Source: Lautropia mirabilis
GTDB taxonomy: Bacteria > Pseudomonadota > Gammaproteobacteria > Burkholderiales > Burkholderiaceae_E
Direction: 5' to 3'
Length of the DNA: 24,000 bases
NCBI RefSeq assembly: GCF_900637555.1
Contig: NZ_LR134378.1
Location: forward strand, 3,050,784 to 3,074,783
Part shown: positions 1-24,000 of the stretch, piece after piece
Position numbering within the stretch: the stretch's first letter is position 1
Layout: each line of letters opens with the position of its first letter
Notes under the pieces: model-generated
Seen by the model: the letters and a program-made list of their open reading frames with translations, nothing else
Databases searched by the model: none
What the model was told of the DNA's origin: nothing
Position numbers and translations under genes: made by a program

Positions 1-597
1 GAGGCCCAGCAATGGCAGCACCAGCAGCGCAACGACGAGGTTCTGCCAGAAAGCCACCTGGATGGCGTCCATGCCCCGATTGCCGCGACGGTTGCAGATG
101 GCCAGGCCGGCAAAGCTCAACCCCGAGGCCAGCCCCCACAGGAGCCCCGCGGTGCCCTGGTCGCCCACGTCGAACGAGGGCGTGACCAGCACCAGCCCCA
201 GGGTGACGAGCGCCAGCATCGTGCCCTCTGCCCGGCCAATGCGCTCGCCGAACAGCACGACGTCCAGCAGGGCGATGAAGGCCGGGAAGCTGGCGAAACC
301 CAGCGTGGCCACGGCGACGCCACCCACCTTGACGGCCAGAAAGAAGGTGATCCAGTGCATGGCCAGCAGCAGGCCGCTGACCAGCAGGATGCCGGCGCGA
401 TGCGAGCCCAGCCCCTGCAGCAGCGGCCTGCGCTGCACCAGGGCCAGCACCAGCAGCGCAGTTGCGGCGAACCCTGCCCTGCCGGCGGTGATGGCCACGG
501 CATCGAAACGGATGAGGGCCCCGAGGATGCCGGTGAGCCCGAAAAGCACGGCCGCCCCATGGGCGGCCGCGAGTGCGCTGACGTGCGGGTTCTTCAT
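1..597 (-). CDS. EamA/DMT-family membrane transporter, N-terminal part (gene runs off the window start)
   Basis: Manual minus-strand translation from ATG at 597-595 stays open in frame to position 1: MKNPHVSALAAAHGAAVLFGLTGILGALIRFDAVAITAGRAGFAATALLVLALVQRRPL...HWITFFLAVKVGGVAVATLGFASFPAFIALLDVVLFGERI... Multi-TM hydrophobic pattern typical of EamA repeats. Not in the ORF track because its stop codon lies outside the window. Confidence 0.7.
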   Translation of the reverse strand, partial: MKNPHVSALAAAHGAAVLFGLTGILGALIRFDAVAITAGRAGFAATALLVLALVQRRPLLQGLGSHRAGILLVSGLLLAMHWITFFLAVKVGGVAVATLGFASFPAFIALLDVVLFGERIGRAEGTMLALVTLGLVLVTPSFDVGDQGTAGLLWGLASGLSFAGLAICNRRGNRGMDAIQVAFWQNLVVALLVLPLLGL

Positions 598-641
598 GAC
601 CCGCTCATTGTCGGGGCTTGTCGGCGCTCAGGACACCCGGG

Positions 642-932
642 TCAACCCTGCCAGTGCACGCGATGAATCTGCAGCGTGCTGCAGGCATCCTGCAGCTTCT
701 TCACGCCCTCGATGAAATGGGCGGTCTTGTTGTGGGCATCAAGCGCCGCCTGATCCTTCCAGTGCTCGATGATGTAGGCTGTGACCCCGTCCTCGGCATA
801 AGCGGCGCCATAGGAGACGCAGCCGGCTTCCTGGCGGCTGGCCGCCACCAGCTCGGCCGTGGCCTGCTTCAGGCGGTCCAGGTGACCGGGCTTGACCTGC
901 AGCGTGACGACGAGATGGATGGGTTCGGACAT
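642..932 (-). CDS. Antibiotic-biosynthesis-monooxygenase (ABM) domain protein, YgiN-like putative quinol monooxygenase
   Basis: About 96 aa: MSEPIHLVVTLQVKPGHLDRLKQATAELVAASRQEAGCVSYGAAYAEDGVTAYIIEHWKDQAALDAHNKTAHF, a typical ABM ferredoxin-like fold sequence. ATG at 932 lies 8 nt after AGGGAGG; the track start at 941 is a GTG three codons upstream. Confidence 0.8.
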   Translation of the reverse strand: MSEPIHLVVTLQVKPGHLDRLKQATAELVAASRQEAGCVSYGAAYAEDGVTAYIIEHWKDQAALDAHNKTAHFIEGVKKLQDACSTLQIHRVHWQG

Positions 933-1164
933 TGGAGGCACCTCCCTGATTTCTGTTCTGTACAGTGCGGCCTATGTTACCGAAGCCGTCCCTGGACAGC
1001 CCGGCAATCCCGGACACCCCGGCCTGGCCTGGCCCGGCCCGGGACAGGACAGGACGGGACTGGGCCTTGGGGGCAGCCGTCTCCTTTTCGACGGTGGCGT
1101 CGTTGTGGATACGATAAAGAAGTTTTCATGATGAACGACGCCGGTGGTGATCATATAAGATCGC

Positions 1165-3054
1165 GTGATGATCACCCCGAGTTCTCCAGACCGTGGGAAC
1201 CGCGAAGGCGAGACGCCTGCCGGGCACGCAGAGTCAGCCCCCGTTCGACAACATCCTGCATCCTCCCGTTCCATCCCGGGCATGCGGCTTGACGCTGCCT
1301 GCCTGATCCATGCGCTGAGTCCGCTGCTCTGGATTCCCCAGGCCGCGCTGCTGGCGCTGGGTGTCGCCCGTCTGCAGTCAGGCGCGGGCCTGGCCGGTGT
1401 GGTGTGGCCAGCAGCGGGCATCGTCGTGGCCGGCCTGCTGCGCGCCTGGCTGGATGCCTGGAGCAGCACCCGGATGTTCGAGTCGGCACGTGAACGCCTG
1501 AGTCTCTGGCGGGAACGGGCCATCACCTCTCTGTCTGCGCGTTCGCCGCTGGATCGTTCCCGGCTGCATGCCGGCACGGCCGCCAGTGTGCTGGCCGAAC
1601 AGGCCGAGGCTATCCTGCCATGGCTGACGCGCTACCACGGTGCCATGTGGCGCGTGCGCCTGATGCCCCTGGTGATCCTGCTGCCCGTGGCGTGGTACAG
1701 CTGGGCCGCCGCGGCCGTGCTGATCACGGCAGCCCCGCTCATTCCGCTGTTCATGGTGCTGGTGGGCTGGCGCGCCCGGGCGGCCAGCGAGGCGCAATGG
1801 CTGCAGATGAGCAGCATGAACGCCTTCCTGCTGGATCGGCTGCGGGGGCTGCCCACGTTGCGTGCCCTGGGCAGCGTGCAGGCCACGGCCCGCCGGTTGC
1901 GTGCCAGTGCCGAAGACCTGCGCCAGCGCACGATGAAGGTGCTGCGCATTGCGTTCCTGTCTTCGGCGGTACTGGAGCTTTTCTCGGCGCTGGGCGTGGC
2001 GATGGTGGCGGCCTATGTGGGCTTTCACGTGCTGGGCTATCTGGAATTCGGTGCCTGGGGTGGCCGGCTCACACTGGGCGAAGGGCTTTTCATCCTGCTG
2101 CTGGCGCCCGCGTTCTTCGAGCCGCTGCGCGAACTGGCCGCGGTCTGGCATGACCGCGCCGCCGGCGTTGCCGCCATGGACGCCCTGGAGCGGCTGAACG
2201 GGAACGGCCTGCCGCTGCTGGATGAGGCCCATGCCGTTCGGCCTGACACCGGAGAGCCGGCAACGGATCCCCTTGCGTCCACCCGCCATGATCGACCGGC
2301 CCCCGAGGCGGTGAAGCCGGCATCGGTAAAAGCGGCATCGGCAAAAGCGGCATCAGTGAAACCGGCATCGGTGGATCCTGCATCACCCCAGCGTCCAGCC
2401 CCCAGTGTGCGGCTCACGGACCTGGGCTTCGCCTTTCCCGATGAGAAACCGGTGTTTCAAGGTTTCTCGCTGGCGGTGCGCCCCGGCGAGCACGTGGCCC
2501 TGGTGGGCGGCAGCGGCACGGGCAAGACGGTCCTGATGTCGCTGCTGGCAGGCCTGCTGGTTCCCACGGCGGGGCGCATCGAGATCGACGGCCAGACACT
2601 GGCTCCGGACACGGTCCGGGCACTGCGTGAACGCATGGCCTGGATGGGGCAGCGCGCCCACGTGTTTGCCGCCCCTGTGCGAGACAACATCGCGCTCGGC
2701 CGCCCAAGCGTCGATGACGAACGGGTGCGCCAGGCCATCACCAAGGCCCGGCTCGATACCGTGGCCCAGGCCCATCCGGGCATCTCGCTGGGCGAAGGCG
2801 GAACAGGCCTGTCGGGGGGCGAGGCCGCGCGTCTTGCGCTGGCGCGCCTGATGGCCGCACCTGAAGCCGACCTGCTGCTGGCCGACGAGCCCACGGCCCA
2901 CCTGGACAGTGAAACCGCCGATCAAGTGGCCGAGTCCCTGGTGACGCTGGCCCGGGGCCGCACGCTGATCGTGGCCACCCATGATCCCCGACTGGCCGCG
3001 CGCATGGACCGCATCGTGCAGTTGCCCTCCCCGGATCCGGAGACTGCGGCATGA
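1165..3054 (+). CDS. cydD: Thiol-reductant (cysteine/glutathione) ABC exporter subunit CydD
   Basis: Strong recalled similarity to E. coli CydD (TAAPLIPLFMVLVG, LDRLRGLPTLRA, LRIAFLSSAVLELFSALGVA, LLLAPAFFEPLRELA). Walker A GGSGTGKT, signature LSGGEAARL, Walker B LLLADEPTAHLD. Start uncertain: GTG 1165/ATG 1168 versus ATG 1282 (MRLDAAC...). Codons 1165-1281 have visibly lower third-position GC than the rest of the gene. Confidence 0.9.
   Translation: MMITPSSPDRGNREGETPAGHAESAPVRQHPASSRSIPGMRLDAACLIHALSPLLWIPQAALLALGVARLQSGAGLAGVVWPAAGIVVAGLLRAWLDAWSSTRMFESARERLSLWRERAITSLSARSPLDRSRLHAGTAASVLAEQAEAILPWLTRYHGAMWRVRLMPLVILLPVAWYSWAAAAVLITAAPLIPLFMVLVGWRARAASEAQWLQMSSMNAFLLDRLRGLPTLRALGSVQATARRLRASAEDLRQRTMKVLRIAFLSSAVLELFSALGVAMVAAYVGFHVLGYLEFGAWGGRLTLGEGLFILLLAPAFFEPLRELAAVWHDRAAGVAAMDALERLNGNGLPLLDEAHAVRPDTGEPATDPLASTRHDRPAPEAVKPASVKAASAKAASVKPASVDPASPQRPAPSVRLTDLGFAFPDEKPVFQGFSLAVRPGEHVALVGGSGTGKTVLMSLLAGLLVPTAGRIEIDGQTLAPDTVRALRERMAWMGQRAHVFAAPVRDNIALGRPSVDDERVRQAITKARLDTVAQAHPGISLGEGGTGLSGGEAARLALARLMAAPEADLLLADEPTAHLDSETADQVAESLVTLARGRTLIVATHDPRLAARMDRIVQLPSPDPETAA
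2311..2385 (+). repeat. In-frame 15-bp tandem repeat (5 units) inside the cydD TMD-NBD linker
   Basis: gtgaagccggcatcg / gtaaaagcggcatcg / gcaaaagcggcatca / gtgaaaccggcatcg / gtggatcctgcatca, encoding VKPAS VKAAS AKAAS VKPAS VDPAS. Confidence 0.9.
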
Positions 3055-4808
3055 CAGGAAAGGACGACCCGCTAACAGGGAAAGACGCCCCGGTGACCGA
3101 GAGGGACAGCGCGGCGAAGGATGGCATGGCCCATCGTTCCTCCCTGCCCGCCCTGAAGGCGATGTGCGACGGCGCGTCGACACGCATGAAATGGGGCGCC
3201 GCGCTGGCTGCCGTGACGGTGCTGGCCGGCATGGGCCTGCTGGGCCTGTCGGGATGGTTCATCACGGCAACCGCCATTGCCGGGCTGCAGCCCGCCACCG
3301 CGCTGGCCTTCGATGTCTTTGCGCCATCTGCCGGCATCCGGCTGCTGGCGCTGGGGCGCACCGTGTCCCGCTATGGCGAGCGGCTCGTCACCCATGACGC
3401 CACCCTGGCGGCGCTGGCGCAACTGCGCGAACGCCTCTTCCGCGGCTGGGCAGAGAGCACCAGCATCCAGGACCTGCTGCGCCGTCCGGCACGGGCCCTG
3501 TTCCGGCTGACCACGGACCTGGATGCGCTGGACGCCTTCTATCTTCGCCTGCTGGTGCCGGCCGCCGCGGCGCTGGGTGCGACGCTGCTGGCCACGGTCG
3601 TGGTCGGCGTGATGTCGCCCTGGCTCGGCCTCGCGCTGGGCGGCTGGATGCTGATCATCGGCCTGGCCGTGATCATCGTGTTGGCCCGCCGCTCGCGGCG
3701 CCCCGCCACACGGCGGGCCCTGCTCACGGAAAGGCTGCGCGCCCAGGCCGTGGACCTGGTGTCGGGCCAGACGGAACTGCTCATGGCCGGCCGGCTGGCC
3801 GCCCAGCGAGACACCCTGCGCCGCACGGATGAACGTCTGGCGCGCAGTGACCGTCGTCTGCAGCGACTGGACGCGAAAGCGGCCGCCATCCATGGTGTGG
3901 CCGGCAGCCTCACGCTGGCCCTGGTCCTGCTGGGTGTGGGCCTGCTGGCCGAACAGGGGCAGATCGGCACGCCGGAAGCAGCCCTGGCGCTACTGATTGC
4001 GCTGACGGCCATGGAACCCTTTGCGGCGCTGCGTCGGGGAGCACTCGAATCGGGCCGCGCCTGGCTGGCGGCTCGTCGGCTTTCCCCCCACTGCGCGCCG
4101 ACCGTTCAGCCCCCCGCCCAACGCCCTGACACGGGCTGTGCGATCATCGTGGATGACGTGTCGGTCCGTCATCCGGACAGCCCTGTGGATGCACTGACCG
4201 CACTGTCGCTGAAGCTGGCCGCGGGCGAACGGGTCGCCGTGGTCGGCCCCAGCGGCGCAGGCAAGTCGACACTGATGGCGCTGATCGCCGGAGAGCGCCA
4301 TCCGCACACCGGGCGCGTCCTGACGCAGCCCGGCGCCTGGCTGAACCAGCGTCCGGACCTGTTCCAGGACAGCCTGCGCGACAACCTGCGCCTGGCCGAC
4401 CCGGACGCGGACGACGCCGCACTGTGGCAGGCCCTGGAAGCAGCCGGTCTGGCGGACGCCATACGGCGCCTGCAGGCCGGGCTGGACACGCGACTGGGCG
4501 AAGGCGGCCTGGGGCTGTCGGCCGGCCAGGCCCGCCGCCTGGCGCTGGCCCGACTGCTGCTTCAGAAGCGCCCCCTGTGGCTGCTGGATGAGCCGACCGA
4601 GGGGCTGGATGCCGCCACGGCCGCCGATGTGCTGGCCCGACTGGACACGCTGGGCCAAGGGCGTGCATGGCTGATGGCCGCCCATCTGCGCCGCGAAGCG
4701 GCGCTGGCCGATCGCCTGCTGGTGCTGCGCAACGGCAGGCTCGAAGGTGAATTCCGGCGCGGCAGCGAGGGCTTCGAGGCCGCGCTGGCTGCGCTGAGAC
4801 CCGATTGA
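3051..4808 (+). CDS. cydC: Thiol-reductant ABC exporter subunit CydC
   Basis: ATGA start/stop overlap with cydD. CydC-like LSGWFITATAIAG, YGERLVTHDATL, Walker A GPSGAGKST, signature LSAGQARRLALARLLL, Walker B WLLDEPTEGLD. Alternative internal start ATG 3126 (MAHRSS...) is possible. Confidence 0.9.
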   Translation: MTGKDDPLTGKDAPVTERDSAAKDGMAHRSSLPALKAMCDGASTRMKWGAALAAVTVLAGMGLLGLSGWFITATAIAGLQPATALAFDVFAPSAGIRLLALGRTVSRYGERLVTHDATLAALAQLRERLFRGWAESTSIQDLLRRPARALFRLTTDLDALDAFYLRLLVPAAAALGATLLATVVVGVMSPWLGLALGGWMLIIGLAVIIVLARRSRRPATRRALLTERLRAQAVDLVSGQTELLMAGRLAAQRDTLRRTDERLARSDRRLQRLDAKAAAIHGVAGSLTLALVLLGVGLLAEQGQIGTPEAALALLIALTAMEPFAALRRGALESGRAWLAARRLSPHCAPTVQPPAQRPDTGCAIIVDDVSVRHPDSPVDALTALSLKLAAGERVAVVGPSGAGKSTLMALIAGERHPHTGRVLTQPGAWLNQRPDLFQDSLRDNLRLADPDADDAALWQALEAAGLADAIRRLQAGLDTRLGEGGLGLSAGQARRLALARLLLQKRPLWLLDEPTEGLDAATAADVLARLDTLGQGRAWLMAAHLRREAALADRLLVLRNGRLEGEFRRGSEGFEAALAALRPD

Positions 4809-4844
4809 TACACCATCCCGAAACCGAGAAGAGGAACCCCCAAC

Positions 4845-6428
4845 ATGGATGTCGACATCGTCAGCCTATCAAGGCTGCAATTTGCGCTGACAGCGCTCTA
4901 CCACTTCCTGTTCGTCCCGCTCACGCTGGGCCTGTCCATCCTGCTCGCCATCATGGAAACGGTTTACGTGATGACGGGGCGTTCCATCTGGCGTGACATG
5001 ACCCGGTTCTGGGGCACGCTCTTCGGCATCAACTTTGCCATGGGCGTGGCCACCGGCATCGTGATGGAGTTCCAGTTCGGCATGAACTGGAGCTACTACA
5101 GCCACTATGTCGGCGACATCTTCGGGGCGCCGCTGGCCCTGGAGGGGCTGATGGCCTTCTTCATGGAAGCGACCCTGGTGGGTCTCTTCTTCTTCGGCTG
5201 GGATCGGCTGTCCAAGGTCAAGCACCTGCTGGTGACCTGGGCGGTGGCCATCGGCTCGAACTTCTCGGCACTCTGGATCCTGATCGCCAACGGCTGGATG
5301 CAGAACCCGGTGGGCGCAGAGTTCAACCCGCAGACCATGCGGATGGAGATGAAGGACTTCTTTGCCGTCCTCACCAACCCCGTGGCACAGGCCAAGTTCG
5401 TGCACACGGTCTCGGCCGGTTATGTCGCAGCCGCCATCTTCGTGCTGGGCATCTCGGCCTGGTACGTGCTCAAGGGCCGGCACCTGCAGCTGGCCAAGCG
5501 CTCGATGACGGTGGCCGCATCGTTCGGTCTGGCCGCCTCGCTGTCGGTGGCGGTGCTGGGTGACGAAAGCGGCTACCTCACGACGGAACACCAGAAGATG
5601 AAACTGGCGGCCATCGAGGCCATCTGGGATACCGAGCCGGCCCCTGCCCCGTTCACGGCCTTCGGCTTTCCTGACCAGGAAGCCCGCGAGACGCACTATG
5701 CCGTGCACGTGCCCTGGGTCATGGGCCTGATCGGCACGCGCTCGCTCAACACGGAAATCCCCGGCATCAAGGATCTGGTCCAGCGCGCCGAGCACCACGT
5801 CCGCGACGGTCTGAAGGCCTATGACGCCCTGCAGAAGATCCGTGCCGCCAAGGGCAACCTCGACGCCAACGCGCCGGAGCGTGCCATCTTCGAGGAACAC
5901 GGCCATGCGCTGGGCTATGCACTGCTGCTCAAGCGTTATGTGGACGATCCCCGTCAGGCCACGCCCGAGCAGATCAGCCGCGCGGCCTGGGACACGGTGC
6001 CACAGGTGGCTCCGCTGTTCTTCTCGTTCCGTGCCATGGTGGGCGTGGGCCTGTTCCTGATCCTGCTGACCGCCACGTTCTTCTGGCTGTCGGCACGCCG
6101 CCGGCTGGATGCCTACCCGTGGCTGCTGCGGATTGCCGTGTTCGCCATCCCGCTGCCCTGGATCGCCATCGAGAGCGGCTGGCTCGTGGCCGAGCTGGGA
6201 CGCCAGCCCTGGGTCATCGAAGGGGTGCTGCCGACAGCCGTGGCCGTCTCGAACCTGGGCGCCTCCACCGTGCTCTTCACGATTGCCGGCTTCGTGGCGA
6301 TCTACACCGTCCTGCTGATCATCGAGATGAAGCTGATGTTCAAGGCCATCCGCAAGGGGCCGGAAGACCATCCGATCCCGCATGAAACTCAGCCCGGTGA
6401 AGCCAGCGCCCTGGCTTCCGCACAGTGA
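4845..6428 (+). CDS. cydA: Cytochrome bd ubiquinol oxidase subunit I
   Basis: MDVDIVSLSRLQFALTALYHFLFVPLTLGLSILLAIMET..., GWMQNPVG, GRQPWVIEGVLPT. Unmistakable CydA sequence. GAGGAA Shine-Dalgarno upstream. Confidence 0.97.
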   Translation: MDVDIVSLSRLQFALTALYHFLFVPLTLGLSILLAIMETVYVMTGRSIWRDMTRFWGTLFGINFAMGVATGIVMEFQFGMNWSYYSHYVGDIFGAPLALEGLMAFFMEATLVGLFFFGWDRLSKVKHLLVTWAVAIGSNFSALWILIANGWMQNPVGAEFNPQTMRMEMKDFFAVLTNPVAQAKFVHTVSAGYVAAAIFVLGISAWYVLKGRHLQLAKRSMTVAASFGLAASLSVAVLGDESGYLTTEHQKMKLAAIEAIWDTEPAPAPFTAFGFPDQEARETHYAVHVPWVMGLIGTRSLNTEIPGIKDLVQRAEHHVRDGLKAYDALQKIRAAKGNLDANAPERAIFEEHGHALGYALLLKRYVDDPRQATPEQISRAAWDTVPQVAPLFFSFRAMVGVGLFLILLTATFFWLSARRRLDAYPWLLRIAVFAIPLPWIAIESGWLVAELGRQPWVIEGVLPTAVAVSNLGASTVLFTIAGFVAIYTVLLIIEMKLMFKAIRKGPEDHPIPHETQPGEASALASAQ

Positions 6429-6447
6429 TACTGCAAGGAAAAGGAAC

Positions 6448-7602
6448 ATGATCCTCCACGAACTCGTCTCCTACGAAGTGCTGCGCGTGATCTGGTGGGC
6501 ACTGATGGGTGTGCTGCTGATCGGCTATGCGGTGACCGACGGCTTCGACCTGGGCATCGGCACGCTGCTGCCCTTCGTCGCACGCACCGATATCGAGCGC
6601 CGCACCGTCATCAACACCATCGGCCCCATCTGGGAAGGCAACCAGGTCTGGCTGATCCTGGGCGGCGGCGCCATCTTCGCCGCCTGGCCGCAGCTGTACG
6701 CGGTGTCGTTCTCGGGCTTCTACCTGGCCATGTTCGCCATCCTGTTCGCATTCATCCTGCGGCCGGTGGCCTTCAAGTTCCGCAGCAAGCGTGAAGACCC
6801 CGCCTGGCGCAGCCGCTGGGATGCCGTCCTGTTCATGGCCGGACTCCTGCCCTCGATCATCTTCGGAGTGGCCGTGGGCAACGTGCTGCAGGGCGTGCCC
6901 TTCCACATCGGGGAAGACATGCAGATCTTCTATGAAGGCACCTTCCTTGGTCTGCTCAACCCCTTCGGCCTGCTGTGCGGTCTGGTGTCGCTGGCCATGC
7001 TGGTGATGCACGGGGCGGCCTGGCTGCAGCTCAAGACCTCGGGCATCGTGGCCGAGCGCGCACGACGCTTCGGCATCGTGGCGGCCATCCTGACCGTGGT
7101 GCTGTACGCGGTGGCGGGCGTCGTGCTGGCCCATCTGGTGAACGGCTACGTCATCACCAGCAACCTGCCCACCGATGGGGTCTCGAACCCGCTGCTCAAG
7201 ACCGTGAGCACGCAGGCCGATGCCTGGTTTGCCAACTACGCGGCCCACCCGCTGCTGTGGGCGGTTCCGGCTGTGGGCCTGGCAGGTCCGCTGCTGGCGG
7301 CGCTGTGCCTGGCCGGTCGCCGGCCGCTGGCAGCCCTGCTAACCGGGGGCCTGGGCATTGCCGGCATCATCGGCAGTGTGGGGGCATCAATGTTCCCGTT
7401 CATCCTCCCGTCGTCCAGCATGCCTGCGGCAAGCCTGACGGTGTGGGACTCGTCCTCGAGCCACCTCACGCTGTTCATCATGCTCATTTCCGCGGCCATC
7501 TTCATGCCCATCATCCTGACCTACACGAGCTGGGTCTTCACGGTGCTGCGCGGCAAGGTGGACGCTGACGACATCCGGAAGGGCAAGGGCCATGCGTACT
7601 GA
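6448..7602 (+). CDS. cydB: Cytochrome bd ubiquinol oxidase subunit II
   Basis: MILHELVSYEVLRVIWWALMGVLLIGYAVTDGFDLGIGTLLPF...GPIWEGNQVWLILGGGAIFAAWP. ATG 6448 is preceded by AAGGAAAAGGA. The track ORF start at 6382 overlaps the cydA 3' end and is rejected. Confidence 0.95.
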   Translation: MILHELVSYEVLRVIWWALMGVLLIGYAVTDGFDLGIGTLLPFVARTDIERRTVINTIGPIWEGNQVWLILGGGAIFAAWPQLYAVSFSGFYLAMFAILFAFILRPVAFKFRSKREDPAWRSRWDAVLFMAGLLPSIIFGVAVGNVLQGVPFHIGEDMQIFYEGTFLGLLNPFGLLCGLVSLAMLVMHGAAWLQLKTSGIVAERARRFGIVAAILTVVLYAVAGVVLAHLVNGYVITSNLPTDGVSNPLLKTVSTQADAWFANYAAHPLLWAVPAVGLAGPLLAALCLAGRRPLAALLTGGLGIAGIIGSVGASMFPFILPSSSMPAASLTVWDSSSSHLTLFIMLISAAIFMPIILTYTSWVFTVLRGKVDADDIRKGKGHAY

Positions 7603-7653
7603 TCCCTGCTGCCTCACTCTCCCCCGCAACGTTCACCGATAAGGACACCGACC

Positions 7654-7785
7654 ATGTGGTATTTCGCCTGGATTCTGGGCCTGCCCCTGGCAGCCGCCTT
7701 TGCCGTGCTCAACGCAATGTGGTTCGAGCTGATGGAAGATGACGCCATCCGGCGTGACCGGCTGGAGCCGCACGAGAAACCGTGA
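7654..7785 (+). CDS. cydX: Cytochrome bd-I oxidase small subunit CydX (43 aa)
   Basis: Hand-translated: MWYFAWILGLPLAAAFAVLNAMWFELMEDDAIRRDRLEPHEKP*. The N-terminus matches E. coli CydX (MWYFAWILG...). Lies directly downstream of cydB, with AAGGA upstream. Too short to appear in the ORF track. Confidence 0.85.
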   Translation: MWYFAWILGLPLAAAFAVLNAMWFELMEDDAIRRDRLEPHEKP

Positions 7786-7793
7786 CGGCACCG

Positions 7794-7844
7794 GGTCCCG
7801 GCGCAGCCCTGTAGTGCGGGCAGCGCCGGGACCTTTCGTTTTCT
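7794..7844 (+). terminator. Rho-independent terminator of the cyd operon
   Basis: GGTCCCGGCGC (7794-7804) pairs with GCGCCGGGACC (7823-7833), followed by TTTCGTTTTCT. Confidence 0.7.
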
Positions 7845-8187
7845 GGCAGGACATGCGCGGGACAGGCCTTCATGGGCCTGCCCGGGCTTTGAAGGAGGTT
7901 CGGATGCCGCACAGGCTTCCGAAGTGATGCAGATCCTGCCGGTGTTGCGGGGCCGAGAAAGACAACGGAAATGGCCCGCACACGACGGCGGCGACACGTG
8001 ATGTCGCGCTTCATGCGGACGTTGCCAAGGAGACAGGGGGAGATGAGATGGGCGCCTGGCGCTGAAATGCGCTGGCTGCCGCGGCCGGGAACCGACCGGG
8101 ATGTCGACGGCTGTGGACCTTGGGGGTGCTGGCCATGGGCCAGTACGCCATGACCACCGACCCGGTGTTGCCACCGATGAAGGAATG

Positions 8188-8263
8188 TGGAGCGGGCGAC
8201 GAGCCTCGAACTCGCGACCTCAGGCTTGGGAAGCCGGCGCTCTACCAACTGAGCTACGCCCGC
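8188..8263 (-). tRNA. tRNA-Gly (anticodon CCC)
   Basis: Minus strand reads GCGGGCGTAGCTCAGTTGGTAGAGCGCCGGCTTCCCAAGCCTGAGGTCGCGAGTTCGAGGCTCGTCGCCCGCTCCA. It has a 7-bp acceptor stem, D-arm GCTC/GAGC, anticodon loop TTCCCAA, T-loop TTCGAGG and an encoded CCA. One C:U mismatch in the anticodon stem. Confidence 0.9.
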
Positions 8264-8272
8264 ATGGCGCGC

Positions 8273-8302
8273 ATTGTACGATGATTTCTGTCCGCCTGCC
8301 CA
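8273..8302 (-). promoter_or_regulatory. Candidate sigma70 promoter for tRNA-Gly
   Basis: On the minus strand, TGGGCA-N18-TACAAT, with the -10 ending 9 nt before the tRNA 5' end. Confidence 0.35.
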
Positions 8303-8687
8303 GCTGCACAGTGGCAAGCCGGCCGCGCCCTCCCCCGGTACATCCGACAGGCGGCTGTGGGCGACATCGTCCCCATCCGAGAAGCGTGGCGGGACAGAAG
8401 GCTGCGTGTCGTCAGATTTGCAACACTCCCCCGACGGTGGTCGGGCCGCCGGGCGGCGCCTGACGGGATCCGCATCGTCCTCCTTATCATGGAGGGTCTT
8501 GCGCACGTTGCGGGCGCATGCCGGCGACCTTCTCGCTGAACCGTGCGGGTCTTCCGCGCGACGCTCCCCGGTGCCCCTGTCGCGGGATACCGCGCAGGCC
8601 GCGGCCTTGCGGCTTCCCATCGGCTGTGCCGCTTCTTCATCGCCCCAGGCGCGCGCGCTCCCTTTCCCGGATTCTGCTTTCACCGTC

Positions 8688-9674
8688 ATGGATTCTCCTG
8701 CTGCTGCGCCCCAGGCGCCGGCAAATGCCCCTTCTGCCTTTCCCCTGAAGCCCATCCTGTGGTTGCTGGGCTCGATGACGTCGCTGGCGCTGGGCACCTC
8801 GCTGGCCAAGCAGATCTTCCCCATCGTGGGCGCGCAGGGCACCACGGCACTGCGGCTGCTGTTCTCGGCCCTGGTGCTGATCCTGTTCGGACGCCCGTGG
8901 CGGCACCGCATGCCACGCCATGACTGGTGGGTGGTGGCGCGTTACGGCATGACGCTGGGCATGATGAACATGCTCTTCTACCTGGCGCTGGAAACGATTC
9001 CGTTCGGCATTGCGGTGGCCATCGAGTTCTGCGGACCGCTGTCGGTGGCGCTGTTTGCATCGCGCCGGCCCATCGACTTCGTCTGGATCGGCTGCACGGT
9101 GGCGGGTCTGCTGATGCTGCTGCCCATCTGGCATGGTGGCGGCGATGCAGCTGCGGCCCAGGCCGTGATCGAAGGCGCGGCCGGTGCCCACGCCGTGGCC
9201 GAAGGCGCGCAGGGCGTGGTGCCCGGCGTGGCCTCGGCCAGCCTGGATCCACTGGGCATGCTGTACGCGGCCGGAGCAGCGGTGTGCTGGGCGGGCTACA
9301 TCATCTTTGGCAAGAAGACGCAGCACCTGCACGCCGGCACGACGGTGGCGCTGGGGGTCAGCATCGGCGCGCTGATGATGTTCCCCATCGGCGTGGTGCA
9401 TGCCGGCACAGCGCTGTTTGAGCCAAAGGTGCTGCTGATCGGACTGGGGGCGGCCGTCGTGTCCAGCGCCATTCCGATGTTCCTGGAGATGAAGGCGCTG
9501 CGCGGGCTGCAGGCCGGCACCTACGGAGTGATGACGAGTCTGGAGCCGGCGCTGACCTCCGTGGTGGCCATGCTGGTGCTGGGCGAGCTGCTGACGCTGA
9601 CGCAGTGGTGCGCCATCGCGCTGACGGTGACGGCCGCCATGGGCAGTGCACTGACCTCGCAGCGTGGCGGATAG
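8688..9674 (+). CDS. rhtA: RhtA-like threonine/homoserine exporter (EamA/DMT family)
   Basis: Strong recalled similarity to E. coli RhtA: SLAKQIFPIVGAQGTTALRLLF, MNMLFYLALETIPFGIAVAIEFCGPLSVALFASRRPIDFVWI, SAIPMFLEMKALRGL, SLEPALTSV. Start placed at ATG 8688 (MDSPAAAP...). The upstream part of the 466-aa track ORF overlaps the tRNA region and is not credible. Confidence 0.85.
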   Translation: MDSPAAAPQAPANAPSAFPLKPILWLLGSMTSLALGTSLAKQIFPIVGAQGTTALRLLFSALVLILFGRPWRHRMPRHDWWVVARYGMTLGMMNMLFYLALETIPFGIAVAIEFCGPLSVALFASRRPIDFVWIGCTVAGLLMLLPIWHGGGDAAAAQAVIEGAAGAHAVAEGAQGVVPGVASASLDPLGMLYAAGAAVCWAGYIIFGKKTQHLHAGTTVALGVSIGALMMFPIGVVHAGTALFEPKVLLIGLGAAVVSSAIPMFLEMKALRGLQAGTYGVMTSLEPALTSVVAMLVLGELLTLTQWCAIALTVTAAMGSALTSQRGG

Positions 9675-9706
9675 AATGCGGAAAAGTCTGCATCCCTCCC
9701 CCACGC

Positions 9707-11569
9707 ATGAAATCCTTCTTCCATTGGTTCGAAAGCCGGATCGACCCGTATCCGGATGAAACACGACTGATCACCGAACGAAGCCTGTGGCGCTTCGTGC
9801 TCTCTTCGCTGCAGGGCGTGCGGCGCTGGCTGGTGCTGCTGTTCCTGACAGTGGCGGGCATCGGCGTGCTGGAGGCGCTGCTGTTCCAGTGGATGGGCTT
9901 CGTGGTGGACTGGATCGGCCGCTACACGCCCGAGACGCTGTGGGCCGAAAAAGGCAGCACGCTGACGATCATGGGCGTGGTGCTGGTACTGAGCCCGCTG
10001 CTGGTGCTGCTGTCATCATCGCTGCGCTTCCAGTCGCTGCAGGGCGTGCTGCCGATGCGGCTGCGCTGGCGCTTTCACCGACTGATGCTGGCCCAGAGCC
10101 TGAGCTTCTATCAGGACGAGTTCGCCGGTCGCGTGTCGGCCAAGGTGATGCAGACGGCGCTGGCGGTACGCGAGGTGGTGATGACCTTCGCCGACATGGC
10201 CACCTACATCGTCGTCTATTTCCTGACGAGCTCGGTGGTGCTGTGGAAGTTCGATGCCTGGCTGCTGCTGCCGTTCGTGACATGGATCGTGCTGTTTGCC
10301 GCCACGATGGTCTGGACGGTGCCCAAGCTGGGCAAGCTGGCGGCGGCGCAGGCCGATGCCCGCGCGCTGATGACCGGCCGCATCACGGATGCCTACAGCA
10401 ACATCGCCACGGTCAAGCTCTTCTCGCACAGCGACCGCGAATCCAGCTACGCACGCTCGGCCATGGAAGACTTCATGGTCACGGTGCATGCCCAGATGCG
10501 CTGGGTGACGACGCTGGAAGTCGTGTCGCAGACGGTGAACATGCTGCTGACCGGCGGCACGGCTGCCATCGGCCTGTGGCTCTGGCACCATGGCAAGGCC
10601 AGTCCGGGCGCGGTGGCTGCTGCCACGGCCATGGCACTGCGCATCAACGGGCTGTCGCAATGGATCATGTGGCAGTCGGCCTCGCTCTTCGAGAACATCG
10701 GCACCATTCGCGACGGCATCAATACGCTGACCCGGCCGCACACGGTGCTGGACAAGCCCAACGCCGTGCCGCTGGTGGTGAAGCAGGGGGGCATCCGCTT
10801 CGAGCATGTGGACTTCTCGTACAGCGAGAACGCGCGGCGCGAGCATCGGCCGGTGCTGGAGGACTTCTGCCTGGACATCCGCCCCGGCGAGAAGATCGGC
10901 CTGGTGGGACGCTCCGGCGCGGGCAAGTCCACCATCGTGAACCTGCTGCTGCGCTTCTATGACGTGCAGAAAGGGGCCATCACCATCGACGGCCAGAACA
11001 TTGCCGACGTGACGCAGAATTCGCTGCGGGCGCAGATCGGCATGGTGACACAGGACACGTCGCTGCTGCACCGCACGGTGCGCGACAACATCCTGTATGG
11101 CCGTCCGGATGCCACCGACGCAGAGATGCTGGACGCCGCCCGGCGCGCGCAGGCCGATGCCTTCATTGCGGCGCTGGAAGATCCGCAGGGGCACACGGGC
11201 TTTGACGTGCAGGTGGGCGAACGTGGCGTGAAGCTCTCGGGTGGGCAGCGCCAGCGCATTGCCATTGCCCGGGTGATGCTGAAGAACGCGCCGATCCTGC
11301 TGCTGGACGAAGCCACCAGTGCGCTGGACTCCGAGGTGGAAGTGGCCATTCAGGACAGCCTGAACGAGCTGATGAAGGGCAAGACGGTGATCGCCATTGC
11401 GCACCGGCTCTCGACGATCGCGGCCATGGACCGGCTGGTGGTGCTGGACAAGGGCCGCATCGTGGAAGAAGGCACGCACGCCGAGCTGCTGGCCCGCGAC
11501 GGGCTGTACGCACGGCTGTGGGCGCACCAGAGCGGCGGTTTCCTGGCCGAGCAGGTGCCCAACGAGTGA
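9707..11569 (+). CDS. ABCB-type exporter, fused permease/ATP-binding protein (MsbA-like fold; substrate unknown)
   Basis: N-terminus MKSFFHWFESRIDPYPDE, six-TM region, Walker A GRSGAGKST, signature LSGGQRQRIAIARV, Walker B ILLLDEATSALD, H-loop IAIAHRL. Confidence 0.9.
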   Translation: MKSFFHWFESRIDPYPDETRLITERSLWRFVLSSLQGVRRWLVLLFLTVAGIGVLEALLFQWMGFVVDWIGRYTPETLWAEKGSTLTIMGVVLVLSPLLVLLSSSLRFQSLQGVLPMRLRWRFHRLMLAQSLSFYQDEFAGRVSAKVMQTALAVREVVMTFADMATYIVVYFLTSSVVLWKFDAWLLLPFVTWIVLFAATMVWTVPKLGKLAAAQADARALMTGRITDAYSNIATVKLFSHSDRESSYARSAMEDFMVTVHAQMRWVTTLEVVSQTVNMLLTGGTAAIGLWLWHHGKASPGAVAAATAMALRINGLSQWIMWQSASLFENIGTIRDGINTLTRPHTVLDKPNAVPLVVKQGGIRFEHVDFSYSENARREHRPVLEDFCLDIRPGEKIGLVGRSGAGKSTIVNLLLRFYDVQKGAITIDGQNIADVTQNSLRAQIGMVTQDTSLLHRTVRDNILYGRPDATDAEMLDAARRAQADAFIAALEDPQGHTGFDVQVGERGVKLSGGQRQRIAIARVMLKNAPILLLDEATSALDSEVEVAIQDSLNELMKGKTVIAIAHRLSTIAAMDRLVVLDKGRIVEEGTHAELLARDGLYARLWAHQSGGFLAEQVPNE

Positions 11570-11697
11570 GGTGACAGACCGAAAGGTGGGATGCAGCCGC
11601 CGAACGGCGGGTGGCGCCCCTCCCGGAAGGGCCCTGAAGGCCGGCTCCCCCGACGTCTCGCTCTACAATACGCGCCCCGTTTCAACCCCCGTATTTC

Positions 11698-12372
11698 ATG
11701 AGCGAACACGCCAACCACGCGACCGGCCATGGCCATGCCACGCCGGCGCATTCCGACGCCACACTCTCTCCGGCCACGCAGGCCATCAACGTGCGCCTTC
11801 GGCCGCTGCCGGGGCTGATCTTTGCCAGCCGCTGGTTGCAGCTGCCCCTGTACCTGGGGCTGATCGTGGCCCAGGCGGTCTATGTGCAGCACTTCCTGCT
11901 GGAGCTGTAGCACCTGGTGGAGGCGGCCTTCGGCAACCAGCACGCGCTGCAGGCGCTGGTCGAGAGCATCGGCTACCGCTCGGACAAGCCGGTGACCTCG
12001 CTGGACGAGACGGTGATCATGCTGGTGGTGCTGGCGCTGATCGACGTGGTGATGATCTCGAACCTGCTGATCATGGTGATCGTGGGCGGCTTCGAGACCT
12101 TCGTGAGCCGGATGGACCTGCAGGGCCACCCCGACCAGCCGGAATGGCTGAGCCACGTCAACGCCTCGGTGCTGAAGGTGAAGCTGGCGATGTCGATCAT
12201 CGGCATCAGCTCCATCCACCTGCTGAAGACCTTCATCAACGCCGACAACTACACCGACCGCACGCTGATTGCGCAGACGGCCATTCACCTGACCTTCCTG
12301 CTGTCGGCCATGGCCATTGCCTATACCGACAAGCTGATGTCGTCGGCGTACAAGCAGGACGGGCATCACTGA
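11698..12372 (+). pseudogene. yqhA: YqhA/UPF0114-family membrane protein interrupted by one in-frame TAG (11908-11910)
   Basis: Track ORFs 11698..11910 and 11917..12372 share one frame (219 nt apart). Joined they align colinearly with E. coli YqhA: ASRWLQLPLYLGL..., [51 protein letters not shown]. The TAG sits where YqhA has a hydrophobic residue (FFQEIIHVL versus HFLLEL*HLV). Confidence 0.8.
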
Positions 12373-12431
12373 ATCTCCCTTCGGGGGTCATTCGCGTCCC
12401 GTCTCTTTCCTTCCCGGCCGCCCAGGGGGCA

Positions 12432-12454
12432 CCGCTGCCGATGGACGGCAGCGG
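12432..12454 (+). terminator. GC-rich hairpin downstream of yqhA (possible terminator, no U-tract)
   Basis: CCGCTGCCG-ATGGA-CGGCAGCGG, a perfect 9-bp stem. The following sequence is not T-rich. Confidence 0.3.
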
Positions 12455-12532
12455 CTCCCCGGGCGGCCTTTCCATGTCCCGACCGTTTTACGGACACCCG
12501 GCACGAACCGGGCGACCGGACGGAGCAGAGCA

Positions 12533-12579
12533 TGTCATGGACTCATCGCTCCCACGCGGGGATGCCTGAGTCCATGACA
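12533..12579 (+). promoter_or_regulatory. 13-bp perfect inverted repeat in the leader of the permease-thiS-thiG unit
   Basis: TGTCATGGACTCA (12533-12545) and TGAGTCCATGACA (12567-12579) separated by 21 nt, 42 nt upstream of the permease ATG. Confidence 0.35.
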
Positions 12580-12620
12580 CGCACCAGGGATCCACTTCTC
12601 CCCTTCGGGGATTTTTCATC

Positions 12621-13850
12621 ATGTCATCCAACCCTATTGAATCAGCGGCCGTACCGACGGCCAAACGTTTTCCTGCCTGGAAACCCCTGCTCTTTCTGGC
12701 CATTCTGTGCGTGGGCCTGTACTGGGTGAAGTGGGACCCGTACTACCACAAGGCCTTCGTGGCCATCGAGAAGCACGACATTGGCAAGTCGATTCTGGCC
12801 GACAGCTACGACAGCCCGTGGCAGGCGATGTGGCAGTACGCGCAGGTGTATTTTCTGGCGATCTGGAAGGCGGCGGTGCTGGGCATCGTGCTGGGTTCGC
12901 TGGTGCAGATTCTGCTGCCGCCGGACTGGATCGTGCGGTTTCTGGGGCGCTCGCGCCTGGGCAGCCATCTGGTGGCCACGCTGGCAGCGCTGCCGGGCAT
13001 GATGTGCACCTGCTGTGCGGCCCCCGTCGCCGTGGGACTGTACCGGGCGCGGGCGTCGGCCAGCGCCAGCGTGACGTACTGGGTGGCCAACCCGGTGCTG
13101 AATCCGGCCACGCTGGTATTCATGTACTTCGTGCTGGGTGGTGGATTCACGCTGCTGCGGGTGGTGTTCGGGGTGGTGCTGGTGTTCGGCGCGGCCTGGC
13201 TGGTGGGACGGCTGGCGGAGCGTCGTGAGGTTTCCGGAGGCCGGGATACGGCCCTGCCGGGCGATACGACAGTTCGGGGCAGCGCAAACGGAGCCGCTGG
13301 CCTGGCCGCAGGTTCGGTGACTGAATCGAACGCTGCGCTGGATCGGACCGGCGCTACCGCCCTGCCCCGGGTGGCGGCAAACACGGGCGGCGTGTCGGTG
13401 AACACGACGCTGGCAGCGGCACAGGCGGCAGCAGATGCCGAGGCGCGCAAACCCTTCCTGCAACGCTGGCTGCCGGCGCTGTGGCAGCTGTTCCTGTCGA
13501 CGGTGCCGGTGTATGTGATCACGGTGCTGGCGCTGAGTCTGGCCCGGGTGTGGCTGTTCCCGCATGTGGACGGGGCGCTGGGCGATGGTGTGCTGTGGAT
13601 CGTCTTCTTTGCGGTGGTGGGAACGCTGTTCGTGATTCCGACGGCGGCCGAGATTCCCATCGTGCAGGGGATGCTGGCACTGGGGCTGGGCACCGGATCG
13701 GCCGGGGCGCTGCTGCTGACGCTGCCCTCGGTGAGCCTGCCGTCGCTGCTGATGATGCGTGACGTGCTGGGCACGCGGCTGCTGTGGACGGTGGCCGGCT
13801 GGGTGGCCCTGGTTGGTGTGCTGGCCGGGCTTGTTGCATACTGGGTCTGA
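12621..13850 (+). CDS. UPF0718/COG0701 (ArsP_1-type) predicted permease
   Basis: Multi-TM protein with the family-typical Cys-rich motif LPGMMCTCCAAPV. It has two hydrophobic halves separated by a roughly 80-aa Ala/Gly/Thr-rich loop. Confidence 0.8.
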   Translation: MSSNPIESAAVPTAKRFPAWKPLLFLAILCVGLYWVKWDPYYHKAFVAIEKHDIGKSILADSYDSPWQAMWQYAQVYFLAIWKAAVLGIVLGSLVQILLPPDWIVRFLGRSRLGSHLVATLAALPGMMCTCCAAPVAVGLYRARASASASVTYWVANPVLNPATLVFMYFVLGGGFTLLRVVFGVVLVFGAAWLVGRLAERREVSGGRDTALPGDTTVRGSANGAAGLAAGSVTESNAALDRTGATALPRVAANTGGVSVNTTLAAAQAAADAEARKPFLQRWLPALWQLFLSTVPVYVITVLALSLARVWLFPHVDGALGDGVLWIVFFAVVGTLFVIPTAAEIPIVQGMLALGLGTGSAGALLLTLPSVSLPSLLMMRDVLGTRLLWTVAGWVALVGVLAGLVAYWV

Positions 13851-13888
13851 CGACGGGCCAGCGGTAACTGGCATGAGGAAAGATCGAG

Positions 13889-14086
13889 ATGGACATCATC
13901 CTGAATGGTGAGACACACCGGACGGCGGCAGCCACGCTGGCCGAGCTGGTGACGGAACTGGGCTATGCGGGCAAGCGCATTGCCATCGAACGCAACGGCG
14001 AGATCGTGCCGAAGTCACAGCACGGCGCCACGGCGCTGGCAGCTGGCGACCGGCTGGAGATCGTGGTGGCGGTGGGGGGCGGCTAA
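13889..14086 (+). CDS. thiS: Sulfur-carrier protein ThiS
   Basis: 65 aa: MDIILNGETHRTAAATLAELVTELGYAGKRIAIERNGEIVPKSQHGATALAAGDRLEIVVAVGGG, with the C-terminal GG. GAGGAAAG Shine-Dalgarno upstream. Confidence 0.9.
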   Translation: MDIILNGETHRTAAATLAELVTELGYAGKRIAIERNGEIVPKSQHGATALAAGDRLEIVVAVGGG

Positions 14087-14444
14087 CGCAGTCGGGACAT
14101 TATTATTCGCCGGTACGGGGCGCGTCCATGGCATTACGCGTCCCTGTGTCGGCCCCTGCCGTGTGCTGACGGGGCGCCGGGCAGCAGCATCCGCCGGCAT
14201 GAGGGCATGCACCGGGCGCATGTCATGCATGGTCCGGGACATGCACGGGCGCCGGGGCGGGTACCATTCATGATCTGGATGGATCGGCCGATGCCGGCAC
14301 GCCGTCATGGCCCTTGGACCATGGAAGTCCCTGACCCGCGGAAGCCCCTGGACCACGGAGAGCCCGGACTCGCGGAAAACCCATGATGCACCACGGGCGT
14401 CCGGTTCACCATCCCTCCCTCAAACACGCTTTGGAGAATCTGGC

Positions 14445-15254
14445 ATGAACGACACGGTTGCCCCTGATCCCCTGGTCATCGGTTCCCGCACCTTTTCATC
14501 GCGGCTTCTGGTGGGTACCGGCAAGTATGTCGATTTCCAGCAGACGCGCGAGGCCATCGACGCCAGTGGCGCCGAGATCGTCACCGTGGCCATCCGGCGC
14601 ACCAACATCGGCCAGCATGCCGGGCAGCCCAGCCTGCTGGACGCGGTGCCGCCCGACCGTTTCACCATCCTGCCCAACACGGCCGGCTGCTACACGGCCG
14701 AGGACGCCGTGCGCACGCTGCGGCTGGCCCGCGAGCTGCTGGACGGCCACACGCTGGTGAAGCTGGAGGTGCTGGGCAACGAGCAGAACCTGTTTCCGAA
14801 CATGCCCGAGACACTGGCCGCGGCGCGCACGCTGGTCAAGGAAGGCTTCGAGGTGATGGTGTACTGCAGTGACGACCCCATCCAGGCGAAGATGCTGGAA
14901 GACATCGGCTGCGTGGCGATCATGCCGCTGGCCTCGCTGATCGGCTCGGGCATGGGCATTCTCAATCCCTGGAACCTGAAGCTGATCCTGGAACAGGCCC
15001 AGGTGCCGGTGATCGTCGATGCCGGCGTGGGCACGGCGTCGGACGCCACGGTGGCCATGGAACTGGGCTGCGCGGCGGTGCTGATGAACACGGCCATTGC
15101 CAAGGCGCAGGATCCCGTCATGATGGCGCGGGCGATGAAAGCCGGCGTGGAAGCGGGCCGCCTGGCCCGGCTGGCTGGCCGGATGCCGCGCAAGTATTAT
15201 GCGGCCACGCCGTCTTCGCCCACGGAAGGACTGCTGCCCAGCGTGGCACGCTGA
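14445..15254 (+). CDS. thiG: Thiazole synthase ThiG
   Basis: [28 protein letters not shown]..., [41 protein letters not shown] 14445 follows GGAGAA. The track start at 14307 is rejected as an upstream extension with no homology. Confidence 0.95.
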
Positions 15255-15265
15255 GCGCCCACCGC

Positions 15266-15292
15266 GGGGGCCTGCGGGCCCCCCTCCTTTCC
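15266..15292 (+). terminator. Possible terminator after thiG
   Basis: GGGGGCC-TGCG-GGCCCCC followed by CTCCTTTCC, a weak T-tract. Confidence 0.35.
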
Positions 15293-15350
15293 GTGACCCT
15301 CCCTGCTTTCGCCATTCCCGCGCTTTGCACTCGCTGCGCCGTCGTCATCG

Positions 15351-16100
15351 ATGAGTTCCCTGCCCACCGATCCCGCCACTGTTCCCTCTACCCCCCCTGC
15401 CACTCCTGACACCGACGCGCCGCACCGGCGCGGCATCCGCAGCTATGTGCTGCGCCGCTCGCACTTCTCGGCTGCCCAGCGCGATGCCTGGGAACGGCTG
15501 ATGCCGGTGTTCGGCCTGCCCTACCGCGAGCAGGCCCTGGACTACCCGCAGGCGTTCGGCCGGCAGGCGCCCGTGGTGCTGGAAATCGGCTTCGGCATGG
15601 GCGACACCACGGCCGAGATTGCTGCCAACGCACCGGACATCGATTTCATCGCCATCGACGTGCACACGCCCGGCGTGGGGGCGCTCCTGAAGCTCATCGA
15701 GCAGAAGGAACTGTCCAACCTGCGGGTCATCGAGCATGACGCCCAGGAAGTGCTGCGGCAGATGATCGCCCCCGGGTCGCTGGCGGGCATCCATGTGTTC
15801 TTCCCTGATCCGTGGCCCAAGGCGCGGCACCACAAGCGCCGACTGATCCAGACGCCCTTCGTGCACGAGCTGGTGGCGGCGCTGCAGCCCGGCGGCTACC
15901 TGCACCTGGCCACCGACTGGCAGGATTATGCGGACCAGATGGAGGAGGTGCTGGCGGAGATTCCGGCGCTGGTGGCCGAGCCGGTGCGGCCGTTTGAAAC
16001 AGCCTCCCTGCCCTGCCCGCGCCCATCCACCCGCTTCGAGCGGCGCGGCGAACGACTGGGGCACGGGATCACCGACCTGATCCGCTACAAGCAGGCGTGA
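15351..16100 (+). CDS. trmB: tRNA (guanine46-N7)-methyltransferase
   Basis: [10 protein letters not shown] (SAM-binding motif), [27 protein letters not shown]. Classical TrmB sequence. Confidence 0.93.
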
Positions 16101-17107
16101 TGCGGCACGACCGGCCCATGCCCAGCACTCCCCACGCATCGTCCGCCCCTGCCTCGCAGCTGCCGCCCGTGCCACCGCTGCCCGACCTGAAGGGCCACCG
16201 CTTTGCCCTGACCGGGGCGGCCGGCTTTCTGGGGCGGCACGTCATCCGGCTGCTGCACCGCCAGGGAGCACGAATCATTGCGCTGCGCCGGGCCGAGAGC
16301 CGGCCACTGCCGGACGCAACGGTACAGGAAGCGATCATCGACCTGAATGATGAAGCCGCCTGCGCCCAGACGCTGCACGATCTGAGGCCGGACCACGTCA
16401 TTCACCTGGCCGGCTATGCCAATACGGATCGCTCGGTGGCCTCGATTGTCCAGGCGCTGCAGGTGAACCTGGTGGGCAGCATCAATCTGGTGCTGGGGGC
16501 GATGGACCGGGTGCCTGATTGCCGCGTGGTGGTGGCGGGCTCGATGGAAGCGGCCAATCCGTGGCAGGGCCCGCTGGCGCTGGGGTCGCCCTACGGGATG
16601 AGCAAGGCGATGGTGGAGGTGCTGACCGGTAGCCTGAACCGGCTCTATGGCACCAATGTGCTGAACATGCGCATCGGCATGGCCTATGGCGAGGACGACC
16701 CGAACCACCGGCGGCTGGTGCCTTCGGTGATCCTGTCGCTCCTGCAGGGACATGCGCCGGCCATTGGCAATCCGGGCCGGCTGTGCGACTGGATCCACGC
16801 CGAGGACGTGGCCGAGGCGCTGATTCGCGGCGCCCTGCTGCCCCGAGCCGAACCGGCCAGCATCGATGTGGGCAACGGCCGGCTGGGCAGCATCGCGGAC
16901 GTGGTGGCCATCATCCAGCGGCTGCTGGGTACCGAACTGCCGTTGCAGCCGGTGGAACGGCTGCAACGCAGCAACGAGCAGGCCCGGTGTGCCGACCTGC
17001 CGGCGATGACGGCGGCCCTGGGGGGCTGGCGTCCCCGCATCAGCCTGGAGGAAGGTCTGGCCCGCGCCGTGGCGGGCTACCGCCAGGAGCTGGCCGAGGC
17101 GCGGTGA
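16097..17107 (+). CDS. NAD-dependent epimerase/dehydratase (extended SDR) family protein
   Basis: Rossmann motif [12 protein letters not shown] and catalytic SPYGMSK (YxxxK). GTG 16097 overlaps the trmB stop (GTGA). ATG 16100 or 16118 are alternative starts. Confidence 0.85.
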
Positions 17108-17154
17108 CGCCATGCCGGGCGGGACGGCGCCATGCCGCCCGCACCCGGAACCGG

Positions 17155-17176
17155 ACGCCGCGCGCTCGCGCGGCGT
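17155..17176. other. GC-rich perfect palindrome between convergent genes
   Basis: ACGCCGCGCG-CT-CGCGCGGCGT. No U-tract on either strand. It lies 7 nt from the stop codon of the glutaredoxin remnant. Confidence 0.4.
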
Positions 17177-17183
17177 TCAGGCA

Positions 17184-17223
17184 TCAGCCCTTGAAGTAGG
17201 CTTCCAGATCGTCGCTGCCGCCG
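17184..17223. repeat. Left copy of the imperfect direct repeat bounding the islet
   Basis: The 34-nt core at 17190-17223 (cttgaagtaggcttccagatcgtcgctgccgccg) matches 20498-20531 at 32/34. tcagcc (stop plus Gly codon) is also shared. The right copy has an extra 6 nt (ctgcac). Confidence 0.85.
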
Positions 17224-17225
17224 GC
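17184..17225 (-). pseudogene. Orphan duplicate of the 3' end (last 13 codons plus stop) of the peroxiredoxin-glutaredoxin gene
   Basis: Minus strand encodes [13 protein letters not shown], compared with [15 protein letters not shown] at the end of the intact gene (20486..). No glutaredoxin homology upstream of it. Confidence 0.75.
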
Positions 17226-17434
17226 TGGCTCGCGCTCAGAGAAGAATGTTTGAGAGAAACCGGTCAGCAGCAGGCCAGAACCGGGCACGAACCTGTACGA
17301 ACACTTCCCTGCCAGCAACAAGAGCCCCCAGACCCCGGGGGAATCAGTTATCTCGGACCTCAGATGGACCAAGACGCCCGGGAAATCAAACCATTTTCTG
17401 TACACTGGCGACACCTTGACAAACCTTGAAAGCA

Positions 17435-17806
17435 CTACCTCTCTTTCAACCTGTACACGCGTCCGGCAGTAACTTTCTCTCCTCTCCCAACAAAGACATC
17501 GTCAACATCATCGTCAGCGACACGGCCCAATATATACTTTACAGCAGAATCATCCCCTTCATTCTTGCCAAGTCTATAGTACAAAAACAAAACGCCCCTT
17601 TCCTTCGCCAAAGAACTGAAAAACCCCATCCTCGACTCCGGTAATTCAACAGCCCCGTCCGAGGAACAGGAAAACCCATCCCCATAATCAATCCTAGTAT
17701 AAACAAAATACCCAGCGAATTCGCCATGAAAAACAAATCTGAAATATCTGTCTTTCGTTACGAAATTCAATGGTGACTTGCTGCACAAAACACTTATGTA
17801 CGACAT
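17435..17806 (-). CDS. Small AT-rich cytoplasmic protein, candidate immunity/antidote protein (no recognisable family)
   Basis: 123 aa from ATG 17806, preceded by GGGGGAGAG: MSYISVLCSKSPLNFVTKDRYFRFVFHGEFAGYFVYTRIDYGDGF...DDDVDDVFVGRGEKVTAGRVYRLKER. No signal peptide or TM segment. Lies immediately downstream of the secreted precursor gene and has the lowest GC in the window. The TTG start at 17854 in the track is less likely. Confidence 0.6.
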   Translation of the reverse strand: MSYISVLCSKSPLNFVTKDRYFRFVFHGEFAGYFVYTRIDYGDGFSCSSDGAVELPESRMGFFSSLAKERGVLFLYYRLGKNEGDDSAVKYILGRVADDDVDDVFVGRGEKVTAGRVYRLKER

Positions 17807-17820
17807 CACTCTCCCCCAAA

Positions 17821-17841
17821 GGGCCTCATGACTTGAGGCCC
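17821..17841 (-). promoter_or_regulatory. Intercistronic stem-loop between the precursor and immunity-like genes
   Basis: Minus strand GGGCCTCA-AGTCA-TGAGGCCC (perfect 8-bp stem) followed by TTTGGGGGAGAGTGATG. The hairpin foot abuts the Shine-Dalgarno and start of the downstream gene. Confidence 0.5.
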
Positions 17842-17860
17842 AGAATATTATCAAAACAGA

Positions 17861-18331
17861 TCAACGTGGCGACCCATACCAAACATGAGATCCGTTACGG
17901 GGATTTGGGTGAAAATGAGTATAACGAGCCCCAGAACCGGCATGGAACTCACGAATCCCATTTCGACCAGCAATACGGGAGGCAATTGCTCGGCTGGGGG
18001 CCCAAACATTCGTAGCACCACGCGCAATCATGGCCTGCGCAACGCGCTGTGTAACCCAACGCTGCACGATGAATCTTGATGCAGTCATGACCCCAATTGC
18101 GACCAAGGGCGCTACCGAACCCTCAGTCTTCTCCATCTCCTGAGTCGACAGCACGGCCAGCTGCATCGGCTTGCCCGAAGCCTCGAACATGCTGTTGATA
18201 TCATCCTGACTGAAGGTACTGAGCTGGGGCGACAGGGGCGCAGTACTTACAGCGCTTTCACCGGCGTACGCCTGCGTGGAAACCATGCCGACAGCGGCCA
18301 GAACAAGGACCATGCGTTTGATCGTGCTCAT
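17861..18331 (-). CDS. Secreted 156-aa precursor with Sec signal peptide and internal double-glycine-type leader motif; candidate toxin/bacteriocin
   Basis: ATG 18331 lies 5 nt after GGAG. Signal peptide MSTIKRMVLVLAAVGMVSTQAYA|GE. Residues 58-72, LAVLSTQEMEKTEGS, fit the LSxxELxxIxG(G/A/S) leader consensus. The C-terminal 84 aa contain a hydrophobic/amphipathic basic segment and end in REFHAGSGARYTHFHPNPRNGSHVWYGSPR. The 205-aa track ORF start is rejected. Confidence 0.65.
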   Translation of the reverse strand: MSTIKRMVLVLAAVGMVSTQAYAGESAVSTAPLSPQLSTFSQDDINSMFEASGKPMQLAVLSTQEMEKTEGSVAPLVAIGVMTASRFIVQRWVTQRVAQAMIARGATNVWAPSRAIASRIAGRNGIREFHAGSGARYTHFHPNPRNGSHVWYGSPR

Positions 18332-18418
18332 ATAGACTCCATGTGGTCGAACACAATAACAAGCCTCGAAAGACTCCCGAGGCGCCGATGACGGTGTTGC
18401 CTCACCGCCAATCCCTGG

Positions 18419-18465
18419 GGCTGGTACATGATGAAAATCACCATGTACCAGCCTGTTTTTTCCCC
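18419..18465 (+). terminator. Perfect 12-bp hairpin with a T-tract only on the plus (antisense) strand, in the C39-precursor intergenic region
   Basis: GGCTGGTACATG-atgaaaatcac-CATGTACCAGCC followed by TGTTTTTTCCCC on the plus strand. On the minus strand it is preceded by an A-run and followed by no U-tract. Confidence 0.45.
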
Positions 18466-18482
18466 TGTCACTACCCATGACG

Positions 18483-19277
18483 TCAGGGAATGCTTCTGAA
18501 ACTCAGTTGCTGCACCGCACCAACACTCTGCCGCCATGGTGCCCTGGAGAAATACGCTTCTGCCCTGCTCACATCCACCGATGCCGGCAGAACCGCCAGA
18601 AACTTGCCTGCCAGTTCGGGCTGATCCTTGCCATCACGGGTCTGCCACATGTCCAGAAACTGCGCGCGACTGTAGGTGCGATTCCCGAGGCTCGGATCGG
18701 CAAGCCACACCGTGTTGCCACTGATGCCACGCAGTACGCTGAAATGATCGTCCTTGCGTACCTTGATGTACACCACCACCGGCATCTTCAACCGGGCCAG
18801 TTGCTCCCAGCTGGCGGCAAATCCCTGTGCCCGAAAGCCAAACTTTGGCAGAGCGCGGGTCATGTCATCAAAGCTCGCCCGGGCATCGCCCTTGTCCATG
18901 GCCTTCAGCAACTGCTCCTCGGTCAGCTTCTGGCCGTAGAACCCGTTGAGCAACGTAGCCAACGATGCGGCACCACAGGAGTAATCCTGATCCTGCTTGA
19001 CGATCTGCCGGTCACGCAAGGTTTTCCAGCTTTTTACCGGAATCTGCCCCTTCACCACTTCGCTGGAGAGAATGAAGGCTTCCGGTCCGGGTTCAGGCTG
19101 CTTGCGCTTCGGCAGTAACGGAATGGCCTGCTTCCGCCCTTCTTCCTGCTTCGGGCTTCCGCCGGCCTCTCGTTCCCCAGAAGCCGATGAGCCGTCTTCT
19201 GCCCAAACGTCCTGGCTTTGCCACGCTGCAAGGCTCACACTCAGACTGACGACCAGAAGCATTCTGTCTGCAGACAT
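18483..19277 (-). CDS. Stand-alone C39-family cysteine peptidase with N-terminal signal peptide (predicted periplasmic)
   Basis: ATG 19277: MSADRMLLVVSLSVSLAAWQSQDVWA|EDG... C39 hallmarks are present: QDQDYSCGAASLATLLNGF (oxyanion Gln and catalytic Cys), DDHFSVLRG (His), VWLADPSLG (Asp). There is no ABC transporter domain. The track ORF start at 19523 overlaps the upstream gene and is rejected. Confidence 0.8.
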   Translation of the reverse strand: MSADRMLLVVSLSVSLAAWQSQDVWAEDGSSASGEREAGGSPKQEEGRKQAIPLLPKRKQPEPGPEAFILSSEVVKGQIPVKSWKTLRDRQIVKQDQDYSCGAASLATLLNGFYGQKLTEEQLLKAMDKGDARASFDDMTRALPKFGFRAQGFAASWEQLARLKMPVVVYIKVRKDDHFSVLRGISGNTVWLADPSLGNRTYSRAQFLDMWQTRDGKDQPELAGKFLAVLPASVDVSRAEAYFSRAPWRQSVGAVQQLSFRSIP

Positions 19278-19296
19278 TCTCCCGCCCCTTTCACCA

Positions 19297-20175
19297 TCAG
19301 AACGTATACAACCAGTTGACCCGCATCTCGGCTCCCTGCCCGCCGGACGCATTGGTCTTGAGCGTGACGTTGAGGGTATTACCCGTGGCAAACCCATATC
19401 CGAAACCAAGCTGCAGATCTGTAGCGGTCCGATTGATTCCCATTGCGGCACCATTGAAGCGCTCCGCTGTCTGGCGCGTCCATTGCATGCCGGTCGTGAG
19501 TGTGACCCGATCATTGACGGCAAAGCCCACGGAGGGCGTCAGTATCAGCAGGTTGCCGCCCCTGGCAGTATCGGCACCATCACGGTAGCTGCGGCTGAAG
19601 CGGTAGGCCCCCGTCAGTGAAAACACGACCGGATCCAGTGCCTTGTAGGTAGTGAAGCCCAGCATGGCCGACCTGAATGACTTGCTGGATGAGCGCAGGC
19701 GCTGGCTGAGGGCCACTTCGGCAAAGCCAAGAAAGGCTGGGTAATCATCCTCCTCGCGGAACTGGTGGTTGATCCCCGCCCAGGTGTCTGCAAAATGGTT
19801 CAGGCGGTTGCTGCTGCGCCCAGCCGCGTCCCGAACCCGTTCACTGTCGTGGAGGTAACTGGTACGCAGCAGCACCTCGGTTTTGCCGGTGATGCCATAA
19901 CGCAGACCCAGTGTACCGACCAGTGTGTCGCGGTTGCTGGAGCGTTCGCCCACGGCGGTGGGCACCTGTACAAACGACGTCGGCCCGGTTTGTACGGAAA
20001 TGGGCTCGCCGGTAGAGACGCCTGTCTGGTCCACATTGGCGTAGGCAAAGGACAGATCCAGCTTGAATCTGCCCTTGTCGGTAACGAGGTCCTCAACCGT
20101 CAGCGGCAACTCAGCAAACGCTGATGCAGCATGACAAGAAAGCATGAGCAAAAGGACAAAATGTTGGCCACGCAC
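19297..20175 (-). CDS. Outer-membrane beta-barrel protein (resembles the MetA-pathway/'transporter' OMP family)
   Basis: GTG 20175 lies 5 nt after AGGAG. Signal peptide MRGQHFVLLLMLSCHAASAFA|ELP. Alternating amphipathic strand pattern throughout. C-terminal OMP beta-signal ...MRVNWLYTF ends in Phe. The stop is 19 nt before the C39 start. Confidence 0.75.
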   Translation of the reverse strand: MRGQHFVLLLMLSCHAASAFAELPLTVEDLVTDKGRFKLDLSFAYANVDQTGVSTGEPISVQTGPTSFVQVPTAVGERSSNRDTLVGTLGLRYGITGKTEVLLRTSYLHDSERVRDAAGRSSNRLNHFADTWAGINHQFREEDDYPAFLGFAEVALSQRLRSSSKSFRSAMLGFTTYKALDPVVFSLTGAYRFSRSYRDGADTARGGNLLILTPSVGFAVNDRVTLTTGMQWTRQTAERFNGAAMGINRTATDLQLGFGYGFATGNTLNVTLKTNASGGQGAEMRVNWLYTF

Positions 20176-20204
20176 AACATCTCCTGCAAAAATAACCTGA
20201 ATGA

Positions 20205-20250
20205 ATCATATTTTCACAAGAAAAAACACATTGTCAATATGAAAATATAA
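20205..20250 (-). promoter_or_regulatory. Candidate sigma70 promoter with overlapping inverted repeat (operator) for the islet cassette
   Basis: Minus strand TTGACA (20237-20232)-N16-GAAAAT (20215-20210) with TGT just upstream of the -10. The 9-bp inverted repeat ATATTTTCA (20208-20216) / TGAAAATAT (20240-20248) brackets the -35 and overlaps the -10. Embedded in a strongly AT-rich stretch at 20180-20320. Confidence 0.45.
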
Positions 20251-20382
20251 CTTGTTATTTATCAATTTATAATTTGGATTTTTATCAAATTAGCGGCATT
20301 TGACTCCAATCTCCGAATATCATGCTTTGCTCGTCCAGAGCACAGATTGAGGCACTGATCTGCCAGAGAGCGGCCCTGCCCC

Positions 20383-20427
20383 AAACGAAAACGGCTTCTG
20401 CAGGACGGAGCCCGCCCGCAGAAGCCG
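20383..20427 (-). terminator. Rho-independent terminator of the peroxiredoxin-glutaredoxin gene
   Basis: Minus strand CGGCTTCTGC-(16 nt)-GCAGAAGCCG followed by TTTTCGTTT. Confidence 0.7.
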
Positions 20428-20485
20428 CATGGTCCTGGGGTTATGCCCCCACGGATTGGGGCAATTGTCCCCTGCAGCGCCAGCG

Positions 20486-20531
20486 TCAGCCCTGCACCTT
20501 GAAGTACGCCTCCAGATCGTCGCTGCCGCCG
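20486..20531. repeat. Right copy of the imperfect direct repeat bounding the islet (functional 3' end of the gene)
   Basis: See the left copy at 17184-17223: 32/34 core identity plus the shared stop-proximal tcagcc, and a 6-nt indel. Confidence 0.85.
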
Positions 20532-21226
20532 ATGTGACGGCCACCGATGTAGACCTGCGGCACGGTGGTGCGACCGCTGATGGCGCGCACGGCCACGGTG
20601 CTGGCGTCACGGCCCAGCACGATCTCCTCGTAGGACAGGCCCTTTTCCTTCAGCAGGGCCTTGGCCTTGGCGCAGAAGGGGCAGCCCGGCTTGGTGAAGA
20701 TGGCCACGGACGGCGGCTGCTGGTAGTTCGGGTCCAGGTACTTCAGCATGGTGTCGGCATCCGACACCTCGAACGGGTCACCCGGCTTGTCCGGCTCGAT
20801 GAACATCTTCTTGACGGTGCCGTCCTCGACCAGCATCGAATAACGCCACGAGCGCTTGCCGAAGCCGAGGTCGTTCTTGTCCACCAGCATGCCCATGCCG
20901 GCGGTGAACTCACCGTTGCCATCGGGAATGACGCCGATGTTCTCGGCTTCCTGGTCGTCCTTCCAGGCGTTCATCACGAAGGTGTCGTTAACCGAGACGC
21001 ACAGGATGCTGTCGATGCCCAGCTTCTTGAAGACCGGGGCCAGCTCGTTGTAGCGCGGCAGGTGGGAGGACGAGCAGGTGGGCGTGAAGGCGCCCGGCAG
21101 CGAGAACACCACCACGCGCTTGCCGGCAAACAGTTCGTCGGTGGAAACATCCACCCAGGCATCGCCCGAGCGGGTATGGAAGACGACGGCAGGAACCTTC
21201 CTGCCTTCATGATTGGGGAGTTGCAT
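20486..21226 (-). CDS. Hybrid peroxiredoxin (Prx5-type)-glutaredoxin protein
   Basis: N-terminal Prx5 domain with [12 protein letters not shown] (peroxidatic Cys). C-terminal glutaredoxin domain with [11 protein letters not shown] and [14 protein letters not shown]. Architecture matches the Haemophilus/Neisseria Prx-Grx hybrids. GGAGG Shine-Dalgarno 9 nt upstream. Confidence 0.92.
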
Positions 21227-21261
21227 GAGACGGATCCTCCGTTAGGGAAAGAGGCTGGATT

Positions 21262-22647
21262 TTACCAATGCACCCAGAGGCCATGGGCCAGAAGCCCGAT
21301 GATGAGAATGCAGGCAATGTTGAGCAGCAGGCCCACGCGCACCATCTCGCCCAGCCGGATCTTGCCGGTGGCATAGACGATGGCGTTGGGCGGGGTGGCG
21401 ATGGGCAGCATGAAGGCGCACGACGCCCCGCAGGCAATGATGGCAGCCAGCGCGATGTCGGGCAGCTGCAGCGTGCGTGCCACCGTGATGAAGATGGGCA
21501 TGAGCAGCGCCGCCGTGGCCGTGTTGGAGGTGAACTCGGTCAGGAAAACCACGAAGCTGGTGAGCGCCAGCATGATGATGACCGGGTGCTGATGCCCCAC
21601 GGCAGCCACGATGCTGTCGGCCAGGATCTTGCTGGCCCCGGTGTCCTTCATGACGATGGACAGCACCAGGCCACCGCCGAACAGCATCAGTACGCCCCAT
21701 TCGGTGTGCTCCTGGATCTGCTTCCAGCTGGCCGAACCGCCCACGCACATCACCACCACGGCCAGCATGGCAATGACGGAATCGATGTTCTTGATGGGCT
21801 CGGGCAGCGCCAGCAGCTGCTGCAGCGGTCCGACCACCAGCTTGCCCAGGATGAGCAGCACCGCCGTGGCAGCGAAGACGACCAGCGTGAACATCCGCCG
21901 GCCATCCAGCGGGATGTCCTCGATGTCGACGTTGAACGGCACGCTGAAGTCGGGGCGCAGCACCACCCACAGTGACAGCACCATGGCCGGCATCATCAGT
22001 GCCACCACCGGCATGCCGTACTTCAGCCAGTCGGCAAAGCTGATGTCGATCATCGTGGCCAGCAGCGCGTTGGGCGTGCTGCCCACCAGGGTGCCGATGC
22101 CGCCGATACTGGCGCTGAAGGCGATGCCCAGCAGCACGAAGGCGTAGAGCTTGCGGTTCTTCTCCACGTCCACCTGCCGCAGGATGCCCAGGGTGAGCGG
22201 CAGCATCATGGCGGCCACGGCCGTGTTGTTGACGAAGAGCGACAGGAACGCCGTGACGGCGAACAGGTAGAAGATGGTGAGCTTCAGGCTGCCGCCGGCC
22301 AGCCGGATGACGTGTCCGGCAATCCACAGGTCCAGCTTCTGGATGTGCAGCACGGCCGCGATGACGAAGCCGCCGAAGAACATGAAGATGACCGGCTCGG
22401 CAAAGGGCGCGAAGGCTGCCTTGGTGGACAGCACCCCCAGCCCGATGGCAAAGAGCGGGATCATCAGCGAGGTGACGGTGATGTGGAAGGCCTCGGTCAG
22501 CCACAGCACACCCACGAACACCAGCAGCGCCAGCCCCCGGTTCTCGACAGGCGAGAACGGCAGCCAGCGCAGCAGCAGGAAGAAGAGGACAAGATCGGCG
22601 GCCAGGATCAGCCAGCCGCGCCGATTGGCGACGACCGCGTCGGACAC
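21262..22647 (-). CDS. SLC13/DASS-family anion (sulfate/di-tricarboxylate) symporter
   Basis: 461-aa polytopic protein with the two DASS hairpin motifs (LFVNNTAVAAMMLP and IATPPNAIVYATG). GTG start lies 8 nt after GGAG. Confidence 0.88.
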   Translation of the reverse strand: MSDAVVANRRGWLILAADLVLFFLLLRWLPFSPVENRGLALLVFVGVLWLTEAFHITVTSLMIPLFAIGLGVLSTKAAFAPFAEPVIFMFFGGFVIAAVLHIQKLDLWIAGHVIRLAGGSLKLTIFYLFAVTAFLSLFVNNTAVAAMMLPLTLGILRQVDVEKNRKLYAFVLLGIAFSASIGGIGTLVGSTPNALLATMIDISFADWLKYGMPVVALMMPAMVLSLWVVLRPDFSVPFNVDIEDIPLDGRRMFTLVVFAATAVLLILGKLVVGPLQQLLALPEPIKNIDSVIAMLAVVVMCVGGSASWKQIQEHTEWGVLMLFGGGLVLSIVMKDTGASKILADSIVAAVGHQHPVIIMLALTSFVVFLTEFTSNTATAALLMPIFITVARTLQLPDIALAAIIACGASCAFMLPIATPPNAIVYATGKIRLGEMVRVGLLLNIACILIIGLLAHGLWVHW

Positions 22648-22757
22648 GATGAAAACTCCCGGAGGAAGAAGAGGAAGGCCGGAAGTATGTCATGCCCCAC
22701 CGGATAGGGACTTTCCCGAATGTGCCTGGCCGCCATCAGGACGCCTACCCATCCGCC

Positions 22758-22799
22758 AAATAGAAAGGACCGGCAAGGCCGCAGGGGCCGTGCCGGTCC
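22758..22799 (-). terminator. Rho-independent terminator after uppP
   Basis: Minus strand GGACCGGCA-(15 nt)-TGCCGGTCC followed by TTTCTATTT. Confidence 0.7.
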
Positions 22800-22831
22800 G
22801 GGATGGGAGGGATGTCGGGAAAGCCGGACGA

Positions 22832-23680
22832 TCAGTCCATGGCGCTGCCCCAGTGGAGCACGCCCGTGTAGGTGACCGCCAGGATGAGCAGGCCGAAGAT
22901 CACGCGGTACCAGGCAAACACGCGGAAGCTGTTGCTGGCCACGAAGCGGATGAGCCAGTGCACGCAGGCCAGTGCGCTGAAGAACGCGAAGATGGTGCCC
23001 ACGGCGAACAGCGGGATGTCGCCGGCGCTCAGCAGGTCGCGGCTCTTCCAGGTGTCATAGACACTGGCGCCGATGAGCGTGGGGATGGCCAGGTAGAAGG
23101 AGAACTCGGTGGCCACCTGCCGCGACAGGCCGAAGATCATGCCGCCGATGATGGTGGCGCCGGAACGGCTGGTGCCCGGGATAAGCGCGAAGGCCTGCGC
23201 CAGACCCAGCTTCAGCGCATCGACGGCGGTGAGGCTGTCGATGTCGGTGATGCGCGGCGCGATGTTTTCCTGGCGTTTTTCCACCAGGAAGATGATCAGG
23301 CCCCCCACCACCAGGGCGATGGCCACCGGCACCGGACCGAACAGGTGGGTCTTGATGAGCTTGCTGAACAGCACGCCCAGCACCGCCGCCGGGATGAAGG
23401 CGATGATGATGTTGAGCGCAAAGCGCTGCTGCACGCGGTCGGACGTGAGGCCGGCCAGCACCTTGCCGATGCGCTCGCGGTAGTACCAGATGACGGCCAG
23501 GATGGCGCCCGTCTGGATGGCGATGGCAAAGACGCTGGCTTTTTCGTCATCCCAGCCCAGCAGCGAGCTGGTGAGGATGAGGTGGCCGGTGCTGGAGATG
23601 GGGAGGAACTCGGTCAGGCCCTCGACAATGCCGAGGATGACGGCCTTGACCATCAGGGGGAGTGCGTAGAGGGATTCCAT
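22832..23680 (-). CDS. uppP: Undecaprenyl-diphosphate phosphatase (BacA/UppP)
   Basis: [36 protein letters not shown] and [14 protein letters not shown] motifs. ATG 23680 preferred over the track start at 23722. Confidence 0.93.
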
Positions 23681-23776
23681 GGGGCAGGATGTTAACGCGC
23701 ATCGTGGCAGGCACGGTGCCAAATCCTGCCACTTTCACCGGCATCACGCCCCCTGGAACAGATTGATACAGAAAAG

Positions 23777-24000
23777 TCAGCCGCGCGACCACAGCCGATG
23801 GAAATGATGCACGGGTCCATGGCCCCGGCCATCCACCCGCCGCCCCACCGTGAGCTGGCTGGAGGCGGCCAGCGCGCCGGTGAGATAGTCGCGCGCGGCA
23901 CGGGCAGCGGCCGGCATGTCGGCCGACTGCGGGATGAGTGCGGCCAGCGCGGCCGACAGCGTGCAGCCGGTGCCGTGCAGGTTGTCGGTGTCGATGCGCG
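23777..24000 (-). CDS. thiD: Hydroxymethylpyrimidine/phosphomethylpyrimidine kinase ThiD, C-terminal part (gene runs off the window end)
   Basis: Hand translation of the minus strand: ...RIDTDNLHGTGCTLSAALAALIPQSADMPAAARAARDYLTGALAASSQLTVGRRVDGRGHGPVHHFHRLWSRG*. The HGTGCTLS and GHGPVxHFH motifs are typical of ThiD. The track ORF 23692..23901 is in a different frame and is rejected. Confidence 0.85.
   Translation of the reverse strand, partial: RIDTDNLHGTGCTLSAALAALIPQSADMPAAARAARDYLTGALAASSQLTVGRRVDGRGHGPVHHFHRLWSRG

Follow-up and report, generated by a model that had tools for sequence, protein, structure and literature searches.

In the present study, we found in the oral bacterium Lautropia mirabilis a mobile four-gene islet which probably constitutes an ABC-independent module for export in two steps, in which a small polymorphic toxin is handled by NapF/NapP (FapF/FapD-like) machinery and a cytoplasmic protein confers immunity. 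According to this proposal, Sec would export the products of genes 1 (barrel), 2 (C39 peptidase) and 3 (precursor), and signal peptidase I would cut off residues 1-23 of the precursor. The periplasmic peptidase would recognise the double-glycine-type leader that ends a 49-aa acidic propeptide and cut after G71-S72, and the strongly basic product of 84 aa would exit through the FapF-like barrel. The gene 3 product would attack competitors, and the cytoplasmic gene 4 product would shield the producer and its kin. We document below the insertion, the homologies, the gene 1 fold, the catalytic residues, the leader conservation, the linkage and the domain sharing with Rhs and PT-HINT proteins, and we infer the cleavage with its exact site, the passage through the barrel, the toxicity with its target and the immunity. 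It speaks against the proposal that a 9-kDa protein released into the medium would have no obvious route to a cytoplasmic target. The features are collected in Table 1; the window is the whole stretch of 24,000 nucleotides that was analysed.

Table 1. Features of the islet, with positions in the window and the basis of each assignment
Feature	Position	Strand	Basis
Direct repeat, left copy	20497..20531	.	Repeat search and junction alignment with empty site
Promoter-like site	20210..20237	-	Consensus scan, 10/12 matches
Gene 1, NapF-like outer-membrane protein, 292 aa	19297..20175	-	Homology and predicted fold
Gene 2, NapP-like stand-alone C39 cysteine peptidase, 264 aa	18483..19277	-	Pfam and homology
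Two hairpins, gene 2-gene 3 spacer	18363..18453	-	Inverted-repeat search and scan
Gene 3, 156 aa	17861..18331	-	ORF
Gene 3 residues 1-23, Sec (SPase I type) signal peptide, MSTIKRMVLVLAAVGMVSTQAYA/G	18263..18331	-	Reading and hydropathy
Gene 3 residues 24-72, acidic propeptide, pI 4.1	18116..18262	-	Family alignment, leader statistics
Gene 3 residues 73-156, predicted mature product	17864..18115	-	Alignment and domain comparison
Gene 4, 123-aa soluble protein, candidate cognate immunity	17435..17806	-	Family HMM and linkage
Terminator-like GC-rich hairpin, 3' of gene 4	17325..17341	-	Consensus match only
Direct repeat, right copy	17189..17223	.	Repeat search and empty-site junction alignment

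The barrel and the peptidase

The gene 1 protein has a signal peptide (aa 1-21, AFA/E), an N-terminal stretch of high conservation (ELPLTVEDLVTDKG) and the C-terminus ...WLYTF; the signal peptide and this ending had been pointed out in the first-pass annotation, and both were confirmed by direct reading and hydropathy. It is homologous to gonococcal NapF, with 40% identity in an alignment of 147 aa (E 2e-36). Homologues number more than 283 and are about 291 aa long. When the AlphaFold2 model (pLDDT 75) was compared with the PDB by Foldseek, the top 18 matches were all FapF chains (5O67/5O65/5O68; best E 1.5e-12, TM 0.60-0.72), and gene 1 is predicted from this model to form a FapF-like beta-barrel of 12 strands. 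No similarity to FapF was found at the sequence level. The annotation had proposed a check against PF13557, but gene 1 itself has no Pfam match at E<=0.1 and this family is recorded for some of its homologues only.

The gene 2 protein also carries a signal peptide (aa 1-26, VWA/E, by direct reading and hydropathy). Its earlier assignment as a C39 peptidase with intact Gln, Cys, His and Asp proved correct, with matches to Peptidase_C39 (PF03412; 1.2e-24, 87 bits, cut-off 22) and PF13529 (3.8e-5), and with Q95, C101, H178 and D194 lining up with the corresponding residues of PCAT1 (4RY2); C101 is the sole Cys of the protein. It has no ABC domain, as had likewise been claimed. Gene 2 shares 57% identity with NapP over 191 aa (E 1e-76). 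Its best NCBIfam matches are FapD (89.5, cut-off 330) and then FilB (84 bits, cut-off 475), and the nearest named families are hence stand-alone peptidases and not ABC-fused ones.

The precursor, its cargo and the partner protein

The signal cleavage site of gene 3 is read as AYA/G; direct reading of this N-terminus revealed neither a lipobox nor a twin-arginine motif, and its signal-like character is conserved across the family. The internal motif is L61-S62-x-x-E65-M66-x-x-T69-x-G71-S72, in which L58, L61, S62, E65, M66, T69, G71 and S72 occupy positions -15, -12, -11, -8, -7, -4, -2 and -1, and the consensus LSxxEMxxTxG(A/S) keeps the register of the double-glycine leader LSxxELxxIxGG. The signal peptide and the double-glycine-type motif, both noticed at first pass, are present and conserved in more than 160 proteins, and a chance match was rejected because the motif is the most conserved stretch of this family. 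The leader statistics cover 167 proteins of the 191 family matches and show a leader that hardly varies: L stands at position -12 in 151 of them, M at -7 in 164, T at -4 in 161 and A at -1 in 145, with G at -2. Since some leaders have E, T, Q or K at position -1, which is unusual for C39 sites, cleavage after G71 instead is possible. Downstream of position -1 the cargo types have unrelated sequences, the leader being conserved exactly up to the predicted cut, and one leader type serves more than 160 precursors whose cargos are unrelated. The sibling cargos include Gly-rich microcin-like peptides and sub-threshold GIY-YIG-like ones, each followed by small immunity-like genes; many of them are Gly-rich hydrophobic peptides with small membrane proteins encoded directly after them.

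The predicted mature product of gene 3 (84 aa, 9.2 kDa, pI 12.0) begins with a conserved segment, VAPLVAIGVMTASRFIVQRWVTQ, and in its core H139, H141, R145, G147 and H149 are invariant. This core is also found at the C-terminus of the Rhs proteins P0134 and P0141, with RHS repeats upstream, and of the PT-HINT protein P0145 (whole-library E ~1e-7), where it sits after the DPxGL boundary and after PT-HINT, respectively. Judged by these relationships, the core is a putative toxin domain common to Rhs and PT-HINT toxins. Pfam, the PDB sequences and the PDB folds yielded no match to the domain, and hence an activity cannot be assigned to it.

Gene 4, which is absent from the NCBI annotation, was described at first pass as AT-rich and soluble, and this agrees with its GC of 0.44 and with the lack of a signal peptide on direct reading and hydropathy. 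An HMM built from six non-window proteins matches it at E 8.8e-14, and every member of this family is encoded immediately 3' of a gene 3 homologue; the protein is likely a cytoplasmic immunity protein. The ORFs 3' of the Rhs and PT-HINT relatives showed no detectable kinship to gene 4. The expectation that genes 3 and 4 would be hypervariable was not borne out, as they form one conserved cassette type among many and the variation consists of whole-cassette swaps.

Co-occurrence of the cassette genes was found in at least nine other loci. Homologues of genes 1, 2 and 3 stand together in Hydrogenophaga, on Acinetobacter plasmids, in Moraxella, in two Neisseria species, in a Bacteroidota MAG and on a metagenome-assembled contig of 2.9 Mb, and further loci combine barrel-C39 pairs with other leader-bearing cargos. 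A multi-pass membrane protein of 186-192 aa, which occurs in some related loci, is missing from the L. mirabilis islet.

The homologous machinery has been the subject of a single study, on the nap island of N. gonorrhoeae (Poncin et al., PLoS Biol 2025, PMC11798529), in which NapF and NapP have predicted signal peptides, synthetic mature Nap peptides had no antimicrobial activity, nap mutants autolysed less and the Naps were assigned to autolysis. Both islands are of low GC, horizontally acquired and about 3.3-3.4 kb long, and both place small precursors with Gly-type motifs beside small downstream proteins. It is conceivable on these grounds that the L. mirabilis product, strongly cationic like the mature Naps, promotes autolysis of its own producer or injures host cells instead of killing competitors, and that gene 4 confers no immunity against attack by kin. 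We consider this unlikely, since the cargo bears no relation to NapA, NapB and NapC, no homologue of NapA/B/C/I/H/R was found in the window, and the dedicated partner gene, cytoplasmic in L. mirabilis, is kept in decayed islets. Moreover, the L. mirabilis precursor differs in joining a Sec signal and an internal leader to a folded domain of 84 aa that Rhs and PT-HINT toxins also possess, and the gene order is barrel-peptidase-cargo-partner, whereas the nap island has its cargo between barrel and peptidase.

We give little credence to a secreted or periplasmic gene 3 product that is not toxic, such as a small protein that binds metal or acts as an enzyme through its His triad, and to a gene 4 that is an unrelated neighbour or a cytoplasmic regulator or chaperone. 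The invariance of H139, H141 and H149, the lack of a match to any toxin family and the failure to find gene 4 homologues beside the Rhs versions would suit such a protein, but in both Rhs and PT-HINT proteins the domain stands in the terminal position of the toxin, and the same leader bears the microcin-like and GIY-YIG-like cargos with their small immunity-like neighbours.

The islet and its insertion site

The islet, with a toxin-immunity module still the preferred reading, covers 3,308 bp. Its four minus-strand ORFs, short gaps (19, 151 and 54 bp between genes 1-2, 2-3 and 3-4) and low GC (0.55 vs 0.67 in the remainder of the window) were confirmed as first annotated, and the annotated ends fall on a 35-nt direct repeat whose two copies bound the islet and are 94% identical over 35 nt. 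This repeat marks the islet as an insertion; the islet was acquired horizontally and has entered a peroxiredoxin-glutaredoxin gene at its 3' end. The left copy is inside the 3' end of the intact gene (20486-21226, minus strand), which beyond it receives a new islet-derived ending (...YFKVQG and stop). The right copy is the displaced ancestral 3' end, with the stop codon at 17184-17186, and this is how the gene ends in empty-site strains. The two alleles measure 246 aa and 244 aa, and L. mirabilis strains with the 244-aa allele have an epimerase gene right after it. An 83-aa ORF (17184-17435) was rejected as a gene, being a by-product of the displaced 3' end.

The AT-rich leader 5' of gene 1 contains a candidate promoter (TTGACA, 16-nt spacer, TG-extended GAAAAT), which, as a plain consensus match, does not demonstrate function. 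An AGGAG ribosome-binding site stands 6 nt 5' of the GTG start of gene 1. Between genes 2 and 3, the spacer holds an inverted repeat at 18419-18453, whose 16-nt arms have 94% complementarity, and at 18363-18383 a stem resembling a terminator; the two hairpins may act as an attenuator or regulatory site.

Other L. mirabilis strains have empty sites or degraded islets, and in the latter the barrel, the catalytic half of the C39 peptidase and the gene 3 leader are all gone, with gene 4 kept intact (1-3 substitutions). These degraded versions, together with the missing accessory membrane protein and the lack of a recombinase gene, could suggest a decaying remnant with no present function in this strain. 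This is very doubtful, as none of the four ORFs is disrupted and each has a ribosome-binding site, identical copies of the proteins are encoded on 5 to 191 contigs apiece, and the complete genome CP146288.1 matches the window at 100% identity.

Relation to described export systems

The first-pass annotation did not recognise the architecture as a described system, and this did not hold, because genes 1 and 2 are homologues of NapF and NapP. FapD of Pseudomonas is a C39 peptidase active in the periplasm, whose catalytic Cys is needed for secretion via FapF (Rouse et al., Nat Commun 2017, PMC5557850). With these homologues and the FapD/FapF precedent, the topology that had been called inverted is already described; the functional side of that reading, in which protease and substrate would both be Sec-exported, cleavage at the double-glycine-type site would be periplasmic, the barrel would release the product and gene 4 would give immunity, passed the computational tests, and its claim to novelty went too far. 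By prediction, the islet has in common with Fap the Sec-exported C39 peptidase and a dedicated 12-strand barrel; Fap differs in that its substrates are amyloid subunits with no canonical leader and that it has no immunity gene. Export of gene 3 as a C39-matured structural subunit of a surface fibre or amyloid (Fap, or the putative Fil pilus of Acinetobacter, NCBIfam NF050078) would fit the best NCBIfam matches of gene 2, both stand-alone, and the best fold match of gene 1, but is highly improbable given the scores far under the cut-offs, the absence from the islet of FapA/B/C/E and Fil partners and of Q/N-rich amyloid repeats, the mutually unrelated cargos behind one leader, the gene 3 domain on Rhs toxins and a barrel without the periplasmic coiled-coil domain of FapF.

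In the ComA, CvaB, LagD and PCAT1 systems, the cytoplasmic peptidase is fused to an ABC exporter and export takes one step; the leaders of class II microcins and bacteriocins form the very N-terminus and follow no Sec signal. The islet shares with these systems the C39 fold, the Gln/Cys/His/Asp residues and the leader register (-15, -12, -8, -7, -4, -2, -1), and the sibling Gly-rich cargos with their small membrane proteins resemble microcin-immunity pairs. It differs from them in having no ABC or MFP gene and in its internal leader, which a spacer of about 35 aa separates from the preceding Sec signal.

With Rhs/PT-HINT/CDI polymorphic toxins (Zhang et al., Biol Direct 2012, PMC3482391), the islet shares, besides the homology of the gene 3 core to their C-terminal domains, a small gene directly after the toxin and the swapping of cargo-partner cassettes under one delivery module. 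Their delivery depends on a large filament or shell protein, whereas in L. mirabilis it would depend on a short Sec signal and a C39-processed propeptide, a trafficking mode which is not listed in that survey. Thus, the export machinery is already known, and what has not been described is its putative toxin cargo and the two-part export signal, in which a Sec signal is combined with an internal leader.

Layout and insertion site of the islet

ORF calling confirmed the four minus-strand genes at the coordinates which the first-pass annotation had assigned to them. The islet has a GC content of 0.55 compared with 0.67 in the remaining window, and that of gene 4 is 0.44. The complete genome CP146288.1 contains the window at 100% identity, and the exact islet proteins are on record under Lautropia mirabilis ATCC 51599. 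In the databases, genes 1 and 3 are labeled 'hypothetical' and gene 2 'C39 family peptidase' or 'LagD'; NCBI has no annotation for gene 4.

Features of the islet and of the gene 3 precursor
Feature	Position	Strand	Description
Direct repeat, right copy	17189-17223		35 nt
Terminator-like hairpin	3' of gene 4		consensus match only
Gene 4	17435-17806	-	123 aa
Gene 3	17861-18331	-	156 aa
Gene 3 signal	aa 1-23		Sec-type, AYA/G
Gene 3 propeptide	aa 24-72		acidic, pI 4.1
Gene 3 predicted product			84 aa, 9.2 kDa, pI 12.0
Hairpins	gene 2-gene 3 spacer		consensus matches only
Gene 2	18483-19277	-	264 aa
Gene 1	19297-20175	-	292 aa, C-terminal end WLYTF
Promoter-like site	20237-20210	-	consensus match only
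Direct repeat, right copy	20497-20531		35 nt

The repeat copies that bracket the islet genes are 94% identical and represent the 3' end of a peroxiredoxin-glutaredoxin gene. At the empty site, this gene is a 244-aa allele ending in ...YFKG* and is directly followed by the convergent epimerase gene; the sequence aligns with the window as far as the left repeat and resumes at the right repeat. From the repeat and this alignment, the islet measures 3,308 bp, one repeat copy included, and that it is an insertion can be regarded as virtually certain. The C-terminus of the host protein is changed by the islet from ...YFKG to ...YFKVQG (L023:5001-5735, an empty-site locus, versus window 20486-21226). 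The 246-aa islet-linked protein was found on 214 contigs and the commonest 244-aa alleles on 613, 182 and 50 contigs; by these rough counts, the islet is a minority variant in L. mirabilis.

No integrase, transposase or other recombinase gene was found within the islet. The PADLOC defence models gave 0 matches for all four proteins, Rfam gave nothing over 17000-20700 at E<=1, and the antisense ORFs inside the islet are without Pfam match and were regarded as non-genes. An ABC transporter a few kb away was excluded as a part of the system, as it is a housekeeping transporter also present in empty-site strains. A phage link was also rejected: the viral-contig scan gave five weak matches (32-34% over 53 aa), which were judged spurious because the one inspected (L033) falls in a tail-fibre-like protein with only the stretch 'NGSHVWY' in common.

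In a third group of strains the islet is degraded: the barrel gene is lost, gene 3 is without signal and leader, and the peptidase is reduced to its C-terminal 104 aa with the catalytic Cys missing, while gene 4 is intact with 1-3 substitutions. On two L. mirabilis metagenome contigs (L017:6742-8590 and L018:6742-8440, corresponding to window 17001-20700), the deletion junction lies within the leader of gene 3, which is joined there to what remains of the peptidase. The remaining ORF starts at M66 (MEKTEGSVAPL...) and encodes the whole mature domain with no export signal, beside the intact gene 4. An additional 80-aa ORF was seen at the former position of the barrel gene in L017 (7015-7257) and in a further locus, L020.

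Peptidase and predicted barrel related to the Nap and Fap systems

The assignment of gene 2 to the C39 peptidases was upheld by Pfam (PF03412, 87.1 bits against a cut-off of 22, E 1.2e-24), as were its intact catalytic residues, since Q95, C101, H178 and D194 align with their counterparts in PCAT1, and the absence of ABC domains from its 264 aa (Pfam). The protein has an N-terminal signal-like segment and a single Cys. In peptidase-containing ABC transporters (ComA, CvaB, LagD, PCAT1), the C39 domain is N-terminal, fused to the ABC exporter and located on the cytoplasmic side, whereas gene 2 encodes a stand-alone peptidase with a predicted signal peptide. The ABC-fused C39 models of NCBIfam scored only 15-59 bits on gene 2 against cut-offs above 500, and its best NCBIfam matches were the stand-alone peptidases FapD (NF058616, 89.5 bits against an equivalog cut-off of 330) and FilB (84 against 475). 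Being below both cut-offs, gene 2 is a relative rather than a member of either family. No Fap partners, such as a fapABCDEF operon would encode, were detected by NCBIfam among genes 1, 3 and 4, and PHROGs gave weak C39-type matches only. Gene 2 is 57% identical to the gonococcal peptidase NapP over 191 aa (E 1e-76).

Genes 1, 3 and 4 gave no match in Pfam and NCBIfam, and a phmmer search of gene 1 against PDB sequences had no match at E<=10. The AlphaFold2 model of gene 1 (pLDDT 75) contains 12 long strands, and when compared with PDB folds the top 18 matches were all chains of FapF, the outer-membrane protein of the Pseudomonas Fap system (best E 1.5e-12, TM 0.60-0.72), with the COG4313 channel 4RL8 ranking next. 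Thus the 12-strand beta-barrel fold would be common to FapF and, by prediction, gene 1, but the N-terminal periplasmic coiled-coil of FapF is absent from gene 1, in which the barrel begins at about residue 37. Gene 1 is also 40% identical to NapF over 147 aa (E 2e-36). Barrel homologues (more than 283, of about 291 aa) are much more numerous than loci with homologues of genes 1, 2 and 3 together. Conservation in the barrel family is highest in residues 22-36 of gene 1, ELPLTVEDLVTDKG, with L23, P24, L25, T26, E28, T32 and G35 shared by all 26 sequences compared; this segment is of low confidence in the model and could act as a plug or as the place where the peptidase or the leader docks.

Two systems of this kind have been described. 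FapD has a Sec signal and acts in the periplasm, and secretion via FapF depends on its catalytic Cys (Rouse et al., PMC5557850). The gonococcal nap island, a horizontally acquired low-GC stretch of about 3.4 kb, encodes the FapF-like NapF, the C39 peptidase NapP with a signal peptide, and GG-motif peptides (Poncin et al., PMC11798529). The islet resembles it in being a low-GC, horizontally acquired island with NapF and NapP homologues, and we have hardly any doubt about the homology of the machinery encoded by genes 1 and 2. These precedents decide on the inverted topology proposed by the first-pass annotation, with protease and substrate both reaching the periplasm: the topology is real, but it has already been described. 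In a tblastn search of all Nap proteins, only NapF and NapP were found in the window, and NapA, B, C, I, H and R were not. The sole experimental study of homologous machinery reported autolysis, a stationary-phase phenotype, and no antimicrobial activity, with cargos unrelated to gene 3 (PMC11798529); this is the chief evidence against the mechanism proposed below.

Loci orthologous to the gonococcal nap island were seen in the commensals Neisseria weixii (L005:6230-11362) and N. dentiae (L010:729-4656), with identities of 64% for NapF, 71-77% for NapP, 55% for NapA and 57% for NapR; both also carry cargos with Sec signal and leader. In N. weixii, a NapA-like membrane protein (L005:10227-10511) occupies the immunity position, directly after the truncated remains of a Gly-rich cargo (L005:10050-10223). 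This raises the possibility that gonococcal NapA is an orphan immunity protein and not a secreted peptide.

Leader and cargo range of gene 3

The double-glycine leader consensus used here was L(-12)S(-11)xxE(-8)L(-7)xxI(-4)xG(-2)G/A/S(-1). The propeptide of gene 3 ends in L58..L61-S62..E65-M66..T69.G71-S72, fitting this register at -15, -12, -11, -8, -7, -4, -2 and -1, which predicts a cut after S72. The leaders of double-glycine peptides are at the extreme N-terminus of proteins without Sec signal, whereas the motif of gene 3 is internal, after a signal peptide and spacer. In an alignment of 22 family sequences, E65, M66, G71, A74, P75 and L76 are invariant, and so is a C-terminal block of H139, H141, R145, G147 and H149.

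An exhaustive profile search with the gene 3 family gave 279 proteins at E<=1e-3, many of them matching in the signal and leader only. The leader motif was present in 167 of the 191 retrieved matches, with a median start at position 58; of these 167, 151 have L at -12, 164 have M at -7, 161 have T at -4 and 145 have A at -1. Beyond position -1, the cargo sequences diverge completely. Conservation ending at the predicted scissile bond is what a common processing and export signal should look like. The cargos include Gly/Ala-rich hydrophobic microcin-like peptides, 36 gene 3-type domains, 'RHGPSGH'-type domains and sequences with sub-threshold GIY-YIG matches (E 0.0007-0.004). Four leader-bearing cargos (P0075, P0103, P0126 and P0184) read G.RI.YVGITN..RR..QH, and their GIY-YIG matches score 18-20 bits against a cut-off of 22.6, a hint at nuclease cargos under this type of leader.

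Co-occurrence in other genomes, which the first-pass annotation had proposed as a check, was found for genes 1, 2 and 3 at several loci, namely a 2.9-Mb metagenome contig, Acinetobacter Rep3/Mob plasmids and a 135-kb plasmid, Hydrogenophaga, Moraxella nonliquefaciens, Neisseria weixii, N. dentiae and a Bacteroidota MAG. In M. lacunata, all that was seen alongside gene 3 was a barrel homologue, at the margin of the retrieved sequence. Two further sampled barrel contexts showed the order barrel, leader-bearing cargo, small ORFs, C39.

At some loci, a conserved multi-pass membrane protein of 186-192 aa, without Pfam match and absent from the window, is located between cargo and C39 gene (L001:8956-9516, L028:8758-9336); it may have an accessory part in export or immunity. 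The Moraxella loci (L008:1300-13100 in M. nonliquefaciens, L007:6200-16390 in M. lacunata) contain arrays of at least five leader-bearing cargos, each followed by a small membrane protein of 2-3 helices. Short 5'-end fragments of the barrel gene, encoding the signal peptide and ADLPLTV.DILADK, occur in L008 at 1337, 2192, 4120, 5204 and 7636, and L007 has at least one (13897-14037). This pattern suggests cassette exchange through recombination at the barrel 5' segment.

Candidate toxin core, partner gene and proposed route

The core of gene 3 (about residues 95-156) forms the C-terminus of the Rhs proteins P0134 and P0141, in which it follows a DPxGL boundary with RHS-repeat ORFs directly upstream, and it is also C-terminal in the PT-HINT protein P0145 (PF07591, E 7.7e-19). 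The whole-library profile E-values of these matches were about 1e-7. In polymorphic toxin systems, one C-terminal domain is found on different delivery modules, and the gene 3 core behaves likewise. The core had no match in Pfam, PDB sequences or PDB folds (profile searches and Foldseek); a VOC/glyoxalase-like fold was rejected, as the best Foldseek PDB match was nonsignificant (E 1.2). The hydrophobic N-terminal 22 residues of the product (VAPLVAIG...) are restricted to the exported small form, and a segment of this type is also present in a Helicobacter baculiformis version with signal peptide and without leader. In that locus (L013:3432-4107), the flanks contain no barrel or C39 gene, and the overlapping ORF that comes after the toxin gene is not matched by the gene 4 HMM, though it has a GFYFYIRY motif that recalls this family.

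Gene 4 is without signal peptide. Its word-indexed search gave only seven close relatives, and the family link is by position and by an HMM built from the loci. This HMM, made from six non-window proteins that are each directly downstream of a gene 3 homologue, recovered gene 4 at E 8.8e-14 and matched no other ORF in the window. No known immunity family in Pfam matched gene 4. Homology across delivery systems was considered and rejected, as the gene 4 HMM did not detect the ORFs that follow the Rhs and PT-HINT relatives (L015, L016). A downstream family together with retention in degraded islets is the pattern that would be expected of an immunity gene.

We propose that the products of genes 1, 2 and 3 would be exported by Sec and that signal peptidase would remove the signal of the gene 3 precursor. 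The periplasmic C39 peptidase would then read the leader and cut at G71-S72, a step we consider likely. The FapF-like barrel would let out the basic 84-aa toxin, an export to which we lean with less confidence. The toxin would hit competitors, probably at a cytoplasmic target given the cytoplasmic partner protein, and gene 4 would neutralise it in the producer and its kin; this pairing of toxin and immunity is somewhat favoured by the findings. Overall, we judge the mechanism moderately probable. The function proposed by the first-pass annotation is largely retained, and its claim of an undescribed architecture is not.

In the openly accessible literature, we found no cargo family with Sec signal and GG leader. 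Nor did we find a description of the Sec-plus-leader address, of the great number and diversity of its cargos or of the connection to toxin domains of Rhs and PT-HINT proteins. The chances seem to us evenly balanced that the islet exemplifies a route, widespread in Proteobacteria and so far unrecognised, by which bacteriocins and polymorphic toxins are secreted. On that reading, the address would consist of a Sec signal and, after it, about 48 aa of propeptide with LSxxEMxETEGA at the end, read by a periplasmic NapP-type C39 peptidase, with a NapF-type FapF-like barrel completing export. Cargos as different as Gly-rich microcin-like peptides and nuclease-like domains would take this route, each paired with a separate immunity gene, and the gonococcal nap island would be a degenerate locus of the same kind with NapA in the immunity position.

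Small bacteriocins of Gram-negatives with double-glycine leaders (class II microcins) leave the cell in one step through peptidase-ABC exporters. If the mechanism holds, there would be a second route, Sec-dependent and ABC-independent, with the same leader logic in the periplasm. To our knowledge, the substrate of FapD is still unknown, and gene 3 would then be the first clear candidate substrate for periplasmic C39 peptidases. Since the leader is sharply defined and precedes more than 160 different cargos, it may help to find new families of toxins and immunity proteins and could double as a portable tag for secretion. The gonococcal nap island, which is of medical relevance, is also open to a different reading. 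In L. mirabilis itself, the full, degraded (partner gene kept) and empty sites would constitute a natural test set of producer, immune-only and sensitive strains.

Follow-up and report, generated by a model that had tools for sequence, protein, structure and literature searches.

A probable toxin cargo of a nap-type island in Lautropia mirabilis carries a double-glycine-type leader behind a Sec-type signal peptide

Introduction

Why would a small bacterial protein carry a double-glycine-type leader in its interior, behind a predicted Sec-type signal peptide? The question is raised by a gene in the stretch of 24,000 nucleotides of L. mirabilis DNA that was analysed here (the window). Its product is listed at NCBI as a 'hypothetical protein' of L. 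mirabilis (WP_126348245.1).

Two described systems are relevant. The nap island of Neisseria gonorrhoeae, N. meningitidis and N. lactamica encodes NapF, NapP, NapA-C and NapI (Poncin et al., PLoS Biol 2025, PMC11798529). In the Fap system of Pseudomonas, FapD is a periplasmic C39 peptidase and FapF is a trimeric 12-strand barrel; the substrate of FapD and its recognition sequence are still undefined (Rouse et al., Nat Commun 2017, PMC5557850). Our search of the literature on substrates of periplasmic C39 peptidases, on FilB and on further nap-island studies yielded nothing beyond PMC11798529 and PMC5557850. We conclude that the product of the window gene is probably the cargo of a two-step secretion island of the nap type (Fap-like) in L. 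mirabilis, a bacteriocin-like toxin accompanied by an immunity partner.

Results

An internal leader follows a Sec-type signal

The precursor gene and its predicted parts are as follows.

17861-18331, (-) strand: putative toxin precursor gene, 156 aa plus stop
18263-18331, (-) strand: Sec-type signal peptide, residues 1-23 (MSTIKRMVLVLAAVGMVSTQAYA, cut before GE), from direct sequence reading; pI ~10
18179-18214, (-) strand: leader-like block 1, residues 40-51 (FSQDDINSMFEA), degenerate in the window protein
18116-18169, (-) strand: double-glycine-type leader block 2, residues 55-72 (PMQLAVLSTQEMEKTEG-S), predicted C39 cleavage after S72
17864-18115, (-) strand: predicted mature cargo, residues 73-156 (84 aa), unclassified polymorphic-toxin domain

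The open reading frame is real; it starts with ATG, and an SD-like GGAG lies 5 nt upstream. The precursor consists of the signal peptide, an acidic propeptide ending in the leader (LSTQEMEKTEG71-S72), and a very basic 84-aa domain rich in His and Arg. Our residue numbering agrees with that of a sequence-only reading of this DNA, which had placed a signal-peptidase site between AYA (21-23) and GE. The N-terminus has the features expected of a Sec signal, namely a K/R n-region, a hydrophobic core and a small-x-small site, and the Sec-like heuristic was positive for 132 of the 142 complete N-termini in the family.

The leader positions assigned in the earlier reading also stand: L58 (-15), L61 (-12), S62 (-11), E65 (-8), M66 (-7), T69 (-4), G71 (-2) and S72 (-1). 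From L61 onwards (L61, S62, E65, M66, T69, G71, S72), they agree with the GG-leader consensus LSxxELxxIxGG, in which position -2 is Gly and position -1 a small residue. Position -4 is Thr, where a large hydrophobic residue is usual, and this counts against the mechanism proposed below. A regular expression for the leader block, run over all 47,996 residues of the six-frame translation of the window, matched once, at the precursor site.

An internal double-glycine-type leader downstream of a Sec signal was borne out by its conservation in homologues. In 27 homologues of 43-65% identity, E65, M66 and G71 never vary, and conservation of L61, S62 and T69 is at least 90%. The block is present in 167 of 191 relatives. 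All 167 have Gly at position -2, and position -1 is Ala in 147 of them, Glu in eight and Ser in four. The family logo of the main leader reads L91 S91 x Q66 E98 M100 K59 E71 T99 E84 G100 A88. In the AlphaFold model, a short helix is predicted at residues 63-68, inside a low-pLDDT linker just ahead of the first strand of the folded domain. Given that this stretch is flexible and of low confidence, the leader is not buried.

The earlier reading had mentioned a weaker leader-like stretch at residues 37-53. This is a conserved block (F78 S44 xx D85 xxx L52 F97 E63 Q53), with a short helix predicted at residues 42-49, and in 111 of 139 proteins it precedes the main block by a fixed nine residues. 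The upstream block ends in a true FGG in seven distant members, for example LSASDMAFAFGG, and in a G-x pair in nine members (GA and GE counted).

The N-terminal module is shared by unrelated cargos

The precursor profile matches 286 representative proteins, many of them over the N-terminal module alone. The cargos behind this module fall into at least 23 unrelated clusters, and between different cargos the sequence similarity stops exactly at the predicted cleavage point. A conserved leader followed by a varying C-terminus, as the earlier reading anticipated, is thus found at the level of the superfamily; within the immediate family the expectation failed, the C-terminus being as conserved as the leader.

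In other L. mirabilis strains, the N-terminus is retained at this chromosomal position but is joined to different cargos, and cassettes of cargo plus partner gene are swapped between strains at one locus. The module also occurs in Neisseria. The long NapB of N. lactamica, an allele shown in S2 Fig of PMC11798529, has a Sec signal, a spacer and a stretch ending in PMQLAELSQKEMKETEG; it shares the module with the window protein, and its C-terminus is unrelated and Gly-rich. Two N. weixii cargos also carry this signal-plus-leader module, followed by Gly-rich C-termini that are unrelated as well. The nap study did not recognise the Sec signal on the substrates and placed cleavage at other GG or GA pairs (PMC11798529).

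The island encodes a C39 peptidase and an outer-membrane protein

Features of the island surrounding the precursor gene are listed below; the promoter-like and terminator-like sites are consensus matches only.

17189-17223, no strand: right copy of a 35-nt direct repeat that duplicates the 3' end of a peroxiredoxin-glutaredoxin (Prx-Grx) gene
17325-17341, (-) strand: terminator-like hairpin after the immunity-candidate gene
18363-18383, (-) strand: terminator-like hairpin between the C39 and cargo genes
18483-19277, (-) strand: NapP-like stand-alone C39 cysteine peptidase, 264 aa, with an N-terminal signal peptide; alternative start at 19262
19297-20175, (-) strand: NapF-like (FapF-related) outer-membrane β-barrel protein, 292 aa, with a signal peptide ending in SAFA before E
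20210-20237, (-) strand: promoter-like site upstream of the outer-membrane protein gene, TTGACA-16-GAAAAT with TG, 10/12
20497-20531, no strand: left copy of this 35-nt repeat, located within the 3' end of the Prx-Grx gene

The island spans ~3.3 kb and has a GC content of 44-60%, compared to 65-72% in the flanks. It is bounded by the two repeats, which are identical at 33 of 35 positions and lie 3308 bp apart. No RNA elements or tRNA were found at the insertion site. The island contains genes for the outer-membrane protein, the stand-alone C39 peptidase, the cargo and the partner, and nothing else; no ABC transporter and no membrane fusion protein are encoded there. The hairpin between the C39 and cargo genes counts against the proposed mechanism. 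In L. mirabilis we found full and decayed islands only, and no clean 'empty site'. Many strains have a decayed island, with the outer-membrane protein and C39 genes down to fragments, and the system is therefore dispensable, which also counts against the mechanism. Being small, low in GC and variable between strains, the island fits a horizontally acquired nap-type island.

The C39 peptidase (PF03412, E=2e-24) is 57% identical to NapP (E=1e-76), and its N-terminus (MSADRMLLVVSLSVSLAAWQSQDVWA, followed by E) is a signal peptide. In the PDB, its profile matches the peptidase domains of PCAT1, LahT and ComA. The outer-membrane protein shares 41% identity with NapF across 278 aa (E=4e-71), and its profile matches FapF alone among solved structures (E=2.8e-7), covering part of FapF. 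The outer-membrane protein, C39 and partner genes are present at every sufficiently long locus with the window cargo. On these homologies, the Lautropia locus can be classed as a variant of the nap-type system, which was described only recently.

Type I systems include C39-like domains that have no protease activity, and the leader-like block could in principle be a conserved docking or chaperone segment, for targeting to the outer-membrane protein or for keeping the cargo unfolded. The protein would then function without being cleaved, either in the periplasm or at the cell surface, with the C39 protein acting on another substrate or as a non-catalytic binder. The Thr at -4 and the undefined substrate of FapD (PMC5557850) are in line with this idea. 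The upstream block, moreover, is conserved though its GG is lost in most members, so such blocks can persist for reasons besides cleavage. However, none of the seven aligned C39 proteins departs from the catalytic residues Q90, C96, H173 and D189 (259-aa numbering); in the leader, position -2 is Gly without exception and position -1 almost always a small residue; and the similarity between cargos ends where the leader ends. We consider a role of the block without cleavage unlikely, and favour cleavage by the C39 peptidase.

The best NCBIfam matches of the C39 peptidase are FapD (E=3e-25) and FilB (E=2e-23), and the outer-membrane protein is remotely FapF-like, as might be expected if the window protein were a structural subunit of a Fap- or Fil-like fibre, that is, an amyloid or pilus component cut by a FapD/FilB-type peptidase. 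The scores of 88.6 bits for FapD and 83.1 bits for FilB are far under the respective cut-offs of 330 and 475 bits. Given this FapD score, the remoteness of the FapF homology and an island free of Fap subunit genes (FapA, B, C and E), the locus falls outside the Fap system. The protein has no amyloid-type repeats, and the cargo diversity, the partner gene and the Rhs and PT-HINT contexts described below point to a toxin. We regard a fibre subunit as very improbable.

The four His residues within the last 27 residues of the protein, and its lack of a family assignment, could also suggest a periplasmic His-rich metal-binding protein in which the GG-like motif is incidental, a product of chance or annotation. 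This explanation is effectively refuted by conservation and synteny: the motif and its position are conserved in 167 proteins, co-occurrence with the C39 and outer-membrane protein genes is strict, and the module is common to alternative cargos.

The cargo domain recurs in polymorphic toxins

The sequence-only reading had proposed an 84-aa C-terminal product, and we agree with its extent and with the positions of its histidines (H130, H139, H141 and H149). The product has a molecular mass of 9.2 kDa and a pI of 12.0, with 11 Arg, no Lys and four His residues. In the AlphaFold model it is a compact α/β domain (pLDDT 81-93). Where the earlier reading described a hydrophobic segment and amphipathic helices, the model predicts a β-hairpin and two helices, all within the one compact domain. 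The hydrophobicity of the segment is below transmembrane grade (maximum 19-residue Kyte-Doolittle mean, 1.25), and the segment is conserved in Rhs-linked versions of the domain. A membrane-inserting toxin with an N-terminal transmembrane helix is therefore unsupported.

The C-terminal motif THxH...RNGSHVWYG is real and conserved in homologues. As the earlier reading had it, the C-terminus is modelled as a β-hairpin with no helix after it and is assignable to no toxin family. The hairpin is formed by residues 138-141 and 150-152, and the protein ends four residues later, so it is not an HNH or His-Me finger nuclease; neither the window protein nor its relatives gave an HNH-type Pfam match. The β-α-α-β-β-β order and the C-terminal His/Tyr led us to consider a RelE/YoeB-like RNase, an idea we dropped as Foldseek returned no such matches. 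Searches of Pfam and NCBIfam with the cargo family gave no match. PDB sequence profiles gave irrelevant proteins (best E=0.3 with the full-length protein and 0.034 with the domain alone), the best Foldseek match in the PDB had E ~1, and Foldseek against BFVD gave nothing. There was no match among 50,697 phage records that would indicate a phage origin.

The cargo domain does match P0141, P0147 and P0163, with library-wide E values of 1.8e-7, 2.4e-7 and 5.6e-7, respectively. It directly follows an Rhs-associated core in P0141 (TIGR03696, E=9e-23), P0163 and P0179, and a pretoxin-HINT domain in P0147 (PF07591, E=8e-19). The Rhs- and PT-HINT-linked versions keep the three-histidine core of the window cargo, H139 and H149 being invariant and H130 nearly so across all contexts. 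Rhs/YD-repeat C-terminal toxins and pretoxin-HINT toxins belong to the polymorphic toxin systems in the sense of Zhang, Aravind and colleagues. Since the His-rich domain recurs after both Rhs cores and pretoxin-HINT, it is by its contexts assigned as a polymorphic-toxin module. At a guess, the Arg/His-rich core may belong to a nucleic-acid-directed or metal-dependent enzyme.

A conserved partner gene follows the cargo gene

17435-17806, (-) strand: 123-aa cytoplasmic partner gene, immunity candidate; SD GGGGGAGAG before the start; unannotated in NCBI records

Profile search and synteny identify the downstream gene, to which the sequence-only reading had drawn attention, as a conserved partner gene. 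The hmmsearch score was 48.9 bits (E=4e-14), compared to at most 7.6 bits in 1000 shuffles, and the family comprises 36 clusters. The protein has neither a signal peptide nor a transmembrane segment, and its AF2 model has a pLDDT of 91.2. No match to its family or fold was found in Pfam, in NCBIfam or by Foldseek against the PDB. With both the toxin and the partner fold matching nothing solved, the activity cannot be named. The reading frame after the Rhs-linked P0141 did not match the partner-gene profile, and so the immunity homology could not be extended to the Rhs-linked context. We regard the partner gene as an immunity candidate. As the partner is cytoplasmic, the target of the toxin is probably intracellular.

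Recurrence of a toxin domain, a dedicated partner and cassette swapping are hallmarks of interbacterial toxin-immunity pairs. All three are seen here: the compact 84-aa cargo is found again at the C-terminus of Rhs and PT-HINT proteins, as their toxin, its cytoplasmic partner gene is dedicated and conserved, and cargo and partner are exchanged together between strains. They argue against a Nap-like, self-directed role, in which the processed peptide would be no interbacterial weapon and would favour autolysis or programmed death in the producer population, or damage host cells. Such a role would suit the clear homology of the machinery genes to NapF and NapP and the strongly cationic mature product (pI 12). 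It is also what the sole experimental study would suggest, as the gonococcal Naps, the only studied relatives, had no antibacterial activity and were linked to autolysis (PMC11798529). The gonococcal 'peptides', however, look like remnants or immunity-type proteins of a locus of the present kind. Our assessment is that a self-directed role is improbable, and we prefer a bacteriocin-like toxin with an immunity partner.

Discussion

Computation shows how the precursor is built and conserved, that the two machinery genes are homologous to those of NapF and NapP, that the leader is modular, that the cargo domain occurs in polymorphic-toxin contexts and that the partner gene is conserved. The mechanism we propose is as follows. 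Sec would export the 156-aa precursor, and signal peptidase would take off residues 1-23. The acidic propeptide (residues 24-72) would offer its leader helix to the periplasmic C39 peptidase for a cut after Gly71-Ser72, and the basic 84-aa domain would then leave, probably unfolded, through the NapF/FapF-like barrel. Outside the cell, it would act as a bacteriocin-like toxin on neighbouring bacteria. The cytoplasmic immunity protein encoded by the downstream gene would shield the producer and its kin, and competitors without it would be killed. The internal position of the leader is explained by the nap/Fap-like island, a context missed by the sequence-only reading. Because FapF-type pores are narrow, a confidently folding domain would have to cross unfolded, and this counts against the mechanism. 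The entry of an 84-aa protein into the cytoplasm of the target cell lacks an explanation and likewise counts against it.

The Lautropia and nap islands are alike in their size (~3.3-3.4 kb) and low GC content, in having a NapF-like outer-membrane protein and a signal-peptide-bearing NapP-like C39 peptidase, and in pairing the cargo with a partner or immunity gene. The nap cargo is a cationic helix of 16-36 aa and its partner a 45-aa membrane peptide, whereas the Lautropia cargo is a folded 84-aa His/Arg-rich domain with relatives in Rhs and PT-HINT proteins and its partner a soluble protein of 123 aa. Unlike nap, the Lautropia island has no napR or napH, and its host is an oral commensal of the Burkholderiales instead of a Neisseria species.

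The Fap system follows the same logic of Sec export, a periplasmic C39 peptidase and, as proposed here, a FapF-type channel for unfolded substrates. The Lautropia island differs in having no amyloid subunits or FapA, its outer-membrane protein (292 aa) is shorter than FapF, and its C39 peptidase is far below the FapD equivalog cut-off. In contrast to the undefined FapD substrate, the Lautropia substrate carries a canonical GG-type site.

Class II microcins and bacteriocins exported by PCATs (MccV/CvaB, ComA, LahT, PCAT1) have a similar leader consensus (L-12, S-11, E-8, M/L-7, G-2, small -1). C39 cleavage of the leader (predicted here), the size of the mature product and an immunity gene next to the toxin are further similarities, as are Gly-rich cargos, which occur in sister proteins of the window precursor. 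The class II microcin leader, however, forms the extreme N-terminus with no Sec signal, whereas here a 23-residue Sec-type signal and ~35 residues precede the leader. The C39 domain of a PCAT is the cytoplasmic N-terminal domain of an ABC exporter; that of Lautropia is free and putatively periplasmic. Passage of the outer membrane is proposed to occur via the FapF-like barrel, and the island encodes no ABC transporter, membrane fusion protein or TolC dependence.

With polymorphic toxins, the Lautropia system shares the 84-aa domain itself, a small partner reading frame after it, and the swapping of cargo cassettes while the N-terminal delivery module stays constant. What delivers the cargo here is a 72-aa Sec-plus-GG leader and not a large Rhs, CdiA or T6SS/T7SS-linked protein, and the toxin domain itself belongs to no Pfam or NCBIfam toxin family.

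Taken together, these findings allow a wider reading, which we offer tentatively, as a serious possibility that may well fail in one part or another. The bipartite tag, a Sec signal plus one or two GG leader repeats, would be the general export signal of a widespread Gram-negative toxin pathway and a substrate for FapD-class C39 peptidases; the gonococcal Naps would have been mis-delineated, and the cargo would be a new toxin fold. If this is true, polymorphic bacteriocins and toxins would travel from Sec via a periplasmic C39 peptidase to a FapF/NapF-type barrel, guided by a tag that has so far gone unrecognised. The precursor family would be the long-missing defined substrate of the periplasmic C39 class, including FapD. 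The published gonococcal 'Nap peptides' would in part be wrongly delimited, being remnants or immunity proteins from a locus of this kind, and Rhs and PT-HINT toxins would share with the window cargo a new enzymatic toxin fold, that of the 84-aa domain with its three histidines. If nap substrates bear an ordinary Sec signal and, behind it, a canonical GG-type leader for cleavage in the periplasm, this would also give a simple answer to how they cross the inner membrane, a step that the nap study could not explain and for which it invoked NapH, a proposed holin-like protein (PMC11798529). The compact tag of ~72 aa might be of use for secreting small proteins from Gram-negative bacteria.

The nap/Fap-like machinery appears to serve swappable bacteriocin or toxin cargos as a general route of delivery in Neisseria, Moraxella, Acinetobacter (plasmids included), Hydrogenophaga and the oral commensal Lautropia. 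The Lautropia cargo and its partner would be a putative, uncharacterised toxin-immunity pair without structural relatives, and delivery of swappable cargos by such a route would be relevant to competition in human mucosal microbiomes.

The precursor gene and its island

The precursor gene, an intact 156-codon ORF, lies within a 3.3-kb stretch of 44-60% GC, surrounded by a region of 65-72% GC. All genes of this island are on the minus strand.

Features of the island (window coordinates)
20237-20210, minus strand, predicted promoter-like site
19297-20175, minus strand, 292-aa outer-membrane protein (OMP) with signal peptide, by NapF homology
18483-19277, minus strand, 264-aa C39 peptidase with signal peptide (PF03412, E=2e-24)
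18363-18383, minus strand, predicted terminator-like hairpin, separate from the palindrome described below
17861-18331, minus strand, precursor ORF
17435-17806, minus strand, 123-aa partner ORF, conserved downstream of the cargo
17341-17325, minus strand, predicted terminator-like hairpin

The island is flanked by a 35-nt direct repeat (17189-17223 and 20497-20531; 33/35 identical, 3308 bp apart), the duplicated 3' end of a peroxiredoxin-glutaredoxin gene. The repeat pair resembles an att-type target duplication; within the island there is no integrase. The duplicated sequence encoded by the repeat forms the end of an 83-aa ORF (17184-17435, minus strand). In the gap between the C39 and cargo genes lies a near-perfect palindrome (18419-18453, GGCTGGTACATGATGA-aaa-TCACCATGTACCAGCC; 16-nt arms, 94% complementary), which may be an operator, as it has no T-run.

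Of all solved structures, the OMP profile matched FapF alone (E=2.8e-7). The C39 profile matched PCAT1, LahT, and ComA in their double-glycine protease domains, and the catalytic set (Gln, Cys, His, Asp) is invariant. The island encodes no ABC transporter.

The leader block and a putative export module

The precursor comprises a predicted signal peptide (MSTIKRMVLVLAAVGMVSTQAYA), a propeptide (GESAVSTAPLSPQLSTFSQDDINSMFEASGKPMQLAVLSTQEMEKTEG-S), and an 84-residue cargo (VAPLVAIGVMTASRFIVQRWV...YTHFHPNPRNGSHVWYGSPR); the residue numbers of the sequence-only reading all agree with the ORF translation. The complete L. mirabilis genomes ATCC 51599 and CP146288 encode an identical protein, as do many contigs from human oral metagenomes; it is recorded there as 'hypothetical protein'. 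In an alignment of 27 of the 46 clusters of homologues (43-65% identity), Glu65, Met66, and Gly71 are invariant, and conservation reaches 90% or more at Leu61, Ser62, and Thr69 and over most of the C-terminal domain.

Searched with a regular expression, the six-frame translation of the window (47,996 residues) contains the leader block once, at the precursor site. Among 1.84 billion representative proteins, searched exhaustively with a profile, 286 matched, many of them aligned at profile positions 1 to ~70 only. The block was present in 167 of 191 collected proteins (median cut position, residue 69), with the family logo P-M-Q-L-A-A-L-S-x-Q-E-M-K-E-T-E-G-A and residues GA (147), GE (8), or GS (4) at positions -2 and -1; Sec-signal features were found in 132 of 142 complete N-termini. 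Against this conservation, the idea that the single match in the window arose by chance is hardly credible.

At least 23 unrelated cargo clusters (Gly-rich, Trp-rich, Cys-rich, small globular) follow the cut site. The expectation of a conserved leader and a variable C-terminus thus holds across the superfamily, but among the 27 aligned homologues only its first half does, their C-termini being mostly conserved. Several metagenomic proteins combine an N-terminus near-identical to that of the precursor with other cargos, and in other L. mirabilis strains these proteins fill the chromosomal slot of the precursor and are followed by different genes. By these comparisons, the N-terminal part of the precursor is a portable module, putatively for export. 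Arrays of five to seven consecutive signal-plus-leader genes with differing cargos occur in Moraxella lacunata (locus L014) and M. nonliquefaciens (L015), the latter adjoining one OMP and one C39 gene. The L015 array appears to amount to a large bacteriocin arsenal with a single export apparatus.

What had been noted as a weaker second leader-like stretch proved to be a real conserved block, F-S-x-x-D-x-x-x-L-F-E-Q, exactly nine residues upstream of the leader block in 111 of 139 proteins. In seven distant members its end is a genuine FGG (e.g. LSASDMAFAFGG; nine counting GA and GE endings). Given this fixed spacing and these endings, the propeptide resembles two leader repeats in tandem.

In an AlphaFold2 model built with the 27-sequence alignment, residues 22-72 have low confidence, with two short helices (42-49 and 63-68), followed by a folded domain (residues 75-156, pLDDT 81-93). 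The cut site is therefore predicted to be in an exposed linker; burial of the leader block in a globular fold, which would have spoken against processing, was not seen. The leader block could instead be a docking motif that is not cleaved, an unlikely alternative next to a C39 enzyme with an invariant catalytic set.

The cargo domain

The mature cargo (9.2 kDa, pI 12.0, 11 Arg, no Lys, four His) has no segment of transmembrane grade. Its predicted elements are a β-hairpin (77-93), two helices (95-103, 114-121), and three strands (126-128, 138-141, 150-152). An HNH finger was rejected, the required helix being absent as the sequence-only reading had stated; its failure to assign a toxin family was likewise borne out, the C-terminus having no Pfam or NCBIfam match. 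Profile searches against PDB sequences gave no credible match, and Foldseek searches of PDB and BFVD structures gave none.

The cargo domain recurs directly behind an Rhs-associated core in three proteins, P0141 (TIGR03696, E=9e-23), P0163, and P0179, and lies after a pretoxin-HINT domain in a fourth, P0147 (PF07591, E=8e-19). A further copy ends a 275-aa Oscillospiraceae protein, showing that the domain crosses phylum boundaries and delivery modes. In this Gram-positive protein (L021:5245-6072, from a MAG), a signal peptide and a hydrophobic segment accompany the cargo-related C-terminal ...YWHYHTGNRNGAHVWYGSPV domain. His139 and His149 are invariant, and His130 nearly so, across all contexts compared. 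Judged by these relatives, the cargo is a putative toxin module; that the precursor is instead a fibre subunit, as its FapF-like neighbour might suggest, is very improbable. The His/Arg core and the cytoplasmic partner hint at an enzymatic, probably intracellular activity.

The partner gene

The partner ORF lies just 3' of the cargo in every locus examined. Against a profile built from six other loci it scored 48.9 bits (E=4e-14; best of 1000 shuffles, 7.6 bits). Its family comprises 36 clusters of ~120 aa, all unnamed. The predicted fold is confident (pLDDT 91.2, pTM 0.85), with no signal peptide or transmembrane segment, and no structural or family match was found. Neither complete L. mirabilis genome has this ORF in its NCBI annotation; it is either passed over by gene callers or reduced to a 64-aa C-terminal piece, probably owing to its 44% GC, atypical for the host. 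A perfect 8-bp stem-loop (17821-17841, GGGCCTCA-agtca-TGAGGCCC) between the cargo stop codon and the partner Shine-Dalgarno/ATG could affect translational coupling or mRNA stability. By position and conservation, the partner is a candidate cognate immunity protein. A processed product acting on the producer itself, in autolysis, is unlikely beside such a partner.

Distribution

The His-rich cargo is rare, with a clear homologue in 8 of 185,579 species genomes: Hydrogenophaga, three Moraxella species, Acinetobacter rongchengensis, Neisseria dentiae, a Bacteroidota MAG, and Helicobacter baculiformis. It was also found on small Rep3/Mob plasmids and 135-kb Acinetobacter plasmids, and not in 50,697 phage records. 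A 7.6-kb A. rongchengensis contig (L008/L016) carries OMP, cargo, partner, extra small ORFs, and C39 on a Rep3/MobA-MobC plasmid, adjoining a ParE/PaaA2 toxin-antitoxin pair; a 135-kb plasmid (L029, NZ_CP127913.1) also carries the whole system. In the Acinetobacter plasmid systems, C39 is the only gene not annotated as hypothetical.

Among L. mirabilis strains the island is variable and often decayed. Metagenome contigs (L025-L028, L030-L033, L037) show decayed islands in the same slot in many strains, some retaining a cargo and downstream genes with OMP and C39 fragments of 109 and ~100 aa, others only a 1.7-1.9 kb remnant. No clean empty site was seen in these contigs.

Comparison with nap and Fap, and a proposed mechanism

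The 3.4-kb low-GC nap island of pathogenic Neisseria encodes GG-motif peptides and an immunity protein together with the FapF-like OMP NapF and the periplasmic C39 NapP; its authors proposed a holin for inner-membrane crossing and placed the cleavage sites elsewhere (Poncin et al. 2025, PMC11798529). The Fap study stated the substrate of periplasmic C39 peptidases as unknown (PMC5557850). NapF and the window OMP share 41% identity (E=4e-71), NapP and the window C39 57% (E=1e-76); the machinery belongs to this nap/Fap-like kind, described in papers of 2025 and 2017.

The long N. lactamica NapB allele (S2 Fig, PMC11798529), which starts MKKQITAAMMLSMITPAMA...PMQLAELSQKEMKETEG, has the full Sec-plus-leader module and resembles the precursor across the leader block only (13/21 identical). 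N. gonorrhoeae and N. meningitidis have a short NapB that corresponds to the C-terminal end of this long form, so that the pathogen allele looks like a remnant without export signal. In N. weixii, the OMP-C39 interval holds a His-rich cargo copy with its partner gene and two more signal/spacer/leader proteins that continue into unrelated glycine-rich sequences, each followed by a small membrane protein (compared with Naps: L012:8227-8511 and L012:6982-7431). Gonococcal NapA (S1/S2 Fig, PMC11798529) shares 55% identity along its entire length (E=2e-34) with a 94-aa N. weixii membrane protein. As this homologue occupies the immunity-gene position, NapA may be of the immunity type and not a GG peptide.

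In the literature searched, we found no description of a Sec signal with an internal canonical GG-type leader on nap/Fap-type substrates, of an N-terminal module common to a large polymorphic cargo repertoire, or of the cargo-partner pair of the window. The best-supported reading, which we consider likely though we infer its every step, is as follows. The precursor would be exported by Sec and cleaved by signal peptidase; the periplasmic NapP-like C39 would recognise the GG-type leader helix and cut after Gly71-Ser72; the 84-aa product would pass through the NapF/FapF-like barrel and intoxicate competitors, while the cytoplasmic partner would protect the producer.
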